Assembly (NCBI GenBank): GCA_001825035.1
Contig: MHUO01000009.1
Location: 20,754 to 78,164 of the forward strand
Reading direction: 5' to 3'
Length of the DNA stretch: 57,411 bases
Origin: Candidatus Wildermuthbacteria bacterium RIFOXYD1_FULL_50_12
GTDB taxonomy: Bacteria; Patescibacteriota; Minisyncoccia; Minisyncoccales; UBA10102
In this document: positions 1 to 57,411 of the stretch, in pieces
How positions within the stretch are numbered: position 1 is the first letter of the stretch
How the letters are laid out: each line of letters starts with the position of its first letter
The notes under the pieces: generated by a model
Database searches by the model: none
Told to the model about the DNA's origin: nothing
The model's input: only the letters and a program-made list of their open reading frames with translations
Translations under genes and position numbers: made by a program

Positions 1-753
1 GTGCCGTGCTTTGGTAACAACTGTGCGCAGGATTGGGAAAGTTTCGTGCTGGGCGTGAATGCCAGCGCGGCTCCCGCTGCCTATGTGCAGCCCATCGAGA
101 ACGAGAGCAAGACATTCGGCTGCGATTTGTGGGTTGAAGTGTTCAACGTGAGCTTGCCCAACGGCGGTATTCCTTGCGATGAAGATATTGATTTGATGCT
201 CGTGCTTGACCGATCTGGAAGCATCGATAGCAGCGAACTTGCTACACTGAAAACAGCCGCAAAGGCATTCGTAGATGCGCTAGTTCCTTCAGCGGATGGG
301 GTGCATATCGGAATGGTGAGCTTTTCTAGCGCAGCAACACTCGATCAAGAGCTCACTGGGGTTGGCCAGGATGTGAAAGATAAGATTGATCTTCTTAGTT
401 CGGGAGGTTTAACCAATCTTGAAGATGCACTTTTGGATGCAGCTGCAGAATTAGCGAGTGTGCGGGATCGTGACGATTCAACCGTCCCGGACTTTATCGT
501 ATTAATCACCGATGGCGCGCCAACAACCAGTAATATGGGTGGGGATCACGCGGCTAATGCAACAGCGGCCGCAACTGCTGCAAAAGCAGCTGGAATTGAA
601 ATCTTCGTTGTAGGAGTTGGTACTACAGGAAGCACAGCAACTTACCTGGAAACCAGCATCGCGAGCACCGATCCTCCAGAGCACTACTTTGACGCTGCTG
701 ATTTCGATGACTTGGAAGCAATTCTGCAGGGACTGACCGAGTGCCCGGCATAA
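1..753 (+). CDS. 5'-truncated exported protein with a Cys-rich locus-specific module followed by a von Willebrand factor A (vWA) domain
   Basis: Open at the window edge. Starts VPCFGNNCAQDW...FGCDLWVEV, the same module that ends the next two ORFs. Then DLMLVLDRSGSIDS (MIDAS DxSxS) ... VLITDGAPT, typical of vWA. Confidence 0.8.
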   Translation: MPCFGNNCAQDWESFVLGVNASAAPAAYVQPIENESKTFGCDLWVEVFNVSLPNGGIPCDEDIDLMLVLDRSGSIDSSELATLKTAAKAFVDALVPSADGVHIGMVSFSSAATLDQELTGVGQDVKDKIDLLSSGGLTNLEDALLDAAAELASVRDRDDSTVPDFIVLITDGAPTTSNMGGDHAANATAAATAAKAAGIEIFVVGVGTTGSTATYLETSIASTDPPEHYFDAADFDDLEAILQGLTECPA

Positions 754-838
754 ATTACTTGGAAACATCATTTTTTATTGATGTTATAAAAGGTCGAAAT
801 CTCATAGAGGTCGTATAACAAACCAAATTGAACAAACA

Positions 839-1621
839 ATGAAAAAGAAAATTTTCGTGGGCGCCTTGAGTTTGGTGGCAGTGGCTGGAGGCGTGGCAGG
901 ATTGTCCGCGTTTGAGGCGCACGTCATCAACGTAACCGCAAAAATCGAGAACGCATTGCAGGTTCCAACCGATCCATTGAATTTCGGAACTGTATTCCCG
1001 CAGGAAGAACTTGACCAAACGTTGCGTGTGGCACTTTCTTCGTCTTTCGCCAGCTCAACCGATGCAAACGATGTTGAGTACATCATTCGCCAAAAACCAA
1101 AATGTGGTGTCACAGAGGATGATGGAGAAACTCTCGTCGGTCCAACTTGGACAGGGCATATCGTAGCTGCCTCGGGTACCTCTGAGTATACAGTGGACTG
1201 TGACGAAGACAGGCCAGATGGAGTAGGCCCCGGCCCAACACCCGATTATTATCTTCTTCCTTCGCTTTGTGAGTATCTTTCCAAGCATCCAGATGCGAAC
1301 CCAACACCAGGGAATGATGATTCTTTGGATTCCTTCCACCAGCCCTGGACAATTAACCCCGATGGAACAATCGACTGGAATGATGTCGAAGGACGACTCG
1401 CAAAGTCTGAACAGGATCTTGAGGACACTTGGACTATCGATCTCAAAGTTCCATGCTTTGGAGATAACTGCGCGCAGGATTGGGCAGATTTCGTGACTGG
1501 AATCAATCCTGACGCAGATCCAGACGACTATGTACTTGATGAAGATCTTGAGCACAAGATTTTCGGGTGCAATCTTTGGATCGAAGTGACCGGAGTTTCC
1601 CGATTTTCTGATGAGGACTAA
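839..1621 (+). CDS. exported protein with a SipW-cognate-like signal (TasA/camelysin-like candidate), paralog 1
   Basis: MKKK plus a hydrophobic segment, then SAFEAHVINVTAKIENAL. Conserved Cys positions; C-terminal WTIDLKVPCFGDNCAQDW...FGCNLWIEV. Confidence 0.8.
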   Translation: MKKKIFVGALSLVAVAGGVAGLSAFEAHVINVTAKIENALQVPTDPLNFGTVFPQEELDQTLRVALSSSFASSTDANDVEYIIRQKPKCGVTEDDGETLVGPTWTGHIVAASGTSEYTVDCDEDRPDGVGPGPTPDYYLLPSLCEYLSKHPDANPTPGNDDSLDSFHQPWTINPDGTIDWNDVEGRLAKSEQDLEDTWTIDLKVPCFGDNCAQDWADFVTGINPDADPDDYVLDEDLEHKIFGCNLWIEVTGVSRFSDED

Positions 1622-1644
1622 ATAACGTCTAAGAGCAAGGTTGT

Positions 1645-2319
1645 ATGAAAAAGAAAATCGCGTTGGCAGGAATAGCTGTATTTGCTGCATTGGGCAGTGT
1701 GGCTGGATTGAGCGCGTTTGAAGCGTATGTGATCAACGTGACCGCGCAGATTGAAAACGCCTTGTTCGTTCACCCAGAAGCGCGGGATTTTGGCACGATG
1801 TTTCCGCAAGAATACAAAGAGCTTGGTTTCTTTGTTACCTTTTCTGAATCATTTTCAACGAGAGATCAAGACAGGGTTTCAAAGATAGACTATCAGATCA
1901 AGCAAAAGCCAAAATGCGCAGACAGCGTAACCAATCCCACGGAATTCAGCAAGGTAACGGAGGATGAGAATGGCGAATTCATCTGCCAGAATCCTGGACA
2001 CGTGATGCTGCCGTTGCTGTGCCCGTATCTGTCGAAAACCCCTGCGAATCTTGACGGAAACGATGTTGGAATTCCGGCATTCCATGATCCAGCCGCGATC
2101 GCCACAGGCACCATTAACAAACAGGCTGCTCATGTTGGCGATAACTGGACGATTGACTTGGCAGTGCCATGCTTTGAGGGGCAGTGCGCGCAGGATTGGT
2201 CTCTCTTTGTGGAAAGCCACAATCCAGACGCTGACCCAGACGAATTTATGGCAAACCCGGAAGATGAGAGCAAGGTATTCGGATGCGATCTTTGGGTGGA
2301 AGTGACAAGGATATATTGA
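1645..2319 (+). CDS. exported protein with a SipW-cognate-like signal, paralog 2
   Basis: MKKK plus a hydrophobic segment, then SAFEAYVINVTAQIENAL. Shares KQKPKC, LLCPYLSK and WTIDLAVPCFEGQCAQDW...FGCDLWVEV with the 839 ORF. Confidence 0.8.
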   Translation: MKKKIALAGIAVFAALGSVAGLSAFEAYVINVTAQIENALFVHPEARDFGTMFPQEYKELGFFVTFSESFSTRDQDRVSKIDYQIKQKPKCADSVTNPTEFSKVTEDENGEFICQNPGHVMLPLLCPYLSKTPANLDGNDVGIPAFHDPAAIATGTINKQAAHVGDNWTIDLAVPCFEGQCAQDWSLFVESHNPDADPDEFMANPEDESKVFGCDLWVEVTRIY

Positions 2320-2334
2320 TTGATTTCTGATTGA

Positions 2335-2368
2335 CCCCGCACCTTTTGCGTACGCAAAAGGTGCGGGG
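2335..2368 (+). terminator. 34-nt perfect palindrome (15-bp stem) after paralog 2
   Basis: CCCCGCACCTTTTGCGTACGCAAAAGGTGCGGGG starts 16 nt after the stop codon. No T-run follows, so it may be a terminator or a processing hairpin. Confidence 0.45.
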
Positions 2369-2383
2369 AAATGGGGAATCAAT

Positions 2384-2791
2384 ATGAAGAAAATTAAAAT
2401 CGCGATTCTCGTCGTTCTCGGAGTCATAGCGCTATTTGTGCTGGTGCAGATTATAAACGCCAGCAAATACGACATGGTGGTGAACGTGGTGGAAGGGGAG
2501 AACGTCGTTGGCGTGAATCCGCTTACGGAGCGCCTGGATTTTGGCGATCTCTCGCGCAACGGCAGATTGGCGCGGCAGGTAAGTGTGGCAAACGGCGGCG
2601 GCATTGATACTTACGTTATGGTGTGGACTCGTGGTGAACTCTCTGATTTGGTACGCGTGGATCCAAATTTCTTTATCGTAGCGCCAGGGCAAGAAGCGAA
2701 AATTTCGCTGGAAGTGCGCATCCCGCCTTCTGCTGAAACCCGGAAATACGAAGGGAAGGTGTGGGTGTTTCGTATTCCCAAGCCAATATAA
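2384..2791 (+). CDS. membrane-anchored small beta-sandwich-like protein, function unknown
   Basis: N-terminal TM (IAILVVLGVIALFVLVQII) followed by a beta-rich ~100 aa region. Its TAA stop overlaps the ATG of the signal peptidase gene (TAATG). Confidence 0.7.
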   Translation: MKKIKIAILVVLGVIALFVLVQIINASKYDMVVNVVEGENVVGVNPLTERLDFGDLSRNGRLARQVSVANGGGIDTYVMVWTRGELSDLVRVDPNFFIVAPGQEAKISLEVRIPPSAETRKYEGKVWVFRIPKPI

Positions 2792-3255
2792 TGGAGAATT
2801 TGGAACAACATGAAGAACGTACAACAGAGAAAAAGAAGTCGGCCGTAAGGAGTATTGTCGGCTGGATTGTGTATCTCGCTATTCTGGGAGGATTGATATA
2901 CGGTACGCCGGTCGTGTTAAGCAAGGTCTTGCAGAGCGAGTACCCCATGGCCGCGATTACGTCGGGTTCGATGTGGCCGACGATGAAAAAGGGAGATCTG
3001 GTCTTTATTAAAGGAGTTGAGGGCAAAGAAGAGATTGAGATTGGCGATATCGTGGTGTACCAGAATCCGCAGGGGTTCACGATTCACCGCGTGGTGGAGT
3101 TTAAAGACGGACAGGTGGTTACAAAGGGTGATGCCAACAATGCAGAAGATACTCCCGTTGCGTGGCGCGACATTATAGGCAAAACAGTGGAATGGCGCGG
3201 GAAGCCGTTTAAAATTTCCAAGCTTGGATATGTGAGCATACTACTAAATCAATGA
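2791..3255 (+). CDS. signal peptidase I, archaeal/ER type (SipW/Sec11-like, S26B)
   Basis: One TM, SGSMWPT (catalytic Ser box), GFTIHRVVE (His box) and TKGDANN (GDxN box). ATG at 2791 preferred over the GTG at 2761. Confidence 0.8.
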   Translation: MENLEQHEERTTEKKKSAVRSIVGWIVYLAILGGLIYGTPVVLSKVLQSEYPMAAITSGSMWPTMKKGDLVFIKGVEGKEEIEIGDIVVYQNPQGFTIHRVVEFKDGQVVTKGDANNAEDTPVAWRDIIGKTVEWRGKPFKISKLGYVSILLNQ

Positions 3256-3265
3256 TTAAAGGAGA

Positions 3266-4984
3266 ATGAGCAGTTACAGCTACTATAAGGAAACGAAGAT
3301 CAAGGTGCGTATATCCCCACTCGACTCCGCTCAGGGCGAGCGGCAGATGGCACTTGCTTTTGCTGCACCTGCTCTCGCGAAAAAGCGGCACGCCGCGCTC
3401 GGGCAGTGGGCGCGGGGTGCACTCGTGCTGGGGTTGGCGGGTTTGGTGGTACTGGGAAGTTCCGGATCCGCAATTTTAGCTTCTGCTTTTGAAGCGCACG
3501 TGGTGAACGTAACCGCCCAGATCGAACCGAGGCCGGAAGAAGAAACCACCACCCTTACTGTTACAAAAATTGTGTGTAACGATGAATCACTTCTTCCCAA
3601 CTGGGGCAATGTGAAAGGAGAGCCGCCTATCACGAGTTCAACGGCGGCGGACTTTCTCGCGAATCTCTCTGAAGACCAGGCCGATGACTGCTGGTTGGAA
3701 GAAGGATGGTTTTTCCAGTGGGCACCAGAAGAAGTATTCAACCAGTTTCCTCCACCCCCTCCGAGCAACACCGGAGAAGCGGGCGCTCCTTGGGTTGCCT
3801 TTGGCCCCACGAATATCAGCGGAGTTGCCAGTATCGTAGTGCCTTTGGATAATATCAACCCGCGCATTTGGGTACGAGAAGTGTTCAAAGAAGGATACTT
3901 CCCATTTTCCGTGGAAGATTCTTCGGTGGATGAAGACCTGCTCGCGTTTGACGACGTGTCTGCAGAGTTTTATTGCCACCGAGACGTTATCTATTACGAC
4001 AACCTTGATTTTGTTTCTTATCCTGCAGCTGGCGAAACTTACTACTGCGTGGCGTTCAACGTAGGGGAGCGTCAAGAACAGCTAAGCAGTACGCCGCAGC
4101 AGACAGTAGTGCTCAATGAGATTTTGCCCAATCCCGAAGGAGACGATAATCAAGACGGATTGCTCGGAGAATGGGTGGAACTGTATAACTTGGGAGATTC
4201 TGCGGTGAATGTTGCTAGCTGGTATTTGGAAGATGATTCTTCTTCTGGGAACCGGCAGACCATTTCCGACAGCAACACGCATACCGGCAGTACGGTTATA
4301 GGAGCCATGGGAAGCGGAAGCGAGTGGCTTGTGGTGTTTATGGCTGGAGTCGTGTTAAACAACACCGGAGATACCGTCTCTCTCTACAACACAGCAGACG
4401 AGCTGCAGGACGAGCATATCTATGGTACGAGCGCAAATGATCAAGATAGCGATACCGATACCACGCCCGGAGAAGAAAACGAACCCGCTGATGACGACGA
4501 TGCGGGCAATGAAGGCAAATCCGTAGCGCGTATTCCAGACGGTGCTGGTGATTGGTTTGATCCTGTGCCCACGCCCGGGGGCCCGAACAAGCTGGAGGAT
4601 TTTGGAGAAGAAGATTCTTCTGGTACATCAGATGGGTCTGGTGGTGGTTCGCCACCTCCTCCAGACGAAGAAGGGCACTCTTCTCTTGCGGAAGTCGATG
4701 AAGAAGGAGAGCTCGAAGGGGGAGAAATGCATGAGGCCGCTGAGGAACCTGCTGAGGAAGAGGGCGAAGGAGAAGAATCAGAGGAGGAAGGGAAACTGGA
4801 AGAAGATGAAAGTGAGGAACCAACAGATGGGCTCAGCGGAGAACCTGTGGAAGATTCCAGCGAAGAGGTCATTGTGGAAGTGAACCAAGAGGAGCAAGAT
4901 GTTCAGAGTGAAGATTCAGATAGCGAGGCCGCAGAGGAAGATGGAACTCCCGAGGAAAGTGCTTCTGAGGAACCAGGGGACTAA
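3266..4984 (+). CDS. exported lamin-tail-domain (LTD) protein with a polyacidic C-terminal tail
   Basis: Hydrophobic segment then SAFEAHVVNVTAQIE. LTD signature VVLNEILPNPEGDD...EWVELYN...GDTVSLYN. The last ~170 aa are rich in E and D. Start uncertain; alternative ATG at 3347. Confidence 0.75.
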   Translation: MSSYSYYKETKIKVRISPLDSAQGERQMALAFAAPALAKKRHAALGQWARGALVLGLAGLVVLGSSGSAILASAFEAHVVNVTAQIEPRPEEETTTLTVTKIVCNDESLLPNWGNVKGEPPITSSTAADFLANLSEDQADDCWLEEGWFFQWAPEEVFNQFPPPPPSNTGEAGAPWVAFGPTNISGVASIVVPLDNINPRIWVREVFKEGYFPFSVEDSSVDEDLLAFDDVSAEFYCHRDVIYYDNLDFVSYPAAGETYYCVAFNVGERQEQLSSTPQQTVVLNEILPNPEGDDNQDGLLGEWVELYNLGDSAVNVASWYLEDDSSSGNRQTISDSNTHTGSTVIGAMGSGSEWLVVFMAGVVLNNTGDTVSLYNTADELQDEHIYGTSANDQDSDTDTTPGEENEPADDDDAGNEGKSVARIPDGAGDWFDPVPTPGGPNKLEDFGEEDSSGTSDGSGGGSPPPPDEEGHSSLAEVDEEGELEGGEMHEAAEEPAEEEGEGEESEEEGKLEEDESEEPTDGLSGEPVEDSSEEVIVEVNQEEQDVQSEDSDSEAAEEDGTPEESASEEPGD

Positions 4985-5023
4985 AGGTCGTGAAAAGAGA
5001 AAGTAGTAGTTATCATTTCTCTT

Positions 5024-5788
5024 ATGAACAAAATTGATTTGAAAAAATACGTCGCGTGGAGTGCGTTCGCCGCTGTAATGGCCACAGGGATGTTTTGGGG
5101 CGGAACTTTATCTGCACAGGATTCAGAGTCCTCCGACATCCCCGAAGTTGTGGTTGGCCAGGTGGGCGGAGGCCAGGAGAATGGCGCGATGATGCAAACA
5201 GCAGAGTTGACCGAAGAGGAGAGGTTGGCGCTCCTTGCGGACATTGCGTGGCAGCTTGAGGAGGCGGAACAAGAGTTGCTTCGTTTGTCTTTAATTCTTG
5301 CGAAGATGGCTCTTGAGGAGCAGGTATTAGCGCTGGAACGGCAACTCCAGGAGCAATTGGCGGTTGAAGCGCAAGAGGTATCTGTGGAAAACCCCCCGCT
5401 GGCAGGGGCAGAAGAACTTGTTCAAGGCTCGGAGTCCGATTTGAAGGAAGAATCCGTCAGTGTTGTCGCTTTTGAGCAGGAAGAAGGTCCGCCAGTCGAC
5501 GGTGAAGAAGAGAGCGAAGATGAAAGAGGTTTTCTTGCTGCGCTCGGTCCTTTGGGCAATTTGGGAACGCCCGAGCTTTCTGCTCTTGGCATCCTTGTTT
5601 TCCTCGCCGCGTTTATTCTGATACGGCGAGTGCGCGCGCGCAAAGAGCGTTCCGGTTTTGTGAAGAGCGCGCCGCCTGCGGTGCCTCAGGTTCCCTCTTC
5701 GCAGCCCTCCGTTCAGCAGCCCCAATCCCAACAGGGAACGCTGCAGGAGCGCAGGGAAGATCTGAAGGATAGAGTTGCTTGGGAGTAG
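5024..5788 (+). CDS. hypothetical secreted or membrane protein with an acidic coiled-coil and a C-proximal TM
   Basis: Signal-like N-terminus, an E/L/Q-rich helical region, then TM LSALGILVFLAAFILI followed by RRVRARK. Confidence 0.6.
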   Translation: MNKIDLKKYVAWSAFAAVMATGMFWGGTLSAQDSESSDIPEVVVGQVGGGQENGAMMQTAELTEEERLALLADIAWQLEEAEQELLRLSLILAKMALEEQVLALERQLQEQLAVEAQEVSVENPPLAGAEELVQGSESDLKEESVSVVAFEQEEGPPVDGEEESEDERGFLAALGPLGNLGTPELSALGILVFLAAFILIRRVRARKERSGFVKSAPPAVPQVPSSQPSVQQPQSQQGTLQERREDLKDRVAWE

Positions 5789-5803
5789 CCCTCTTGGTAT
5801 ACT
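5775..5803 (+). promoter_or_regulatory. candidate sigma70-type promoter for hup
   Basis: TTGCTT, 17-nt spacer, TGgTATACT (extended -10), about 60 nt upstream of the HU start. Confidence 0.4.
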
Positions 5804-5863
5804 ATTGCTTGGATTGCTAAGGTCGAGGCGATTTTGCAATGTTTAAGTTTTTGCATCATCATA

Positions 5864-6139
5864 ATGAACAAAGAACAACTTCTTGAGGTAATGGCGCAAA
5901 AGGCAAACATTACCAAAAAGCAGGCCGGAGAAGCGCTTGAGGCGTTGACCGGCGGAATTGTGGATGCCCTGAAAAAAGGGAAGAGCGTTGCCCTTACGGG
6001 ATTTGGGACTTTTAAGACATCCAAAAGGGCGGCGCGGCAGGGGGTGAATCCGGCAACGGGCGCCAAGATTCAGATTCCGGCCGCCGTCGTCCCCAAGTTC
6101 TCTGCGGGAAAAGGACTGAAGGAAGCGGTAAGGAAATAG
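5864..6139 (+). CDS. hup: DNA-binding protein HU
   Basis: MNKEQLLEVMAQKANITKKQA...GFGTFKTSKRAARQGVNPATGAKIQIPA, a canonical HU/IHF fold sequence. Confidence 0.92.
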   Translation: MNKEQLLEVMAQKANITKKQAGEALEALTGGIVDALKKGKSVALTGFGTFKTSKRAARQGVNPATGAKIQIPAAVVPKFSAGKGLKEAVRK

Positions 6140-6159
6140 GATCAGTGAACGCAAAACAG

Positions 6160-6206
6160 AAAAACACCCTGATCCGCCAGTTGGCGGAGGAAGGGTGTTT
6201 TTCTGT
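6160..6206 (+). terminator. rho-independent terminator after hup
   Basis: AAAAACACCCT...CCGCCA/TGGCGG...AGGGTGTTTTT, a long hairpin ending in a T-run. The A-run on the other side suggests it works in both directions. Confidence 0.7.
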
Positions 6207-6347
6207 TAGTCGGGCCAAGCGGAATTGAACCGCTATCATACCCCCCTGGGCGCGCCGCAGGCGCGGCACCAATCAGGAGTTTGTTCAAAATAGGTTCGAG
6301 CGGCGTTCAGTAATTGCGACCAAGCTAGTGACTAGAAAACGGCACAC

Positions 6348-6377
6348 TTGACAGATTAAGGATACCTTGAGTATGAT
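6348..6377 (+). promoter_or_regulatory. candidate promoter
   Basis: TTGACA, 18-nt spacer, TATGAT. Confidence 0.45.
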
Positions 6378-6452
6378 GAACTAATCAGTATCGCGGTCTT
6401 TGGGATGAAGAACTGTCGACTCATACCAATAACCTTGCTAGGCGACTCAGCC

Positions 6453-6476
6453 GCACCAATTTTGGTGCAGTTTTTT
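6453..6476 (+). terminator. small hairpin plus T-run
   Basis: GCACCA-ATTT-TGGTGC followed by AGTTTTTT, about 75 nt downstream of the 6348 promoter and 33 nt upstream of the 6509 start. Confidence 0.4.
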
Positions 6477-6508
6477 ATAAAAAATAATTAATAATTCATT
6501 CTTTTATT

Positions 6509-7279
6509 ATGAACAAACAAAGATTTTCTCTCGTCAAATTCTCCCCCAAGATTGAAAGTTTTTTTTCTCGCCTCGCTTTGATAGGCATCGCCATACTATC
6601 TCTATTTATAATTGCAACACTGGTTGGCGTAGTAAAAGCAGCGCTCCAAGTAAAAGATACAGATGACTCCTATATTCTTGGAAGACTTGGCATTGGGACC
6701 GATTTTTCTTACTCTCTTCCTTCAGGAATGGGAGACCATAGGCAGCTAACAGTATATGATGATTCGAATATTGCCCTGCTTCGAATAGAGGGATCTGGCG
6801 TGCATACTAATGCCGCTCTAGAACTGGCAAACGCAACGGGTGGTAGGGAACAATGGTCAATAGGCATACGAGCACCCGGAGATATTTCTGGGCCAGAAAA
6901 TAGACTTAATTTTATGTACTTTGATGGTACTGGTTGGGCAGAAAAAATGGCTCTGCGGGACAATGGTAATGTCGGCATTGGAACAACCGACCCCCAAGCA
7001 AAACTCCATATTGGCGATGGGGGTTCTGTTGCATTAGACGGCACAGACTCTGCTGGATTTGCCTTGGGAGGAGATGGAGATACGGGTGGTTGGGGCGGCT
7101 ACTGGTACGGAATGTCTAATGGCGATGCCGCTGTGCTCAATTTGAGTGGTACGAACGACATGGACGCTGACCCCGTATTAATACAGGGCTTTTGGGGAAT
7201 TGGTTTGAGGACTGACCGTGCCAAGATAATTATGGAGCGAGACGGAGAAATTTGTATTGGAAGCGGTTGCCCATACTAA
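6509..7279 (+). CDS. hypothetical membrane-anchored Gly-rich protein (tail-fibre-like GNVGIGTT motif)
   Basis: N-terminal TM. Motifs LGIGTD and GNVGIGTTDPQAKLHIGDGG. Lies in a low-GC region. Confidence 0.65.
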   Translation: MNKQRFSLVKFSPKIESFFSRLALIGIAILSLFIIATLVGVVKAALQVKDTDDSYILGRLGIGTDFSYSLPSGMGDHRQLTVYDDSNIALLRIEGSGVHTNAALELANATGGREQWSIGIRAPGDISGPENRLNFMYFDGTGWAEKMALRDNGNVGIGTTDPQAKLHIGDGGSVALDGTDSAGFALGGDGDTGGWGGYWYGMSNGDAAVLNLSGTNDMDADPVLIQGFWGIGLRTDRAKIIMERDGEICIGSGCPY

Positions 7280-7318
7280 AAACCAAATCCTTGCCAAGAA
7301 TTTCTTAGTTAAAGCGAT

Positions 7319-9256
7319 ATGAAAGTATTTGATCCTACATTATGGGCTAAAAAAATCAGGTGGATTGTTTTTGCTGGTATACTATCAGTGCTTCTGGGAA
7401 TAGGGGTATTGCAGGGTTCAATTCAAGCTGTTTCCCCAGGGGGCAACCCCAACGATATTCCAGCTAAATACAGCGCTCTTTTCCAGAAAGCTCAAACAAA
7501 CGGAAGAATTCCAGTAATTGTTGGTTTTAAAACCGGATTTGAGCTAGGGCAATTAGAAGTGAGTCTGGCAGAAAGACAAGCAATCTCCCAAGCCCAAGGC
7601 AGGACACTCCAAGGAATTAAGCAGGGCCAAGCAACCTCGGTAAAAAAATTCACATACATTCCATATATGGCCCTGGAAGTGGATGAAAAAGCTTTAGCTG
7701 ACTTAATTTCTCAAGAAGGGGTGATTAGCATTGAAGAAGATATCGCGGTTCCTCCTACCCTTTCTGACACTATTCCTTTAATCGGAGCAGAGGATGCTTG
7801 GGCTGGAGGCTATTCTGGCGCCGGACAAGTTATCGCTATCTTAGATACCGGAGTTGACAAGAATCATCCTTTTCTGGCAGGTAAAGTGGTATCAGAAGCA
7901 TGTTATTCGTCCAACACTGCTACGTCTTCCACGCTATGCCCAAATGGCCAAGTGCAGCAAATCGGTAGCGGAGCAGGAGTGAATTGTTCAATAGCTGGTT
8001 GTTATCACGGAACGCATGTGGCTGGCATTGCTGCTGGCAAGGGCTCTGATTTTTCCGGAGTGGCTAAAGATGCCAATATTATTGCAATTCAAGTGTTTAG
8101 TAATTTTTCAGGAGACGTACGGAGTCGGTCTAGCGATCAGATTCTTGGTTTGGAAAGAGTATATAATCTTCGAAACGCCTATAACATTGCAGCAGCAAAT
8201 ATGAGTTTGGGTGGCGGGAGAAATACTTCCCCTTGTGATGGTGATTCTCGAAAATCAATTATCGATCTCCTAAAAGGAGCGGGTATTGCCACTGTAATTT
8301 CATCTGGTAATGACTCCTACTCGGATGCTATTTCTTCCCCCGGCTGTATTTCAAGCGCTGTGAGCGTAGGAGCTACCACAAAATCAGATCAGGTGGCTTC
8401 TTTCTCGAATAGCGCTTCTTTTCTTGATTTGCTGGCTCCTGGGGAGGACGTTAATTCGTCAGTTCCCGGAGGAAGATTTATAAAATTGGATGGCACATCA
8501 ATGGCAGCTCCTCATGTGGCTGGCGCGTGGGCGATATTGCAACAGAAATCGCCCCAATCCAGTGTGGATGAAATATTATCTGCCCTGGCCAATACGGGAA
8601 AGCCAATATGGGACAATCGCAACAATATCACCAAACCTCGAATTCAAGTTGGTAGAGCCATCGGAGTAGAATATTTCACAGCCTCTAAGGGAACTGTAGC
8701 ATCTACAACCGATAGGATAAAGTATGTTTTTATTAAAGATTATCCCGGAGATCCTTTAGCGAGTAGCGTGTATTTGGTTAAGCGCAGCAAAGTGGAAATG
8801 ACGGCTTCTCTAAGTGGTTATTTGGGCAGGCCCGAGGTCTGGGGAGCTGGCAAAATTTCCAATGGTTGGTCTGCTGCCAATCCCAATCACCAGAGAGGTT
8901 ATTGCGGGATTGTCTCTCGAACCGATAAATCAGTTGTACTCCAGACGTTTGTTTATGAAGTATGGGATATTGCTGGCAGTTATGTTGGCTGGCTACCTAC
9001 TACTGCAGAAAATGCTACTTGCGGTTACGCGGTTTTGGGTACCCGGTGTACTCCGCCCATATTCGGGAGCTGGGAAATACCAGAAAACTGCACCTTTACC
9101 GGTAGCGCCACTGCTCCCGGAAATGTCATTGTCAAAGAGAATGTCGGGCTTACTATTGGCGAGAATTCTGCCTTAGATATTGATTTTCTCAATCACTATT
9201 TGTGGGTAGATAAGGGAGGGAAAGTAGTTATAAAGCAAGGCGGGAAGATTTATTAA
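7319..9256 (+). CDS. subtilisin-like serine protease (peptidase S8) with N-terminal propeptide and extra C-terminal domains
   Basis: Catalytic triad contexts AILDTGVD, HGTHVAGIAAG and GTSMAAPHVAG. Signal/TM at the N-terminus. Confidence 0.9.
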   Translation: MKVFDPTLWAKKIRWIVFAGILSVLLGIGVLQGSIQAVSPGGNPNDIPAKYSALFQKAQTNGRIPVIVGFKTGFELGQLEVSLAERQAISQAQGRTLQGIKQGQATSVKKFTYIPYMALEVDEKALADLISQEGVISIEEDIAVPPTLSDTIPLIGAEDAWAGGYSGAGQVIAILDTGVDKNHPFLAGKVVSEACYSSNTATSSTLCPNGQVQQIGSGAGVNCSIAGCYHGTHVAGIAAGKGSDFSGVAKDANIIAIQVFSNFSGDVRSRSSDQILGLERVYNLRNAYNIAAANMSLGGGRNTSPCDGDSRKSIIDLLKGAGIATVISSGNDSYSDAISSPGCISSAVSVGATTKSDQVASFSNSASFLDLLAPGEDVNSSVPGGRFIKLDGTSMAAPHVAGAWAILQQKSPQSSVDEILSALANTGKPIWDNRNNITKPRIQVGRAIGVEYFTASKGTVASTTDRIKYVFIKDYPGDPLASSVYLVKRSKVEMTASLSGYLGRPEVWGAGKISNGWSAANPNHQRGYCGIVSRTDKSVVLQTFVYEVWDIAGSYVGWLPTTAENATCGYAVLGTRCTPPIFGSWEIPENCTFTGSATAPGNVIVKENVGLTIGENSALDIDFLNHYLWVDKGGKVVIKQGGKIY

Positions 9257-9275
9257 CAATAAAGTCCTAAAATTC

Positions 9276-10472
9276 ATGGATAAGCGTTTCTATCAAATTC
9301 CCAAATTGCCCCTTAAAAAAGCTTTGCTTTTCGCTGTTGCGGCCAGCCCACTTTTAGCTTTTTTCCTTTGGGATAGAATGATCTCGTTAGCTCAACCATC
9401 CGGAGAGATTATACGAGAAGCCCAAGTTGCAGCCAGTTCAGACGATGCGTACCACGACCCTGATTCTTGGCCAGAGTATAGCCATACCGACAGTGACTTT
9501 GGTGTATTTGCCGGCAATCCTGGGTCCTCGGGAGAGGCTACTTTTGGTGGCTGGAGATGGACTGGGTTAGGTATTCCAGCCGGCGCTCTCATTAGCAAAG
9601 CTTATGTAGAATTTAATCAGCAGGAGTGGGGCTACCTCATATCAACTTCTTTAGCTTTTGAAGACACAGCTTCCCCCAGCTCTTTCAGTCCGAATTCCAC
9701 ACCTTTCCACCGCTGGGGCGATAAGACAAACTTTGTCATTAATTGGACTTGGCCAAAACAGATTCCAGATAGTTGGATTCAAACCCCCTCCTTAACGGCA
9801 GGCATCCAAGAATTAGTTGATAAACATGGCTCTATTGAGGAAGTGGTATTGCTAGAAAGCGGGGCCACCGTAGAGCCAGAACAATACCACAGCTGGACAA
9901 GCTATGATTTAAATCCAAGCCTCGCAGCTAAATTACATATTACATATACAACCTCAGCTCCCGGCTCTGACACTACTCCGCCAAATAGATATGATGGCGA
10001 ACCACTTGGCTTACTGCCAAGCGGGACGACCCAAGCCGACGTTTCTTTAACCACCAGTAAAGACGCCATCTGCAAGTATGATACTATTCCTGGAACATCG
10101 TATGCGGTAATGCCAAATGTCTTTGCCAACACTAACGCTACAAAGCATTCCTTTACTCTCTCTAATTTGGGAAATGGCCTCAGCTATAACTTTTATGTCC
10201 GCTGCCAAGATAATGCCGGCAATTCCAACCCGGATGACTACGTAATTAGTTTTCAAACCTTGCCAGAATGTAGTCCACCTAATACCGGAGACTGGGAGGT
10301 GACTCAAAGTTGTATTTTGAATACAACGGTTACTCCCCCTACTCATGTCATAGTTAAAGATTCGGCAAACTTGATTATTCAGAAGGTGGGAGTTCTGAAT
10401 ATTAATCTCTCAAATCTTATTATTGAAAAAGGGGGAGAGGTAATCGTAGAAGAAGGAGGAAGCATATTTTAA
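9276..10472 (+). CDS. hypothetical secreted protein with an Ig/Fn3-like domain and the same C-terminal module as the S8 protease
   Basis: N-terminal TM. YNFYVRCQDNAGNSN beta-sandwich-like segment. C-terminus CSPPNTGDWEV..C...VIVKD...EKGGEVIVEEGGSIF parallels the end of the 7319 ORF. Confidence 0.7.
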   Translation: MDKRFYQIPKLPLKKALLFAVAASPLLAFFLWDRMISLAQPSGEIIREAQVAASSDDAYHDPDSWPEYSHTDSDFGVFAGNPGSSGEATFGGWRWTGLGIPAGALISKAYVEFNQQEWGYLISTSLAFEDTASPSSFSPNSTPFHRWGDKTNFVINWTWPKQIPDSWIQTPSLTAGIQELVDKHGSIEEVVLLESGATVEPEQYHSWTSYDLNPSLAAKLHITYTTSAPGSDTTPPNRYDGEPLGLLPSGTTQADVSLTTSKDAICKYDTIPGTSYAVMPNVFANTNATKHSFTLSNLGNGLSYNFYVRCQDNAGNSNPDDYVISFQTLPECSPPNTGDWEVTQSCILNTTVTPPTHVIVKDSANLIIQKVGVLNINLSNLIIEKGGEVIVEEGGSIF

Positions 10473-10546
10473 AAGAAAGGATTTACATTATGGGAGCAAG
10501 CGGAATGCGGCGATTTTGAAAACTGTGGCAACGGGTATTTTTTCTG

Positions 10547-10617
10547 TCGGAGTGCCGAGAGTCGAACTCGGGTCACACCCACCCCAAGGGTGCATACTGC
10601 CGCTGTACTACACTCCG
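10547..10617 (-). tRNA. tRNA-Pro (anticodon GGG)
   Basis: Hand-folded cloverleaf: acceptor CGGAGTG/CACTCCG, anticodon arm CACCC-TTGGGGT-GGGTG, T-arm CCGAG-TTCGACT-CTCGG. No encoded CCA. Confidence 0.85.
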
Positions 10618-10620
10618 GAT

Positions 10621-10803
10621 TTAGGATTTGGATAGGCGCTTGATGCAATTGGCGCACGCTTTTACGCGCCCGCCGTCGGGCAGACGCATCCATTGGAGGT
10701 TTGGTTTCTGGACACGCTTAATAGTGGGGTTGTATTTTCCCCGAAGCTTCACTAAACGCCATGCAATGTTTTTTGTTTTTCCGCAGATAGCGCATTGCTG
10801 CAT
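10621..10803 (-). CDS. rpmB: 50S ribosomal protein L28
   Basis: 60 aa. CAICGK...KRVQKPNLQ...CANCIK pattern typical of L28. Directly upstream of tRNA-Pro on the same strand. Confidence 0.8.
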   Translation of the reverse strand: MQQCAICGKTKNIAWRLVKLRGKYNPTIKRVQKPNLQWMRLPDGGRVKACANCIKRLSKS

Positions 10804-10848
10804 ACAGGAAAAGCATAGCAGTATTTGAATAATTGTTCAAGCCGTGGT

Positions 10849-11481
10849 ATGTTTGAAGGTATGGATATTGCTTCTGCGCTGTTTTTTCTCGCGATTCTTT
10901 TGCTGTCCGTCATTCTTCATGAGATTGCGCACGGGTACATGGCTTTGTCTTTGGGAGACCCAACCGCAAAGAACGCGGGGCGGCTTACGCTCAATCCAAT
11001 TCCCCACATTGATCCCATCGGTTCTATAGCCGTGCCGCTTTTGCTCGTCCTTTTCGGAAGCCCTATTCTCTTTGGCTGGGCAAAGCCCGTGCCGGTCAAT
11101 CCCTATAATCTGCGCGATAGAAAGTACGGAGCTGCCAAGGTGAGTTTTGCCGGGCCCGGGGCGAACCTCGCGATTGCCCTCTTTTTCGGGCTTCTGCTGC
11201 GCTTTTTCAGCGGACCCATCGCCGAGATTTTACCGGGAGTCATCCCCCTGTTTGTGGGGATTGTCTATTTGAACCTTGTGCTCGCCATTTTTAACCTGCT
11301 GCCCATTCCTCCGCTTGACGGCTCGCATATCCTCTTTGATTTTCTCCCGCCGTCCCTTGCGAGCATGCGAGGGTTTCTGCTTAGGTACGGCTTGTTTATC
11401 TTGCTGTTCTTTATCTTTTTCCTGTTTCGGTATTTGTTTCCCTTTATTGACTGGCTGTTCCGCATGATCGCGGGTTTTTAA
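10849..11481 (+). CDS. site-2 protease family (peptidase M50) membrane metalloprotease
   Basis: HEIAHG zinc motif, GDPTAKNAGRLTLNPIPHIDPIGS, multiple TM segments. Start uncertain (TTG 10825 or ATG 10849/10861). Confidence 0.8.
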   Translation: MFEGMDIASALFFLAILLLSVILHEIAHGYMALSLGDPTAKNAGRLTLNPIPHIDPIGSIAVPLLLVLFGSPILFGWAKPVPVNPYNLRDRKYGAAKVSFAGPGANLAIALFFGLLLRFFSGPIAEILPGVIPLFVGIVYLNLVLAIFNLLPIPPLDGSHILFDFLPPSLASMRGFLLRYGLFILLFFIFFLFRYLFPFIDWLFRMIAGF

Positions 11482-11510
11482 TTGACAGACGAGGTGTTAT
11501 TTGGTAATTT
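11482..11510 (+). promoter_or_regulatory. candidate promoter of the rpsL operon
   Basis: TTGACA, 17-nt spacer with TGg, then TAATTT. Ends 21 nt before the rpsL ATG. Confidence 0.5.
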
Positions 11511-11530
11511 AGTTTTTGAGGTTTTTATTT

Positions 11531-11947
11531 ATGCCCACGATTAGACAACTTATTAAAAAACCGAGAAAAAAGGACGCGAAAAAAGACAAGACGCCCGCTT
11601 TGACTTTTGGTTTCCGCGCTCAAAAAAATCGGGTAGTCCCTTATCCTTCGCCCTTCAAGAGGGGTGTATGTCTGCAGGTAAAAACCATCACGCCCAAAAA
11701 GCCAAACTCCGCGCTTCGGAAAGTGGCGAGGGTGCGGCTGTCCAACGGCATGGAGGTAACCGCCTACATTCCGGGAGTGGGACATAAGCTGCAGGAGCAC
11801 TCTATTGTCCTTATTCGGGGCGGCCGCGTGAAAGATTTGCCCGGCGTCCGCTACCACATCGTAAGAGGAGTGCTGGACGCGGGTGGCGTGGAAGGCAGAA
11901 AGCAGGAGCGCTCAAAATACGGAGTCAAACAAGAGAAAAAGGCCTAA
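11531..11947 (+). CDS. rpsL: 30S ribosomal protein S12
   Basis: [14 protein letters not shown]...[19 protein letters not shown]...GVRYHIVRG. Confidence 0.95.
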
Positions 11948-11956
11948 TTTTTCTGT

Positions 11957-12382
11957 ATGGAGGTGGAAGACAAGATGGTGGGAAAATTTATCAATCAGGT
12001 GATGGAACGCGGGAAGAAAACCGTCGCGCGGAAAATCGTGTACGGAGCTTTTAAATTGGTAAAGACGGAGTCAAAAAAAGATCCGGTGGAGGTGTTTCGC
12101 AAAGCCATTGAGAACAGCGCGCCCCTCCTGCAGGTGCGCTCGCGGCGCGTGGGAGGAGCGACCTATCAGGTTCCTATGGAGGTGAAGCCGGAAAAAGCGA
12201 CGAGTTTGGCGATGAAATGGATTTTGGCCGCGGCAAGGGCAAAAAAAGGAAAGTCCATGATGGTAAAACTCGCAGAAGAACTGCTCGCCGCCTACAAAAA
12301 CGAGGGCGCCGCGGTGAGAAAAAAGGAGGACACTCATCGTATGGCAGAGGCCAATAGAGCCTTCGCGCACTTTGCGTGGTAG
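11957..12382 (+). CDS. rpsG: 30S ribosomal protein S7 (short N-terminus)
   Basis: [12 protein letters not shown]...[15 protein letters not shown]...NRAFAHFAW. Confidence 0.93.
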
Positions 12383-12398
12383 TTCGACTACACTCACT
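12377..12398 (+). repeat. 22-nt motif TGGTAGTTCGACTACACTCACT, copy 1
   Basis: Spans the rpsG stop and abuts the fusA ATG. A near-identical copy lies at 23285-23306. Contains the hairpin GTAGT-TCG-ACTAC. Confidence 0.6.
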
Positions 12399-14504
12399 AT
12401 GCCGAGGCAATATCCCATTGAAAAATACCGAAATATAGGAATTATTGCGCATATTGACGCCGGAAAAACGACGAGCACCGAGCGCGTTTTGTTTTACACG
12501 GGAATTTCCCATAAAATTGGCGAAGTGCACGAAGGAGCCGCCATTATGGACTGGATGGTGCAGGAACGAGAGCGGGGTATTACCATTACGGCAGCTGCCA
12601 CCACCTGCTTTTGGGTCCCAACGTATTTGCCCAACGAACAGGCGAATAAATACCGCATTAACATTATTGACACGCCGGGTCACATTGATTTTACCGCCGA
12701 AGTTCAGCGCTCGCTTCGAGTATTAGACGGAGCAATCGTAATTTTTGATGGTGTGGCGGGGGTGGAGCCGCAGTCAGAAACCGTGTGGCGCCAGGCAGAC
12801 AAGTTCGGCGTGCCGCGCATTTGTTTCGTTAACAAAATTGACCGCGTTGGAGCTTCGTTTGAAAAAAGTTTGAATTCTATTCGGGAGAAACTTACGAGAA
12901 ACGCCGTTGCTTTGCAGATTCCCATTGGCGAAGAGAGTCAGTTGAAAGGGGTGATTGATTTGCTGGAAATGAAGGCGAAATATTTTGAAGGGGATTTTGG
13001 GCAGACCGTAAAGACCGGAGAAATACCCGAGGAACTTGCGGAGAAAGCAAAGGAATGGCGCGGTAGGGCCTTAGAAAAGGTTGCCGCGGAAGATGAGGTC
13101 TTGATGGAAAAATATCTCGGCGGGGAGGAGCTTTCCGTGGAGGAGATTAAGCGGACGCTCAGGCGAGCGACGATCAAAGGCAAATTGGTACCGGTGTTTA
13201 CGGGAGCTGCTTTAAAAAACTTGGGAGTGCAAATGGTGCTTGACGGCGTGGTTGACTATTTGCCGAGTCCGGTTGACGTCAGCGCCATTGAGGGTACGGA
13301 CCCAAAGACGGGAGAGACAATCGAGAGAAAACCCTCCGACGCAGAGCCGTTTTCGGCGCTTGCCTTTAAGGTAGCTTCCGATCCCTTTGTGGGAACGCTT
13401 ACATACTTTAGGGTGTATTCAGGTACTCTTCAGAAGGGCTCTTACGTGCAAAACTCCACAACCGAAGAGCGAGAACGCATCAGCCGGATTTTGCGCATGC
13501 ATGCGGCGGAGCGCGAAGAAGTTGGCGAACTTTACGCAGGAGATATTGCGGCTACCGTGGGCTTGAAGAATACGAGCACGGGTCATACCCTGTGCGCCGA
13601 GAACTCTCCCATTGTATTGGAGCAAATTTCGTTCCCCGAGCCCGTTATCTCAATTCGCATAGAGCCCAAAACCAAAGCAGATCAGGAGAAGATGGGTTTG
13701 GCGCTCAGGCGTTTGGCAGAGGAAGACCCCACATTCCGCGTGAACTCCGACTTGGAAACGGGAGAGACGATAATTTCTGGCATGGGAGAATTGCATCTGG
13801 AAATTATCGTGGACCGCATGAAGCGGGAATTTTCCGTGGGCGCAGCCGTAGGGCGGCCGCAGGTGGCGTATAAGGAAACGATCAGAGGCAAGGCGGAGAC
13901 CGAGGCAAAATACGTGCGTCAGTCGGGCGGAAGAGGGCAGTACGGCCATGTGTTTTTGCGCGTGGAGCCCAAGAAAGAAGGGGAAGGGTTTGAGTTCGTG
14001 GACGAGATTAAGGGAGCCGCGATCCCTCGCGAATATATTCCTGCGGTGCAAAAAGGTATTCAGGAAGCCATGGATAAAGGCGTGCTGGCGGGCTACCCTG
14101 TGGTGGACCTCAAAGCCTCTTTGTATGACGGCTCGTATCACGAAGTGGATTCCTCGGAATTCGCCTTTAAAATAGCGGCTTCCATGGCTTTCCAGGAAGC
14201 AGCCAAAAAGGCGGAGTTGGTGCTGTTGGAGCCCATCATGCGCTTGGAGGTGACGGTTCCCTCTCGATTTCTTGGGGACGTAATCGGCGATCTTTCTTCA
14301 AGGAGGGGGCGCATTGAGGAAACTGAAGACCGCCTTGATATGAAAATTATTTCGGCGAAAGTCCCTCTGGCAGAGATGTTCGGGTACGCCACCAATCTCC
14401 GCTCCTTGACGGAAGGGCGGGGAACCTTTACTATGGAGTTTGAGCGATACGAACAAGTGCCCTCCAATATCACGCAGGAGGTTATTGAGGGTAAACGAAG
14501 ATGA
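12399..14504 (+). CDS. fusA: elongation factor G
   Basis: [23 protein letters not shown]. Full-length at 701 aa. Confidence 0.95.
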
Positions 14505-14770
14505 ATTTACACGAAATAAAAGATATTATTAAACGGGAAGGCGGGAAAATTATCATCGTGGAGAATGATAAGCCCGAGGTGGTTATTATGTCTTTTGACG
14601 AATGGAGGGGGGAGAAGCGTCAGGAGCGCGGAAACGCGCCCCGCACAGAACAACCCCCGGCCCAGCAAGAGCCCGCCCAGACAATGTCCTCCAAGCAGGT
14701 CTCAAGCTCTGCCCCTCCTCCGGGAGAAGAACGATTAGGGGAGCTTACTATTGACGATTTGCCTCTTTGA
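14501..14770 (+). CDS. small Phd/YefM-antitoxin-like protein with a P/Q-rich tail
   Basis: [21 protein letters not shown] resembles the Phd/YefM N-terminal fold. Its ATG overlaps the fusA TGA (ATGA). The tail ends ELTIDDLPL. Confidence 0.5.
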
Positions 14771-14824
14771 GTATATATTGACTTCATTACCAAAGCTAAC
14801 CAAACCCATTAACCAATAATTTCT

Positions 14825-16018
14825 ATGGCAGGAAAATTTGAACGAACAAAACCTCACGTAAATATCGGCACGATTGGCCATGTTGATCATGGGAAGACCA
14901 CGTTATCTGCCGCGATTCTTCACGTCCTGAAGCTGAAAGGGTTTGCGGCAACCGAAAAGAGCGTTGACCAGATTGACGCAGCCCCCGAGGAAAAGCAGAG
15001 AGGGATTACCATTTCTCTTACGCATTTGGAATACGAAACCGAGAAGCGACACTATGCGCACATTGATGCGCCGGGGCACGCTGACTACATTAAAAATATG
15101 ATTACGGGAGCCGCCCAGATGGATGGAGCGATTTTGGTGGTTTCCGCTCCCGATGGCCCTATGCCTCAGACTCGAGAACACATTCTGCTTGCCCGCCAAG
15201 TGGGCTTGCCTTACGTGCTGGTGTTTCTGAATAAGGTTGACATGGTGGACGATCCCGAAATCATTGATCTTGTGGAGTCGGAAGTGCGGGAGTTGCTAAA
15301 CAAATATAATTTCCCGGGGGACACCGTGCCCATTATTCGGGGGTCTGCCCTGAAAGCATTGGAAGCAAAAAGCCCGGACGACGAGGTGGCAAAGCCCATT
15401 TTGGATTTGATGGCCGCCGTGGACGAAAACGTGCCCGAACCCGTTCGCGAGACGGATAAGCCCTTTTTGATGGCGATTGAGGACGTGTTCTCCATTGAAG
15501 GGAGAGGAACCGTGGCTACTGGTAGAATCGAGAGGGGAGTGATTCGCCCAAACGACGAGATTGAAATTGTGGGCATTCGGCCTACCACAAAGACGGTGGC
15601 TGTGAGTGCGGAAATGTTTAACAAGATGCTCGACGAGGGAAGAGCAGGCGACAATGTGGGAATTTTGCTTCGCGGACTGAAGAAAGAGGACGTTGAGCGA
15701 GGACAAGTGCTTGCAAAGCCGGGAACTGTTACGCCTCACACCGAATTTGAAGCCGAAGTTTATATTTTGACCAAAGAGGAAGGCGGCCGGCACACACCCT
15801 TCTTTAAAGGGTACAAGCCCCAATTTTACTTCCGTACGACCGATGTGACCGGCGAGGTGGAATTATCCGAGGGAACCGAAATGGTGATGCCCGGCGACAC
15901 GATTACTTTTAAAGTGAAGCTGTTGGTGCCCATTGCGATGGAAGCACAGCAAAGATTCGCGATTCGGGAAGGCGGAAAAACCGTTGGAGCAGGAGTGGTA
16001 ACCAAGATCATCAAATAG
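14825..16018 (+). CDS. tuf: elongation factor Tu
   Basis: [21 protein letters not shown]. 397 aa. Confidence 0.97.
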
Positions 16019-16028
16019 ATGGAGTTCA

Positions 16029-16068
16029 CCCCCACAATTAATTGCGAATTAGTGTGGGGGTTCGTTTT
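16029..16068 (+). terminator. hairpin plus T-rich tract after tuf
   Basis: CCCCCACA ... TGTGGGGG (8 bp) followed by TTCGTTTT. Confidence 0.5.
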
Positions 16069-16074
16069 GCACAT

Positions 16075-16431
16075 ATGGTAAAAGCCAAGAGCGCACCCCG
16101 TCAGTCCTCCGGCGAAGAGAAAGGAACGCAGCAGAAGCTACGCATTAAGATTTCGGCCTACGACCACAAGGTGATTGACGCTTCCTGCAAGCAGATCATT
16201 GATACGGTCATACGACACGGTTGTGAATTGGTGGGCCCCGTACCCCTCCCAACTGCCATTAAGAAGTACACGGTAAACCGGTCTTCGTTTGTGCACAAAG
16301 ATGCGCGGGAGCAATATGAGATGCGTACGCACAAGCGCCTTATCGATATTTTGGATCCAAGCCCGAAAATGATAGACGCGCTGACGAGCTTAAATCTGCC
16401 CGCAGGCGTAGATATTGAAATTAAAATGTAG
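16075..16431 (+). CDS. rpsJ: 30S ribosomal protein S10
   Basis: [14 protein letters not shown]...PLPT...[28 protein letters not shown]. Confidence 0.93.
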
Positions 16432-16503
16432 CTGTGGTATATTTAACAGCAATGAATTGACGCCTTCCCAATTTAAGGTACTAACCTGAAAACAAGGCAC
16501 ACG

Positions 16504-16529
16504 CCCGGGGTTAGGCCCCGGGTTTTGTT
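16504..16529 (+). terminator. GC-rich hairpin plus T-run between rpsJ and rplC
   Basis: CCCGGGG-TTAGG-CCCCGGG followed by TTTTGTT, 11 nt before the rplC ATG. Confidence 0.55.
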
Positions 16530-16539
16530 GGTATATAGG

Positions 16540-17142
16540 ATGAAAGCGATTATCGGCAAAAAAATCGGCATGACGCAGCTATTCCAGAATGAAAGGGTAA
16601 TTCCTGTTACCTTGGTTCAGGCAGGACCGGTAAGAGTTACGCAGGTGAAGACAAAAGAGAAAGATGGCTACGAAGCAATTCAAGTAGGGTTTGAGGAAAT
16701 ACGCGCGCAAAAGAAAATTACAAAATCCAGGAAGCGAAAACCCTTCGTGCATCTCAAAGAGTTTCGGATGGAAAAAGGTTCTGAACTCGCAGCCGAGGCA
16801 GGAAGTGCGATAGACGTTTCTTTATTTGAAGAAGGCGATAGAGTTCGGGTTTCTGGGATTTCCAAGGGAAAAGGATTTCAGGGCGGCGTGAAGCGGCATG
16901 GATTTTCCGGGAGGAACGCGACGCATGGCGTAAAGCACGAACAACGTACGCTCGGGTCCGTGGGAAGTTCCTTCCCCGAGCACGTGATTAAGGGAAGAAG
17001 AATGCCCGGCCGCATGGGAGCAGAGCGCGTTACGGTGAAAAATTTGAAAATCGCAAAGGTGGACAAAAAGAACAACATACTGGCGATAGCGGGGGCGATT
17101 CCGGGAAGAAAAGGCACGCTCCTGGAAATTAGGAGCATATAG
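16540..17142 (+). CDS. rplC: 50S ribosomal protein L3
   Basis: IGKKIGMTQLF...GKGFQGGVKRHGF. Confidence 0.94.
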   Translation: MKAIIGKKIGMTQLFQNERVIPVTLVQAGPVRVTQVKTKEKDGYEAIQVGFEEIRAQKKITKSRKRKPFVHLKEFRMEKGSELAAEAGSAIDVSLFEEGDRVRVSGISKGKGFQGGVKRHGFSGRNATHGVKHEQRTLGSVGSSFPEHVIKGRRMPGRMGAERVTVKNLKIAKVDKKNNILAIAGAIPGRKGTLLEIRSI

Positions 17143-17152
17143 CGCTTGAGGC

Positions 17153-17782
17153 ATGAAAGCTACCGTATACAATCAGGAAGGCAAAGAGGTAGGAGCAATG
17201 GAATTGCCTGCAAGGCTGTTTGGGGTGGAGCTGAACCCCGACCTTGTGCACCAGGTGATGGTGGCTCAGCTTGCCAATGCGCGCCAGATCTCAGCGCACA
17301 CAAAGACGCGGGGAGAAGTTTCGGGCGGAGGCCGAAAGCCCTGGCCTCAAAAACATACGGGGCGAGCACGACACGGCAGTATCCGTTCTCCCATTTGGGT
17401 GGGAGGCGGAGTGGCGCATGGCCCTAGAGCGAATAGGAATTTTACCAAGAAAATAAACAGGAAAATGCGCAGAAAGGCCTTGTGCATGGTGCTTGGGGAA
17501 AAAGCAAAGAAGGACTTTTTGGTATTGCTGGAAGATTTGAAAGTGCGGGGAGGGAAAACCAAGGAATTGGCTTCCTTGTTGCGCAAGCTTCCCTGCGACA
17601 GCAAGCGCACGCTCATTGTTCTCTCCGCAGAGAATCAAGAGCTCATCCGCGCAGGAAACAACCTTGCTTTTGCGCGGACGATGCAGGCACGAGAGCTTAA
17701 TGTGCTGGATGTGCTACAGGCAAAATATCTGGTTATACCAAAAGATTCTCTGCAGGCATTAGAAGAAATGTTCGCAGAATAA
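17153..17782 (+). CDS. rplD: 50S ribosomal protein L4
   Basis: SGGGRKPWPQKHTGRARHGSIRSPIWVGGGVAHGP. Confidence 0.94.
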   Translation: MKATVYNQEGKEVGAMELPARLFGVELNPDLVHQVMVAQLANARQISAHTKTRGEVSGGGRKPWPQKHTGRARHGSIRSPIWVGGGVAHGPRANRNFTKKINRKMRRKALCMVLGEKAKKDFLVLLEDLKVRGGKTKELASLLRKLPCDSKRTLIVLSAENQELIRAGNNLAFARTMQARELNVLDVLQAKYLVIPKDSLQALEEMFAE

Positions 17783-17783
17783 T

Positions 17784-18173
17784 ATGGCCGCATTTAAGAT
17801 TTTCGGAAAACCCAAAAAGGAGAAGGCGGCGCGAAAAACCCAGCAGGTCAAAGCTGTGTCTGCAGAGAAAGTTGTGAGTCGGCCCGCCGTTCCGATCGGA
17901 GATTCACAGTTGGTGAGGCCGCATATTACCGAGAAGGCGACGAGCTTGGCTTCTCAAAATAAGTACGTGTTTGTCGTAAAGACCTCCGCAACGAAAAAAG
18001 AAATTGAAAGAGACGTAGAGCGACGATACGGCGTGAGTGTGGAGAAAACGCGGATTGTTACCGTGCACCCAAAGCGCGTACGATTAGGTAAAACGCGGGG
18101 GGTAAAGAAAGGATATAAAAAGGCGATTGTGCAGATACAAAAAGGACAGAAGATAGAAATATTGCCAACCTAA
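17784..18173 (+). CDS. rplW: 50S ribosomal protein L23 (N-terminally extended)
   Basis: RPHITEKATSL...YVFVVKTSATKKEIERDVE..YGV.V, in the conserved operon position. Confidence 0.9.
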   Translation: MAAFKIFGKPKKEKAARKTQQVKAVSAEKVVSRPAVPIGDSQLVRPHITEKATSLASQNKYVFVVKTSATKKEIERDVERRYGVSVEKTRIVTVHPKRVRLGKTRGVKKGYKKAIVQIQKGQKIEILPT

Positions 18174-18188
18174 TTTTCTTCACTTGAT

Positions 18189-18977
18189 ATGGTGAAAAGT
18201 ATACTTACAAAAAAGGAACCGGAAAAGCGGCTTCTCGCGCGAATTACCAGAACGGGGGGGCGCGGCAATTTGGGCCGCATTACGGTACGGCATCGGGGAG
18301 GAGGGGCTCGGAAGCTCTACCGAAAAGTTACGTTCGGTCAGGTCCAGTTGGGACAAAAAGGGCGGGTGAGTTCTTTTGAATACGATCCAGGGAGAAACGC
18401 ATGGATTATGCTTGTGGAATACCAAGACGGCTCAAAGTATTATATGCTTGCTCCCCATGGCATTCAGGTTGGAGACGAAATTGTGTGCGATGAAAAGGCG
18501 GACGTGCGGCCCGGAAACCGGATGCGCCTGAAAAACATTCCGTCGGGCGAACAAGTGCACAATATTGAGTTGATTCCCGGGCGCGGGGGAGTTTTGGTAC
18601 GCGCCGCGGGCAATTCTGCGAAAGTAAATGCGCACGAGGGGAAATACGCGCAGCTTGTATTCCCTTCAAGCGAAATACGGAAGGTGCTGGGGGAGTCCTT
18701 CGCTTCCATCGGGATAGTGTCCAATCCGGAATTTAAATATGCAAGAGTGAAAAACGCCGGCCGCGCGCGCCTCAAGGGAAGAAGGCCTCATGTACGGGGA
18801 AGCGCCATGAATGCTGCGGATCATCCTCATGGAGGCGGCGAGGGGAGAACACCTATTGGGTTAAAGTACCCGAAAACCCCTTGGGGGAAACCTACGCTGG
18901 GAGTGAAGACGCGCAGGGCAAAAAAATGGACCAACACTTTTATTTTGGCGAGAAGAAAGAAGAAAAGGAAGAAATAA
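18189..18977 (+). CDS. rplB: 50S ribosomal protein L2
   Basis: RHRGGGARKLYR...GRARLKGRRPHVRGSAMNAADHPHGGGEG. Confidence 0.95.
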   Translation: MVKSILTKKEPEKRLLARITRTGGRGNLGRITVRHRGGGARKLYRKVTFGQVQLGQKGRVSSFEYDPGRNAWIMLVEYQDGSKYYMLAPHGIQVGDEIVCDEKADVRPGNRMRLKNIPSGEQVHNIELIPGRGGVLVRAAGNSAKVNAHEGKYAQLVFPSSEIRKVLGESFASIGIVSNPEFKYARVKNAGRARLKGRRPHVRGSAMNAADHPHGGGEGRTPIGLKYPKTPWGKPTLGVKTRRAKKWTNTFILARRKKKRKK

Positions 18978-19022
18978 GAACCTTGCTGCGGCAAGAACCT
19001 TGATTTCTAACGAAATTAAAAT

Positions 19023-19376
19023 ATGGCACGATCGCTTAAAAAAGGGCCGTATATAGATAATCGCTTGATGAAAAAGATTGCGGGAGCTAAGTCCGGCGAC
19101 TCGCCTCGATCTGGCGGAGCGGGCAAGACCGGAGTCAAAACGTGGGCGCGCTCCACAACCATTACCCCTGAAATGGTGGGGTTTTCGTTTGCGGTGCATA
19201 ATGGCAAGGCCTTTGTGCAGGTGCAGGCAACCGAAGAGATGGTGGGACACAAATTGGGAGAATTCTCGCCAACGACGAAGTTTTCCAGACATGGAGGAAG
19301 AATGCAAAGAGAAATAGAGCAGGGGCAAGCCCAGACCCAACCTCAGGCGGGGAGGGCTCGCGTAGAAAAGAAATAA
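19023..19376 (+). CDS. rpsS: 30S ribosomal protein S19 (with an internal insertion and a C-terminal extension)
   Basis: [12 protein letters not shown]...[10 protein letters not shown]...[13 protein letters not shown]. Confidence 0.93.
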
Positions 19377-19383
19377 AGAGAGC

Positions 19384-19920
19384 ATGAAGTCCAAGGCAAC
19401 ATTGAGAAATTTGAGAATTGCGCCCAGGAAAGTACGGCTTGTTGCGGATTTGATACGTGGGAAAAAGGCGAATGAAGCAGCTACGATTTTGCGTTTGTGC
19501 ACAAGGAGCGCGGCAGAGCCATTGAGAAAGATGCTTCGCTCGGCTCTTGCTTCGGCGGCTTACAATTCCCAGATGCTCGCGACCAATGAGGAGAATTTTA
19601 TCGTTTCGCAAATCCAAGTGGCGGAGGGGGCGAAACTCAAACGATATCGGCCCCGCGCGAGAGGACGTGCCTACCCTATTCAAAAAAAGACCTCTCATAT
19701 TACTCTGATTCTCGACGAAATCGTTCCGAGCGCAGAGGGCAAAACGAGGTCTCAAAAGAGCGCGAAAAAAGGATACGAAGAAACGCAAAAAGAACAGCAA
19801 GCAGAGGCAGAAGCGGTTCGGACGGGGCAGGGCAAACCGAAGTTCAGGCCGGCTAAAGAGATGAAACTGGCAAAGAGAGAGACGGGCGTGAAGCGATTCT
19901 TTAGAAGGAAGGCAGTGTAA
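19384..19920 (+). CDS. rplV: 50S ribosomal protein L22 (K/E-rich C-terminal extension)
   Basis: LRIAPRKVRLVADLIRGKK, in the conserved operon position. Confidence 0.92.
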   Translation: MKSKATLRNLRIAPRKVRLVADLIRGKKANEAATILRLCTRSAAEPLRKMLRSALASAAYNSQMLATNEENFIVSQIQVAEGAKLKRYRPRARGRAYPIQKKTSHITLILDEIVPSAEGKTRSQKSAKKGYEETQKEQQAEAEAVRTGQGKPKFRPAKEMKLAKRETGVKRFFRRKAV

Positions 19921-19926
19921 AAGTAT

Positions 19927-20601
19927 ATGGCGCACAAAGTGCATCCAAAAGTATTTCGCATAAAGGAGACGGCAGATTGGCAATCTCGATGGTTTGAAAA
20001 AACCGCGTATCAAGAGGCATTGCGCGAGGATTTTTTGATTCGTTCCTACATAGAAAAGAATGCAAAAGATGCGGGCATTGCGAGCATTGAGATTGAACGT
20101 TTCGCGGGGAATATTTCCATTATTATCAACACGTCCAGACCCGGCCTGCTTATCGGCCGCGGGGGGTCAGGCATTGAAGAGTTGCGGAAAGCCATTGTAA
20201 AAATTTTGGAAAGCGATAAAAAAAGGAGGTATCGGGTAATCAAAGATACCCGAAAAAGAGAAATTCGGCTGGAGATCCGCGAGGTGAAAAATCCTTGGAA
20301 TTCGGCTTCCCTGACCGCTCAATGGATTGCCCAGCAGCTTGAGAAGAGAATGCCTTACCGGCGCGCAATGAAGCAAGCGCTTGCGAAAGTAATGGCGAAT
20401 AAAGGGATCGAGGGGGCGAAACTTGAAATATCCGGACGGCTCGGCGGGGCGGATATTGCGCGGAGAGAGACGCTGAAGGTGGGCCGACTGCCCCTCCAGA
20501 CATTGCGGGCGCAGATTGATTACGCTCTGCGGGAAGCCAAAACTACATACGGAATGATCGGAGTAAAAGTATGGATGTACAAAGGCGAGAAATTTGACTA
20601 A
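19927..20601 (+). CDS. rpsC: 30S ribosomal protein S3
   Basis: MAHKVHPKVFRI...KH domain GLLIGRGGSGIEELR...GRLGGADIAR. Confidence 0.95.
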   Translation: MAHKVHPKVFRIKETADWQSRWFEKTAYQEALREDFLIRSYIEKNAKDAGIASIEIERFAGNISIIINTSRPGLLIGRGGSGIEELRKAIVKILESDKKRRYRVIKDTRKREIRLEIREVKNPWNSASLTAQWIAQQLEKRMPYRRAMKQALAKVMANKGIEGAKLEISGRLGGADIARRETLKVGRLPLQTLRAQIDYALREAKTTYGMIGVKVWMYKGEKFD

Positions 20602-20625
20602 TCCTTCGATAAACTCAGGACACGT

Positions 20626-21036
20626 ATGTTGACTCCAAAGAAAGTAAAACATAGAAAATGGATGAAGGGACGATCCCGAGGAAAGGGAACGGAAGCGCGG
20701 GGAACGGAAGTTTCGTTCGGTGCTTACGGCTTGAAGGCGGAGGGGAACAAGTGGGTGACGGCCCGCCAGCTGGAAGCCGGGAGGCGGGCGATTATCCGGT
20801 ATTTGCGCAAAGGAGGAAGGATGTGGATCCGTGTATTTCCCGATAAACCCGTCACAAAAAAAGGATCGGAAGTGCCTATGGGCGGCGGTAAGGGAAGCGT
20901 GGATCATTACGCCTTTCCCGTAAAACCCGGAAGAATGATTTTTGAGGTGGACGGTCTAAAAGAAGATGTGGCGAGAGAAGCGCTGCACAAGGCGGCGGCA
21001 AAGCTTCCCGTTAAAACGAGATTCGTAAAACGGTAA
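20626..21036 (+). CDS. rplP: 50S ribosomal protein L16
   Basis: MLTPKKVKHRKWMKGR...RMGGGKGSVDHY. Confidence 0.95.
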   Translation: MLTPKKVKHRKWMKGRSRGKGTEARGTEVSFGAYGLKAEGNKWVTARQLEAGRRAIIRYLRKGGRMWIRVFPDKPVTKKGSEVPMGGGKGSVDHYAFPVKPGRMIFEVDGLKEDVAREALHKAAAKLPVKTRFVKR

Positions 21037-21041
21037 ATACT

Positions 21042-21230
21042 ATGGAGACATCTGCGTTGCGAAAGAAAACCCTGACAGAATTGCGGACGATGGTGCAAGA
21101 AGAACGTGCGAAGCTCCACCAGCTGAAGTTTGACTTGCCGTCTGGCAAAGTGAAAAATGTGCGGGGCATCCGCGAAATACGAAGGAATATCGCAAGGATT
21201 CTCACGGTAATGAACCAGAAACAGCAATAA
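21042..21230 (+). CDS. rpmC: 50S ribosomal protein L29
   Basis: 62 aa. LRKKTLTEL...L.QLKF pattern, in the operon position between L16 and S17. Confidence 0.88.
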   Translation: METSALRKKTLTELRTMVQEERAKLHQLKFDLPSGKVKNVRGIREIRRNIARILTVMNQKQQ

Positions 21231-21234
21231 CATT

Positions 21235-21468
21235 ATGCCTAAAAGACGACTTATAGGAATAGTGGTTTCAGACAAAATGGAAAAAACCCGCGTGGTGGAG
21301 GTTTCCAGATTCAAACAGCATCCCAAATATCTGCGGAGAGTTCGGATACACGAAAATTACAAAGCACACGACGAAAAAGGAGAATACCATGTGGGGGATA
21401 AAGTCGTTATTGAAGAAAGCAGGCCAATTTCCAGAGATAAGCGGTGGGTGGTGATAGGAAAATTATGA
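21235..21468 (+). CDS. rpsQ: 30S ribosomal protein S17
   Basis: [16 protein letters not shown]...HPKY.R.....Y.AHDE...GD.V.I.E.RPIS..K.W. Confidence 0.92.
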
Positions 21469-21833
21469 TTCAGCTGAGAACCCGTCTAAAAGTTGCAGAT
21501 AACACCGGTGCTAAAGTGATTGAATGCTTTCATGTATTGGGAGGCACGCGCAAGCGTTATGCGCAGATTGGCGACGTGATCGTGGCCGCCGTAAAAGTTG
21601 CCGAGCCCCGGCGAATAGTGAAGAAACACGAAGTTGTCCGCGCAGTTGTGGTGCGTCAAAAAAGGCCTTACCGGAGGAACGACGGTTCCTACATCGCGTT
21701 TAGCGAAAATGCGGCGGTTCTGCTGGAAAAAGAGAAAGAGCCCAAGGGCGGGAGGATATTTGGCCCGATTCCGCGGGAGATACGAGAAAAAGGGTTTACC
21801 AAGATTGCGGCATTGGCGCCGGAACTTTTATGA
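21465..21833 (+). CDS. rplN: 50S ribosomal protein L14
   Basis: [17 protein letters not shown]...[10 protein letters not shown]. Its ATG overlaps the rpsQ stop. Confidence 0.95.
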
Positions 21834-22135
21834 AAATAAAGAAAGGCGACAACGTAGTGGTGATTTCGGGGAAAGATAGAGGGAAAAAGGGAAAGGTTTT
21901 GACGGCCCTTCCGAGAGAAAGGAAACTTGCAGTAGAAGGCGTGAATATGCGCAAAAAACATGTGCGCGCAAAGCGGGCGGGACAAAAAGGACAAATTGTT
22001 CAAATGCCGGGAGTGTTTTCTGTGTCTGCTGTTATGTTGGTATGCGCCAAGTGTGGAAAAGGAGTGCGGGCGGGATACAAGGTCCAAGGAGGTAAGAAAA
22101 TAAGGATATGCAAGAAGTGCGGAGCAGGAATATGA
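21830..22135 (+). CDS. rplX: 50S ribosomal protein L24
   Basis: [23 protein letters not shown] (KOW motif). ATGA overlap with rplN. Confidence 0.92.
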
Positions 22136-22692
22136 GAACGATGCGGGAAAAATATGCAAAAGATGTGGTGCCTGCCATGATAAAGAAATTCGGATATAAA
22201 AGCGTGATGGCTGTTCCGCGCCCGGAGAAGGTCGTGTTGAATACGGGGTTTGGGAAATTGATCGCCGCAAGGACCGAAGACGAACAGCGCAAGACCTTAG
22301 AAGCAATCGGGAAGGATATGTCCGATATTGCGGGTCAGCGCATTTCTTTAACTCGCGCGAAACGTTCTATTGCCGGATTCAAGATTCGCGAGGGAATGCC
22401 CGTGGGAGCGAAGGTAACGCTGCGGGGCGCCAGAATGTACGAGTTTCTTGATCGCTTGATCCACGTAGTGCTTCCGCGCTCAAGGGACTTTCGGGGACTT
22501 CCCGTTTCTAGCGTGGACGAGAAAGGGAATATGGCAGTCGGCATTCGGGAACACATTTTCTTTTCTGAAATTTCCCCGGAAAAAGTAAAAGATATTTTTG
22601 GTTTGCAGGTTACGATTGCGACAACCGCAAAGTCAAAGGAGAAAGGTTTGGAGTTATTCCGTTTATTGGGATTTCCCATTCGCGGCAAATAA
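22132..22692 (+). CDS. rplE: 50S ribosomal protein L5
   Basis: VPRPEKVVLNTG...GMPVGAKVTLRG..MYEFLDRL..V.LPR.RDFRG. Confidence 0.95.
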   Translation: MRTMREKYAKDVVPAMIKKFGYKSVMAVPRPEKVVLNTGFGKLIAARTEDEQRKTLEAIGKDMSDIAGQRISLTRAKRSIAGFKIREGMPVGAKVTLRGARMYEFLDRLIHVVLPRSRDFRGLPVSSVDEKGNMAVGIREHIFFSEISPEKVKDIFGLQVTIATTAKSKEKGLELFRLLGFPIRGK

Positions 22693-22707
22693 TCGCGATA
22701 TACGTAT

Positions 22708-22893
22708 ATGGCAAGCAAGGCGCATATTTCCAAGGCGAACAAAAAGTCAAAGTTTTCAACCCGGATTACCAACCGCTGTTTTCGCTGCGGAAGAAAGCGC
22801 GGGTATATGAGGGATTTTGACTTATGCCGTATTTGCTTCCGGGAATTAGCAAACCAAGGCCTCATCCCGGGAATTAAGAAATCAAGCTGGTAG
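22708..22893 (+). CDS. rpsN: 30S ribosomal protein S14, zinc-binding type Z
   Basis: 61 aa with [10 protein letters not shown]...CRICFRE (CxxC...CxxC). Confidence 0.93.
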
Positions 22894-22900
22894 CAATTCT

Positions 22901-23290
22901 ATGACAGACCCCATAGCAGACATGCTTAATCGTTTGGTAAACGCTCAGGCCGCGGAGAAGGAAACGGTGGAAATTCCGTTTTCGCAGCTGACTTACGCGC
23001 TCGCGAAAATTTTGGAAAAGACAGATTTTGTGAAAAGCGCGGATTTCAAGGGAAGAAGGAATAAAAAAATCATTGAGATTGAATTGGGCTACGAGGATGG
23101 AATTCCCCGAGTTCGCGGAGCCAAACGTATTTCCAAGCCCGGACAGCGGGTATATGCGTCTTTCCAGAAGATGCCGCGCACAAAAGGCGAGCAACGGATT
23201 GCCATTGTTTCCACATCCAAGGGCATAATGACCAACGAGGAAGCGCGGAAAGAAAAGGTTGGAGGAGAGGTATTGTGCGAGATCTGGTAG
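22901..23290 (+). CDS. rpsH: 30S ribosomal protein S8
   Basis: MTDPIADMLNRLVNA...STSKGIMTNEEARKEKVGGEVLCEIW. Confidence 0.95.
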   Translation: MTDPIADMLNRLVNAQAAEKETVEIPFSQLTYALAKILEKTDFVKSADFKGRRNKKIIEIELGYEDGIPRVRGAKRISKPGQRVYASFQKMPRTKGEQRIAIVSTSKGIMTNEEARKEKVGGEVLCEIW

Positions 23291-23306
23291 TTCGACTACG
23301 CTCACT
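23285..23306 (+). repeat. 22-nt motif TGGTAGTTCGACTACGCTCACT, copy 2
   Basis: Spans the rpsH stop. 21 of 22 nt identical to 12377-12398. Confidence 0.6.
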
Positions 23307-23316
23307 CTGAATACTT

Positions 23317-23871
23317 ATGAGCAGAATAGGGAAAAAACCAATTGAAATACCTTCGGGAGTAAACGTGCAGGTAGAGGGCAGACGGGTGCGTGTTGCGGGG
23401 CCCAAGGGTGAACTCTCCCGTGAATTTCGACCGGAAATTGCTATTGTGCAGAAAGACGGCAGTTTGGTCGTGAGCCCAACGCAGGATTCCAGATTGGCAA
23501 AATCTCTATGGGGTTTGACGCGCACGCTGATTTCCAATATGATTCACGGGGTATCTCAAGGATATGAGAAGCGCCTGGAAATTGAGGGAGTGGGATATCG
23601 GGCTGCCGTGGAAGGCAATTCGCTCGTATTGAATGTTGGGTTCAGCTATCCCGTGAAGCTCGAGCCGCCCGAGCACACGACTGTTGCCGTTGACAAAAAC
23701 GTGATTATTGTGCGTGGAATTGACAAGGAGAAGGTGGGAAGATTTGCCGCAACCGTAAGAAAGGTGCGCGAGCCCGAGCCTTACAAAGGGAAAGGCATTC
23801 GTTACGAAGGTGAGGTTATCCGTCGAAAACTCGGAAAGAAAGCGGCAACCGCCGCGGGAGCCGGAAAATAA
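23317..23871 (+). CDS. rplF: 50S ribosomal protein L6
   Basis: MSRIGKKPIEIPSGV...EPYKGKGIRYEGE. Confidence 0.95.
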   Translation: MSRIGKKPIEIPSGVNVQVEGRRVRVAGPKGELSREFRPEIAIVQKDGSLVVSPTQDSRLAKSLWGLTRTLISNMIHGVSQGYEKRLEIEGVGYRAAVEGNSLVLNVGFSYPVKLEPPEHTTVAVDKNVIIVRGIDKEKVGRFAATVRKVREPEPYKGKGIRYEGEVIRRKLGKKAATAAGAGK

Positions 23872-23872
23872 T

Positions 23873-24223
23873 ATGATTGGCGCAACGCGAAAAGACAAAA
23901 GAATGCAGCGCAAGAAAAGGATACGCGCGAAAATCTCGGGAACTTCAGAAAGACCCCGTCTGTCAATATTCCGTTCGCACAAGCACTTTTACGTTCAGCT
24001 TGTAGACGACACAAAAGGCGCGGTGCTTGCTTCTTTTTCGGATCGGGAGCTTGACGCGAAGGCAAAAAAAGGAGAAATCGCAAAGGAGATTGGCAGGCGC
24101 CTCGCGCAGAAAGCCAAGGAACAAAAAATTGAAGCCATCGTGTTCGACAGAAGCGGTTACAAGTATCATGGGCATGTAAAAGCATTGGCAGAAGAAATGC
24201 GTGCGCAGGGAATTGCGTTTTAA
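23873..24223 (+). CDS. rplR: 50S ribosomal protein L18
   Basis: RPRLSIFRSHKHFYVQLVDD...FDRSGYKYHGHVKALAE..R..G. Confidence 0.94.
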   Translation: MIGATRKDKRMQRKKRIRAKISGTSERPRLSIFRSHKHFYVQLVDDTKGAVLASFSDRELDAKAKKGEIAKEIGRRLAQKAKEQKIEAIVFDRSGYKYHGHVKALAEEMRAQGIAF

Positions 24224-24224
24224 T

Positions 24225-24767
24225 ATGGCACCAGAATATCAACAATATAGACAACAGTTTTCAGGCCCCCGCAGAGGTGGGAAGAGATCACACGCAAGGC
24301 AGGAGTCAGATGCGCGACTCCTTGATTTGGCGCGCGTTACGCGAGTGGCCGCGGGAGGTCGTCGTTTTCGCTTCCGCGCAGTTGTCATTTACGGCGACAA
24401 GAAAGGAACCGTGGGCGTGGGCGTGGCGAAAGGATCCGATGTCGCTCAAGCAATAGAAAAGGCAACACGTCAAGCCAAGAAGGGCGCGATTACCGTGCCC
24501 ATTCATCAGGGAACGATTCCTCATGCGGTGGAAGCAAAGTTTAGCGCGTCCAAAGTATTGCTGCGCCCTCAGCGAGCCGGAAGAGGGCTGGTTGCGGGAG
24601 GCCCCATTCGTATCATCTGCGAATTTGCGGGAATTCAGAATATATCGGGAAAATTTGTTTCAAAAACGCACAATAAGCTGAACAACGCTTTAGCGACAAT
24701 GGAAGCCCTTAAGAAGCTTAAAGCTCCAGCAAAACATGCAAATACATCAGATACAACCCAAGCATAA
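24225..24767 (+). CDS. rpsE: 30S ribosomal protein S5
   Basis: RVTRVAAGGRRFRFRAVVIYGDKKGTVGVGVAKG..V..AI.KA. Confidence 0.94.
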   Translation: MAPEYQQYRQQFSGPRRGGKRSHARQESDARLLDLARVTRVAAGGRRFRFRAVVIYGDKKGTVGVGVAKGSDVAQAIEKATRQAKKGAITVPIHQGTIPHAVEAKFSASKVLLRPQRAGRGLVAGGPIRIICEFAGIQNISGKFVSKTHNKLNNALATMEALKKLKAPAKHANTSDTTQA

Positions 24768-25164
24768 ACAGCGCAGGTCGCGTCGGATTGGCCGCGGCGG
24801 AAAACGAGGCACGTATTCCGGGCGCGGAATAAAGGGCCAGAGAGCGCGTGCGGGCAGGAGAATGCAGCCGCGCGTGCGCGAGCTGTTTAAGCGCTATCCC
24901 AAATTGCGCGGATATCGGAGAGCCGCAAGTACTAAGCCCTTGGTGGTGAATCTTACGCAATTGGAAAAGTATTTTGAAAAGGGAGAAACGATAAATCCCG
25001 TTACGTTGGCACAAAAGAAAATCGCAGGTACAATAAAGGGAAAGGCGCGCGGTATCAAAATCTTGGGCATGGGGGAGTTGCATAAGGCGTTGACGATTGA
25101 GAACTGTGCCGTGTCCAAGAGTGCGAAAGAGAAAATTGAGAAAGCGGGCGGCACCGTGAAATAA
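24736..25164 (+). CDS. rplO: 50S ribosomal protein L15
   Basis: RRIGRGGKRGTYSGRGIKGQRARAG. Overlaps the rpsE 3' end by 32 nt, leaving no room for an L30 gene. Confidence 0.9.
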   Translation: MQIHQIQPKHKQRRSRRIGRGGKRGTYSGRGIKGQRARAGRRMQPRVRELFKRYPKLRGYRRAASTKPLVVNLTQLEKYFEKGETINPVTLAQKKIAGTIKGKARGIKILGMGELHKALTIENCAVSKSAKEKIEKAGGTVK

Positions 25165-25165
25165 A

Positions 25166-26443
25166 ATGTTCCAGAAGCTTCTTTCCATATTCAAGATTAC
25201 AGATCTTCGCAATAAGATTTTATTTGTGTTGGGCGTGTTTGTGGTTTTCCGCGTGATGGCAAATATTCCTATCCCTGGCATAGACGCCTCCCGTCTCCAT
25301 GAATTCTTTGAGGGCAATCAGCTGTTCGGCTTGCTTAATCTCTTTACGGGAGGCGCGCTGGACAATCTGTCTCTCGTCATGCTTGGATTGGGCCCCTATA
25401 TTACCGCCGTCATCGTGCTGCAGCTGCTTACCATGATTTTTCCTGCTTTTGAGCGAATGTACAAAGAGGAAGGCGAGGCCGGCCGACAAAAATTTAATCA
25501 GTATGGAAGAATGCTTGCCGTTCCTTTCGCGCTTGTGCAGGGATACGCATTTCTCACTCTTCTTTCTCGGCAGGGCATTATTGACCGTTTGGCTCCTTTG
25601 GAATACGTTACCGCGCTCGGGACAGTGATCGCCGGAACCTTGTTTTTAATGTGGCTGGGTGAATTGATTACGGAAAAGGGGATCGGCAACGGAGTGTCGC
25701 TTCTGATTTTTGCGGGTATCGTGGCGGAATTCCCCTTGAACGCACGCCAGATGTTTGTGGATTGGGATCCGACGCGCACCCTCCCCATTGCGTCGTTTTT
25801 CCTTATGGCTTTTCTCATCGTCGCGGGCGTTGTGTTTGTGACGGAGGCGCGCCGCAATATTCCCGTGTCATACGCCAAGCGCGTGCGCGGGAACAAAATG
25901 TACGGGGGCAGTTCAACGTATCTTCCCTTGAGCGTAAACCCGGCGGGCGTTATTCCCATTATTTTCGCGCTTTCGCTTCTTTTGTTTCCCGGAATGATTG
26001 CGAATTTCTTTCTGGGAGCAGACGGGATTATAGGGAGTGTCGCGCGTTTTGTTGTGACGTACTTTGATCCTTCTGGCTGGGGATATATCGTGGCGTATTT
26101 CTTACTCGTGGGGGTTTTTACCTTTTTCTATACGGCGGTAACTTTTGACCCAAAGTCCATTTCCACAAACCTTCAAAAAATGGGCGGGTTCGTGCCCGGC
26201 GTGCGGCCCGGCAGCTCCACGGCAGAGCACATTTCTTATATCTTAAATCGCATTCTGCTCATTGGCGCCCTGTTTTTGGGCACGGTTGCTGTTATGCCAT
26301 TTTTGGTGCAATTCGTTACGGAGGTTACGGCGTTCCAATTTCTACTTGGTGGTACAGCTCTTTTGATTATGGTAACCGTGGCCTTGGAAACCATGCGGCA
26401 AATCCGCGCTCAATTGCAGATGAGGGACTATGACACCTTTTAA
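25166..26443 (+). CDS. secY: preprotein translocase subunit SecY
   Basis: 425 aa with 10 TM segments. LGLGPYITAVIVLQLL...GELITEKGIGNGVSLLIFAGI. Confidence 0.95.
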   Translation: MFQKLLSIFKITDLRNKILFVLGVFVVFRVMANIPIPGIDASRLHEFFEGNQLFGLLNLFTGGALDNLSLVMLGLGPYITAVIVLQLLTMIFPAFERMYKEEGEAGRQKFNQYGRMLAVPFALVQGYAFLTLLSRQGIIDRLAPLEYVTALGTVIAGTLFLMWLGELITEKGIGNGVSLLIFAGIVAEFPLNARQMFVDWDPTRTLPIASFFLMAFLIVAGVVFVTEARRNIPVSYAKRVRGNKMYGGSSTYLPLSVNPAGVIPIIFALSLLLFPGMIANFFLGADGIIGSVARFVVTYFDPSGWGYIVAYFLLVGVFTFFYTAVTFDPKSISTNLQKMGGFVPGVRPGSSTAEHISYILNRILLIGALFLGTVAVMPFLVQFVTEVTAFQFLLGGTALLIMVTVALETMRQIRAQLQMRDYDTF

Positions 26444-27038
26444 GGTCATTATTGTATTGGGAAAATCGGGATCGGGAAAGGGTACGCAAGCTGAGATGCT
26501 CGCAAAAGAGCACAGCTTCAAAATTATCAGCTCTGGGAGTTTGCTGCGCGCAAGAGCTGAGCAAAACGATTTTGTCGGAAAGGGGATTGCGGAGATTCTT
26601 GATAGGGGAGGGCTCATTCCAACGCCGATCATTTTCCATTTGTGGCTGCATGAATTAGAAAATGCGCGAGAAGCGAACCTGCCTGCGCAGACAGGAAGCG
26701 GCGTCAGTGGAATTATCTTTGAAGGAAGCCCCCGGAAACTCTATGAAGCATACCTGCTTCAGGAAGCGCTGGAATTTTACCAGTTGGCAGGGAATATGCA
26801 GGTCCTCCATTTGGATATTTTAGACGCGGAAGCGCTCAAGCGGCTTTTGGCTCGCGGGCGACACGACGACAAAGAAAACCAAATTCGCGAGCGACTGCGT
26901 TGGTATAAAGACGAAGTAATGCCGGCAGTTCTCTATTATAAAGAAAAAGGAAATTTGATTGAGATAAACGGCGAGCAGCCCGTAGAGGAGGTGTATAGGG
27001 AAATTACAGAGAAGCTCAAGGATTTTTTGGGAAAATGA
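26430..27038 (+). CDS. adk: adenylate kinase (short-lid type)
   Basis: P-loop LGKSGSGKGTQAEML, in the operon position after secY. Confidence 0.85.
   Translation: MTPFKVIIVLGKSGSGKGTQAEMLAKEHSFKIISSGSLLRARAEQNDFVGKGIAEILDRGGLIPTPIIFHLWLHELENAREANLPAQTGSGVSGIIFEGSPRKLYEAYLLQEALEFYQLAGNMQVLHLDILDAEALKRLLARGRHDDKENQIRERLRWYKDEVMPAVLYYKEKGNLIEINGEQPVEEVYREITEKLKDFLGK
26678..26695 (+). repeat. 18-nt near-perfect GC-rich palindrome inside adk
   Basis: CCTGCCTGCGCAGACAGG encodes ..LPAQTG... Related to the palindromes in galT and mnmA. Confidence 0.6.
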
Positions 27039-27787
27039 TTTCTGTAAAATCGGCAGGGGAGATTGCGATTATGAGGGAAGGGGGGCGCATACTGGCTCAG
27101 GTCTTGGAAGAACTTATGGGAGGGGTGCGGCCAGGGATGAGCACCTTAGAACTCGACAAGAGCGCGGAAGAGAAAATACGAAAAGCTGGAGCAAAGCCAG
27201 CTTTTCTCCATTATCAGGGGTTCCCGAATACCCTCTGTGCTTCCCTGAACAATGAAGTGGTGCATGCCATTCCAAGCGATAAAAAAATTCTCAAAGAAGG
27301 CGATATTCTCTCCCTTGATTTGGGTCTTATGTACAAAGGATATTATTCGGATATAGCACGGACCGTGCCGGTGGGCAAAATCAGCAAAGAAGCCACTCGT
27401 CTTGTGGAAGTTACCAAAAAAGCTCTGCAGTTGGGCACTGCCAAAGCAAGACCGGGCGCGACGCTGGGCGACATTGGGTATGAGATCCAGCGTTTTGTCG
27501 AGAGCGAAGGGTTTTCGGTGGTTCGCGAACTCTGCGGGCACGGCATCGGCAAAGAATTGCACGAGGAGCCCCAGGTGCTCAATTTTGGCGAGAGAAAGAT
27601 CGGCCTCGTGCTCAAGGAAGGAATGGTTTTGAGCATTGAGCCCATGGTTACAGCAGGGGAGTGGAATGTGAAGCTGGCGAAAGACGGCCAGACCTATCTC
27701 ACCCGCGACGGCTCTCTTGCCGCCCATTTTGAAGACACCGTCGCCATCACCGCACAAGGTCCCGAAGTCCTCACCCGCCTCAAATAA
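27035..27787 (+). CDS. map: methionine aminopeptidase, type I
   Basis: CASLNNEVVHAIP...DIARTV...GHGIG...LSIEPMV...HFEDTV metal-ligand contexts. Confidence 0.93.
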   Translation: MISVKSAGEIAIMREGGRILAQVLEELMGGVRPGMSTLELDKSAEEKIRKAGAKPAFLHYQGFPNTLCASLNNEVVHAIPSDKKILKEGDILSLDLGLMYKGYYSDIARTVPVGKISKEATRLVEVTKKALQLGTAKARPGATLGDIGYEIQRFVESEGFSVVRELCGHGIGKELHEEPQVLNFGERKIGLVLKEGMVLSIEPMVTAGEWNVKLAKDGQTYLTRDGSLAAHFEDTVAITAQGPEVLTRLK

Positions 27788-27890
27788 GCAAATCGACTTG
27801 CCCATTTTTTTGTCTTGAAAACCGGCCACCAAAATCAAAATATAGTATAGGAAAGCCGAATTTATCCACAAAACGTAAGAAATCAGCAGA

Positions 27891-27918
27891 TTGACGTCTA
27901 GAGTGCTAATGCTACAAT
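27891..27918 (+). promoter_or_regulatory. strong candidate promoter at the left edge of the low-GC island
   Basis: TTGACG, 16-nt spacer ending in TGc, then TACAAT (extended -10). Confidence 0.55.
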
Positions 27919-27924
27919 AAACGC

Positions 27925-28076
27925 ACAACTGAATAAAATTCAAGCCGTTATCATCGGAGGTTACGCATTACGCTTTAAAAGCCGCGCTGTAACCCTATTA
28001 CCTCCGATTTCTGTGGAAGCTGAAAGTATGCTTCCTGTAGATTCGGAGAACGGTGATACGCCTCCGATTTTTATTT
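27925..28076 (+). ncRNA. candidate ~150-nt structured leader or sRNA with alternative pairings, ending in a terminator
   Basis: Segments ATCGGAGG (27953), CCTCCGAT (28001), TCGGAG (28043) and CCTCCGAT (28061). The last pair is followed by TTTTTATTT. Confidence 0.4.
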
Positions 28077-28118
28077 GGCAAAGGTCACCCATATAAACCT
28101 AACAAGTGAAATACTACA

Positions 28119-28259
28119 ATGGCTCATCCGAAAACAACAGGGAAACACGCTGCCACCGCTGCAAGTAAGACTTTGCGAGATGGAAGGACATCCAAAACCT
28201 CAAAAATCGCAGCTGGAAGTGCTCTCTCCCAGAGACACGGAAGAAAGCACAAACGATAA
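28119..28259 (+). CDS. possible small basic protein (46 aa)
   Basis: ATG...TAA ORF below the track cutoff: MAHPKTTGKHAATAASKTLRDGRTSKTSKIAAGSALSQRHGRKHKR. No SD. It competes with the TTG ORF at 28075-28275 in another frame. Confidence 0.3.
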   Translation: MAHPKTTGKHAATAASKTLRDGRTSKTSKIAAGSALSQRHGRKHKR

Positions 28260-28307
28260 AAAGAGAAGGGCTTAAAGGTCAAATAGAATAATTTAAGATC
28301 ACTTTCT

Positions 28308-28454
28308 ATGACCGATTCCTATTACCTCAATAAAACTATCGAGATCGTAAAGGAGTATGCGCGGAGCGGGAATGCGCGGCCGATAGAGGATGTGTTTGAA
28401 GCCATATATCGAAAGCTCAGAGAGCTTGGAAAGGATGAAGATTCTGCCTATTAA
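28308..28454 (+). CDS. possible small helical protein (48 aa)
   Basis: MTDSYYLNKTIEIVKEYARSGNARPIEDVFEAIYRKLRELGKDEDSAY, followed by a hairpin terminator. Confidence 0.35.
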   Translation: MTDSYYLNKTIEIVKEYARSGNARPIEDVFEAIYRKLRELGKDEDSAY

Positions 28455-28489
28455 AACTTGTATACAATCAACGTATCCTTTCCCCAAAG

Positions 28490-28512
28490 ATCGCCAGATC
28501 GGCGATTTTTTG
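28490..28512 (+). terminator. hairpin plus T-run
   Basis: ATCGCC-AGATC-GGCGAT followed by TTTTTT. Confidence 0.5.
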
Positions 28513-28528
28513 GTAGGATAAAATAGGT

Positions 28529-28882
28529 ATGATTAAAACCGACATTCACCTCGATGAGTTGACTGAAAAGTCCGAACTATTAAAGCGACTTCATGAGGTT
28601 GTGCTATCAGCACACCCTAAGATCGAGCATCGCCTATTTCCCATTTACATCGTGTATAGTTTAGGTGAGCAAACTGTTGCCCTTATTTACTACAAAGGGA
28701 AATTGGTAAAGGAAGGAGGATTGTACATCGGACTTCATCTCAATGAACCTCCAAAAAATAAGAAATTCGTAAGTGCTGCCGATATAAAGTATCTCGGTAT
28801 CACTCATGGCGCCCATGTAAAAAATGTAGGCCAACTGACGCCCCAAGCGTTAGATACGATACGTGCAATAGGAAGAATTTGA
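28529..28882 (+). CDS. hypothetical protein (pattern resembles DUF5655-like proteins often found next to R-M genes)
   Basis: 117 aa. Preceded by TGGTAGGAT (extended -10) only 10 nt upstream. Similarity judged by eye only. Confidence 0.55.
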   Translation: MIKTDIHLDELTEKSELLKRLHEVVLSAHPKIEHRLFPIYIVYSLGEQTVALIYYKGKLVKEGGLYIGLHLNEPPKNKKFVSAADIKYLGITHGAHVKNVGQLTPQALDTIRAIGRI

Positions 28883-28937
28883 ATGTGGGGAGAAGAATCG
28901 CCAAATCTGCCTGTTTTTGATAAAATCTAATAATACT

Positions 28938-30113
28938 ATGATTAAGAAGCAACGAGGCCAATTCTTTACCACCGAAGCCGATTACATATTCCAGGGTTTT
29001 GGAAAATATGTAAAAGGTAAATCCATCACTGATCCTTTTGCCGGAAGCGGAGATCTGTTGGAATGGGCAAAAAAGAATGGTGCGAAAGCAGTGTCAGGAT
29101 ATGACGTGGACGCTAGTCTTGCTGATGGAAGAAAGATTTTGTTGAATGATTCCTTATTGCGACCCAAACAATATGGGTTCGTAGTTACGAATCCACCCTA
29201 TTTGAATATCAATAAAGCAGATCGACACACAAAGAGTCTCTATTTCCAGGATCATAAGTACGAAGATCTGTATCAGCTTTCGCTTGCCTCGCTGATAAGC
29301 AGCAAGGAAGGTATCGTAATTGTGCCAGTCAACTTTCTTTCTGCGGAAAACTCAAAAAGGATCAGAGAACTTTTCTTTTCCAAGTTCGAAATTATTGAAC
29401 TGAACTACTTCACGAAACGCGTATTTCCCGACACGACATATAATGTCATTGCTTTTTACTACCGAGAAAAAAAGGATTCTTCGAGTAATTCCATGGTAGC
29501 CAAAGTAAAAATACTCCCAGAAGAAAGGCTCTTGAGTATTGAGCTCAATAAGCGGTTCCATTGGAAAATAGGAGGCGAGGTTTTAACGAGAATTGAAGAA
29601 CAGAAAAATCTTTTGGGGATTCATCGCCTTATTGAATATGATATTAAAAAGGGCGATAGGTTAGTAAAAGTTGCTTACAGCCATATCAAAAAAACACGCG
29701 AGTATCGCGTTTCCGAAGATTTTTATACGGCAATCAAGGCAAATATCCTTTTTCTTCGAGCAATAGATAGCGGCACACCCGAGGGGAAAATCCGCCTTGA
29801 GAATATTCGAGATTATGGCATTGACTGCTTGATTAGCAAGGAAAGTTCGCGACATATGATTAACTTGCTTTTCGATAAGAAAATCTCCCTCAAGGAGCAA
29901 AGAATACTTATGGATCTTTTCAACGAAGAAATCAATAGGTTACGCGACAACTATTTTTCACTTTTCTTGACAAACTTCAGGGATAACAACCGTAAGCGGA
30001 TTTCGTTTGATTTTGCGTATAAATTTATTAATTATTTGTACTTTACTAAAATGAAACCAGAATTGGGGGAGGGAAGATTACTCCCCCTCAAGAATTATGA
30101 ACAGGTGGGTTGA
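28938..30113 (+). CDS. N6-adenine DNA methyltransferase (gamma-class, type II R-M)
   Basis: GQFFTT, then motif I DPFAGSGDLL, then motif IV TNPPY. ATG 28938 preferred over TTG 28917. Confidence 0.85.
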   Translation: MIKKQRGQFFTTEADYIFQGFGKYVKGKSITDPFAGSGDLLEWAKKNGAKAVSGYDVDASLADGRKILLNDSLLRPKQYGFVVTNPPYLNINKADRHTKSLYFQDHKYEDLYQLSLASLISSKEGIVIVPVNFLSAENSKRIRELFFSKFEIIELNYFTKRVFPDTTYNVIAFYYREKKDSSSNSMVAKVKILPEERLLSIELNKRFHWKIGGEVLTRIEEQKNLLGIHRLIEYDIKKGDRLVKVAYSHIKKTREYRVSEDFYTAIKANILFLRAIDSGTPEGKIRLENIRDYGIDCLISKESSRHMINLLFDKKISLKEQRILMDLFNEEINRLRDNYFSLFLTNFRDNNRKRISFDFAYKFINYLYFTKMKPELGEGRLLPLKNYEQVG

Positions 30114-30879
30114 AAAGAGCATAAACATAGCTCAAGGCGTTGGGTATCTTGATAAGCTTTCTGCGGTTTATCCAGTTACAATCAACAAGATACGGAAACT
30201 AAGTTCTGTGGAGGAGCAACGTATTGGAGAGATTTACCGAAAGAAGGATGCGAGACTGTTGATTGAAGTCTTACTTGATTTTAAGCGCTTCCCCTTTGAC
30301 GATCCTTACATTGGATTTCTGCGTAAGGATAGATCGGCAATGAGACGCAACCCAAAAACCGTTAAAAGAATAGGGGAGCAGCTTTTTGAGCTTCACCCCG
30401 TTGGTATTATTAGCGGGATAGAGCGTCCAAAATCTTCTTCTAGACAATTTGGTCAACATTTCAGAAATTACATTGAAAAGTTGAGGTACCCTGTCCTTAA
30501 CGATGCGAATTTTTTGAAAAGTACCAAAGTAGCATTTTTGGGAGGAGGTGATGCACGGCTCAAAACATTTGCAAAACGTTATCTGGGATATCGCGGAGAA
30601 AAGGGATTGGATTTAGTATTTTGTGTAGGAGGAAAATATTTCATAGGCGAGGCAAAATTCATTAGCATGAGCGGCGGTACGCAAGATAAAAGTTTTCGCG
30701 AAACAATAACCTTCGTGAAAGGGAAAAGTGAAAACGCGCAGCATATTGCCATTGTTGATGGTGTTGTTTGGGCTATGACGACAGAAAAGAATCTCTATAA
30801 TAGTATAAGAAAGTTACCTCAAGATAGGTTTATGTTAAGCTCTCTGCTTTTGAAGGAGTTTATCGAGTCTCAGAAATAA
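30097..30879 (+). CDS. putative type II restriction endonuclease (PD-(D/E)xK)
   Basis: LDLVF....YFIGEAKF (D...ExK) followed by SMSGGTQDK. Overlaps the methyltransferase 3' end by 17 nt. Confidence 0.6.
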   Translation: MNRWVEKSINIAQGVGYLDKLSAVYPVTINKIRKLSSVEEQRIGEIYRKKDARLLIEVLLDFKRFPFDDPYIGFLRKDRSAMRRNPKTVKRIGEQLFELHPVGIISGIERPKSSSRQFGQHFRNYIEKLRYPVLNDANFLKSTKVAFLGGGDARLKTFAKRYLGYRGEKGLDLVFCVGGKYFIGEAKFISMSGGTQDKSFRETITFVKGKSENAQHIAIVDGVVWAMTTEKNLYNSIRKLPQDRFMLSSLLLKEFIESQK

Positions 30880-30889
30880 TGATAGGATA

Positions 30890-30961
30890 GAGCTCCGTTT
30901 CGCCTATAAACTCTACGGTCTCACACCTGAGGAGATTAAGATTGTGAAAATTCTTAATTAA
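30890..30961 (+). pseudogene. relic 3' end of a different methyltransferase or type IIG gene
   Basis: Encodes ELRFAYKLYGLTPEEIKIVKILN*, the characteristic LYGLTxEEIxIVE C-terminus. An in-frame stop lies immediately upstream. Confidence 0.55.
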
Positions 30962-31089
30962 TCAAGGAGCTTCTGTTTAGAAGAGGTTATGGGCCTCGCC
31001 CGTAAGGCCGGGACTACGGTTGAGGGGATATGTTCAGTGACGTTTGAACGGAGCTCGCAAAAAGAAGCACGCAATGGTAGGATAGCAAA

Positions 31090-31833
31090 ATGGCTGAAGT
31101 GAAGCTGTCAGTGGTGATTCCGGCGTATAACGAAGAAAAGCGGCTGCCAAAAACCCTGCGTGCCGCGCATGATTACCTGAGCAGACAGGGGTATGCATAC
31201 GAGATTTTAGTGGTGTCGGACGGCTCCAAGGACCGGACGCGCGAGGTGGTGGAGGAAATGACCAAGGAAATACCGCATCTCCGTGTGATGGGCGAACAGG
31301 AAAATCATGGAAAGGGGTATTCGGTGCGCCAAGGAATGCTGGCTGCTCAAGGCGAGTTTCGGCTCTTTATGGACGCGGACAACGCCACGAGCGTGGATCA
31401 GGTGGAAAAAATGTGGCCGGAATTGGCAAGGGGATACGAGGTGATAATTGGTTCGCGCGACATTGCTGGAGCGAATATCGCAGTTCCCCAGCCCTGGTGG
31501 CGGAGAAGGTTGGGAGATGTGTTTAACCTTATCGTGCAGATTTTGTCTGGCTTGTGGGGAATATGGGATACACAGTGCGGCTTTAAGGGATTCTCGGCCA
31601 AAGCCGCGGAAGGTATTTTCTCGCGCGCCGTCGTTAACGCGTGGGCGTTTGACGTGGAAGTGTTAGTCATCGCAAAAAAACTCGGATATGCTATCAGGGA
31701 AGTGCCGGTTAGGTGGATGAATGACCCCAGCAGCAAAGTAAAGTTTTCCGGCATGGCAAAAATGCTTTTGGAGGTTTTGCAGATAAGCATACATAATCTT
31801 ATAGGGAAGTATAATATTTCCAGGATAGTATAA
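31090..31833 (+). CDS. family 2 glycosyltransferase (polyprenyl-phosphate sugar transferase-like)
   Basis: SVVIPAYNEEKRL...VVSDGSKDRT...FMDADN. Confidence 0.85.
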   Translation: MAEVKLSVVIPAYNEEKRLPKTLRAAHDYLSRQGYAYEILVVSDGSKDRTREVVEEMTKEIPHLRVMGEQENHGKGYSVRQGMLAAQGEFRLFMDADNATSVDQVEKMWPELARGYEVIIGSRDIAGANIAVPQPWWRRRLGDVFNLIVQILSGLWGIWDTQCGFKGFSAKAAEGIFSRAVVNAWAFDVEVLVIAKKLGYAIREVPVRWMNDPSSKVKFSGMAKMLLEVLQISIHNLIGKYNISRIV

Positions 31834-31896
31834 TTTTGTTCGCGCTTAACCCCTCCTTCGGAGTGGACCCTCGCGTCCCACAAAATTACACTATCC
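31823..31896 (+). repeat. extended hairpin element with a conserved core, copy E1
   Basis: Arms GGATAGTATAATTTTGT / ACAAAATTACACTATCC flank the core TCGCGCTTAACCCCTCCTTCGGAGTGGACCCTCGCGTC. The 5' arm overlaps the GT2 stop codon. Confidence 0.75.
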
Positions 31897-31911
31897 TTCC
31901 AAGTATACCGT

Positions 31912-32973
31912 ATGGCTGAATCAAAAAAATTTCCTTCAGAGCTTAGATACGACGTCGTGTCAAAAGATTGGGTGGTGATTGCCACGGGGCGCGCAAAGCG
32001 GCCCGAGGATTTCCGACAAAGACGGCGAAAAGTTGAGGAACCCCGATCGCAATGCCCGTTCTGCCAGCTTTCAAAGCAGGGAACGCCCACGCTTATTTTT
32101 GTCAAAGGAAAGCGCCATTCTTTCTTGCCTGCCCGCGCAGGCGGGCCTGCGCAGGCGGGGAATCACGGGGTCCCCAAGGGATGGACCACGGCTTCCCTCC
32201 CAAATAAATTCCCAGCATTTATACCCTCTCTAAAGCTCCAGCGGCGGGAAGAGGGGGAGTTGTACCACATTCTTAACGCCGTCGGATTTCACGAAGTCGT
32301 GGTTACCAGAAGCCACACAAGGCAGGTCGGTCAGTTCTCCGTATCTCAGACAAAAGAACTCATTGATGTATTTCAGGAACGCTACCTCGTGCTCATGAAG
32401 GAGAAATTTGTGCGCAATATTGCGATATTTCAGAATCACGGAGTGGAGGCCGGAGCTTCTTTGGCGCATCCCCATTCCCAGATTATCACCACGCCTCTTA
32501 TTGATCCCGACCTGCGGAACGCGCTTCTCACGTCGGAACGCTTTTTCCGCAAGCACAAAAAATGCATTTACTGCGTAATGGGTGAGTGGGAATTGAGGTC
32601 GAAAAAACGCATTGTGTTTGAGAATGACGATTTTCTCGTGCTCTGTCCGTTTGCCTCCAAGGCCGCGTTTGAAATTATCATTTCGCCCAAAAAACACCTG
32701 CCGCAATTTGAGCAGATTACGGAGAAAGAAAAACTCGGCTTGGCAGAGGCGTTTAAAATTGCGCTCTCCAAATTGCGCCGCGCGCTGGCAGATCCTGCTT
32801 ATAATTTTTATCTTCACACGGCTCCCATAGACGGAAAGAAATACGACTTTTACCACTGGCACTGGACCATCCTTCCTAAAACCGCTACGTGGGCGGGCTT
32901 TGAAATCGGAACCGGCATGGAGATTTCAACCATTGAGCCCGAAAGGGCGGCGGAATTTTTGCGAAAGCAGTAG
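31912..32973 (+). CDS. galT: galactose-1-phosphate uridylyltransferase (HIT superfamily)
   Basis: CPFC zinc motif, PNKFPAF, and the active site AHPHSQII (HxHxQ). Confidence 0.8.
   Translation: MAESKKFPSELRYDVVSKDWVVIATGRAKRPEDFRQRRRKVEEPRSQCPFCQLSKQGTPTLIFVKGKRHSFLPARAGGPAQAGNHGVPKGWTTASLPNKFPAFIPSLKLQRREEGELYHILNAVGFHEVVVTRSHTRQVGQFSVSQTKELIDVFQERYLVLMKEKFVRNIAIFQNHGVEAGASLAHPHSQIITTPLIDPDLRNALLTSERFFRKHKKCIYCVMGEWELRSKKRIVFENDDFLVLCPFASKAAFEIIISPKKHLPQFEQITEKEKLGLAEAFKIALSKLRRALADPAYNFYLHTAPIDGKKYDFYHWHWTILPKTATWAGFEIGTGMEISTIEPERAAEFLRKQ
32127..32160 (+). repeat. GC-rich hairpin or palindromic duplication inside galT
   Basis: GCCTGCCCGCGCAGGCGGGCCTGCGCAGGCGGGG encodes LPARAGGPAQAG. Contains the hairpin CCCGC-GCAG-GCGGG and the palindrome CCTGCGCAGG. 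Confidence 0.6.
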
Positions 32974-32993
32974 CAAGCTGAATACCTGAAACT

Positions 32994-33512
32994 ATGGAAG
33001 ACGTAAAAACATTTTTTGCCGCAATGATAGAGCAGTGGCCTCTCCCTGATTTCTTGACAGTGATTCTATTGGGAGCATTTCCGATTGTTGAACTCCGCGG
33101 GGCAATTCCGCTTGCATTCGCCGGTTACGGATTTTCCGCTCCCGTTGCCTTTGGCCTTGCCGTATTGGGAAACGCGCTGGTGCCTTTGGCGGCGATGCCT
33201 CTTTTGGGCACGGTGAGCGCGCGGCTTTCAGAGCGTTTTCCCGCCGCTGAACGATTTTTTACATGGCTTTTTACTCGTACACGCAGAAATCACGAAAAAA
33301 GCTTTGAGAAATGGAAGGAGTTCGCCTTGGTCATTTTTGTGGCGATCCCTCTGCCTTTTACCGGCGCATGGACGGCCTCGCTCGTGGCTTTTGTCTTTGG
33401 CATCCCTCTCAGAAAAGCTTTTCTTCTTATTGGGATTGGCGCTATAATAGCAGGAGCAATTGTGACGGCGGCCACGCTCGGCGTAATCAATGCTTGGGTA
33501 TTTTTCCTATAA
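32994..33512 (+). CDS. small membrane protein (COG2426 putative small multidrug export family)
   Basis: FPIVELRGAIPLA motif with 4-5 TM segments. Confidence 0.6.
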   Translation: MEDVKTFFAAMIEQWPLPDFLTVILLGAFPIVELRGAIPLAFAGYGFSAPVAFGLAVLGNALVPLAAMPLLGTVSARLSERFPAAERFFTWLFTRTRRNHEKSFEKWKEFALVIFVAIPLPFTGAWTASLVAFVFGIPLRKAFLLIGIGAIIAGAIVTAATLGVINAWVFFL

Positions 33513-33516
33513 AAAT

Positions 33517-34191
33517 ATGAAAGACATACTTCTCATCGCCAATTGGAAAATGAATCCGGGCACTGCCAAAGAGGCGCAAGAACTTTTTGAGACGGTTGCA
33601 AATGCCGTGGAAGGGGTGGCAGGCGTGAAAGTTGTTCTTTGCCCTCCGTTTGTATATATTCCTGAGATAGTGCGCGCTGCACCCTCCGTAGCCTTGGGCG
33701 TAGGAGGGCAAGATTGTTTTTGGGAAGGAAAGGGTGCTTTTACTGGTGAAGTTTCGCCTTCTATGCTTAAAGAACTCGGATGCGAATATGTGATTCTCGG
33801 CCACTCAGAACGTGCAAAATATCTTGGGGAGACGGAAGATATGGTTCAAAAGAAAGTTGCCGCGGCGCTTAGCGCGGATTTGAAGGTGGTGTTGTGCGTC
33901 GGGGAGAATGAACAAACGCCCGCGGATAGAGAAAATCTTATTGTGGTGTACGAACCCGAGTGGGCAATAAGCACCGAAGGAGGACGTGCGGCAGACGTCA
34001 GCCGTGTGGCAGAAAAGGTGGCAGCAATGCGCAAGACCTTCAAGGCAGGCCCAATCCTCTATGGGGGAAGCGTGGATAGTTCAAACATCGCCTCGTTTCT
34101 CAAGGAAGCTGGAGTTCAGGGCGCGCTGGTTGGCGGCGCGTCTCTCAACGCCGCAGAGTTTATTTCCCTTGTGAAAAACGCGGCGATGTGA
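33517..34191 (+). CDS. tpiA: triosephosphate isomerase
   Basis: IANWKMN, ILGHSERA, VVYEPEWAIST, YGGSV. Confidence 0.92.
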   Translation: MKDILLIANWKMNPGTAKEAQELFETVANAVEGVAGVKVVLCPPFVYIPEIVRAAPSVALGVGGQDCFWEGKGAFTGEVSPSMLKELGCEYVILGHSERAKYLGETEDMVQKKVAAALSADLKVVLCVGENEQTPADRENLIVVYEPEWAISTEGGRAADVSRVAEKVAAMRKTFKAGPILYGGSVDSSNIASFLKEAGVQGALVGGASLNAAEFISLVKNAAM

Positions 34192-34206
34192 TAGGGTAGA
34201 GCATCT

Positions 34207-34710
34207 ATGGATCTCTTTTTCAGCGAAAAGTTTTATAATCCCACGAAGGGTTCGCTTCCGCTCGAAGGAGTGCTCAGGGAAATGATTGTGTATATCCAAG
34301 AAGAGCCGCACAAGAAATACGAAGTTGTGGTAGGATGTGATTCTTCTGCCACGGAAGACCCTACGTTTCCTGTCGTTATCGTTATATTGCGAAAAAAGGC
34401 GGGCGGCCGATTTTTTTTGCGGAGAGTGCATTACCCAGATCGTCCCTTTCCCAGCAGGCGGCAGCGCGTGCTGGAAGAAGTGCTTCTTTCCTGCCAGCTT
34501 GCCTTGTGGCTGCGGGAACATTTTGGTCAGTTAGCATCTCAGCACGGATTAACGTACGATTTCCATTACATTCACGCAGACGTAGGGGAGAACGGCGCAA
34601 CGCGCGATATGATAAAGGAGGTAACCGGACTCATCCGGGGCAACGGTTTTGAACCCAAAATCAAACCTGAATCCTTCGCCGCCTCCACGGTCGCCGACCG
34701 ATATTCTTAA
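34207..34710 (+). CDS. YkuK-like RNase H-fold protein (DUF458 family)
   Basis: FYNPTKG...YEVVVGCDSS...FPVVIVILRKKAGGRFF pattern. Confidence 0.55.
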   Translation: MDLFFSEKFYNPTKGSLPLEGVLREMIVYIQEEPHKKYEVVVGCDSSATEDPTFPVVIVILRKKAGGRFFLRRVHYPDRPFPSRRQRVLEEVLLSCQLALWLREHFGQLASQHGLTYDFHYIHADVGENGATRDMIKEVTGLIRGNGFEPKIKPESFAASTVADRYS

Positions 34711-34713
34711 TGC

Positions 34714-34741
34714 TTGACAACTTCTTCTTCCATGCTAGGAT
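34714..34741 (+). promoter_or_regulatory. candidate promoter of the GC-rich receiver-domain gene
   Basis: TTGACA, 16-nt spacer ending in TGc, then TAGGAT. The SD AAAGGAGG lies 7 nt before the ATG at 34792. Confidence 0.55.
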
Positions 34742-34791
34742 ACGCTTCCACGAAAGTTTTGTGGGAAATAGCACCTAAAGGAGGAAGAGTC

Positions 34792-35787
34792 ATGCACGTC
34801 GAACAGGATCGACCAGTGGGCTTGCTAACCCTTACGGCCGTGACGCCAAAAGAGGAGGTTGTTCTCCGGGATCTCGGTACTGCCTCCGTGTTCGGGCAGA
34901 TCCTCAGGTACCAGGGGCGTGGGAGCATCTCTCCCAACGCTCCGCTCAGCGAGCGCATGTGGCTCCGCTTCTCTTACGGGTTCGGCAAGAAGCTCACGCT
35001 CCTTGCTACAACCGAGGAGGACGAGAAGGCCGTGCGCCAGATCCGGGATGCCATCTACTTTGGCGGTGGTGGTCTCATCTTTACCATATACTCCGTGCGA
35101 GACGGCAAGTCCTCTGTGGACTTCGCCATCGCCCAGTGCAAGGTATGCGACAAGCCCGTGATCTCTCTGGTCGAGTGCGAGTGGCTCTACTGCGACGCCT
35201 GCGCCGCAAAGTGCGAGCACCGGTACGAGCGCGGCCCTATCCATGGCGGCGGAGTGGACCTGGGGATGGGCGAGTTCTGCGGCATCTGTGGCAGAGGAAA
35301 GCCCAAGCCCGAGGGCGAGCCGGAAAGGCCTCTCTACGACCATCACATCGCAGCCGAGGAGGAGCTCGGGGTACAGGTGATCTACGAGAACCTTCCCGGT
35401 ATCACCCCGCGCATGCTGAAGGGGTTCGTGGAGGGGACCGCGAAGAAGGTCCTTGTCGTTGAAGACGACCAATACTGGTCCGGTATCATTCGACGAGGGC
35501 TCAAAGGCAAGGTTCTGGTAGCCCAGGCCTTCACCACGGAAGAGGCAGAGGCCGTCTTTCAAGAAAGCCCTGACCTCGCCGTGATCCTCATGGATGCCTG
35601 CGTACCCGGGGACGACCCCAACACCATGTGGTTGGTGCGCAAGATGCGAGAGACCTTCACCGGTCCCATCATCGCCATCTCCAGCAACTCCGACTACCGC
35701 AAGGAGCTCATCCAGGCCGGTTGCGACCACGAAGCCGAGAAGACTGAAGCCGCTCAGAAGGTCCTTGAGCTCGTGGGCGTCTCGTAG
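34792..35787 (+). CDS. orphan response-regulator receiver (REC) domain protein with an N-terminal unknown domain and a Cys-rich zinc-ribbon-like segment
   Basis: C-terminus KKVLVVEDD...LAVILMDACVPG...IIAISS. Middle CKVCDKP...CEWLYCDACAAKCEH...CGICGRG. Visibly higher GC and GC3 than its neighbours. Confidence 0.7.
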   Translation: MHVEQDRPVGLLTLTAVTPKEEVVLRDLGTASVFGQILRYQGRGSISPNAPLSERMWLRFSYGFGKKLTLLATTEEDEKAVRQIRDAIYFGGGGLIFTIYSVRDGKSSVDFAIAQCKVCDKPVISLVECEWLYCDACAAKCEHRYERGPIHGGGVDLGMGEFCGICGRGKPKPEGEPERPLYDHHIAAEEELGVQVIYENLPGITPRMLKGFVEGTAKKVLVVEDDQYWSGIIRRGLKGKVLVAQAFTTEEAEAVFQESPDLAVILMDACVPGDDPNTMWLVRKMRETFTGPIIAISSNSDYRKELIQAGCDHEAEKTEAAQKVLELVGVS

Positions 35788-35886
35788 TTCACCAGATCCA
35801 AGTGGATACCTCCACGCCAGCTTGCGAAGTTATCGCAGGCTGGCTTTCTTATTGAGAAAATGTAACTTTTATGCTAAAAACTGTCT

Positions 35887-36960
35887 ATGCCAAGGAAGAA
35901 GGCAAAAATCTTTGTCGCAATGTCGGGGGGCGTTGACTCCTCTGTTTCCGCTGCCCTTCTCAAGAAGGCGGGTTTCCTGCCTGCCGGCAGGCAGGTCGAT
36001 GTTGTCGGAGTGCATATGAAATGCTGGAGTTCAGAGCTTTCCCGAGAGTGCACCGCCTCGGAGGACGAACATTCAGCCCGCATGGCAGCGGCGCACTTGG
36101 GCATTCCGTTTTATGTTTGGAATTTTGTTGCGGAATACAAGCGCCGCGTGGTGGATTATATGTTGGAAGGATACGAACAGGGCCTCACCCCAAACCCCGA
36201 CATTATGTGCAACAAGGAGATAAAGTTTGGTTTGTTTTTTGAGAAAGCGATAAAGCTGGGAGCGGACTATGTAGCTACTGGGCATTATGCCCGTATCGCT
36301 CGACATAACGCAACGCCTCGCCTTCTTCAGGGCGTGGATAAAGAAAAGGATCAATCCTATTTTCTATCGTTTATAAAGCCAGAAGTTTTGGATAAAATTT
36401 TATTTCCCGTTGGTAATTACACGAAGCCGCAGGTGCGGGCTCTTGCACGGAAATTCGGGTTGCCGAATGCGGAGCGAAAGGACAGTCAGGGAATCTGTTT
36501 TGTGGGCGAGGTGGCGATTGGGGATTTTTTGCGACAATATATTAAACCAAAGAAGGGCGATATCGTAGATACGCAGGGCAGGAAGCTGAGCGAGCATGAC
36601 GGCGTGTTCTATTATACTGTGGGCCAGAGAAAGGGAATTGGATTGGCAGGAGGTCCTTGGTACATTGTGCGTAAAGACGTGAAGAAAAATGAGCTGGTCG
36701 TAAGCAAGCAAGAGCAGGACTTGTACGCAAGCACCGCGACCATTGAAAACGTGCATTGGCTCGGGGAACCGGCACACCTGCCAGCAACTTTTCGCGCGCA
36801 TCTGCGATACCGGCACGCTGGGGCGCGAGCAGAACTTCGCAAAGAGGGAGATGGTTATGTGCTCGCGTTTGCGGAACCCCAGCGTGCCGTCACCCCGGGG
36901 CAATTCGCCGCTTTTTATGTTGGCGATCAACTCCTTGGCGGAGGAGTGATTCGGTGTTAA
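35887..36960 (+). CDS. mnmA: tRNA 2-thiouridine(34) synthase MnmA
   Basis: VAMSGGVDSSVSAALL (PP-loop), TPNPDIMCNKEIKF, DSQGICFVG. Confidence 0.93.
   Translation: MPRKKAKIFVAMSGGVDSSVSAALLKKAGFLPAGRQVDVVGVHMKCWSSELSRECTASEDEHSARMAAAHLGIPFYVWNFVAEYKRRVVDYMLEGYEQGLTPNPDIMCNKEIKFGLFFEKAIKLGADYVATGHYARIARHNATPRLLQGVDKEKDQSYFLSFIKPEVLDKILFPVGNYTKPQVRALARKFGLPNAERKDSQGICFVGEVAIGDFLRQYIKPKKGDIVDTQGRKLSEHDGVFYYTVGQRKGIGLAGGPWYIVRKDVKKNELVVSKQEQDLYASTATIENVHWLGEPAHLPATFRAHLRYRHAGARAELRKEGDGYVLAFAEPQRAVTPGQFAAFYVGDQLLGGGVIRC
35976..35995 (+). repeat. 20-nt perfect GC-rich palindrome inside mnmA
   Basis: CCTGCCTGCCGGCAGGCAGG encodes LPAGRQ, at a point where E. coli MnmA has no residues (LLQQQGYQVEGLFMKNW versus LLKKAGFLPAGRQVDVVGVHMKCW). 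Confidence 0.7.
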
Positions 36961-36974
36961 AATAACGAAAAAAG

Positions 36975-38714
36975 ATGGATTCAAGCGAGTTGCGGACACG
37001 ATTTTTGGATTATTTCAAAGAAAAGGGGCATACGATTGTGCCTTCTTCTTCGCTTTTGCCCGACGATCCTTCTGTGCTGTTGACGACCGCCGGAATGCAG
37101 CAATTTAAGCCATATTATACTGGTGCGGCCGACCCATTTCGCTCTCCGCACCCCACGCTTGAGGGAAAGCCGCTCGGGAGCAAAAACGCGGCCTCAATCC
37201 AAAAAAGTTTTCGGACTTCCGACATTGATGAAGTGGGCGACGAACGGCATCTGACCTTCTTTGAGATGATGGGGAACTTTTCCTTTGGTGGATATTTCAA
37301 AGAGGAGGCGATTCTCTACGCAAAAGAATTTTTGGACTCTCTTGGCGTCTCCATTGAATACGTTACGGTATTTGGCGGAGATAAGGATGTTCCGCGGGAT
37401 GAGGAATCGGTGAAGATATGGGAGAAATACGGATTTTCTGCAGCGAAAGGCAATCTCAAATTTATGGGTAGGGAAGATAATTTCTGGGGACCCACCGGAG
37501 CCGAAGGTCCTTGCGGCCCCACTACTGAGATTTATGCCGGGGGCATTGAAGTTTGGAATATTGTATTTAACGAATATTATCAAAAAGCCGATAAAACTTT
37601 AGAAAAACTACCAACACCCGGCGTGGATACCGGCATGGGGCTGGAACGGCTGGCTAGGGTTTTACAAAAGAAAGCCACCGTCTTTGAAACCGATCTCTTT
37701 TTGCGAGCTATGGCGGAATTGCCGGAGGATTTGGACGAGAGAATCCGGCGGATTTTTGGCGATCACACGAGGGCCATTGCATTTTTGCTTGCAGACGGAG
37801 TGCTTCCGTCAAATAAGGAAGCTGGATACGTGTTGCGCCGCCTTATGCGCCGCCTGCTTGTGTACGAACATTTAGATGCTCGCATTGCAACCGAAAAACT
37901 CTTGGAAAGAGTGGTGGAAACGTACGGGCATCCATATTCCAATTTGCGCAAAGAGTTTATTTTGCAGGGCTTTCGAGCTGAAAAAGAACGTTTTCAGCAA
38001 AGCATCGCACGAGGATTAAAGGAACTTCAGCGCCTCCCGGCCCTCAATGCGCGCAATGCGTTTTCTCTATACGAGAGCTACGGCATTCCCTATGAAATTA
38101 TCAAGGAGCTGGGCGGACAAAGAGCTCAAGGCCTCGCGCGCGAGGGTTTTGATGCAGAGTTTGCGAAGCATCAGGAGATTTCGCGGGCGGGACAGGAGCG
38201 GAAATTCGGCGGACACGGTTTGATCCTCAATACGGGGGAACTGAAGGCCGCAAACGAAGAAGAGGCGAAAATAGTGACGCGTCTCCACACGGCAACCCAT
38301 CTTATGCAAGCCGCGTTGAGGAGAGTTCTCGGAGAGGGCGTTCGTCAAGCGGGTTCCGACATCACGGCTGAGCGTACGCGCTTTGACTTTACCTTTGACC
38401 GAAAACTCGCGCCAGAGGAAATTCGGCAGGTGGAAGAACTTGTGAACAAAGCCATTCAAGACGATTTGCTGGTAACATATGAAGAGCTCCCGTACGAAGA
38501 AGCGGTTAAAACGGGCGCGCTCCATTTTGCAAAAGAGAAGTATCCGCAGCGCGTGAAGGTATACACTATGGATTCCAAATATCCCGAACCATTTTCCAAG
38601 GAATTGTGCGGAGGGCCGCACGTGCAGCGCACGGGGGAACTTGGGCATTTTAAAGTTCTCAAAGAAGAAGCGGTGTCTGCGGGTATTCGTCGCATCCGTG
38701 CGACAGTGAAGTAG
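36975..38714 (+). CDS. alaS: alanine--tRNA ligase, short form (no C-Ala domain)
   Basis: TTAGMQQFKPYY, FEMMGNFSFGGYFK, GVDTGMGLERL, and editing-site HTATHLMQAAL...CGGPHV. Only 579 aa. Confidence 0.88.
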   Translation: MDSSELRTRFLDYFKEKGHTIVPSSSLLPDDPSVLLTTAGMQQFKPYYTGAADPFRSPHPTLEGKPLGSKNAASIQKSFRTSDIDEVGDERHLTFFEMMGNFSFGGYFKEEAILYAKEFLDSLGVSIEYVTVFGGDKDVPRDEESVKIWEKYGFSAAKGNLKFMGREDNFWGPTGAEGPCGPTTEIYAGGIEVWNIVFNEYYQKADKTLEKLPTPGVDTGMGLERLARVLQKKATVFETDLFLRAMAELPEDLDERIRRIFGDHTRAIAFLLADGVLPSNKEAGYVLRRLMRRLLVYEHLDARIATEKLLERVVETYGHPYSNLRKEFILQGFRAEKERFQQSIARGLKELQRLPALNARNAFSLYESYGIPYEIIKELGGQRAQGLAREGFDAEFAKHQEISRAGQERKFGGHGLILNTGELKAANEEEAKIVTRLHTATHLMQAALRRVLGEGVRQAGSDITAERTRFDFTFDRKLAPEEIRQVEELVNKAIQDDLLVTYEELPYEEAVKTGALHFAKEKYPQRVKVYTMDSKYPEPFSKELCGGPHVQRTGELGHFKVLKEEAVSAGIRRIRATVK

Positions 38715-38724
38715 ACAAACGCTC

Positions 38725-38797
38725 GCATTACGACTTTTTCTTGCGCTTTACCCCTCCTTCGGAGTGGACCCTCGCGTCTGCGAAAAAGTCGTAATGC
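38725..38797 (+). repeat. extended hairpin element with a conserved core, copy E2
   Basis: Arms GCATTACGACTTTTT / AAAAAGTCGTAATGC (15 bp) flank the core TTGCGCTTTACCCCTCCTTCGGAGTGGACCCTCGCGTC. Starts 10 nt after the alaS stop. Confidence 0.75.
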
Positions 38798-38838
38798 TCG
38801 CTTTGTATTCAAAGGTATTTGATGTACAATACATCTAT

Positions 38839-39975
38839 ATGAGTTTTGAGTTTTTGCGTTGGGCGCGGGAAGAGCGCAAAAATTTTTTGGTGGTGCGCAT
38901 AGGGCAAAGGGAAATTGATTTTTTGCTATTCGGAAAAGAAAACGGCGAAATGCACGTTCTCGCGTACGGGAGCGAGGAAATTTCGCATTTTACCGCGCTC
39001 CAAACATTGGAAAGAATCTTTGCTCGGATTCCGCACAAAACATCCGTGCAAGAACTCATCGCCACATTTGACACGAGCTCTTTTCGGGCGCAGTCCATTA
39101 AACTTATTCTTCCTCCTCAATCGCCTCCTCACCGCATTGATAAGGCAGAGGCGTTTGCTTTGGAGCGGGATACGCGTACGCGCGCAGAACGCATATTTCA
39201 AAATCTGCTCTTTAAAGAGTCCGGCATTTTGCCGAGTGAGTTTTCTTTGCGGAAGATGGATATTCTTGAGCGGAGAATAGACGGATACGCCGTCCCCCGC
39301 CTCGAGGGTTTCAAGGGCGGCGAAATTGAGTTTTCCGTGTTAGTTATGTTTTTGCTGGAGACCGCGCTTAGCCAAGTGGAGAAGTTTGCGAAAGCACGTA
39401 AAATCTCCCGCGTGCGGGTAATACATATTGCAGAAGCTCTGAAGGTCTTCACGAGCAAGCCCGGGCGGGAAGGCGTCTATCTTTGCATGGAAGAAGAAAA
39501 AACCCGGGTTGCGGTTCACAATGAGGGCCACTTCCTGTTTTTGGGTGCGCTGCCCATGGGCGCGCATCATTTTGCAGAATTTTTCAGCGACGTGATAGGA
39601 ATGCGTGAGCCCAGCGCGCGCCTGCTGCAGCAGCGTTATTTTGAGGGCACTCTTTCTGAGGAGGTGCGGGAAAAGGTGCACAAGTATCTGTTGCCTGAAA
39701 CGCGTAAATTTGGTACATTACTCAGGGAAAAACTTTTGGAAGCGAAAACTGCCTTGCCCGAATCCGTATGGATATTCGGAAGAGGAGGCGTCCTCCGAGA
39801 CCTGCAGGACGTGTTTAGCGACGATATGCTGAGAGATCTTCCGTTTGTCCAGAGGCCCAAAACGAGATTTCTGCTCCCCAAGGATGTTTGGGAGGCAGGG
39901 CATTTTCCTGGGACGCAGGATTCCCTGTACACCGAGCTTTGTCTTATAGGCGCTTTCGTGTTGAATCGCGAATGA
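38839..39975 (+). CDS. FtsA/PilM-like actin-fold protein (tentative)
   Basis: 378 aa. The pattern of beta-rich N-terminus, VYLCMEEEKTRVAV, LPMGAHHF and IFGRGGV resembles FtsA/PilM ATPase-fold motifs. ATG 38839 chosen because the element E2 lies upstream. Confidence 0.45.
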   Translation: MSFEFLRWAREERKNFLVVRIGQREIDFLLFGKENGEMHVLAYGSEEISHFTALQTLERIFARIPHKTSVQELIATFDTSSFRAQSIKLILPPQSPPHRIDKAEAFALERDTRTRAERIFQNLLFKESGILPSEFSLRKMDILERRIDGYAVPRLEGFKGGEIEFSVLVMFLLETALSQVEKFAKARKISRVRVIHIAEALKVFTSKPGREGVYLCMEEEKTRVAVHNEGHFLFLGALPMGAHHFAEFFSDVIGMREPSARLLQQRYFEGTLSEEVREKVHKYLLPETRKFGTLLREKLLEAKTALPESVWIFGRGGVLRDLQDVFSDDMLRDLPFVQRPKTRFLLPKDVWEAGHFPGTQDSLYTELCLIGAFVLNRE

Positions 39976-41255
39976 AAAAACGGCTTATAGATATTTATCC
40001 GCCTCATGACGGCCCCCCAGCGTTTTCAGAGGGAGAAGCGCTTTTTGATGATGAGGGAAGGATTTCAAATGCGACAGGTTCTGCCGCGCGCCCGGCGGCG
40101 GGCAGATTTGCCGGCATTTTGGTCCTTTTGGCAATTCTTTTGATGGTTTTGCCATTTGTGCTTCATATCTTTTTTGTGCGCGCCTCTGTGCAGGCCTGGC
40201 CCCATATCACCAAGCTTCACGTGACAGAACAGCTGGTCGCGCAAATTGGGCAAGACAGCGTGAACTTGGAAAAGAGGATTATCCGGGCTCGCGCGTTCCA
40301 GGAGGATGCCGAACAAACTCTGCTTTTCCCCTCGTCGGGTACAAAATTCAAGGAGGAGAAGGCGCGTGGAACTATTCGGGTATACAACGAAAACACCGCA
40401 AGCCCGCAGGCGCTCGTAGCAAACACGCGATTTATCTCAGAGGACGGAAAAATATTCCGGCTTGAAGCATCTGCTTCCATTCCCGCAGCCCGTATGGACG
40501 GCAGACGTCTCGTGCCCGGATCTCTTGATCTCCAGGTACTGGCCTCAGAGCCGGGAGAAGAGTACAACATTGGAGCTTCCAAATTTTCCCTTCCGGGCTT
40601 GGTCGGATCTCCTCTGTACACAAAAATCTATGGAGAATCGCTGGGACCTATGGCTGGCGGCATGCGGAGAACCGTGTCTGTGACGACGGAAGAAGATATA
40701 GAAGAGGCGCGCGCCCAGCTCACTGAAACGCTCAAGGCGCAGGCAACGAAATCCCTGCTGGCGAAAGTTCCTCCTCAATTTCAGATGCTTGCCGATTCCG
40801 TGAACACCCTCCTTATGGAGGACAACTCTTTAGTAAAGCCGGGAGCGGAGCTGGAACAGTTTAATTATACTGCGAAAATGCGTGTTTCCATGATCGGATT
40901 TCATAGGGAAGACGCCGACTTGCTTGCGCGCCGCCTGCTCTTTGCGCAACTGGGGGATATCTACGCTCTCAATGAGAAAACGCTCCGGACTACCTATTCT
41001 ATGCGGGGAGAAATGGCAGAGACCGGTGCCCTGCCCCTTGAGGTTCAGATAAGCGTAGATAGATACGAAAAGGTTGACAAGGCGGGCTTGGCAAACCGCT
41101 TGAAGGGCGCTTCAGAAAGCCAATTCGGTCAGTTACTGGGGGAATACCCATTTTTGGCGAAAGCAAAGATTTCCCTATGGCCTTTTTGGATTTCCCGCAT
41201 GCCTCCCGATTCTGAAAGGATAACTATTGAGGTGCTTTTGGAGGGCTCGCCCTGA
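39972..41255 (+). CDS. hypothetical membrane-anchored protein
   Basis: ATGA overlap with the preceding gene. TM FAGILVLLAILLMVLPFVL followed by a large extracytoplasmic beta-rich region. Confidence 0.7.
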   Translation: MKKRLIDIYPPHDGPPAFSEGEALFDDEGRISNATGSAARPAAGRFAGILVLLAILLMVLPFVLHIFFVRASVQAWPHITKLHVTEQLVAQIGQDSVNLEKRIIRARAFQEDAEQTLLFPSSGTKFKEEKARGTIRVYNENTASPQALVANTRFISEDGKIFRLEASASIPAARMDGRRLVPGSLDLQVLASEPGEEYNIGASKFSLPGLVGSPLYTKIYGESLGPMAGGMRRTVSVTTEEDIEEARAQLTETLKAQATKSLLAKVPPQFQMLADSVNTLLMEDNSLVKPGAELEQFNYTAKMRVSMIGFHREDADLLARRLLFAQLGDIYALNEKTLRTTYSMRGEMAETGALPLEVQISVDRYEKVDKAGLANRLKGASESQFGQLLGEYPFLAKAKISLWPFWISRMPPDSERITIEVLLEGSP

Positions 41256-41268
41256 GCTTGTCGAAGGG

Positions 41269-41297
41269 TTGACGAATATATCAACATTTGGTACGAT
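41269..41297 (+). promoter_or_regulatory. candidate promoter of the infA-rpmJ-rpsM operon
   Basis: TTGACG, 17-nt spacer ending in TGg, then TACGAT. Ends 16 nt before the infA ATG. Confidence 0.55.
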
Positions 41298-41312
41298 ACC
41301 CATTACGAGCGC

Positions 41313-41561
41313 ATGTCCGAACAATCTTCCGTAGGTGGGCAGGAATCTGGCTCCAGAGAGTTTAGACGATCTGGCGAAGTGACGGAGTCCTTGCCGAGTT
41401 TTCAATTTCGGGTTAAACTTGCTGACGGCCAGGAAATCTTGGCTTATGTTTCGGGCAAACTCCGAATACATAAAATTCGTATTCTCCCCGGTGATCACGT
41501 AACGGTTGAGCTGAGTCCCTACGATATGAAAAGGGGCCGGATCGTGTATCGCGGGAAATAA
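41313..41561 (+). CDS. infA: translation initiation factor IF-1
   Basis: [49 protein letters not shown]. Confidence 0.95.
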
Positions 41562-41568
41562 ACGAGCT

Positions 41569-41685
41569 ATGAGAGTTCAATCAGCGATAAAAAAAATATG
41601 CAAGGACTGCAAGATCGTCAAGCGAGATAGGAAGTTGTACGTGACGTGCAAGAAAAATCCCAAACATAAGCAGAGACAAGGATAA
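41569..41685 (+). CDS. rpmJ: 50S ribosomal protein L36
   Basis: 38-aa ORF below the track cutoff: [38 protein letters not shown]. Confidence 0.9.
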
Positions 41686-41689
41686 CAGT

Positions 41690-42079
41690 ATGCCGCGGCT
41701 TGTAGGAGTAGCCATTCCCGACAATAAGCAAATTGGTGTCTCTCTTACCTATATTTACGGGATAGGGCTTTCTTTGAGTCGCAAAATTTTGCGGGAGGCG
41801 GGGGTGGACGAAACGCGAAAGGCCTCTAGCATAACGCCCGATGAGCTGAATAAAATAAAAGAAATTATTGAAAAAAACTACCGAACCGAAGGTGAATTGC
41901 GGCGAGAGATAATGATGAACGTTCGAAGGTTGCGCGATATTGGTTCGTGGCGGGGAAGCAGACATGCGAGGCACCTGCCCGTAAGAGGCCAGCGAACGCG
42001 CACAAATTCGCGAACCATCCGCGGGAACGTGCGGAAAACCGTAACTTCGGGCAGAAAGCCGCCGGCAACGCCAACCTAA
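41690..42079 (+). CDS. rpsM: 30S ribosomal protein S13
   Basis: MPRLVGVAIPDNKQIGVSLTYIYGIG...GSWRGSRH..HLPVRGQRTRTN. Confidence 0.95.
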   Translation: MPRLVGVAIPDNKQIGVSLTYIYGIGLSLSRKILREAGVDETRKASSITPDELNKIKEIIEKNYRTEGELRREIMMNVRRLRDIGSWRGSRHARHLPVRGQRTRTNSRTIRGNVRKTVTSGRKPPATPT

Positions 42080-42166
42080 TATGGGTCCCGTACGAAATTC
42101 CCTGGGTCAAAGGGTATTTCCACGGGTAATAGAAAAAGATAACAAACGAAATTTCGTACGGGATGG
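42080..42166 (+). repeat. ~85-nt inverted-repeat element, copy L1, between rpsM and rpsK
   Basis: 13-bp perfect arms TCCCGTACGAAAT (42086) and ATTTCGTACGGGA (42151). The 3' arm ends on the A of the rpsK ATG. Homologous copy at 47050-47135. Confidence 0.8.
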
Positions 42167-42606
42167 GGAAAAAACGCATTATACAAAAAGGAGAAGTGGG
42201 AACGGCAGAAGGGGGCGCGGATGCCGTGGCAAAGGCCGCTCGGGTCAGCTCTTCAAGGCGGGTGCCCGAAGGCCGGGTGTACGTGTATTCTTCCTACAAT
42301 AATACCTTAATGTCGCTTTGCGACGCGAAAGGCAATCTATTGGCGCAGGTTTCAGCTGGCGCAATCGGGTTTAAGGGCACGAAAAAATCCACCCCGTTTG
42401 CCGCCTCCAAGGTCGCAGACGCCCTCTCGCAAATTGCCAAGAACAGAGGCGTAGAAAAAGTTGAGATTTTCATTAAAGGAGTCGGGTCGGGCAGAGATTC
42501 TGCCTTGCGGGCATTGGGCTCAAAGGGCTTTGAAGTATCTGCAATCCGGGATATCACCCCGATTCCTCATAACGGTCCTCGTTCGAGAAAAGTGCGCAGA
42601 GTGTAA
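42163..42606 (+). CDS. rpsK: 30S ribosomal protein S11
   Basis: GRVYVYSSYNNTLMSLCDAKGN...GFKGTKKSTPFAA...ITPIPHNGPRSRKVRRV. Confidence 0.95.
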   Translation: MGKKRIIQKGEVGTAEGGADAVAKAARVSSSRRVPEGRVYVYSSYNNTLMSLCDAKGNLLAQVSAGAIGFKGTKKSTPFAASKVADALSQIAKNRGVEKVEIFIKGVGSGRDSALRALGSKGFEVSAIRDITPIPHNGPRSRKVRRV

Positions 42607-42633
42607 CCCATTCGACAAGCTCAGGGTAAACAT

Positions 42634-43158
42634 ATGCAAAAGGGTGTTGTAAGAAAAAGAAGGACTCCCCAGACCTCCGAATACGGAAAACAATTGCGGG
42701 AAAAGCAGGATCTCAAGGCCCTGTATAATTTGCGTGAGCGCCAGTTTCGGCAATACGTGGAAAGGGCGCTGGGCGGAAGAGGAGCTCTCAACGCAGAAGA
42801 AGCGCTTCTGTCGCAGCTGGAAAGGCGTTTGGACAACGTGGTGTTCCGCATGGGGCTTGCGGAAACGCGCAAGCAAGCCCGGCAGGTCGTTTCTCACGGA
42901 CACATTCAGGTAAATGAAAGGGTCGTGAGTATTCCTTCTTATCAAATCAAAAAGGGAGACAAGATACGCGTTCGTCCAAGCTCGCAGGAAAACGTGTTTT
43001 TCAAAAATCGGAAACTGGCATTGAAGAATTATGCACCCCCAAGCTGGCTAGAGCTCCACCCGGATGTGCTGGAGGCCGAAGTAAAAGGAGCTCCCGGTCG
43101 GGAGGAAGCGGCGGTTACGGTTCAGGTTCCTTTGGTCTTTGAGTTTTATTCACGATAA
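42634..43158 (+). CDS. rpsD: 30S ribosomal protein S4 (short N-terminus)
   Basis: YGKQLREKQ..K..Y...ERQFR.Y...LERRLDNVVFRMG.A.TR.QARQ.VSHGHI.VN. Confidence 0.93.
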   Translation: MQKGVVRKRRTPQTSEYGKQLREKQDLKALYNLRERQFRQYVERALGGRGALNAEEALLSQLERRLDNVVFRMGLAETRKQARQVVSHGHIQVNERVVSIPSYQIKKGDKIRVRPSSQENVFFKNRKLALKNYAPPSWLELHPDVLEAEVKGAPGREEAAVTVQVPLVFEFYSR

Positions 43159-43198
43159 TTCATCACTTGATATAAACCATTAGTCATTTGTTGTATCT

Positions 43199-44029
43199 AT
43201 GATTCCTCTGTCTCAGCCAACAAAGATAGTCGAGAGCAAAGAAAATCGCGGCGTATTTGTCGTTGAGGGCTTATATCCCGGCTACGGCATCACCATAGGG
43301 AACAGCTTGCGGCGCGTATTGCTGTCTTCTTTGGAAGGAGCCGCGGTAACGCAGGTAAACATCAAAGGAGCGGACCACGAGTTTTCCACGATACCCGGCG
43401 TTTATGAAGACGTTATTGCCATTCTGCTCAATCTTAAACAAATGCGATTTCGTTTGTATGGAGAAGAACCGCAAAAAGCAACGCTGAAGGTGCGGGGCGA
43501 GCGGGAGGTAAGGGCAGCTGATTTCAAACTCCCTGCTTCTCTTGAGCTTGTGAATGGTGACTTGATTCTCGCGCATCTTACTGAGAAGTCAGCCGAACTT
43601 GAAATGGAAATTCAGGTGGAGAGGGGGATTGGATATGTGCCTTCGGAGGAGCGGGAAAAAGAGAAACAGGAAATCGGAAGCATTGCGCTGGACGCTATTT
43701 TCACCCCCATACGGAGGGTGAGCTCAAGGGTGGAAAATATGCGCGTGGGTGATAGAACCGATTTTAACCGGCTTACCTTGGAGATTGAGACAGACGGCAC
43801 GTTAACGCCGGAAGAAGCGTTTTACCAGGCGGTTGATGTGCTCCTTAAGCAATTTGAATTAGTGAAAGGCGGGGTGAAAGAAGCGGTGGAAGCCCGCCTT
43901 GAAGAAGTAAAAAAGGCGGCGGAAAAAAGCGCGCAGAAGTCCGCGGAGACCGAGAAAAAGAAGAAAAAAGCCGCGGCGGGGAAGACAAAGAAGGAGACGG
44001 CGAAAAAGAAGTCCGTCGCAAAGAAATAA
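43199..44029 (+). CDS. rpoA: DNA-directed RNA polymerase alpha subunit, N-terminal domain only, with a Lys-rich tail
   Basis: GYGITIGNSLRRVLLSSLEGAAVT...IPGV.EDV..ILLNLK. The final ~50 aa are K/A/E low complexity, with no alpha-CTD helix-hairpin-helix sequence. Confidence 0.88.
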   Translation: MIPLSQPTKIVESKENRGVFVVEGLYPGYGITIGNSLRRVLLSSLEGAAVTQVNIKGADHEFSTIPGVYEDVIAILLNLKQMRFRLYGEEPQKATLKVRGEREVRAADFKLPASLELVNGDLILAHLTEKSAELEMEIQVERGIGYVPSEEREKEKQEIGSIALDAIFTPIRRVSSRVENMRVGDRTDFNRLTLEIETDGTLTPEEAFYQAVDVLLKQFELVKGGVKEAVEARLEEVKKAAEKSAQKSAETEKKKKKAAAGKTKKETAKKKSVAKK

Positions 44030-44038
44030 AGGAGTATT

Positions 44039-44389
44039 ATGAGGAAACGGAAAGCAGGGAGAATACTTTCAAGAAAAAAAGGGGTCAGGAGAGCCCTTTT
44101 GGTTTCTGTTGTTCGCGCTTTGACGCAAAAGGAAAAGATTCAAACCACGGAAGCCAAAGCCAAAGAGGTGTCACCGTTGATGGAGCGGTTGATTTCAAAA
44201 GCCAGACGGAACGATCTTCACGCCCGCCGCGAATTGCTTACGTACCTTTCTGCGCCCCTTGCCAAGAAAATGCTGGAGGAAATTGCTCCGCGTTTTCAGG
44301 AACGGCAGGGCGGTTATACCAGAATTATCAAAGTTGCCCCTCGAAAATCCGATGGTGCGCAAATGGCGATTATTGAGCTTGTGAAATAA
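44039..44389 (+). CDS. rplQ: 50S ribosomal protein L17
   Basis: L.SVVRALTQKEKIQTTEAKAKEV....ERLISKA...GGYTRI.K...R..DGA.MAIIELV. Confidence 0.93.
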   Translation: MRKRKAGRILSRKKGVRRALLVSVVRALTQKEKIQTTEAKAKEVSPLMERLISKARRNDLHARRELLTYLSAPLAKKMLEEIAPRFQERQGGYTRIIKVAPRKSDGAQMAIIELVK

Positions 44390-44391
44390 AC

Positions 44392-44748
44392 ATGAAAACG
44401 ATTGAGAGGGAAACCCATACGATTGACGCAAAAGATAAGAGATTTGGCCGCTTGGCCTCGCGCATAGCGTTGCTGCTCCGCGGAAAGCATAAACCCGAAT
44501 TCGCCTTGCATAAAGACGTAGGAGATTTCGTGGTTGTGAAAAATGCGGAGCAGATGCAGTTTTCCGGAAGGAAATTCGCGCAGAAAGTATACTATCGACA
44601 CTCCGGGTACTTAGGCAATTTGCGCCAAGTCCAGCTGCAAAAGCTGTTTGCGGCTCGGCCCGGCGAGGTATTGCGCAAAGCGGTATGGGGAATGTTGCCC
44701 AAGAACAAACTTCGTCCAAAACAAATTCGTCGCCTCAGCGTTGAATGA
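44392..44748 (+). CDS. rplM: 50S ribosomal protein L13 (short C-terminus)
   Basis: GRLASRIALLLRGKHKPEF..H.D.GDFVVV.NAE......K...K.YY.HSGY.G. Confidence 0.92.
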   Translation: MKTIERETHTIDAKDKRFGRLASRIALLLRGKHKPEFALHKDVGDFVVVKNAEQMQFSGRKFAQKVYYRHSGYLGNLRQVQLQKLFAARPGEVLRKAVWGMLPKNKLRPKQIRRLSVE

Positions 44749-44752
44749 AAGT

Positions 44753-45166
44753 ATGCCTCGTGTTTCAGCCAAAAAAACTGAATATGTGGAAACGGTAGGA
44801 AGAAGGAAAACCGCCGTTGCGCGGATTCGTCTTTCCCCCGCCTCAAAAAGCCAGTTTATAGTAAACCAGAAACCTCTGGAAGAATACGTGCAGGAAACTT
44901 CGTATCAGAATATCGCGAGAGAATCCTTGGAGAAGGGGAGTCCGGGAAAGAGTTTTGCTGTTTCGGTGTTGGTGCGCGGAGGCGGGCCTCATGCACAGGC
45001 AGAGGCCATTCGCCAGGGGATTAGCCGTGCACTCGTAAAAACAGATCCAGAACTTCGGGCAAATCTCAAAGCGCTTGGATTTCTCACGCGTGACTCTCGG
45101 ATGAGAGAGCGCAAAAAATTCGGTCTCAAGCGCGCCCGCCGCGCGCGGCAGTGGCGCAAGAGGTAG
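44753..45166 (+). CDS. rpsI: 30S ribosomal protein S9
   Basis: GRRKTAVARIRL...GGG..AQAEAIR.GISRAL...LTRDSRMRERKKFGLKRARRARQW.KR. Confidence 0.94.
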   Translation: MPRVSAKKTEYVETVGRRKTAVARIRLSPASKSQFIVNQKPLEEYVQETSYQNIARESLEKGSPGKSFAVSVLVRGGGPHAQAEAIRQGISRALVKTDPELRANLKALGFLTRDSRMRERKKFGLKRARRARQWRKR

Positions 45167-45182
45167 CTACGAGTATCGCTCG

Positions 45183-45253
45183 CATCGCGGATTTTCCTCG
45201 CGCTTAACCCCTCCTTCGGAGTGGACCCTCGCGTCTTCGGAAAACCCGCGATG
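45183..45253. repeat. extended hairpin element with a conserved core, copy E3
   Basis: Arms CATCGCGGATTTTCC / GGAAAACCCGCGATG flank the core TCGCGCTTAACCCCTCCTTCGGAGTGGACCCTCGCGTC. Lies between convergent rpsI and the PEGA-domain gene. Confidence 0.75.
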
Positions 45254-45269
45254 TTTCGCTTATGTGTTG

Positions 45270-46124
45270 CTATGGGAGAAGTTTATTTGAAACAAGAATC
45301 TGATCTCCTGTGTACACGAGGAGTGTTTTTTCTGCTGGCTGCCAGACGAGCTCGGGATTGGGGAATGAGGCAAGTTCTACCATATTGAGGCGGTCGCGCG
45401 TGTCTATTTCAGAAATCATAATGGTGTCACCCTTTGTGAATAAAAGGTAGTGCGGGGTAAACCACGCAAGATTGCTAATGTCCTGACCGAATCTCGTAAG
45501 AAATATGCGCTCTCCTTTTGCGTGGGAGGGTTGTTCTCGTTCGTCTTGAAGGTAGTATAGCCACAATTCGCTTCCAACAGACAGCGCAATTTTCTTCCCG
45601 TCGGGAGACAGAACCGCTTGCGTAAAAGAGGAAAATAATTCTTTTAACTCGGGATACTGGGTTTCAAGATCGGTAGCGTCTTTTAAAGTGTCGAGAGGGA
45701 CGCTCTCTTCTCCATTTGGCGAAGGCAAAAGGGCTTGCGCGTCTTCAGGCAGTGGAGTGAAGGCGGGGTCTTTGGGCACGAGAACAATATTCTTCGCTTC
45801 CGTTACTTGCCTTGGGAAGACCTGAAGGCGCTTTTCCCATGAATGATATCCTTCTTTTTCTACGCGGATAAGATAGGTATTCGGAAGAAAATTTTCCGCG
45901 AGAGTAGTTCCCAAAATGCGGGTCGTGCGCCCGATGGATTGATCGTTGACAAATACTTCAGCTTGCGCCGGATTGATGTTGAGATAGAACGCCCCCCCTT
46001 GAGAGAACCAGCGTTCTTGCCAGTCAAAGCGGTAGCCTTGGGAATAGAAGATAATAGCGGGAGTCCCCGCCAGAAACACCGCTCCGAGAAATAAGAATAG
46101 TATCGTTCTGCTTCGTTTGGTCAT
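45270..46124 (-). CDS. membrane-anchored PEGA-domain protein
   Basis: N-terminal TM. PEGA-like NPAQAEVFVNDQSIG...YLIRVEKEGYHSWEK. The C-terminal part has SPDGKKIALS, which is beta-propeller-like. Confidence 0.75.
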   Translation of the reverse strand: MTKRSRTILFLFLGAVFLAGTPAIIFYSQGYRFDWQERWFSQGGAFYLNINPAQAEVFVNDQSIGRTTRILGTTLAENFLPNTYLIRVEKEGYHSWEKRLQVFPRQVTEAKNIVLVPKDPAFTPLPEDAQALLPSPNGEESVPLDTLKDATDLETQYPELKELFSSFTQAVLSPDGKKIALSVGSELWLYYLQDEREQPSHAKGERIFLTRFGQDISNLAWFTPHYLLFTKGDTIMISEIDTRDRLNMVELASFPNPELVWQPAEKTLLVYTGDQILVSNKLLP

Positions 46125-46146
46125 ATCTCTTGCATTATACGCTCAA

Positions 46147-46175
46147 TTGACAGAAACTCCAAAATGCTGTATAAG
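46147..46175 (+). promoter_or_regulatory. candidate promoter of the 46209 gene
   Basis: TTGACA, 17-nt spacer, TATAAG. The SD AAGGAGG lies 6 nt before the GTG at 46209. Confidence 0.55.
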
Positions 46176-46208
46176 AGGAAGCACAAATTGCACCTAAGGA
46201 GGCGAGTC

Positions 46209-46931
46209 GTGGCAACGGAAGATCAGATTGAGGGATTGTACCTGGCCGGGAAATACCGGGAAGTGATCGCGATCGCTCCGATCAGTATTCGGGCGGCGTG
46301 GTCTCACTACCAGCTCGGGGAGCTGGATAGGGCAGGGACGATTGCCCAGTTCCTTGTTCTAAAGAGGCCCGACGTTACTGAGGAGGCATCTTCAGCTTGC
46401 CTGCTTCTTGCTCACATCACAGAGCGACAAGGCAACTTGGAGGGAGCAGAAGAACTCCTCCGTCTCGTTCCCGCGGATAGAAAGCGTGACAACCTCTATA
46501 TCACAATACTGACCGCCAAAAAGCGACGGGGCGAGGAGATAGTGGCCATAGATGCAGTGGTCCTCGCTACGAACGCCGTGATGCGCGCGCCGTACCAATT
46601 AGTGGACGGTCACATTATCAACAACGTCGCTTGGCTTTTACACCAAGCGCGAGACCAAGAGGACGTAAGGGAATTCCTTCCAACTCTTCCCGGCCTCATC
46701 GAATTGGCCATGGGCATTTACGAGTCCGTGAGTGTGGCCGACAATCATCGGGCAGCGGTGATGTACCGCGCAGCTCTCATCTTCGAGGCTGCAAATTGGA
46801 TAGAGGGTGCACGTACTCTCATCCGTCAGTCGATAGAACTTTGGCGGGAGCTCGTCGTTCGAGAGGGCGGCGATCGCTTCCAACAGAACCTGAGGGGCGC
46901 CGAAGAGGTTGCGCGCCGACTCAATGGATAA
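46209..46931 (+). CDS. hypothetical helical-repeat (TPR-like) protein, GC-rich
   Basis: GTG start chosen because the consensus promoter overlaps the ATG at 46164 and a strong SD precedes the GTG. All-alpha repeat-like sequence. Confidence 0.6.
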   Translation: MATEDQIEGLYLAGKYREVIAIAPISIRAAWSHYQLGELDRAGTIAQFLVLKRPDVTEEASSACLLLAHITERQGNLEGAEELLRLVPADRKRDNLYITILTAKKRRGEEIVAIDAVVLATNAVMRAPYQLVDGHIINNVAWLLHQARDQEDVREFLPTLPGLIELAMGIYESVSVADNHRAAVMYRAALIFEAANWIEGARTLIRQSIELWRELVVREGGDRFQQNLRGAEEVARRLNG

Positions 46932-46948
46932 CAAGGGCTTTGGCTCAG

Positions 46949-46982
46949 AGGCGCCTGGATCGCGTACGCGATCCAGGCGCCT
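46949..46982 (+). terminator. 34-nt perfect palindrome after the 46209 gene
   Basis: AGGCGCCTGGATCGCGTACGCGATCCAGGCGCCT, followed by a T-rich tract (CTTTTCTGCGGCTTTTT). Confidence 0.55.
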
Positions 46983-47008
46983 ACACTTTTCTGCGGCTTT
47001 TTGCGCAA

Positions 47009-47037
47009 TTGCCAAGTCGGATTTTTTCAGATACAAT
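47009..47037 (+). promoter_or_regulatory. candidate promoter of murA
   Basis: TTGCCA, 17-nt spacer, TACAAT. This places element L2 in the murA 5' UTR. Confidence 0.5.
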
Positions 47038-47049
47038 ACAGAGGACTCA

Positions 47050-47135
47050 ATATGGTCCCGTACGAAATCCCGAGGTACAAGGGCATTTCTATCGGGAGTA
47101 AGAGAAGATAACAAGCGAAATTTCGTACGGGATGG
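47050..47135 (+). repeat. ~85-nt inverted-repeat element, copy L2, upstream of murA
   Basis: Same 13-bp arms at 47056 and 47120. The 3' arm ends on the A of the murA ATG. Confidence 0.8.
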
Positions 47136-48409
47136 AGCAATTTATTATTCGCGGGGGAAAACCCTTGCGAGGCATGATAGACGTGAGGGGGGCGAAAAAC
47201 GCCGCCTTTCCTCTTTTGGCAGCAACCATCTTGACCAAAGAAGATTGCGTCATCGAAAATCTGCCCTTGATTGAAGATGTGTTCCGGGCGATTGAAATTC
47301 TGGAAAGCATGAAAGCGGAAGTTAACTGGATAGGGGAGCGCGCAGTCAAAATCAACACCAAACGTCTCAACCCCGTCCTCATTGACAAAAAACTCGTGGG
47401 AAAACTCCGGGGTTCCGTTTTATTTTTCGGGCCGCTTCTCGCGCGCTTTGGAAAGGTTTTCCTTCCGGTCCCTGGCGGGTGTATCATTGGTGCGCGGCCG
47501 ATAGACACGCACCTCGACGCTTTTTTGCAGTTGGGCATAAAAATAAAGGGGGGGAAGAAGGGTTTCGTCCTGGAATTGCCAAAAGCCATAAGGGTCCGGG
47601 AAGTGATTCTCAATGAATTTTCCGTCACGGCAACGGAAAATATCCTTCTCCTGGCGAGCTTATTGCCCATTCCCATTACGATAAAAACCGCGGACCAAGA
47701 TTACCAGATTCAGGAACTCTTTAAATTTCTCAAGCGAATGGGCGCGCAGCTACGAACTTCCAATCTCCACGTGATTTCAGTGAAGGGGAAACCGCGCCTC
47801 AAAGGCGCGCGCACGAAGCTGATTTATGATCCCATTGAAGCAGGGACTTTTCTTGTGATGATTGCGGCTACAAAGGGAGAAGCGCTCGTGAGAAACGTGG
47901 AGGTTCAGTATCTTGAGCTGTTCCTTAAAAGATTGCGCGATTTTGGCGTGCCCTTCCGCATTATCCCGCGCGCAAAGGGAAGGGGAGACGTGCGCGTTTT
48001 TCCCTGGAAGTCCCTGCGTATGGATAAAATTCAGAGTTTTATTTACCCGGGTATTCATTCTGATTTGCAAAGCGCGCTTGGCGTACTTGCGACCCAATCC
48101 AGAGGTTCAACGCTCCTGCACGATCCTCTATACGAGGGCCGCTTGAAATATTTGGAGGAGTTGAATAAGATGGGAGCTGAAATCTACATTGCAGACCCCC
48201 ACCGAGCCATCATCAATGGACCCACTCAACTTTACGGAACCGATCTTGGAACATTTGATTTGCGCGGCGGGGCGGCATTGATCATTGCCGCGTTAGCTGC
48301 AAAAGGGAAGAGTACGATAAGCAATATTTATCAGGTGGACAGAGGGTATGAAAGGATAGAAGAGCGCCTGCAGAAATTGGGCGCAGACATTAGGAGAGTG
48401 AATTCATAA
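47132..48409 (+). CDS. murA: UDP-N-acetylglucosamine 1-carboxyvinyltransferase
   Basis: GAKNAAFPLLAATIL...GGCIIGARPID.H...RGYERIEERL..LGA. Confidence 0.93.
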   Translation: MEQFIIRGGKPLRGMIDVRGAKNAAFPLLAATILTKEDCVIENLPLIEDVFRAIEILESMKAEVNWIGERAVKINTKRLNPVLIDKKLVGKLRGSVLFFGPLLARFGKVFLPVPGGCIIGARPIDTHLDAFLQLGIKIKGGKKGFVLELPKAIRVREVILNEFSVTATENILLLASLLPIPITIKTADQDYQIQELFKFLKRMGAQLRTSNLHVISVKGKPRLKGARTKLIYDPIEAGTFLVMIAATKGEALVRNVEVQYLELFLKRLRDFGVPFRIIPRAKGRGDVRVFPWKSLRMDKIQSFIYPGIHSDLQSALGVLATQSRGSTLLHDPLYEGRLKYLEELNKMGAEIYIADPHRAIINGPTQLYGTDLGTFDLRGGAALIIAALAAKGKSTISNIYQVDRGYERIEERLQKLGADIRRVNS

Positions 48410-48411
48410 CT

Positions 48412-49419
48412 ATGTTTATCACTAAAATCGGAATTGACCTAGGCACCTGTAATTCCCTGGTTTTTGTCCCCAAAAAAGGGGTGGTGCTGTGCGAACCCTC
48501 GGTTGTGGCGGTTTCCTTGGACGAAAACCGCATTTTGGCAGTGGGCGAGGCCGCAAAAGAAATGACGGGACGCACTCCCGATACCATTCGGGTGTACCGG
48601 CCCTTGTCAGAAGGCGTGATTGCGGATTACCGGGTAACGCTGGCCATGATTCGGCATTTCCTGCGCCGCGTTATTCCCAAATACCAATTTTTAAAGCCGG
48701 AGGTATTGGTTTCTGTGCCCGCCGGAATCACGTCAACGGAACGGAGGGCGGTGATTGAAGCTACCCATCAGGCGGGAGCCCGGGCCGCGTACGTGGCCAA
48801 AGAGCCCATTTTGGCAGCCATTGGAGCAGGCATTCCGATTAATTCCACGTCCGGGCACATGATTGTGAATATCGGCGGCGGAACGACGGAAGTTGCGATT
48901 ATTTCCATGGGAGGGATCGTGGTGGCAGCATCCTTGCGCGTGGCCGGCGACAAAATTGATCAGGCGATTTCCGATTATATCAAGAAAAAACACAATCTTG
49001 CCGTGGGCGAAACAACCGCGGAGGAAATAAAAATGCGGATCGGAACCGCGATACCAGAAAAAGTAGAGCTTATGATGGAGGTGCGCGGCCGCGATTTAAT
49101 TCACGGTCTGCCCAAGAATATCAAGCTTTCCTCCAACGAATTGGTCCAAGCCATGGAAGAGCCCATTGACGAAATCCTGTTTACCATAAAATCGGTGCTT
49201 CGGGAAACGCCCCCGGAACTTTCTGCAGACATCATGGATAAAGGAATGATTCTGGCTGGCGGAGGAGCGCTTCTCCGCAACATTGATCAGCGGATTTCCC
49301 AGGCAATCGGCGTGCCCTGTTTCGTTGCCGACGACCCTTTAACGTGCGTTGTGAGGGGAGCGGGTGTGGTGCTCGACAATTTGGAAGTTTTCAAGCGCAG
49401 CATTATGAGCAAAAAATGA
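48412..49419 (+). CDS. mreB: rod-shape-determining actin homolog MreB (copy 1)
   Basis: IGIDLGTCNSLVF...EPSVVAV...VNIGGGTTEVAIIS.GGIV...LAGGGALLRN. Confidence 0.92.
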   Translation: MFITKIGIDLGTCNSLVFVPKKGVVLCEPSVVAVSLDENRILAVGEAAKEMTGRTPDTIRVYRPLSEGVIADYRVTLAMIRHFLRRVIPKYQFLKPEVLVSVPAGITSTERRAVIEATHQAGARAAYVAKEPILAAIGAGIPINSTSGHMIVNIGGGTTEVAIISMGGIVVAASLRVAGDKIDQAISDYIKKKHNLAVGETTAEEIKMRIGTAIPEKVELMMEVRGRDLIHGLPKNIKLSSNELVQAMEEPIDEILFTIKSVLRETPPELSADIMDKGMILAGGGALLRNIDQRISQAIGVPCFVADDPLTCVVRGAGVVLDNLEVFKRSIMSKK

Positions 49420-50141
49420 TGCGGCACGCTGAATTTCTAAAAAAAGCGGCTGCGAAAAAAACGCTTGCGCACGCCTATTTGTTTTCGGGGAACGACCGCG
49501 CGCAAAAAGAAGAGCTTGTGCGCGATCTTCTGGAAATTCTCGGCGTCTCCAGCGCGGACTCCGTCGTTATAAATCCCTCGGAGGAAACGAGTTCTTTTGA
49601 AATTACCATATCTCAAATCCGCCGCCTCGCCGCCTTTTTGAGCATGACATCCTGGAACTCTTCTCATAAAGCGGTTCAGATTCAGGACGCTCACCGCATG
49701 AATCAGGAGGCGCAATCCGCGTTTCTCAAGCTCTTGGAAGAACCGAGGGGCGACACAATCTTGTTTCTGCTCACCGAACATCCCGACATGCTTTTTGAAA
49801 CCATTCGTTCGCGCGCGCAGGAATTCAAGTTTTACTCGTTTTCGCAAATGCAAATACCCGGCGACGTTACACGAGAATTTCAAAAATTGCAGCGCGCGGA
49901 TCTCCATATGCGTTTTTCATACGCCAAAAATCTTAGCGATGAGCCCGAGTGCATTGATGATGTTCTCCGGCAGTGGATTTCAGTTTTGCGCAAGGCGCTC
50001 CACGAGGCAGCGAGAAAGGACTCGGAGCGCGCCTTGCCGCTTTCCCGTTCCGTGCGCACCATGCAGGAAATCCAGTTTCTCCTCCGCACCACCAACGTGA
50101 ACCCCCGCTTGGCTCTAGAGCGCGCGCTCCTCTCTCTTTAG
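49416..50141 (+). CDS. holB: DNA polymerase III delta-prime-like clamp-loader subunit (short, no P-loop)
   Basis: AHAYLFSG...NQEAQSAFLKLLEEP pattern. Only 241 aa, with no GxxGxGK Walker A motif. Confidence 0.55.
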   Translation: MMRHAEFLKKAAAKKTLAHAYLFSGNDRAQKEELVRDLLEILGVSSADSVVINPSEETSSFEITISQIRRLAAFLSMTSWNSSHKAVQIQDAHRMNQEAQSAFLKLLEEPRGDTILFLLTEHPDMLFETIRSRAQEFKFYSFSQMQIPGDVTREFQKLQRADLHMRFSYAKNLSDEPECIDDVLRQWISVLRKALHEAARKDSERALPLSRSVRTMQEIQFLLRTTNVNPRLALERALLSL

Positions 50142-50148
50142 GGCGTGT

Positions 50149-50177
50149 TTGCAGGGCTTCTTTATATTTGGTAGGAT
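50149..50177 (+). promoter_or_regulatory. candidate promoter giving a leaderless frr mRNA
   Basis: TTGCAG, 17-nt spacer ending in TGg, then TAGGAT. The -10 ends 7 nt before the A of the frr ATG, and there is no SD. Confidence 0.45.
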
Positions 50178-50183
50178 ACGTTT

Positions 50184-50741
50184 ATGTATCAAGAAGTTCT
50201 CCAAAAGATAAAGCCGGATATGGAAAAAACGGTGAGTTTTTTTCAGGGGGAGCTCGCAAAAATCAGAACGGGGCAGGCGACTCCTTCTTTAGTGGAGGAC
50301 GTGCAGGTAAATCTGTTCGGCCAGAAAATGCCTTTAAAGCAGCTTGCCGGGATTTCGTGTCCCGACCGGGGGCAAATCCTTATTCAGCCATGGGACAAAT
50401 CGTATATAGAGCCAATCGAAAAGGCCCTTCAGGTTTCCTCCTTGGGGACGAGTCCTATAGTGGAGGGCGCCGCGCTGCGGATGCACCTGCCAAAACTCAC
50501 GCAGGAATATCGCCTGCAGTTGGCAAAAGTGCTCGGAGAGAAATCCGAGGAGACGCGTCGGGCGCTGCGCAAACGGCGAGAGGACGCGTGGGAGGAAATT
50601 CAAAACCAAACGAAGACGGGCGAGATTCGGGAGGACGATAAGTTTCGGGCGAAGGATGAATTGCAGAAGATTCTTGATGAATACAATAAAAAAATAGAAG
50701 ATCTCGTTGGGCGCAAAAAAAGAGAAATTGAAGTAGAATGA
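50184..50741 (+). CDS. frr: ribosome recycling factor
   Basis: 185 aa. F...L.KIRTGQATPSLVE.V.V...G....L.Q.A.IS.....I.I.PWDK. Confidence 0.93.
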   Translation: MYQEVLQKIKPDMEKTVSFFQGELAKIRTGQATPSLVEDVQVNLFGQKMPLKQLAGISCPDRGQILIQPWDKSYIEPIEKALQVSSLGTSPIVEGAALRMHLPKLTQEYRLQLAKVLGEKSEETRRALRKRREDAWEEIQNQTKTGEIREDDKFRAKDELQKILDEYNKKIEDLVGRKKREIEVE

Positions 50742-51802
50742 CCTTAGCAGTTGCTCTTCTATCTATAGGCATTTTAATTATCCTGCACGAATTGGGGCAT
50801 TTTCTTGCTGCAAAGAAATTCGGTGTGAAAGTGGAAGAATTCGGCATTGGCTTGCCTCCGCGTCTTCTTGGGAAAAAATACGGGGAGACCCTTTACTCCG
50901 TAAATGCCCTCCCCATAGGAGGATTTGTGCGCATGGAAGGAGAAGAAAAGCGAAGCGATGCTCCCGGAAGCTTCAACAGAAAACCCTTATGGCAGAGATT
51001 TTCCATCGTGGCTGCCGGAGTGATTGTATTTTGGGTTATTTCCGTTGTGATTTTTGCTGTTCTAGGGGCGACGACGGGCATCCCGAGCGCTATAGGGGAC
51101 GATGAAGAAAACGTGGCAGGCTCGCACGTTCGCATTATTGGTATATCAAGCGACTCTCCTGCAGAAAAATCCGGCTTGCAATTCGGCGATACGATTTTGT
51201 CTATAGGGGGGCAGCCGATTTTAAAGATACGGGAGGTGCGTGAAGTTTCTAAGATCCATGCGGGGCAGGAAACGAGCATAGTAATCCAGCGGGGTTCAGA
51301 GCAGATCTCTTTATCGCTCGTTCCGCGGGAAAGCCATCCCAACGATGAATTGATCGGAGTTTCTTTGACGCGAGCGGGGAACGTGAAGTACGCGTGGTAT
51401 GAGTCGCCTTGGCAGGGATTGGTGCGCACCTGGCACGTTACTTCTTCTATTTTTGAAACGCTTGGGATGCTTGTCTCTCGGCTCGTGGGCGGAGAAGAGC
51501 TTCCTGCCGGAACTCAGATTGCAGGGCCGGTGGGAATCGTTGTCCTTCTTAAAGACATATTTGCGCTTGGGATGCCCTGGTTCCTCACCTTTGTCGCGAC
51601 CATATCCGTATACCTTGCCATCTTCAACACGCTTCCCATTCCTGCGCTGGACGGCGGGCGAATGTTTTTTATTCTTCTGGAAGGCGTTCGAAGAAAACCG
51701 CTGCCCGAGAAGCTTGAGCGACGGCTCATTCTCATATCCTTTCTTGCGCTTATTCCCTTCATCCTGTGGGTCACGGTAAACGATATTCTTCGCCTGTTGT
51801 AG
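50738..51802 (+). CDS. rseP: RIP metalloprotease RseP (M50 with PDZ domain)
   Basis: HELGHFLAAKKFGV, a PDZ segment (GLQFGDTILSIGG) and C-terminal NLLPIPALDGG-like FNTLPIPALDGG. Confidence 0.9.
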   Translation: MTLAVALLSIGILIILHELGHFLAAKKFGVKVEEFGIGLPPRLLGKKYGETLYSVNALPIGGFVRMEGEEKRSDAPGSFNRKPLWQRFSIVAAGVIVFWVISVVIFAVLGATTGIPSAIGDDEENVAGSHVRIIGISSDSPAEKSGLQFGDTILSIGGQPILKIREVREVSKIHAGQETSIVIQRGSEQISLSLVPRESHPNDELIGVSLTRAGNVKYAWYESPWQGLVRTWHVTSSIFETLGMLVSRLVGGEELPAGTQIAGPVGIVVLLKDIFALGMPWFLTFVATISVYLAIFNTLPIPALDGGRMFFILLEGVRRKPLPEKLERRLILISFLALIPFILWVTVNDILRLL

Positions 51803-51811
51803 ATTCTCCCT

Positions 51812-53053
51812 ATGCGCCAGTCCGCCTTATTTGCCAAGACGCAAAAACAACTTCCAAAGGACGAAACGAGCACAAACGCCCGGCTTCTTTTGCGGGCGGG
51901 TTTCGTGCACAAAGAAATGGCGGGCGTGTATTCCTTTTTGCCCTTGGGCCTCCGTGTGTTAAACAATATCGCAAACATAATTCGCGAGGAAATGTTTGCC
52001 ATAGGCGGACAGGAAGTTTTTCTCCCGTCGCTGAATCCCAAACAAAACTGGCAGCAAACCGGTAGGTGGGAGACGTTAGACGACTTATTTCGGTTTACGA
52101 GTTTATACACCAAAACCGATTACGCACTGGCAGGGACGCACGAAGAAATTATCGTACCTTTGGTGCAGCGCTTTGTATCTTCGTATAAAGAGCTTCCCGT
52201 GGCCATCTTCCAAATTCAGAATAAGTTCCGTGATGAGAAACGGGCAAAATCCGGGTTGCTGCGCGGGCGCGAATTTTTGATGAAGGATTTGTACTCTTTT
52301 CACGCCAATGAGCAGGATCTCGATCGCTATTATCAAGTCGTGAAGGAATCCTACGACCGGATTTTCAAGAAGGCGGGGGTGGAGGCGGTGTACACTTTTG
52401 CTTCGGGCGGAACGTTTTCAAAATATTCTCATGAGTTTCAGGTGCTCACACAAGCCGGAGAAGACACCGTGCACGTGTGCGGCGCGTGCGCGCTCGCGGT
52501 GAATGAAGAGATTCTGCGAGAACAGCCCGGGTGCCCGCAATGCGGTAACAAAAACTTGCGTCGAGAGAAAGCGATTGAAGTCGGAAATATCTTTAAGCTA
52601 AAGACAAAATATTCCAGCGCTTTTCAACTGACGTACAAGGACGAACGCGGGGAAAACAAAGAAGTTATTATGGGATGCTACGGAATCGGGTTAAACCGCT
52701 TGATGGGAACTATCGTAGAAACATCGCATGACAAGAGAGGCATTATTTGGCCCGAGTCCGTGGCGCCATTTTTGGTGCATCTTCTTCAGATATCGGACAG
52801 GCCCAAGGAAGCAGAGGCGGCATACGAGCAGTTGCAAAACGCCGGCATTGAGGTATTGTACGATGACAGGGAGGAAGTGCGTGCGGGCGAGAAGTTCGCC
52901 GAGGCAGATTTGCTGGGCATTCCCTGGCGCGTGGTGATAAGCGATAAGGCGCTTGCGCAAGAAAACGTAGAAGTAAAAGAGCGCAAAAGCGAGCGCGTAG
53001 AGCTCGTGAAATTGCAGAATATAACGGATTTCTTGCGCGCAACCAATTCTTGA
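51812..53053 (+). CDS. proS: proline--tRNA ligase lacking the INS editing domain
   Basis: AGFVHKEMAGVYSFLPLG, FRDEKRAKSGLLRGREFLMKDLYSF, GCYGIGLNR. CGAC-x14-CPQC sits where INS normally lies. Confidence 0.88.
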   Translation: MRQSALFAKTQKQLPKDETSTNARLLLRAGFVHKEMAGVYSFLPLGLRVLNNIANIIREEMFAIGGQEVFLPSLNPKQNWQQTGRWETLDDLFRFTSLYTKTDYALAGTHEEIIVPLVQRFVSSYKELPVAIFQIQNKFRDEKRAKSGLLRGREFLMKDLYSFHANEQDLDRYYQVVKESYDRIFKKAGVEAVYTFASGGTFSKYSHEFQVLTQAGEDTVHVCGACALAVNEEILREQPGCPQCGNKNLRREKAIEVGNIFKLKTKYSSAFQLTYKDERGENKEVIMGCYGIGLNRLMGTIVETSHDKRGIIWPESVAPFLVHLLQISDRPKEAEAAYEQLQNAGIEVLYDDREEVRAGEKFAEADLLGIPWRVVISDKALAQENVEVKERKSERVELVKLQNITDFLRATNS

Positions 53054-53060
53054 TTTTCGT

Positions 53061-54119
53061 ATGAAATTTTTCCAGAACATATTGTCCCGGCTGGGGCAGG
53101 ATATTGCCATCGACTTGGGCACAGCCAATTCCTTGGTATACGTAAAGGGAAAGGGGATTGTCATTCAGGAGCCCTCGGTTGTGGCAATCAATCAAAAAAC
53201 CGGCAAGGTGCTTGCCGTGGGCCATGAAGCAAAAAAAATGGTGGGGCGCACCCCGACTCACATTGTGGCAATGCGGCCCTTGGTGAAGGGCGTTGTTTCC
53301 GATTTTGAGGTTACCGAGCAGATGCTTAAGTATTTTATCACCAAGGCCTATCAGCGAAAGTTTATTCTCAGTCCGGGGCCGCGGGTTATTGTGGGAGCCC
53401 CCTTTGGCGTAACGGAAGTGGAGAAAAGGGCGGTCCGCGACGCCACCCTTTCTGCGGGGGCGCGAGAAGTGTTCCTTATTGAAGAACCCATGGCTGCCGC
53501 CATTGGAGCTCGGCTTGCGGTGCAAGAGCCGGGCGGAAATTTTATTGTGGACATTGGTGGGGGGACCACGGAGGTTGCCGTGCTGTCGCTCGGTGGCATT
53601 GTATACGCAAAATCGCTCCGCATTGCGGGCGATAAAATGACGGAAGACATCATTCATTTTGCGCAAGAGGAATACAAGATTTTCATCGGGGAGCGAACCG
53701 CAGAATCCATTAAGATTGCCATCGGGTCTGCCTATCCCCTCAAAGAACGGAAAGAGGTTCCGCTCCGCGGCAGAAATTTGATTACGGGTTTACCCGAAGA
53801 AATTCTCGTTTCAGACGAGGACGTCCGGCGCGCTATGGAACGCTCTGTGCGGCAAATCGTAAACGAAATCAAGGCAACGGTGGAAGAAACGCCTCCCGAG
53901 CTTTTGGCTGATATTATGCATCGAGGCATTTTTCTTGCGGGAGGCGGGGCGCTTTTGCGTGGTTTGGATACGCTTATTATGAAGGAAACAAAAATTCCCA
54001 CGCGCATCGTGGAGGATCCTTTAACGGCCGTGGTGCGGGGAGCGGGCTTAGTGCTGGAAAATCTGGACGAACTGAGAGACGTATTGACAGAGACGGAGAA
54101 TTTAGAGCCGCCGCACTAA
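53061..54119 (+). CDS. mreB: MreB paralog (copy 2)
   Basis: IAIDLGTANSLVYV...EPSVVAIN...VDIGGGTTEVAVLSLGGIV...LAGGGALLRG. Confidence 0.9.
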   Translation: MKFFQNILSRLGQDIAIDLGTANSLVYVKGKGIVIQEPSVVAINQKTGKVLAVGHEAKKMVGRTPTHIVAMRPLVKGVVSDFEVTEQMLKYFITKAYQRKFILSPGPRVIVGAPFGVTEVEKRAVRDATLSAGAREVFLIEEPMAAAIGARLAVQEPGGNFIVDIGGGTTEVAVLSLGGIVYAKSLRIAGDKMTEDIIHFAQEEYKIFIGERTAESIKIAIGSAYPLKERKEVPLRGRNLITGLPEEILVSDEDVRRAMERSVRQIVNEIKATVEETPPELLADIMHRGIFLAGGGALLRGLDTLIMKETKIPTRIVEDPLTAVVRGAGLVLENLDELRDVLTETENLEPPH

Positions 54120-54122
54120 TCT

Positions 54123-54410
54123 ATGCTTCAGGTTTCAGAAGTACAGCGCATTGTAAAACTCGCGCGCATTGATTTGTCGGATAACGAAATACTTAAGTTC
54201 CAAAAAGAGCTTGCTTCTGTTTTGGAGTATTTTGAAATTCTGCGGGAAGTTGACGTATCTGCAGTAGAACCCATGACTCATTCGGTGTCTTTGCAAAACG
54301 TGAGCCGCAAGGATGTCGTCAAAGGGCAAAAACCCGATATGGCAAAACTCCTTTTGGACATGGCTCCTGAAACGAAAGATGGATACGTGAAGGTAAAGTC
54401 AATTTTATGA
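54123..54410 (+). CDS. gatC: Asp/Glu-tRNA amidotransferase subunit C
   Basis: 95 aa. V..LA.LARI.L...E......L..IL.Y.E.L.EVD, directly upstream of gatA with an ATGA overlap. Confidence 0.88.
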   Translation: MLQVSEVQRIVKLARIDLSDNEILKFQKELASVLEYFEILREVDVSAVEPMTHSVSLQNVSRKDVVKGQKPDMAKLLLDMAPETKDGYVKVKSIL

Positions 54411-55840
54411 CTCCGCGAATTGAGAAAGAAAGCTTTACCATACGCCAACTTCATGAGAAGCTTGTAAAAAAAGAGGTCTCCGCGAAGGAAATCGCAGAGG
54501 AGTTTTTGGAGCGCATCAAAAGGGAAGAGGGAACGTTGAACGCGTTTATCACACAGACGCCCGAGCTTGCTCTTGCGCAGGCAAAAGAAGTAGATGAAAA
54601 AATTGCGAGCGGCAGAGAGATTCCTTTGCTCTCGGGGGTGCCCTGCGCCGTGAAGGACTCCATTTTGGTGGAAGGCGTTGCGTGCACGGCTGGCTCCAAG
54701 ATTCTGCAGGAATACATTGCTCCCTATGATGCGACCGTCACGAGGAAGCTTCGGGAGCAGGGCGCGCTTTTCGTCGGAAAAACAAATACCGACGAGTTCA
54801 ATATGGGGTCATCCACCGAAAACTCCGCTTTTGGGGTTACGAGAAATCCTCACGATCCAGAGCGGGTGGCGGGAGGAACCTCCGGGGGATCTGCCGCTGC
54901 GGTTGCTGCAGGGGAAGCGCTCGTGGCTTTAGGAGCGGATACCGGCGGCTCCATACGCTTACCTGCCGCATTTTGCGGTGTGGTGGGATTAAAACCTACC
55001 TACGGGGCAGTATCGCGCTCCGGGTTGATTGCCATGGCCTCCTCTCTTGATCAAATAGGATCTCTTGCTCAAAGAGCCCAAGATGCGGAGGATTTGTTCG
55101 CGGTTATTTGCGGAAAAGACGAGTTAGACGCAACTTCCCTTGAATATGAATACAAACCCTTGGAAAACTTTGCATTGAAAAATCTTCGCGTGGGCGTTGC
55201 CAAAGAATTTTTCGGGGAAGGATTGATGCCAGAAATCGCAGAGCGTATGAAAGCCGTGTTGCAGAAACTCGAAGACGCGGGAGCCACCGTGCAGGAAATA
55301 CGCCTTCCCCACGCAAAGTACGCGTTGGCCGCGTATTACATAATCAGCACTTCTGAAGTATCGGCGAATCTCGCGCGCTTTGACGGCATTAGGTACGGAA
55401 AACGCGCTGCAAAAATTCGCACATTGCTTGATGGGTATTTGCAGAGCAGGGGAGAATATCTGGGAGACGAAGTAAAGCGCCGAATTATGCTTGGCACCTA
55501 CGCGCTCTCTGCCGGATATTACGAGGCATATTACTTAAAAGCGCAGAAAGTCCGCACGCTTTTGCAAAAAGATTTTCAGGCGGCTTTTGCCAAAGTGGAT
55601 GTTATCATGGGACCGCCAAGCCCGTTCCTTCCTTTCAAAATCGGGGAGCGGAATGAAGATCCTCTCGCGATGTATCTTGTGGATCTGTACACCGTGCCGG
55701 TCAATCTCGTTGGGTTGCCCGCTTTGTCTCTCCCCGCGGGCTCCGTAGGCAATCTTCCGGTGGGCTTGCAAATTATCTCAAAGCCGCTTGAGGAAAATCT
55801 TCTGTTCGCGGTTGCCAAAGAGTTGGAAAATTTGGTATAG
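54407..55840 (+). CDS. gatA: Asp/Glu-tRNA amidotransferase subunit A
   Basis: Amidase signature GGTSGGSAAAVAAG...GADTGGSIRLPAAFCGVVGLKPTYG. Confidence 0.94.
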   Translation: MTPRIEKESFTIRQLHEKLVKKEVSAKEIAEEFLERIKREEGTLNAFITQTPELALAQAKEVDEKIASGREIPLLSGVPCAVKDSILVEGVACTAGSKILQEYIAPYDATVTRKLREQGALFVGKTNTDEFNMGSSTENSAFGVTRNPHDPERVAGGTSGGSAAAVAAGEALVALGADTGGSIRLPAAFCGVVGLKPTYGAVSRSGLIAMASSLDQIGSLAQRAQDAEDLFAVICGKDELDATSLEYEYKPLENFALKNLRVGVAKEFFGEGLMPEIAERMKAVLQKLEDAGATVQEIRLPHAKYALAAYYIISTSEVSANLARFDGIRYGKRAAKIRTLLDGYLQSRGEYLGDEVKRRIMLGTYALSAGYYEAYYLKAQKVRTLLQKDFQAAFAKVDVIMGPPSPFLPFKIGERNEDPLAMYLVDLYTVPVNLVGLPALSLPAGSVGNLPVGLQIISKPLEENLLFAVAKELENLV

Positions 55841-55856
55841 GTGGTAGAATAAAATA

Positions 55857-56381
55857 ATGCCGCCACAACTTTTGGAATTTCTTTCCAGGGTGAATTCACC
55901 CGAACTTCAAGCAAAGCTCCTTTGGATTAAGCTTCCATTTCTCGTTGTGGTCGCCTTTTTTATTGCTGTTATTCTTATCGCCCTTTTGCGGACTCCCTAT
56001 ATACGTTTGAGCATAGTTGGAGATGCGGTTGAAATAATTACCTTTCGACCTTTTGGAACGCCGCGAATTAAAAGACGGTGGCAAAAAATTATGCAACGCC
56101 TGGATTCGGGCAGCGAATCTGAATATAAGCTGGCGATTATGGAAGCCGATACCTTACTGGAAGAAGTGCTTCAAAAGATGCGTGTTTCGGGAAGCAATGT
56201 GGACGAACGCCTGCAAAAAGTCACTCAACTTATGGTCCCCAGCATAGAGGAGCTCCGTGCCGCCCATCAAGCGCGCAACAGCATTGTGTATGACGTGGAC
56301 TATCGCCTCGGGCTGCAAGAGGCAAGGCATATTTTGGAAACATATCAGAAGGCCTTCGAGGAACTTGATTTATTCCGTTAA
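55857..56381 (+). CDS. hypothetical membrane protein
   Basis: One TM (LPFLVVVAFFIAVILIALL) followed by a helical cytoplasmic domain. Confidence 0.65.
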   Translation: MPPQLLEFLSRVNSPELQAKLLWIKLPFLVVVAFFIAVILIALLRTPYIRLSIVGDAVEIITFRPFGTPRIKRRWQKIMQRLDSGSESEYKLAIMEADTLLEEVLQKMRVSGSNVDERLQKVTQLMVPSIEELRAAHQARNSIVYDVDYRLGLQEARHILETYQKAFEELDLFR

Positions 56382-56389
56382 AGAGGATA

Positions 56390-56398
56390 TGATATAAT
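56390..56398 (+). promoter_or_regulatory. extended -10 element (TGaTATAAT) upstream of the tRNA pair
   Basis: Perfect TATAAT preceded by TGa, about 100 nt upstream of tRNA-Met. No good -35. Confidence 0.45.
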
Positions 56399-56496
56399 GC
56401 GTGGGGAAGTGAATCGGTATCACGTGAGGCCCATAACCTCAAAATCCGGGCTCATCTCCCGGCCCCACAACACTTTGATTCGCTCCGTGTAAGTGG

Positions 56497-56570
56497 GCCA
56501 GGGTAGCTCAGTTGGTTAGAGCGAAGGACTCATAAGCCTTAGGTCGTGGGTTCGATTCCCACCCCTGGTA
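56497..56570 (+). tRNA. tRNA with CAT anticodon (Met, or Ile2 if lysidinylated)
   Basis: GCCAGGG TA GCTCAGTTGGTTAGAGC ... loop CTCATAA ... GTGGGTTCGATTCCCAC CCCTGGT A. No encoded CCA. Confidence 0.85.
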
Positions 56571-56594
56571 CAGGGTTATATCTTGTGAGCAGAA

Positions 56595-56669
56595 GCGGGC
56601 GTAGCTTAGCTGGTTCAAAGCGCCTCCCTGTCACGGAGGAGATCGCCGGTTCGAATCCGGTCGCCCGCG
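56595..56669 (+). tRNA. tRNA-Asp (anticodon GTC)
   Basis: GCGGGCG TA GCTTAGCTGGTTCAAAGC G CCTCC CTGTCAC GGAGG ... GCCGGTTCGAATCCGGT CGCCCGC G. Confidence 0.9.
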
Positions 56670-56686
56670 CAACGTAATAATTTTTT

Positions 56687-56717
56687 CCGTTGGTTTAACC
56701 GCCAGCGGATTTTGTTT
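56687..56717 (+). terminator. hairpin plus T-run after the tRNA pair
   Basis: CCGTTGG ... CCAGCGG (one G-U pair) followed by ATTTTGTTT. Confidence 0.4.
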
Positions 56718-56743
56718 GACAAAATGTGCATACTTGATAAAAA
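56716..56743 (+). promoter_or_regulatory. candidate promoter of the 56772 ORF
   Basis: TTGACA, 16-nt spacer ending in TGa, then TAAAAA. The SD GGGAGG lies 7 nt before the ATG. Confidence 0.45.
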
Positions 56744-56771
56744 CTAACAAGAGCCGGAAGGGAGGTTTCTC

Positions 56772-56963
56772 ATGGTTGATGTATGGATAATTACTCCCAA
56801 GGGGACCATCCTTATAGGCAAGGTTTCAAAGGAGACTCTCAACAAGATTGGAGATAACGCTTTGCCCGACGGAAGCGAAATCACACTTGTTGTAGACGAG
56901 CGGCATGGGATTTCCGAGGGAGCCGTTGTACCCGTGAAAGATCTTTGGGTGAAGATCGTGTGA
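56772..56963 (+). CDS. hypothetical small protein (63 aa)
   Basis: Good SD and promoter, but no recognisable motif. Confidence 0.55.
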   Translation: MVDVWIITPKGTILIGKVSKETLNKIGDNALPDGSEITLVVDERHGISEGAVVPVKDLWVKIV

Positions 56964-57101
56964 GTAGAATTACTATTCCATGTAATCTCCGCTGGCAGAA
57001 ATGTCAGCGGAGCTCATTTTTGTTGACGGGATACAGGAAAAGTGGTAGAAGCAAATCAGCACCCTCACAACTGTAGAGGGGCAAATTCTAGGAGGTAAAA
57101 T

Positions 57102-57411
57102 ATGCGTCGCGATCAGTGCGCCGATGCTCTCTTCCGAGCGGGGGCGGTGAAGTTTGGGGCGTTTCGCCTCACGTCTCACGAGACGACGAATCCCGACGCC
57201 CCCCTCTCGCCCATCTGCATAGATCTGAGGGTTGTGCGTTCTGATCCACTCGCACGGACCCTTGTGGTGGACGAGTACCAGCAGTTCGTCCGCCCCATAC
57301 CGTTTGATGTTCTTGCCGATGTGCCAACGGCGGCAACGCCGATTGTAGCGATCCTCGCGGATCGCTTGGGGGTCCCAATGATAACCCCCCGCGGTCTCGA
57401 GAAGACCCATG
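57102..57411 (+). CDS. 3'-truncated type I phosphoribosyltransferase, orotate PRTase-like
   Basis: Not in the ORF track because it runs off the window. TAGGAGGTAAAATATG. Peptide ...GAVKFGAFRLTSHE...SPICIDLRVV...DVPTAATPIVAILADRLGVPMITPRGLEKTH resembles the PyrE N-terminal half. GC-rich. Confidence 0.6.
   Translation, partial: MRRDQCADALFRAGAVKFGAFRLTSHETTNPDAPLSPICIDLRVVRSDPLARTLVVDEYQQFVRPIPFDVLADVPTAATPIVAILADRLGVPMITPRGLEKTH

Follow-up and report, generated by a model that had tools for sequence, protein, structure and literature searches.

At the start of the window, by which we mean the whole stretch of DNA that was analysed (57 kb; 57,411 nucleotides), lies a compact series of genes that are listed in Table 1. 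Re-checking by ORF translation found the ORFs where the original prediction had placed them, but that inventory had overlooked the ORF 2384-2791, which encodes a 135-aa membrane-anchored beta-sandwich protein. The three complete ORFs that had been said to carry a near-identical string behind a hydrophobic segment indeed do so: directly past the n-/h-region of the signal-type segment, SAFEAHVINVTAKIE is found in the 260-aa protein, SAFEAYVINVTAQIE in the 224-aa protein and SAFEAHVVNVTAQIE in the 572-aa protein, with (S)AFEA[HY]V[IV]NVTA[KQ]IE as common string. In a six-frame motif scan of the whole window, this motif, herein termed tag, was confined to these three among 611 ORFs of at least 50 aa; the shared string is confirmed as real and is no chance likeness.

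Table 1. Coordinates of the genes and tags at the locus
Feature	Position	Strand	Remark
3' part of tag + module + VWA gene	1..753	+	425 aa in full
Tag + module protein A, 260 aa	839..1621	+	287 bits to family HMM
Conserved tag AFEAHVINVTAKIENAL	908..958	+	residues 24-40 of protein A; almost unchanged in 213 distinct sequences
Tag + module protein B, 224 aa	1645..2319	+	protein chosen for structure modelling
Conserved tag AFEAYVINVTAQIENAL	1714..1764	+	residues 24-40 of protein B; pLDDT 59-77 vs >90 in fold
Small membrane-anchored protein, 135 aa	2384..2791	+	AF2 pLDDT 87.9
Archaeal/ER-type signal peptidase I (S26B), 154 aa	2791..3255	+	longest ORF from 2761
Tag-only protein, 572 aa	3266..4984	+	lamin-tail domain (LTD; PF00932) at 8e-13
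Conserved tag AFEAHVVNVTAQIE	3485..3526	+	in LTD protein
Acidic coiled-coil protein, 254 aa	5024..5788	+	signal peptide + C-terminal TM helix

The truncated first ORF begins with the C-terminal end of the same Cys-rich module (residues 1-50 match the family HMM with 66 bits), followed by a VWA domain (PF00092, 1e-25) with an intact MIDAS motif (DRSGS...T...D), and the full-length gene in identical public contigs (L082-L084) starts with ...GLSAFEAHVINVTAKIENAL, which is the same tag. Its proposed membership in the family is supported, and the protein is a candidate adhesive subunit. Proteins A and B are paralogs (42% identity, E 3e-59) and candidate shaft subunits; protein A has no cargo domain and no match in Pfam or NCBIfam, and all homologs of protein B (n=777) are hypothetical proteins of Patescibacteria. 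The 572-aa protein consists of a long N-terminal region, a TM/h-region, the tag, a SpaA-like stretch, the LTD and an acidic tail. The module is missing from it, and the family HMM covers only its residues 57-89. Further downstream, the acidic coiled-coil protein is kept behind the cluster in close relatives only (a homolog at 13671-14384 of locus L005 has the same position); it matches no Pfam family at cut-off, a match to Enkurin being at chance level (E 0.0065, 17.4 vs 23.6 bits), and it is possibly an accessory, with uncertain membership in the cluster. As had been stated for the cluster, no ATPase, usher or sortase was found within positions 1-6500 by Pfam and NCBIfam searches.

The tagged proteins form a family of 647 clusters at 50% identity, for which Pfam and NCBIfam contain no model, and in agreement with the proposed CPR background all homologs and loci are from Patescibacteria. 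In 213 distinct sequences, the Ala at -1 is present in 210 and the Glu at +1 in 213, and each position of the string A-H-V-I-N-V-T-A is at least 93% conserved. Outside of this nearly invariant tag, in contrast, the paralogs diverge down to about 40% identity. Tag and module are also found apart, on separate proteins. The cargo domains of the family are of kinds typical of adhesins and pilus stalks: VWA, which had been noted in one member of the cluster, is the most common one (36 of 112 larger family members), and SpaA_2, SpaA_4, SdrD_B and carbohydrate-binding modules occur as well.

We examined 75 loci of species representatives, 60 of which were informative for a linkage to the peptidase. 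The peptidase gene is present at 59 of the 75; at 15 of the other 16, the contig ends within about 400 bp, and only one informative locus (L046) lacks it. The synteny check thereby upheld the idea of a dedicated peptidase encoded beside substrates with a cognate tag, and a single gene order is found at 59 of the 60 informative loci. First come one to five genes for proteins that combine the tag with a Cys-rich beta-sandwich module and in many cases bear fused VWA or SpaA-like domains, then the gene of the small MSP/PapD-like membrane protein, then the S26B signal peptidase gene, and last one gene for a tag-only protein, which often bears an LTD, and sometimes a gene for a module protein that has no tag. 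Within the 59 species-level loci, all 130 tag + module genes precede both the small gene and the peptidase gene, a tag-only gene follows directly downstream of the peptidase gene at 47, and a tag-less module gene is found downstream at 21. The suggested accessory role of the LTD protein is in line with its conservation, with an LTD in 19 of 48 tag-only proteins.

The peptidase, which had been named as the only enzyme of the cluster and as Sec11/SipW-type (S26B), passed the cut-off of the archaeal-type signal peptidase I model TIGR02228 (86.0 bits, cut-off 51.85). It has a single N-terminal TM helix, and its motifs SGSMWP, IHRV and GDAN are each kept in at least 90% of 61 orthologs. These motifs are of the Ser/His(/Asp) type (SGSMxP, HR, GDxN) and not of the Ser/Lys type of LepB-like enzymes. 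Rather than at 2761, the start is most likely at 2791, in overlap with the small gene's stop codon; public contigs likewise have the enzyme called as 154 aa. An assignment as SipW equivalog (NF046067) was rejected with 46.1 bits, where 190 are needed; judging from its sequence, the enzyme is of the same class as SipW, yet no SipW ortholog. Cleavage could take place between [AS] and AFEA, comparable to TasA with its cut between TWA and AF, or one residue on, between A and FEA, and at one of these two sites the -3 position is bulky (F/L/M). The originally suggested cut after LSA is possible, but the site one residue earlier is equally so. In TasA, the Phe at P2' causes inefficient cleavage by E. 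coli LepB, and SipW does the processing (PMC10269814).

Is the tag then a mere extended recognition or processing determinant of the peptidase? The operon would in that case constitute a private secretion route for soluble or matrix products without any ordered assembly. It agrees with this idea that the predicted cleavage site adjoins the tag, that TasA-type substrates depend on SipW through P' residues (PMC10269814), and that the cluster has none of the above-mentioned assembly components. However, recognition by type I signal peptidases depends mainly on P3-P1 and a few P' residues and does not extend over 17 residues with strand-like alternation, and the tag-less module proteins of the same operons have ordinary signal peptides ending in ..VSA, and therefore the export of modules is independent of the tag. 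We regard this explanation as improbable.

The 135-aa protein is a component of the cluster that is conserved as strongly as the peptidase, and its gene lies directly 5' of the peptidase gene in 59 of 59 loci. In the AF2 model, an N-terminal TM helix is directly followed by a beta-strand (KYDMVVNVVEGEN) and then by an MSP/PapD-like sandwich of 7-8 strands. Foldseek matched it to MSP/VAP at 4e-4 and also to CEP192 ASH, CsuC and Caf1M, and the best 50 PDB fold matches were MSP, ASH and PapD-like domains, with no subunit of a signal peptidase complex among them. No Pfam or NCBIfam family matched above cut-off, and between the N-terminal region of the protein and the region of the tag there is a weak alignment. 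We propose that the protein serves as anchor, chaperone or peptidase partner. As to the latter, it might be an accessory subunit of the Sec11-type peptidase outside of the fibre, similar to eukaryotic Spc3, a membrane protein of type II whose beta domain is luminal. The gene is always directly next to that of the peptidase or overlaps it, the protein has the corresponding architecture of a single TM helix and a beta ectodomain, and the peptidase TafD in tafi clusters is likewise accompanied by TafG (PMC11821415). An Spc3-like function nevertheless appears quite unlikely, as the best 50 fold matches point to MSP, ASH and PapD-like domains instead and sequence matches above cut-off are missing; it would concern this one component only and is compatible with the fibre model presented below.

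MSP domains bind short linear motifs by beta-strand augmentation, and the cleaved tag could thus dock onto the small protein in this way, resulting in a surface display of monomeric adhesins that are tethered to the membrane without polymerisation. The universal occurrence of the small TM protein, always beside the peptidase, would fit well, as would its fold, which belongs to a peptide- or strand-binding class, the very diverse cargo that bears the tag, and the tag being free in the AF2 monomer. However, a mere display would leave the two or more cargo-less tag + module proteins per locus without a role, the tag-less module proteins at fixed positions (21 of 59 loci) are hard to explain unless the module is a strand acceptor, and there would be many substrates for one small anchor. 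We consider such a tethering unlikely.

The AF2 model of protein B (pLDDT 91.6) has a helix at residues 2-22 and a beta-sandwich at residues 40-223, and the tag residues 23-39 in between are unpacked (pLDDT 59-77). When the model was compared to the PDB by Foldseek, donor-strand fibres were three of the best five matches, namely the Pyrodictium cannulae 9h8b (E 0.016, TM 0.35/0.48, the 0.48 by target), the Hyper2 tube 9bab (E 0.046) and the TasA fibre 8aur_A (E 0.076, TM 0.35). In the suggested comparison to TasA and archaeal pilins, the fibres of CanA, Hyper2 and TasA are thus among the matches, but all of them are weak, as no match reached E<=1e-3 and TM scores ranged from 0.28 to 0.48. For the module, no sequence similarity to any PDB chain was found. 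The profiles that had been suggested as a check of TasA kinship gave no support: PF12389 (Peptidase_M73) had no hit at E<=0.1 in the window proteins and none at E<=1 among 99 diverse family representatives, and TIGR04088 (SipW-cognate signal peptide) had no hit at E<=10 in the N-terminal 50-57 residues. Membership in the TasA/camelysin family by sequence was rejected on these grounds, which agrees with the original remark that the substrates do not obviously resemble these proteins. HHalign, with TasA as the only alignment from the TasA superfamily, gave a probability of 51-52% in local mode against 117 TasA-family sequences, which came from the signal peptide and the AAF junction, nothing in global mode, and 15% against TasA alone.

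How does this system compare to known fibres? TasA fibres of Bacillus form by donor-strand exchange, and TapA provides the first strand. The Bacillus system and the one described here have in common an ER/archaeal-type peptidase encoded among its own substrates, a region around and after the cut site that is shared by the substrates, with the hydrophobic-small-A-F junction aligning to W-A-A-F of TasA, an accessory that shares no more than the N-terminal strand (TapA there, the LTD protein here), a monoderm-type envelope, and a weak fold match to the fibre 8aur. In contrast to TasA, the module is Cys-rich and not detected by PF12389 or TIGR04088, with only the signal region aligning in HHalign; there are several subunit paralogs, many of them with VWA, SpaA or CBM cargo; and the small MSP/PapD-like membrane protein is a universal extra component. 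Precedents for subunits of a donor-strand fibre that are encoded together with a type I signal peptidase of their own are tapA-sipW-tasA (PMC9245690, PMC10151520), AbpX (bioRxiv 10.1101/2024.12.30.630787) and haloarchaeal tafi, whose fibre is abolished by deletion of tafD (PMC11821415). The tafi system (TafA/C/E/F, TafD, TafG; PMC11821415) is likewise a multi-subunit fibre with proposed assembly by strand donation, with tip/initiator, adapter, core and anchor parts, a dedicated peptidase that is needed for processing, as would be the case here, and a conserved companion gene of that peptidase. However, tafi uses the Tat pathway, whereas Sec-type signals (KKK, no twin arginine) are present here, TafD has four TM helices and two domains and the peptidase here is minimal, the companion here is not DUF5305, and no sequence relation was found.

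Beta-sandwich or jelly-roll subunits would be shared with cannulae CanA/CanX, Hyper2, AbpA/AbpX and the 0406 thread (bioRxiv 10.1101/2024.12.30.630787; PMC9245690), as would an N-terminal donor strand without structure in predictions of the monomer, for which the tag is the candidate, and a chaperone-free assembly. In the PDB, the folds that match the module best are 9h8b and 9bab, yet weakly (E 0.016-0.046), and this family is bacterial, restricted to Patescibacteria and equipped with a modular cargo architecture. The assumed presence of a dedicated peptidase in archaeal bundling pili applies to AbpX, whose genes often adjoin a signal peptidase I gene, but not to AbpA (PMC9245690; bioRxiv 10.1101/2024.12.30.630787). 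In chaperone-usher pili, too, the subunits have an N-terminal extension that the tip protein (such as FimH) lacks, and the operon encodes a PapD-fold protein, but their subunit folds are unrelated by sequence, neither usher nor outer membrane is present here, and the PapD-like protein is single-domain and TM-anchored instead of two-domain and periplasmic; as no cluster protein belongs to an usher family, such a pilus was rejected. Gram-positive sortase pili resemble the system in their VWA tip-like and SpaA, CnaB or SdrD_B stalk domains. However, their common element is C-terminal and not N-terminal, and sortase gene, LPXTG sorting signal and pilin motif are all absent here (the C-termini are ...TECPA, ...FSDED, ...TRIY and ...EEPGD), and a sortase-assembled pilus was rejected as well.

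On balance, we favour the view that the locus is a chromosomal, Patescibacteria-specific operon which encodes a surface fibre or adhesin system that needs neither sortase nor usher and is built by strand complementation, similar to TasA/SipW or tafi. Sequences, folds and a conserved order of genes have been shown above; export, cleavage by the local peptidase, polymerisation and adhesion are inferred as follows. Each structural protein would be exported by Sec, and the archaeal/ER-type peptidase of the operon would cut the signal peptide beside the invariant Ala, either between [A/S] and AFEAHV or between A and FEAHV. About 10 residues, (A)FEAHVINVTA, would thereby be exposed as a conserved N-terminal extension in front of the disulfide-rich beta-sandwich module; in protein A, the tag is proposed as mature N-terminal extension and candidate donor strand. 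In the least certain step, the extension would insert as beta-strand into the module of the next subunit, and this donor-strand complementation would give rise to a fibre, with a shaft of the plain 224- and 260-aa proteins and with adhesion mediated by VWA or SpaA-like fusions. The donor-strand idea has indirect support from the fixed operon positions of tag-only and tag-less module proteins, from the unpacked tag in AF2, and from the weak CanA/Hyper2/TasA fold matches. As the tag-only LTD protein could donate a strand but not accept one, we tentatively propose it to be an initiator, cap or base, by analogy with TapA or TafC. Tag-less module proteins, where present, would only accept a strand, like FimH-type tips, and the small membrane protein would act in one of the roles named above. 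Long cytoplasmic N-termini are common in the tag-only protein and the small protein, and both therefore may stay membrane-anchored and uncleaved.

A more far-reaching and doubtful version would be that donor-strand pili were here invented independently for a third time, in a form specific to Patescibacteria, and that their assembly machine consists of no more than a minimal Sec11-type peptidase and a single-domain PapD/MSP-like protein that is tethered to the membrane. Cleavage at the membrane would then be coupled to a hand-over of the fresh N-terminal strand to the growing fibre, and the tag-like strand behind the TM helix of the small protein would serve as membrane anchor or placeholder. 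If so, a fibre with VWA or lectin-like cargo at its tip would mediate the attachment of the episymbiont to its host alongside type IV pili. The operon is tightly conserved and has so far been unannotated, and if it does encode a fibre, the ultra-small Patescibacteria would possess a second attachment device beside type IV pili.

The best-supported reading of the gene cluster at the start of the window is a fibre or adhesin system that works like TasA/SipW or tafi. Within nucleotides 1-5000, six tightly spaced genes follow each other in the same direction (see table), and three of their products share the string SAFEA[HY]V[IV]NVTA[KQ]IE, here called the tag. In the 260-aa and 224-aa proteins, the tag stands after MKKK and a hydrophobic segment, and in the 572-aa protein it is preceded by a longer N-terminal region and a hydrophobic segment. 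Of the 611 ORFs obtained by scanning the window in all six frames, these three alone contain the motif, and chance similarity was rejected as its source. This confirms the original prediction, which had noticed the string in three complete ORFs and had placed the truncated first ORF in the same family; for the latter, public contigs identical to the window (e.g. GCA_003545535.1, groundwater metagenomes) contain the full-length gene, which encodes 425 aa and starts ...GLSAFEAHVINVTAKIENAL. The part inside the window begins within the C-terminal Cys-rich part of the module, the beta-sandwich domain of the family, and continues with a VWA domain (PF00092, 1e-25), in which the MIDAS DRSGS...T...D is legible. 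The 260-aa and 224-aa proteins are 42% identical (E 3e-59) and, as judged from this similarity, are paralogs. In the 572-aa protein, the match to the family profile is confined to the tag.

Features of the cluster and of other parts of the window
Feature	Position	Strand	Remarks
VWA gene, 3' end only	1-753	+	cut by window edge
Tag+module protein, 260 aa	839-1621	+	
Tag+module protein, 224 aa	1645-2319	+	
Small protein, 135 aa	2384-2791	+	
Signal peptidase ORF	2761/2791-3255	+	
Tag-only protein, 572 aa	3266-4984	+	lamin-tail domain (LTD) PF00932, 8e-13; acidic tail
Acidic coiled-coil protein, 254 aa	5024-5788	+	signal peptide, C-terminal TM helix, Q/P-rich cytoplasmic tail
Protein, 256 aa	6509-7279	+	N-terminal TM helix; no Pfam match
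Secreted S8 subtilase	7319-9256	+	PF00082, 1.7e-37; C-terminal extension of roughly 200 aa; 2.3 kb downstream of cluster
Protein, 398 aa	9276-10472	+	no Pfam match
Low-G+C segment	28001-30900		G+C 0.41 vs about 0.50 elsewhere in window
Eco57I-like methylase gene	28917-30113		PF07669, 2e-7

The peptidase passes the model for archaeal-type signal peptidase I (TIGR02228, 86 bits vs a curated cut-off of 51.85) and scores far under the cut-off of the SipW equivalog model. Its longest ORF begins with a GTG at 2761 and the ATG conserved as start lies at 2791; public gene calls give a protein of 154 aa. As this ATG and the small gene's stop codon overlap, translational coupling of the two genes is suggested. 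A promoter and terminator scan of 1-7400 gave counts no higher than those of shuffled controls. A search for dedicated assembly genes in the operon found no ATPase, usher or sortase, and an LPXTG signal is also absent. Sortase pilus, chaperone-usher pilus and type IV pilin were rejected as readings; the tag lies behind the hydrophobic segment and not ahead of it.

The arrangement of these genes is conserved far beyond the window. One scan of GTDB species representatives gave 75 loci, all from Patescibacteria MAGs and assigned to Ryan-, Harrison-, Vogel-, Wildermuth-, Azam-, Giovannoni-, Taylor-, Portnoy-, Doudna- and Uhrbacteria and Paceibacteria, with a few evidently generic or wrong lineage labels; module, small protein and peptidase were identified in them by HMMs, and the tag by a regular expression. 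The peptidase is present in 59 of the 75 loci, and in all 59 the small gene lies immediately 5' of it, with tag-bearing genes 5' of the small gene. Among the 16 loci that lack it, 15 have no more than about 400 bp left after their last module gene, and a single Uhrbacteria locus (MGEK01000001.1, 1699-4575) has room for it (7.4 kb). Alone among the informative loci, this one has neither small protein nor peptidase within 7.4 kb downstream of its family genes, and in it a tag-less module gene stands before a tag+module gene. Every one of the 130 tag+module genes precedes both small gene and peptidase, in 47 of the 59 loci the peptidase is followed by exactly one tag-only gene, and a module gene without tag is found further downstream in 21 of them, though not in the window. 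It could in principle be that the tag serves to dock adhesins as monomers to the small membrane protein, or that it is a determinant for the peptidase and nothing more, but both explanations account poorly for the fixed operon positions of cargo-less tag+module proteins and of tag-less module proteins.

For the 224-aa protein, databases contain 777 homologs, all from Patescibacteria/Parcubacteria and all unnamed or “hypothetical”, and no Pfam domain was found among them. An exhaustive profile search yielded 647 clusters (50% identity) at E<=1e-3 and 273 at E<=1e-30, in which the module is nearly always N-terminal. With 99 diverse representatives, the module matched nothing in Pfam or NCBIfam even at E<=1, and a profile search of all PDB sequences returned two chance hits only (E about 1). 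Our literature searches, including Patescibacteria combined with donor strand, TasA-like or signal peptidase, found no paper that contains the motif string or describes the system. Seven representatives (P0310, P0314, P0319, P0345, P0353, P0355, P0361) match the profile in two stretches, the best of which covers profile positions of about 75-233 near residues 230-450, and this pattern points to modules that are tandem or partially duplicated within a polypeptide. The cargo is what adhesins and pilus stalks typically carry: VWA occurs in 36 of the 112 larger tag/module proteins and SpaA_2, SpaA_4, SdrD_B, DUF642, Ice_binding and further domains in others, LTD in 19 of the 48 tag-only proteins, which also carry SdrD_B, SpaA and carbohydrate-binding modules, and SdrD_B, SpaA, VWA and DUF11 in tag-less module proteins.

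The AF2 model of the 224-aa protein (53 sequences; mean pLDDT 91.6, pTM 0.78) shows a signal helix at residues 2-22, the tag as coil at residues 23-39 (block pLDDT 59-77), and a confident beta-sandwich of about nine strands at residues 40-223. In Foldseek searches of the PDB, no match reached E<=1e-3; the top five were the CEP192 PapD-like domain (7.7e-3), the Pyrodictium cannula subunit 9h8b (1.6e-2; TM 0.48 by target), a DUF4466 protein, the Hyper2 tube 9bab (4.6e-2) and the TasA fibre 8aur (7.6e-2). Cannula, Hyper2 and TasA are TasA-superfamily fibres that assemble by donor-strand complementation (bioRxiv 10.1101/2024.12.30.630787), and that three of the five best matches of the model belong to this group is suggestive, not conclusive. 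The model of the small protein (40 sequences from database homologs; mean pLDDT 87.9) has a TM helix at residues 3-25, a strand at 27-36 immediately thereafter, and an MSP/PapD-like sandwich, which best matches MSP/VAP domains (4e-4), CEP192 ASH, the chaperones CsuC and Caf1M, and Dr adhesins. After its TM helix, the stretch A-x-K-Y-x-A-x-V-x-V-x-E-G-E..VGVNP..LDFGDL aligns weakly with A-F-E-A-H-V-I-N-V..IENAL.V.P..FGTV of the subunits (HHalign, E 1.7e-3, probability 16%); as only the N-terminal 52 columns align at this probability, a common origin of small protein and module does not follow.

Around the tag, 213 distinct sequences have Pro at position -5 in 120 cases, F, L or M at -3, A or S at -2, Ala at -1 in 210 cases, F or Y at 0, and Glu at +1 throughout. 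This pattern fits cleavage at [A/S]↓AFEA or at A↓FEA. In HHalign, f-a-A-F of the family lands on W-A-A-F of TasA, which is processed by SipW and cut as TWA↓AF, with a P2' Phe that E. coli LepB cleaves inefficiently (PMC10269814), and because of this alignment [A/S]↓AFEA is slightly favoured. The cut after ..LSA in the original prediction is thus one of two fitting sites, and the preferred one would lie one residue ahead of it. The clearest tag-less module genes (module score >=150 bits; loci L011, L018, L028, L030, L036, L054, L005; the remaining ones are more divergent) encode an ordinary ...VSA↓ signal followed directly by xHVxIDxNLSVSP...FxTVFPGE. As they retain the equivalent of IENALxVxP and lack AFEAHVINV, the comparison defines (A)FEAHVINVTA as a separable N-terminal extension, after which comes the segment that forms the fold's first strand. 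In the window (3266-3480) and in the closely related locus L005 (11365-12555), the LTD proteins have a conserved N-terminal stretch in common, SSYSY[YK]..T.I.VR, which precedes the TM segment and is presumably cytoplasmic, and small proteins of many lineages have N-terminal extensions of 30-100 aa; because of these stretches, both proteins may be signal-anchored and not cleaved. The tag of the L005 LTD protein bears an insertion, AFEPDAVEGHVVNVTA.

The operon resembles tapA-sipW-tasA, tafi and AbpX in its logic, and differs from known systems in its Cys-rich module, its explicit grammar of tag+module, tag-only and module-only proteins, its rich fused cargo and its extra, universal MSP/PapD-like membrane protein. 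The original prediction had proposed searches with TIGR04088 (SipW-cognate signal) and PF12389 (Peptidase_M73/TasA), and neither matched, the former with N-terminal fragments, the latter with the window proteins and the 99 representatives. With TasA by itself as with an alignment of 117 TasA sequences, HHalign paired only the signal region. Sequence tests thus do not place the tagged proteins in the TasA family. PF12389 homologs have been noted in Patescibacteria in a study of archaeal bundling pili (PNAS 2022, PMC9245690); the tagged family is undetectable with that model.

Sequences, folds and gene order are shown by the analysis; for such a TasA- or tafi-like fibre, we infer that the subunits would be exported by Sec and processed by the S26B peptidase of the operon, and that the exposed N-terminal extension of one subunit would insert into the next. 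The 224-aa and 260-aa proteins would then build the shaft, and the VWA fusion would be the adhesin. The tag-only LTD protein could be a strand-donating initiator or cap, for which TapA, the nucleator of TasA (PMC10151520), is a model, and for which TafC has been proposed in tafi (PMC11821415). In loci that have them, module proteins without tag would be acceptor-only ends. The small MSP/PapD-like protein could present a tag-like strand as membrane anchor, act as a tethered chaperone, or be the peptidase's partner; its alternative identity as a Spc3-like peptidase subunit is compatible with strand exchange.

The remainder of the window is ordinary chromosome (HU, S8 subtilase, EF-G, EF-Tu, AlaRS, GatA, tRNAs). 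HU recurs downstream of the cluster in L005; HU and the subtilase were rejected as conserved parts of the system, as they are absent from the distant loci L001 and L003 (gene calls, Pfam hits). The subtilase, on whose two sides the 256-aa and 398-aa proteins lie, is probably unrelated to the cluster, since it does not adjoin it in these two loci, and it could process surface proteins in this lineage. In L005, a homolog of the 254-aa coiled-coil protein occupies the corresponding place behind the cluster (13671-14384), and this protein might be a lineage-specific accessory or anchor. The low-G+C segment coincides with the methylase gene and may be an acquired restriction-modification island. 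The cumulative GC skew climbs monotonically and nearly all real-looking long ORFs are on the + strand, consistent with a position of the whole window on one replichore with genes co-oriented with replication.

Cultivated Patescibacteria are all obligate episymbionts that are attached to other microbes. So far, hardly anything but type IV pili has been linked to this attachment (e.g. PMC12206443). The operon, which is conserved in many Parcubacteria/Paceibacteria lineages, would be a second surface apparatus, and in it a private signal peptidase of archaeal type is joined by domains of adhesins, namely VWA with intact MIDAS, SpaA-like stalks and carbohydrate-binding modules. As its components are small and few, heterologous reconstitution is realistic. 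If strand exchange holds, the TasA/tafi class of chaperone-free fibres would reach the CPR, tag+module, tag-only and module-only proteins would provide a simple testable rule, and a family of ~650 clusters that is now annotated as hypothetical only could get a name. The conservation is striking, and the system, with polymerisation as its inferred key step, bears on the attachment of CPR cells to their hosts.

Follow-up and report, generated by a model that had tools for sequence, protein, structure and literature searches.

Three hairpins with one shared core stand behind three unrelated genes in a groundwater genome of Wildermuthbacteria (CPR/Parcubacteria). Are they conserved structures of the mRNAs that end there, or repeats that were inserted at the ends of genes? 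The window, by which we mean the whole 57,411-nt stretch of DNA analysed, holds the three copies (c1, c2 and c3) within 13.4 kb; the elements are non-coding and 82-100 nt long. The 36-nt pattern GCGCTTWACCCCTCCTTCGGAGTGGACCCTCGCGTC had three exact matches in the window, all on the + strand (31842-31877, 38743-38778 and 45200-45235), and none in 100 dinucleotide-preserving shuffles of it. This confirms the three copies with an invariant core that the initial annotation had reported. The cores are identical except at two degenerate positions. The features are as follows.

31822-31897, + strand: c1 hairpin; 18-bp outer stem AGGATAGTATAATTTTGT / ACAAAATTACACTATCCT, with one A.C mismatch, around the core
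31842-31877, + strand: c1 core, GCGCTTAACCCCTCCTTCGGAGTGGACCCTCGCGTC
31790-31900, + strand: c1 insertion block, limits approximate; ~110 nt made up of 32 extra nt, the c1 hairpin and TCC
31090-31833, + strand: gene upstream of c1, family-2 glycosyltransferase (GT2)
38715-38806, + strand: c2 full hairpin, ACAAA-C-GCTCGC-ATTACGAC-TTTTTC-(core)-GAAAAA-GTCGTAAT-GCTCGC-TTTGT
38743-38778, + strand: c2 core; the W position is T
38721-38726, + strand: c2 5' basal GCTCGC motif, with its partner at 38796-38801
38796-38801, + strand: c2 3' basal GCTCGC motif
36975-38714, + strand: gene upstream of c2, alanyl-tRNA synthetase (alaS), 579 aa
45178-45259, + strand: c3 hairpin, GCTCGC-ATCGCGGA-TTTTCC-(core)-GGAAAA-CCCGCGAT-GTTTCGC, with one A.C mismatch
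45200-45235, + strand: c3 core
44753-45166, + strand: gene upstream of c3, ribosomal protein S9 (rpsI), the last of the rpsM...rplM-rpsI string

We found that every copy follows the 3' end of a co-oriented gene (GT2, alaS or rpsI in the window). The gene-terminal position noted at the outset holds for 6/6 readable copies when those of a second genome (see below) are included, and these lie 0-37 nt behind the stop codon of the upstream gene. c2 begins right behind the TAG stop of alaS (38712-38714), and c3 lies between the stop of rpsI (45164-45166) and that of a convergent PEGA-domain gene (45270-45272). The PEGA protein clusters with proteins labelled Candidatus Wildermuthbacteria at NCBI, and the scaffold around the window, 173.6 kb long, comes from Rifle groundwater. 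The TAA stop of GT2 (31831-31833) is inside the 5' arm of c1, and the element supplies the last four codons and the stop of this gene. Just upstream of the GT2 gene, positions 28917-30879 of the window hold Eco57I-like and Tsp45I-like genes, a restriction-modification pair.

The family is small. In Logan run X18 the core had a depth of 66.6, compared to 10.8 in the flanks, indicating approximately 6 copies per genome. Logan contigs of many runs that contain the window genome end at the core, as expected for a repeat. Metatranscriptome runs of the same studies yielded no contigs of this genome. Three further contigs of run X18 carry family copies with 4-8 differences, and the flank consensus of the further Logan copies is again GATGCTCGCATCGCGACTTTTTCTT...TGCGAAAAAGYCGYGATGCTCGC. 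Another contig of this run (9669 bp, at genome depth) passes from the core directly into a full element of a second hairpin family (described below; joint 45233 -> 42086); here the two families are inserted either one within the other or side by side.

An exact 21-mer scan of genome contigs from a species-representative collection yielded one chance match and a sole genuine other genome, JACOZJ01, a MAG of Candidatus Wildermuthbacteria. It has three copies, one behind recR (locus L003) and two on locus L002, behind a DUF763 gene and behind an HhH-GPD gene. The initial annotation had suggested a covariance model, and one built on four copies found the last of these (L002:761-836), a diverged copy with a shorter apical loop (CUC-UGUG-GAG). 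Complementarity of the stem held in the further copies. The model scored c1, c2 and c3 at 69.8, 104.4 and 100.7 bits, and there was no further copy in the window, in the 9 kb beyond each window end or in the loci of relatives. The 34-nt apical module is nearly invariant across the two MAGs, and the core differences that we saw among copies all fall within the apical triloop (UUC replaced by CUC, UCC or UGUG).

The two L002 copies (761-836 and 3510-3586) have near-identical arms, are in direct orientation and bracket three genes, encoding a pterin-4a-carbinolamine dehydratase, a 297-aa protein with weak HTH_23/HTH_28/HTH_7 matches, and the DUF763 protein. The JACOZJ01 loci covered here and the window genome have no gene in common. 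An exact 21-mer scan of metagenome contigs gave only chance coding matches in acidobacterial contigs; this collection is evidently without Rifle contigs and has no bearing on rarity. Viral contigs had no match to the core 21-mer, to the gapped core pattern or to the terminal inverted repeat (TIR) of the second hairpin family.

The copies fold into long hairpins. Stretches of 91-96 nt with c1-c3 folded far better than shuffles on either strand (z of -4.0 to -7.6). The inverted arms around each of these cores are 15-23 nt long and 87-94% complementary. Outer stems of 15-17 complementary bp had been described initially; complementary arms are present, but the hairpins are longer. The stem continues through GCUCGC/GCUCGC, which pairs as GC/GC around a 2x2 loop, and there are 4-9 further variable pairs beyond, giving stems of 30-40 bp interrupted by internal loops. 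On both strands the apex has a T-run before it and an A-run behind it.

We found that the stem sequence is not completely different in each copy, as had been stated. Only the arms of c1 are unrelated to those of other copies. The arms of c2 and c3 are homologous (GCTCGCATtacgacTTTTT vs GCTCGCATcgcggaTTTT), and c2, c3 and the JACOZJ01 copies have one architecture in common, in diverged form: GCTCGC-AT-(about 8 variable bp)-TTTT-core-AAAA-(complement)-AT-GCTCGC. Homologous arms, GCTCGC included, occur at unrelated loci in c2, c3, the recR copy and at least three further Logan copies, which lends no support to the suggestion that the element captures local sequence. In a terminal-inverted-repeat test every copy had inverted arms; GCTCGC, AT and the T/A runs are all that the arms of different copies have in common.

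The arms stay complementary while they drift, and the 34-nt apex and the basal GCTCGC pair are nearly invariant. Among six copies, 12/16 outer-stem pairs change on both sides, and 92.9% of the outer-stem cells are paired, compared to 42-55% in slid controls. The c2 and recR copies, at unrelated loci, differ at 4/82 positions, which make up two compensatory pairs. The two inner helices are invariant in all copies, so covariation neither supports nor opposes them. Compensatory variation had been taken to argue for selection on structure. The variation is there, but it is only half an argument because paired arms are equally expected for a DNA palindrome.

The two strands are not equivalent as structures. 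c1 and c3 do have the single outer-stem mismatch that was initially called G-U-compatible. It is A.C on the + strand and compatible with G.U only on the minus strand, as are all four single outer-stem mismatches found. This bias is suggestive only (n = 4, p about 0.06). In the conserved GCTCGC pair the + strand has tandem U.C/C.U where the minus strand has tandem G.A/A.G, and the minus-strand fold is better by 2-9 kcal/mol in 6/6 copies. The sole feature favouring the + strand is a C/U opposite G in the inner stem, which alternates between C-G and U-G there. Because the mismatches harm a sense-strand RNA and spare the minus strand, they weaken the case for selection on a sense-RNA hairpin. The + strand is the G-rich leading strand across the whole window, and all window copies have the same orientation to it.

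Searches against known RNA features gave little. Rfam 15 at the gathering threshold gave only four tRNA-model matches in the whole window. At E<=10, the region 38690-38830 gave only a chance XIST_intron match (14 bits vs a gathering score of 70), so that the Rfam search suggested initially found no matching family even at this threshold. A scan for intrinsic terminators called none at c1, c2 or c3, and the tails (CCTTCCAAG, CTTTGTATTC and TTATGTGTTG) have no U-tract, which speaks against the terminator that had been among the first candidates. The noted resemblance to the anti-Shine-Dalgarno sequence did not hold up in the family: CCUCCUU is not conserved, and in other copies the triloop is CUC or UCC, or the sequence reads CCCCUCUGUGGAG. 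An anti-Shine-Dalgarno decoy was rejected, as the heptamer is buried in the stem and changed in three other copies.

We found that the elements are insertions, absent or fragmentary at orthologous sites in close relatives. At the c1 site, GT2 and galT overlap by 8 nt (ATGCGTAA) in a relative with an 83% identical galT (L011), and the element is absent; the window carries approximately 110 extra nt by comparison, and both gene ends are rewritten. At the c2 site, alaS overlaps the next gene in L008 (AlaRS 74%) and in L012/L013 (64%). In a closer relative (L007, 83%) only CTCGCACCGCGGCTTT is kept, fused to the conserved right flank, and the site reads CTCGCACCGCGGCTTTGTG. This fragment matches 17/21 positions of the family 5'-arm consensus and would most simply be a deletion remnant. 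In a low-depth Rifle relative just the 3' half of the element is left, ACAAA-TCCT-TTCGGAGTGG..., with the joint at 38719->38758. At the c3 site of L012 the convergent gene overlaps rpsI, and the element is absent. The recR copy of JACOZJ01 is absent from relatives with 92% and 90% identical RecR (L016 and L017), in which recR abuts its neighbour; the insertion is a block of ~195 nt that comprises the hairpin and a sigma-70 promoter with 11/12 matches.

This promoter (TTGACT-16-TATAAT; L003 2790-2817, minus strand of the locus) is near consensus and lies 14 nt behind the recR copy, inside the ~195-nt block. The sequence of its -10 region, ATAGTATAAT, recurs unchanged within the 5' arm of c1.

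Some relatives do have the copies. In Rifle relatives ~87% and ~83% identical, c1 and c3 occupy the same sites (scored as presence at the site), and a 99.6% identical strain (L018) has an identical c3. We saw no strain-level presence/absence of this family, unlike that of the neighbouring MITE described below. No target-site duplication (TSD) was found. The flanking CTCG was tried as a 4-bp TSD (target GCTCGC) and rejected: CTCG is absent from the empty recR sites of L016/L017, so the flanking GCTCGC belongs to the element. c1 is flanked by TTCCA, which is ambiguous as a TSD given an insertion of ~110 nt with unclear limits. Blocks were gained in intergenic or even overlapping gene junctions right behind stop codons and were later lost piecemeal. 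Since copies are missing from the same sites in relatives, they appear to be REP/MITE-type inserted repeats and not a conserved regulatory RNA. The REP/MITE-like element is the best supported of the initial candidates, given dispersed repeats that are absent or fragmentary at orthologous sites.

Other palindromic elements are present in the same genome. A second hairpin family, at window positions 42086-42163 (between rpsM and rpsK) and 47056-47132 (before aroA), is a textbook MITE of 77-78 nt, with a 14-bp TIR (TCCCGTACGAAAT(T/C) ... AAATTTCGTACGGGA) and a TSD of 4-5 bp, (A)TGG(G). Both copies land exactly on a start codon (of rpsK and of aroA), and the last A of the element together with the duplicated TGG rebuilds the ATG. 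L012 and L008 have empty sites, and exactly 82 nt are missing from a co-occurring low-depth strain. The last 30 nt at the 3' end of this family reach about 6.5x genome depth.

A 42-nt segment at window positions 46937-46978 makes a perfect 34-nt palindrome (46949-46982; AGGCGCCTGGATCGCGT|ACGCGATCCAGGCGCCT), 6-8 nt beyond the stop codon of a TPR-like gene. The segment is absent from the 99.6% identical strain L018, and the flank contributes the outer 2-4 nt of the right arm. An indel of this kind between strains so similar indicates that palindromic insertions are arising now in this lineage. Positions 2335-2368 hold another perfect 34-nt intergenic palindrome (CCCCGCACCTTTTGCGT|ACGCAAAAGGTGCGGGG), the centre of which, GCGTACGC, is shared with the 46949 palindrome. 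GCGTACGC occurs 5 times (in the 2335-2368 palindrome, at 46962-46969, and at 16323, 38372 and 39174) vs 0.47 expected. CGTACG, which the TIR of the second hairpin family contains as well, occurs 18 times vs 5.9 expected. After the HU gene, positions 6155-6207 form a 16-bp hairpin with an inner CCGCC-AGTT-GGCGG hairpin, a long 3' hairpin without a U-tail.

Based on these results we suggest, with a probability of about 0.55, that c1-c3 belong to a small, fairly old family (approximately 6 copies per genome) of non-autonomous, trans-mobilised and essentially selfish palindromic insertion elements, to which the REP/MITE type is closest. A trans-acting protein encoded elsewhere would recognise the invariant apex and the GCTCGC base and copy or move the element, and the stem between them would only have to pair. 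The textbook MITE and the strain-polymorphic perfect palindrome of the same genome are supporting context. With no target duplication and a strand-specific insertion, the most likely class of enzyme, as a guess, would be HUH/Y1 (RAYT or IS200/IS605-like), acting by a single-strand hairpin mechanism. The predicted active hairpin of HUH enzymes is on the lagging-strand template, here the + strand, and the better-folding strand is the minus strand, which is evidence against this class. No mobilising gene (transposase, RAYT or other; Pfam) was found in the ~76 kb of window-genome context or in the 16 kb of JACOZJ01 loci. Once inserted, the element would necessarily be transcribed at the 3' end of the upstream mRNA, and a host role there, as a 3' hairpin or an operon divider, is possible but would be secondary.

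Several observations run against a mobile element. For a REP or MITE family there are very few copies, the arms and linkers are far less conserved than the core, c1 and c3 persist at their sites, and all six readable copies are co-oriented with transcription. Conservation of the core and retention of c1 and c3 would also fit a host function. On that reading, which we consider unlikely although it deserves serious attention, the family is a functional module of the sense RNA, such as a terminator without a U-tail ('I-shaped'), a block to 3' exonucleases, an RNase III site or an operon insulator. Its invariant apex would bind an RNA-binding protein, and copies would have spread by duplication because they are useful. 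The uniform place 0-37 nt behind co-oriented genes, the apex that hardly varies between the two MAGs on arms that drift with compensating changes, the persistence of c1 and c3 in relatives ~83-87% identical and the C-G/U-G alternation on the + strand are as expected for such a module. So are the terminator-like places of c2, ahead of a promoter-like region, and of c3, between convergent genes. The promoter brought by the JACOZJ01 recR insertion lies directly behind the hairpin, as would suit a polar hairpin that left the downstream gene in need of a new one. But no U-tract follows any copy and the terminator scan called none, all 4/4 mismatches are A.C on the sense strand, the basal loop is tandem U.C/C.U there vs stable tandem G.A on the antisense strand, and the antisense strand folds better in every copy. 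The alaS copy is dispensable, since two relatives show independent decay of it and others lack it, with the genes intact; c1 came between two genes that had overlapped and were presumably coupled. A reading that joins both ideas, of a mobile yet host-kept hairpin module new in CPR, in which a one-strand enzyme would recognise the 34-nt apex and the basal GCGAGC/GCGAGC across a free stem and copies would serve as operon punctuation, once with their own promoter, is doubtful.

A little more doubtful still is that the minus strand is the acting molecule, either as a single-stranded DNA substrate for recombination or transposition (cf. the bottom strand of integron attC sites) or as an antisense RNA, with the orientation to genes following replication direction and not transcription. 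Outer-stem mismatches (4/4) wobble only on the minus strand, where the GCGAGC/GCGAGC base would give tandem sheared G.A pairs and the MFE is lower in 6/6 copies, and all window copies have one orientation relative to the G-rich leading strand. Set against this are the small sample of mismatches (n = 4, as above), the inner-stem T/C opposite G and the place of the minus strand as leading-strand template, the less exposed strand. A scan at the copies found no antisense promoter, and there is no integrase or recombinase gene in the ~76 kb context or the JACOZJ01 loci. It is very improbable that a mobile 38-nt core enters the loops of pre-existing local hairpins, or triggers an inverted duplication of its flanks, so that the stems are local sequence. 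The arms of c1 are unrelated to others and its 5' arm (AGGATAGTATAATTTTGT) is similar to the flank upstream of it (GGGAAGTATAATATTTCC), long core-less palindromes occur in other intergenic spacers (2335-2368, 46949-46982 and 6155-6207), and pairing extends beyond the conserved GCTCGC, all of which would fit. Yet c2, c3, the recR copy and at least three further copies have homologous arms at unrelated loci, the two L002 copies have common arms, and there is no pre-existing hairpin at the GT2/galT, alaS, rpsI or recR junctions of element-less relatives, where the genes overlap or abut.

The genomes of CPR/Patescibacteria are small and densely packed, and mobile DNA is generally considered scarce in them. 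In this lineage, by comparison, three kinds of palindromic insertion are colonising the junctions of housekeeping genes, and some of them separate genes that used to overlap and alter the ends of genes. An enzyme that mobilises the family, or an RNA-binding partner, if found, would inform the evolution of operon structure in ultra-small genomes. At present, the family extends the catalogue of bacterial intergenic repeats in a modest and descriptive way.

Compared with known systems, the family resembles intrinsic terminators in having a GC-containing hairpin directly after a stop codon, and in the place of c3 between convergent genes. It differs from them in its 30-40-bp stems with internal loops, in the missing U-tail and in carrying the same 34-nt apex at unrelated genes. 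Integron attC sites are imperfect palindromes of 57-141 nt at the 3' end of co-oriented genes, with a stem that varies in sequence while its structure is kept and with the folded bottom strand as the active one. The elements described here are like them in their position behind a co-oriented gene and in the variable stem with a kept structure. However, attC sites conserve the outer R''/R' sites (RYYYAAC/GTTRRRY) and vary at the apex, whereas here the ends are GCTCGC...GCTCGC, or AGGATAG...CTATCCT in c1, and the apex is invariant. Unlike in a cassette array, the flanking genes are syntenic housekeeping genes (alaS, rpsI and recR), the order of which is conserved in element-less relatives, and no intI/integrase gene was found in the annotated context.

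The bacterial MITE-type elements Correia/NEMIS of Neisseria and RPE of Rickettsia are closer, and some Correia elements bring a promoter. Like Correia and RPE elements, ours are ~80-110 nt long, non-coding and hairpin-forming, insert into tight junctions and gene ends, and vary in presence/absence; one copy (that at JACOZJ01 recR) comes with a promoter, as some Correia elements do. The copies are short, non-coding and dispersed (3 in the window, ~6 in the genome and 3 in JACOZJ01), with presence/absence at the c1, c2, c3 and recR sites. Unlike MITEs, they have no target-site duplication. Every copy has inverted arms, of which the copies share little beyond GCTCGC, and a search of ~76 kb from the window genome and 16 kb from JACOZJ01 found no related autonomous IS.

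REP/BIME sequences of proteobacteria are short, non-coding imperfect palindromes that lie between genes, typically just behind them, and are co-transcribed. They are mobilised by RAYT, an HUH Y1 transposase, and occur also as REPIN doublets. REPs are without TIR/TSD signatures, their hairpin is recognised by a trans factor, and they persist at orthologous sites yet come and go. They are recognised by a palindrome of 20-40 nt, a GTAG-type tetranucleotide at the 5' foot, a RAYT (Y1_Tnp) gene that is usually REP-flanked, and tens to hundreds of copies. The present elements are likewise dispersed, intergenic imperfect palindromes behind genes, without a TSD or a clear TIR signature and variable among relatives. 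They are unlike REPs in the length of the palindrome (80-100 nt, not 20-40) and in number (~6 copies, not tens to hundreds), and the gene tables searched (~76 kb and the JACOZJ01 loci) have no RAYT gene. There is no GTAG directly at the foot of the hairpin; GTAG occurs 5-16 nt upstream in c2, c3, the recR copy, L002b and one further copy, mostly within ..G TAG stops, and is absent in c1, L002a and two further copies. The family works like a REP/MITE-type repeat yet lacks the defining marks of each (no TSD, no GTAG foot, low copy number). REPs and REPINs conserve their stem and leave the loop or spacer free to vary. Here the apex is conserved and the stem variable, and this conserved tip on a free stem, the reverse of the usual REP/MITE logic, points to a mode of recognition not yet described.

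Follow-up and report, generated by a model that had tools for sequence, protein, structure and literature searches.

Bacterial MITEs, among them the Correia elements (CREE/NEMIS) of Neisseria, are short and non-coding, carry terminal inverted repeats, duplicate their target and occur in many copies. Correia elements are 100–155 bp long with repeats of ~26 bp, duplicate TA and insert anywhere between genes, in either orientation; in many cases the downstream gene is transcribed together with them, and the mRNA hairpin affects expression. Other small repeats are tolerated at sensitive coding positions. The RPEs of Rickettsia are inserted in frame within ORFs and translated as part of the protein, and the MIRUs of mycobacteria, which are direct-repeat units without terminal inverted repeats, are intergenic within operons and contain small ORFs that preserve translational coupling. 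REP/REPIN sequences with RAYT and IS200/IS605 derivatives are hairpin repeats of ~80–100 nt with conserved arms and variable loops, found mostly 3' of genes and without target duplication. The piggyBac/IS1380 transposons have a 4-bp (4–5 bp) T..A duplication, 13-bp repeats starting with CCC, an asymmetric internal end repeat and the capacity for precise excision. In bistable leaders (riboswitch platforms, RNA thermometers), two exclusive pairings set the access to the start codon. Finally, the T4 gene 60 insert and its relatives (bioRxiv 10.1101/2022.08.31.505936) and the byps of Magnusiomyces mitochondria are mobile inserts with a repeated flanking codon that are tolerated through the action of RNA on the ribosome; they interrupt ORFs and depend on a nascent peptide and a take-off stop.

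Here we describe an element, present twice in a window of 57,411 nt (the whole stretch of DNA that was analysed), that has the general build of a MITE and that we propose to be co-transcribed, as Correia elements often are, as an mRNA hairpin affecting expression. Unlike Correia elements, it lies inside the start codon, supplies the A of the ATG, has a fixed orientation and duplicates TGNA. With RPEs and MIRUs, it shares the tolerance at a sensitive position, but neither of these splits and rebuilds a start codon. Its duplication, its 13-bp repeats (in which the CCC is preceded by T), its internal end repeat and the capacity for precise excision recall piggyBac/IS1380; however, the piggyBac target is TTAA rather than TGNA, and the resemblance is one of ends only, no transposase having been found for the element. 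It is similar to the REP/REPIN and IS200/IS605 repeats in size, arms and loops, but its copies are flanked by a variable 4-bp duplication, whereas those families are defined by a fixed tetra- or pentanucleotide and no duplication. The bypass inserts resemble it in their mobility, their repeated codon and their RNA-based tolerance; however, the element is at the initiation codon, where bypass is not required, and it does not meet their defining features (a place inside an ORF, a take-off codon followed by a stop, a peptide signal). Unlike bistable leaders, it has no ligand pocket and no Rfam match, is mobile and serves unrelated genes; nor is it a gene-specific leader, ancestral and confined to one functional class, being found at more than 30 unrelated families and missing from relatives. 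The insertion of a mobile element into a start codon with rebuilding of the ATG appears not to have been described before. A literature search on CPR leaderless starts and MITEs, the arm sequence and start-codon duplication returned nothing relevant, the sole 12-mer match being a Burkholderia c-di-GMP paper.

The two copies and their surroundings are as follows (old ATG denotes the ATG in the left start remnant).

42077–42079, + strand: stop codon TAA of rpsM, 1 nt before the left start remnant of rpsK
42081–42085, + strand: left start remnant of rpsK, ATGGG, comprising the old ATG (42081–42083) and the left duplication TGGG (42082–42085)
42086–42163, + strand: element copy 1, 78 nt, subfamily C, at rpsK
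42086–42098, + strand: 5' arm (terminal inverted repeat) of copy 1, TCCCGTACGAAAT
42100–42126, + strand: CCC/GGG helix (42100–42102 with 42112–42114) and decoy segment of copy 1
42116–42126, + strand: decoy of the 3' arm in copy 1, ATTTC-CA-CGGG, able to pair with the 5' arm
42127–42150, + strand: A-rich tail of copy 1, TAATAGAAAAAGATAACAAACGAA, predicted to be unpaired in both folds
42151–42163, + strand: 3' arm of copy 1, ATTTCGTACGGGA, ending in the A that starts the working rpsK ATG (42163–42165)
42163–42606, + strand: rpsK ORF (Pfam Ribosomal_S11)
42164–42167, + strand: right duplication TGGG, bases 2–5 of rpsK
46949–46982: terminator-like hairpin preceding the murA promoter-like site
47009–47037, + strand: murA promoter-like site, TTGCCA-17-TACAAT, 14 nt 5' of the old ATG
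47052–47055, + strand: left start remnant of murA, ATGG, comprising the old ATG (47052–47054) and the left duplication TGG (47053–47055)
47056–47132, + strand: element copy 2, 77 nt, subfamily C, at murA
47056–47068 and 47120–47132, + strand: 5' and 3' arms of copy 2; A47132 is the A of the murA ATG
47069–47071 with 47081–47083, + strand: CCC/GGG helix of copy 2
47085–47097, + strand: decoy of copy 2, ATTTC-TAT-CGGGA
47098–47119, + strand: A-rich tail of copy 2
47132–47136, + strand: working murA ATG (47132–47134) with the right duplication TGGA (47133–47136)
47132–48409, + strand: murA ORF (EPSP_synthase fold)

The exact arm sequence occurs at these four places in the window and at no others, and an alignment of the two copies (136 columns) shows 83% identity. 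The left duplication at murA is one base shorter than expected. No GGAGG-type Shine–Dalgarno (SD) sequence lies between the element interior and the ATG in either copy.

How did the element come to lie at these two genes? In relatives with 78–93% S11 identity, the rpsM/rpsK junction reads rpsM-TAA-T-ATGGGGAAA and is element-free, and their murA starts are empty too; L056–L063 read ...cctaatATGGGGAAAAAAC at rpsM/rpsK and L060–L063 read ATGGAGCAATT at murA. Copy 1 is present and identical in relatives with 98–99% S11 identity and is missing at 93% and below; taking both junctions together, the sites are filled at 98–100% identity and empty at 78–93%. The element is inserted between the first and the second base of the start codon. 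The duplication keeps TGNN beside the ORF, and the terminal A of the element completes a new ATG, so that the reading frame survives. The duplicated bases depend on the gene (TGAA, TGGA, TGCA, TGTA, TGAG and TGGG at starts; TTTA, TAGA and TTGA at non-start sites), with the 4-bp consensus T-G-N-A, and the last of them is A at 46 of 52 sites (88%) compared with 150 of 346 control starts (p = 4e-10). At the loci L023 and L041, the left flank is GTGAA and the right flank ATGAA, which indicates that the A of the ATG was supplied by the element. In most copies, a 4-bp duplication cannot be told from a 5-bp one that includes the A; these two loci favor 4 bp.

We then scanned 185,579 species genomes for the two-arm pattern, requiring perfect arms. 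The scan found 53 further loci in 37 assemblies, all of them Patescibacteria (CPR), tiny groundwater bacteria, and all with the same flank rule; this recurrence is far beyond chance and, as far as the scan shows, the family is restricted to that group. Of 57 perfect-arm copies, 53 end their 3' arm in an A that begins the ATG of a real ORF (73–703 aa, or extending beyond the end of the locus), and only four copies lie away from start codons. The genes belong to more than 30 unrelated housekeeping families with no functional theme. Every orientable member of the three interior subfamilies points one way relative to its gene. The MAG MFVS01 alone has 10 of the 53 loci, and 13 copies if those in the flanks that have imperfect arms or are of mini size are counted. 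Copies are typically 77–80 nt long (variants, 64 to 120 nt) and have no coding capacity beyond short, variable uORF frames. The 13-bp arms are common to the copies, and complementarity between the arms is preserved in variant families such as TCCCGTTAGAAAT. Since perfect arms were required in the scan, this conservation is partly a matter of ascertainment: of four flank pairs found with up to two mismatches per arm, one had perfect arms (a mini copy in L024), and L006 has one further short perfect-arm copy. The arm sequence is unchanged across hosts with saturated four-fold degenerate sites.

The first-pass annotation of this DNA had reported the two copies at rpsK and murA and their direct-repeat flanks, and a direct reading of the sequence finds both pairs of arms at these genes and the flanks as ATGGG (42081–42085) and ATGG (47052–47055). 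It had also predicted that removing the element would leave TAAT-ATGGGGAAA at rpsM/rpsK and ATGGAGCAA at murA, which is exactly what relatives have. Two of the searches that it proposed, for further copies and their position relative to start codons and for empty sites in relatives, returned the CPR loci above and empty sites at both genes. Its suggestion of a MITE with a 4-bp duplication at start codons agrees with these empty sites, the variable duplication, the high copy number and the 53 of 57 copies at starts, and neither outcome that it said would refute it, an ancestral leader without duplication or randomly placed copies, was seen.

One orthologous site, in a gene for a membrane protein of 151–155 aa (identified without a Pfam check), offers an unbiased sample. 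About 70 alleles are empty, and four distinct alleles (five loci) are filled. The filled alleles are dispersed among the empty ones in the gene tree, their nearest relatives being empty, and an old insertion inherited by a clade is rejected on this ground. Within a subfamily, copies at the same site are no more similar than copies at different sites (0.75 vs. 0.73). Site-specific lineages (homing) were therefore rejected as a general rule, the exception being L026 and L068, which are 91% identical. Target duplications are nearly all intact, which suggests that the copies are young.

These results strongly support a non-autonomous, MITE-type DNA transposon of 77–80 bp with 13-bp terminal repeats (TCCCGTACGAAAT/ATTTCGTACGGGA). 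Its mechanism of transposition is unproven, because no transposase was found: the window, a set of 146 CPR loci (0.93 Mb) and viral contigs yielded neither a transposase nor a long element with the same ends, whole genomes not being covered for single arms. Arm pairs 200–5000 nt apart were only neighboring small copies and chance three-mismatch matches, no transposase domain turned up in 20 ORFs of the window, and the 95 matches to a 14-mer in viral contigs lack a partner arm and are compatible with chance.

Could the inserted sequence also act as RNA? In subfamily A, the outer stem and inner hairpin are 99.1% paired, with six pairs changed on both sides, and none of 500 shuffles matched this. 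Wobble pairs occupy 11 cells, all on the sense strand, while A.C or C.A occupies none. In the arms, L129 and L030 (7748) have G.U pairs, and L068 has a compensatory change of C-G to U-A beside an interior 91% identical to that of L026. The element thus shows signs of being an RNA hairpin under selection rather than inert, although covariation in support of the structure was shown for subfamily A and not for B and C. A second pairing, in which the decoy (a degenerate internal copy of the 3' arm) captures the 5' arm, is available in the sense orientation only. Pairing in the decoy helix is 95.7% for subfamily A and 84.9% for subfamily B (29–54% with slid partners), and the decoy block is kept in four of five subfamily-C copies. 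Transcripts truncated before the 3' arm have a mean MFE of −10.9 kcal/mol in sense with 0.58 of the arm paired, compared with −5.4 kcal/mol and 0.34 in antisense (Wilcoxon p ~1e-8, n = 54); for copy 1, the value is −17.2 kcal/mol, with the 5' arm paired. The fold closed by the arms is the more stable one, with a mean advantage of 11.8 ± 3.9 kcal/mol; for the window copies, the values are 10.2 and 6.3 kcal/mol. Neither at the gathering threshold nor at permissive cutoffs (E ≤ 10 for the window region, E ≤ 1 for seven loci that represent every subfamily) did any Rfam model match the element.

The first-pass annotation had offered a folded RNA that sequesters the start codon as the other reading of the element. 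The two readings are not mutually exclusive, and each holds in part. The fold finds partial support in the covariation and the sense-only wobble; of the three AUG bases, just the A and the U take part in pairing. The inner helix that it had proposed from two sequences, CCCTGG/CCA(c)GGG against CCCGAG/CT(at)CGGG, is not excluded, but it contains bulges of 1–3 nt. As the preferred structure it was rejected: it is less regular than the decoy pairing, and in the five subfamily-C copies, pairing CGGG with the 5' arm alongside the CCC/GGG helix is at least as good. The targeted genes do not form a regulon.

The context of the targeted genes was compared with that of control starts. Of 42 element genes, 28 (67%) have a -10-like hexamer that ends 4–10 nt 5' of the old ATG, compared with 114 of 346 control starts, and SD-like motifs are found in none of the 42 (7% of controls, 7.7% of random ATGs). 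Most targeted genes look leaderless. Where the element lies between overlapping or 1-nt-spaced coupled genes, as at rpsM/rpsK and at valS (L006), the stem has the upstream stop codon at its foot. Most copies retain the old ATG, which lies 5 nt 5' of the stem and is followed by an NNU codon and not a stop; in L022 and L038, it has decayed and the gene is kept. The uORFs that start there run for 6–30 codons with varying stop positions, apart from one in-frame case of 212 codons and one of 73 codons, the latter out of frame into rpsK, which is awkward for any model that uses the old ATG. A conserved uORF as the defining feature was rejected, there being no conserved peptide beyond the M-x-P-V-R-N that the arm forces, and so was an N-terminal extension by read-through, which is in frame and open in L009 only. 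An element-borne promoter for the rebuilt ATG is not supported either: the hexamer closest to a -10 box (TAGAAT/TGAAAT) stops 11 nt short of the A, and covariation turns the inner hairpin into poor -10 boxes.

The explanation that we consider probable is a start-codon-specialized, MITE-like transposon whose RNA serves as a portable, bistable 5' module. How the gene behind it is translated and the reason for insertion at start codons are inferred, and there are no expression data. The element would be co-transcribed, always in one orientation, into an mRNA with two mutually exclusive folds. In the closed fold, the arms would form a 13-bp stem (14 bp if the last duplicated base is A) from which the whole insert is looped out, so that the rebuilt AUG would take the position of the old one relative to the signal before it (the stop codon of an upstream gene where the two are coupled, a short leader or, in a leaderless mRNA, the 5' end), albeit with its A and U paired. 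In the open fold, the decoy, being transcribed first, would capture the 5' arm and leave the AUG free together with ~36 nt of A-rich, unstructured RNA. It is plausible that initiation at the rebuilt AUG occurs mainly from this open, kinetically first fold, in hosts without visible use of SD sequences, and that the closed fold limits or times the access to the AUG. If expression tolerates only the orientation with the decoy on the promoter side, this would explain the absolute orientation bias. The start-codon bias may arise from a T..A target preference combined with selection, other insertions being lost or those at start codons being favored. A T..A target plus selection alone predicts numerous copies in intergenic DNA, contrary to what is observed. 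Targeting or positive selection is therefore required, and neither has been shown. Alternatively, the sense-only wobble could reflect a strand-specific, single-stranded DNA intermediate, and the decoy could be a subterminal transposase-binding repeat and not an RNA device.

We also considered a purely selfish MITE without any RNA role, for which start codons would be the only harmless sites in compact genomes and whose copies could not be removed by imprecise deletion; the arms would be conserved because the copies are young and the transposase needs them. The near-intact duplications, the scatter of filled alleles among empty ones, the equal similarity of same-site and different-site copies and the loss of the left ATG in L022 and L038 without loss of the gene all fit this account. 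It is unlikely, however, in view of the absolute orientation bias despite symmetric ends, the sense-only wobble and inner-hairpin covariation, the in situ compensatory change in L068, the folding asymmetry between the strands and a T..A target that should give far more intergenic copies than 4 of 57. On the other hand, positive selection would account for the start-codon excess if the element were a mobile translational operator whose arms and GGA blocks (CGGGA in the decoy, ACGGGAUG at the start) bind a trans-acting factor, whether a small RNA or an RNA-binding protein (CsrA-like or other), so that many housekeeping genes are switched together and the control spreads by transposition. All three subfamilies do have two GGA-containing blocks, tens of nucleotides apart, the arms stay constant in hosts with saturated degenerate sites, and the 3' arm with the start, GUACGGGAUG, resembles the CsrA SELEX consensus RUACARGGAUGU, a lead rather than a test. 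Yet no factor has been identified, the genes share no theme and transposase recognition explains the arm conservation equally well, which leaves an operator with little to recommend it. A related and broader idea, a mobile translational switch actively directed to start codons or strongly favored there, whether through an integration machinery that reads initiation sites or as a bistable regulator with a trans-acting factor, is possible but doubtful. Such a machinery could recognize the open promoter complex of leaderless genes, given that 67% of sites carry a -10 box 6–8 nt upstream; with a trans-acting factor, CPR would have recruited the element to place dozens of housekeeping genes under one control.

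Two further accounts concern how the mRNA is handled. A ribosome that engages the old site (a 5'-terminal AUG, a short leader or an upstream stop codon) might hop over the stem, leaving it folded, and so reach the rebuilt AUG at its far foot. Precedents are T4 gene 38 with its split ribosome-binding site, the shunt of CaMV and T4 gene 60, and the retained old ATG, the coupled genes with a stop at the stem foot (rpsM/rpsK, valS) and the selection on stem pairing seen in L068 are what a shunt would lead one to expect. Nevertheless, this is quite improbable, as the old ATG is dispensable in L022 and L038, neither a stop codon nor a conserved peptide marks the take-off site, the uORFs seem to vary randomly in length and direct evidence is absent. 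Cleavage of the hairpin, for example by RNase III, could instead yield a leaderless or near-leaderless downstream mRNA. RNase III cuts the Correia elements of Neisseria, and in subfamily A the 6-bp hairpin abuts the 13-bp stem and could stack on it to give ~20 bp. CPR retain RNase III and RNase J (PMC12641178). We give cleavage scant credence, since a 5' AUG needs a cut at the very base of the helix and subfamilies B and C lack the abutting hairpin. As for an ancestral structured leader common to rpsK and murA, with no insertion, only the similarity of the two copies speaks for it; the empty nearest relatives at both genes and the occurrence of the family at more than 30 unrelated genes refute it.

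If the start-codon-specialized module is confirmed, it would be a transposon built for start codons, whose terminal base and duplication regenerate the ATG and whose transcript folds so that the gene works. It would represent a new niche in which mobile DNA coexists with very compact genomes, and a natural, portable two-state 5' RNA module for study. Were insertion directed to or favored at start codons, the relationship between transposon and host would be of a kind not described in bacteria. The element also bears on how translation starts in CPR, in which there is no Shine–Dalgarno signal and many starts are of the leaderless type, and it is a possible marker for population genetics of CPR at the strain level. 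Furthermore, gene callers are misled by it: the NCBI annotation of S11 in this organism uses a downstream start codon, giving a protein of 126 aa instead of 147 aa.

The first-pass annotation described two copies of the element in the window, and both were found at the positions it reported. The exact 13-nt arm TCCCGTACGAAAT occurs on the + strand at 42086 and 47056 and nowhere else in the window, and its complement is found only at 42151–42163 and 47120–47132, bounding elements of 78 nt (rpsK) and 77 nt (murA). Aligned with their flanks over 136 columns, the two copies have a mean column identity of 83%. In each of them, a long ORF indeed opens with an ATG whose A is the terminal A of the 3′ arm, and the claimed lack of a Shine-Dalgarno (SD) sequence also holds, as no SD-like purine run precedes either ATG. 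Gene calls on identical public contigs use the same S11 and MurA starts. The features concerned are as follows.

42081: leftover ATG upstream of the rpsK copy of the element
42163–42606: S11 (rpsK) ORF, identified by Pfam; the A of its ATG is the last base of the element
47052: leftover ATG upstream of the murA copy of the element
47132–48409: MurA (murA) ORF, identified by Pfam; the A of its ATG is the last base of the element

In the window, murA is served by a terminator-promoter pair of its own; with TACAAT ending 14 nt ahead of the old ATG, a leader of only ~8 nt is implied. The 15-bp terminator-like hairpin ahead of this promoter (46949–46982) has the central palindrome CGTACG, which is shared with the element arms, probably by coincidence.

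Comparison with relatives bears out the proposed insertion at both genes. The window sequence, from a groundwater CPR bacterium, recurs identically in JGI and ENA assemblies and in the NCBI MAGs GCA_001823425.1 and GCA_001823475.1, and contigs with 98–99% S11 identity carry the identical element. It is absent from contigs in which S11 is 93, 92, 81 and 78% identical; these read ...gccaacctaatATGGGGAAAAAAC, in which a single base separates the rpsM stop from the rpsK start, whereas the window reads ...cctaatA[TGGG]{element}[TGGG]GAAAAAAC. Similarly, at murA, the 81% and 78% relatives lack the element and read ATGGAGCAATT, compared with ATGG{element}TGGAGCAATT in the window, where the left repeat is short by one base. 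The filled and empty junctions differ in just the way that transposition with duplication of a 4-bp target leaves behind. In the two NCBI MAGs, the deposited S11 (6001–6381 in L242 and 5858–6238 in L243) is 126 instead of 147 aa long and starts 63 nt past the ATG formed where the element ends; L242 also has an uncalled S13 gene and a run of N at 5783–5796. Gene calling appears to have been disturbed by the element in these contigs.

Furthermore, we sampled one orthologous site, the start of a gene for a 151–155 aa membrane protein (no Pfam check), in 80 loci picked without regard to the element by a metagenome scan with protein alignment. About 70 were empty, with the promoter TTGATTT-N17-TATATT-N8-ATGAATA, and 5 were filled, representing 4 distinct sequences. 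One of the filled loci (L080) carries a variant-arm family, so that the same nucleotide was hit there by a separate, independent insertion. Filled alleles are scattered over the protein tree, each having empty nearest relatives. Another palindromic element (arms CCCGGTTAGTAGATTTTCGCAA...) lies ~100 nt upstream of the start of this gene in L070, L090 and L107, inserted within the −10 box of the same promoter and with TATA repeated on either side.

A genome scan for the two arms 40–70 nt apart, covering 185,579 species with one genome each, returned 53 loci in 37 assemblies, all of them Patescibacteria (Nomurabacteria, Paceibacterota, Wildermuth-, Niyogi- and Spechtbacterales) or unclassified MAGs of that type. 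One MAG, MFVS01, has 10 loci with 13 copies, imperfect-arm and mini copies in the flanks included. Together with the two window copies and a short copy from L006, the perfect-arm copies number 57, and in 53 of these the terminal A begins an ATG that opens an ORF of 73–703 codons or an ORF extending beyond the end of the locus. Almost all start-codon copies have the left flank ATGNN, repeating the first five bases of the ORF, with NN varying by gene (AA, GA, CA, TA, AG, TT, GG). L023 and L041 have GTGAA on the left and ATGAA on the right, indicating that the A of the working ATG comes from the element and that the duplication proper is TGNN. The exceptions are L018 and L024, with the non-ATG targets TTTA and TAGA; L047, 9 nt upstream of a start; and L017, 11 nt before a partial second copy with variant arms (left arm TCCCGTTAGTAAT). 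The last duplicated base is A at 46/52 sites compared with 43% of control starts (p = 4e-10), which, together with the non-ATG cases, gives the target consensus T-N-N-A; G at its second position is specific to start-codon copies.

Sorted by interior after orientation by gene, the copies form three subfamilies: A (~20 copies), B (~21) and C (6, with both window copies among them). None of the subfamilies matches Rfam, and none has a reversed member. Variant families whose arms differ but remain mutually complementary obey the same rule; among them are TCCCGTTAGAAAT, TCCCGTTAGAAGT and longer forms of 101–120 nt. In L017 (element and second copy at 4445–4560), the partial or mini variant copy has a near-complement, TACCCTAACGGG, directly after its left arm and its own ATGAA at the left, from which it appears that insertions occurred successively before one gene. 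Mini elements are also found in L024 (1732–1767, perfect arms 10 nt apart) and in L006 (3659–3722, 64 nt, at the overlapping valS stop and next-gene start, TGATG).

The genes behind the elements include metK, rplB, rplI, frr, greA, pheT, dnaG, pnp, murJ, murG, recR, purN, purC, gdh, hsp20, a response regulator and small membrane proteins, besides rpsK and murA (names mostly from translations; S11 and MurA from Pfam). They are unrelated housekeeping genes and form no regulon. At many sites, the leftover ATG is preceded by a −35 TTGAyT and an (extended) −10 box ending 6–8 nt before its A, which is the layout of a leaderless gene. We scored TAnnnT hexamers with ≥4/6 matches to TATAAT ending 4–10 nt upstream; the control is crude in that the first ATG of each ORF was taken.

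Starts preceded by a −10-like hexamer
Element genes: 28/42
Control, first ATGs of long ORFs in the same loci: 114/346
Random ATGs: 11%

SD-like motifs precede 0/42 element genes, 7% of controls and 7.7% of random ATGs; as the control rate equals the random one, no SD use is visible in the element-bearing organisms. About a third of the first ATGs in L001–L053, the CPR loci, have a −10-like box 4–10 nt upstream; taken with the SD rates, this suggests that initiation there is largely SD-independent and often leaderless. The element favors leaderless-type starts but is not restricted to them, and coupled junctions are also hit: rpsM/rpsK in the window (spacer 1 nt), valS and the next gene in L006 (overlapping as TGATG) and pilT/pilC in L011.

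Could the fixed orientation reflect the RNA of the element? Subfamily A has a 6-bp hairpin directly adjoining the 3′ arm, with both partners changed in 5/6 of its pairs; counting the outer stem as well, 99.1% of cells are paired, and the observed covariation was reached by 0/500 shuffles. The 11 allowed non-Watson-Crick cells are all U.G or G.U on the sense strand, with no A.C or C.A cells (wobble on the other strand) among them, although they are not independent events (~6 by our estimate). In the sample of the orthologous site, the arms of L068 depart from the consensus by a compensatory C-G to U-A change, its interior being 91% identical to that of L026; those of L129 have one U.G pair, and those of a flank copy in L030 (7748) a G.U pair and a compensated A-U to G-C change. 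Structural constraint on the sense strand is thereby shown.

Folding predictions indicate that this RNA has two mutually exclusive folds. When the transcript is truncated directly upstream of the 3′ arm, its 5′ arm pairs with a degenerate 3′-arm copy inside the element (the decoy), in the window copies as UCCCG..GAAAU[CCC...GGG]AUUUC..CGGG(A) at −17.2 and −16.7 kcal/mol; the partner is GUUUCGUAUAAGGGA in subfamily B and only CGGGA in subfamily A. Over 54 copies, such shortened transcripts average −10.9 kcal/mol with 0.58 of the arm paired on the sense strand, compared with −5.4 kcal/mol and 0.34 on the reverse strand (p ~1e-8). The decoy helix is 95.7% paired in subfamily A, with 9 wobble cells, and 84.9% paired in subfamily B compared with 29–54% when slid, a generous comparison because the structure came from one of the aligned sequences. 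For the full-length transcript, the arm–arm stem is favored by 11.8 ± 3.9 kcal/mol (10.2 and 6.3 in the window), and it reaches the U of the working AUG where the duplication ends in A (or, in rpsK, in G). The decoy fold would thus form first, leaving ~36 nt of A-rich RNA and the AUG single-stranded; the arm–arm fold is the more stable one, with the A and U of the AUG paired and the insert looped out. We infer that translation starts from the rebuilt AUG in the open, decoy-paired fold and is modulated by the closed one.

Only in the observed orientation does the decoy lie on the promoter side. In a reversed element, the AUG-proximal arm would stay paired in both folds, which offers a selection-based reason for the orientation rule. 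Part of the decoy and strand data would also be accounted for if the decoy were a subterminal transposase-binding repeat or if there were a strand-specific DNA intermediate.

Four-fold degenerate sites of the host genes are saturated (identity 0.25–0.45, chance 0.27); elements at the same site are 58–92% identical, and same-site pairs (0.75) are no closer than different-site pairs of the same subfamily (0.73). At genes other than that of the membrane protein, different subfamilies also occupy the same site in different lineages (L039, A, and L040, B; L012 and L035). These comparisons portray a family kept near consensus across very distant hosts and gained repeatedly at start codons. Precise loss is probably easy, because direct repeats flanking a palindrome would favor it. 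As T..A occurs about once per eight positions, random insertion with mere tolerance would leave far more intergenic than start-codon copies, and the opposite is seen (53 start-codon to 4 other placements), although requiring perfect arms inflated this bias to an unknown degree. Either the machinery is steered to initiation sites, or start-codon insertions are under positive selection, or loss is much faster elsewhere; one of the three must apply, and our data do not distinguish them, so that the reason for the bias remains an inference.

The element is shown to be a MITE-like mobile element, widely distributed in the CPR, with a target duplication, empty sites, start-codon placement and an orientation rule. 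A transposase or long element with these ends was not found in the window, 0.93 Mb of CPR loci and viral contigs, and full-text literature searches returned no description of such an element in the CPR or elsewhere. Correia elements belong to the bacterial MITEs that come to lie in 5′ UTRs, and RPE and MIRU are repeats tolerated at coding-sensitive positions; these are among the closest known, but none splits and rebuilds a start codon in a fixed orientation. Neither do piggyBac/IS1380-type transposons, which resemble the element in end structure only, nor the mobile bypass inserts related to gene 60, close kin in kind (bioRxiv 10.1101/2022.08.31.505936). These properties are unusual and merit follow-up.

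Elsewhere in the window, three paralogous ORF segments at 1–2320 have a common DNA block encoding ...CFGxNCAQDW... (repeats D2, D3, D6); one ORF tested there, 839–1621, has no Pfam match. Between alaS and infA, the usual place of ribosomal-operon neighbors, lie two conserved genes (38794–39975, 393 aa; 39972–41255, 427 aa) that are syntenic in L056, L060 and L062 and have no Pfam domain above threshold. A second repeat family, without an Rfam match, is present at 31819–31895, 38720–38796 and 45177–45253. Its conserved 40-nt core, GCGCTT(A/T)ACCCCTCCTTCGGAGTGGACCCTCGCGTC, contains an anti-SD-like CCUCC and lies between 16–23-nt inverted repeats that differ in every copy. The 45177 copy is located between two convergent genes, and at 38794 the ATG of the next gene lies inside the right arm and pairs with CAT of the left arm.
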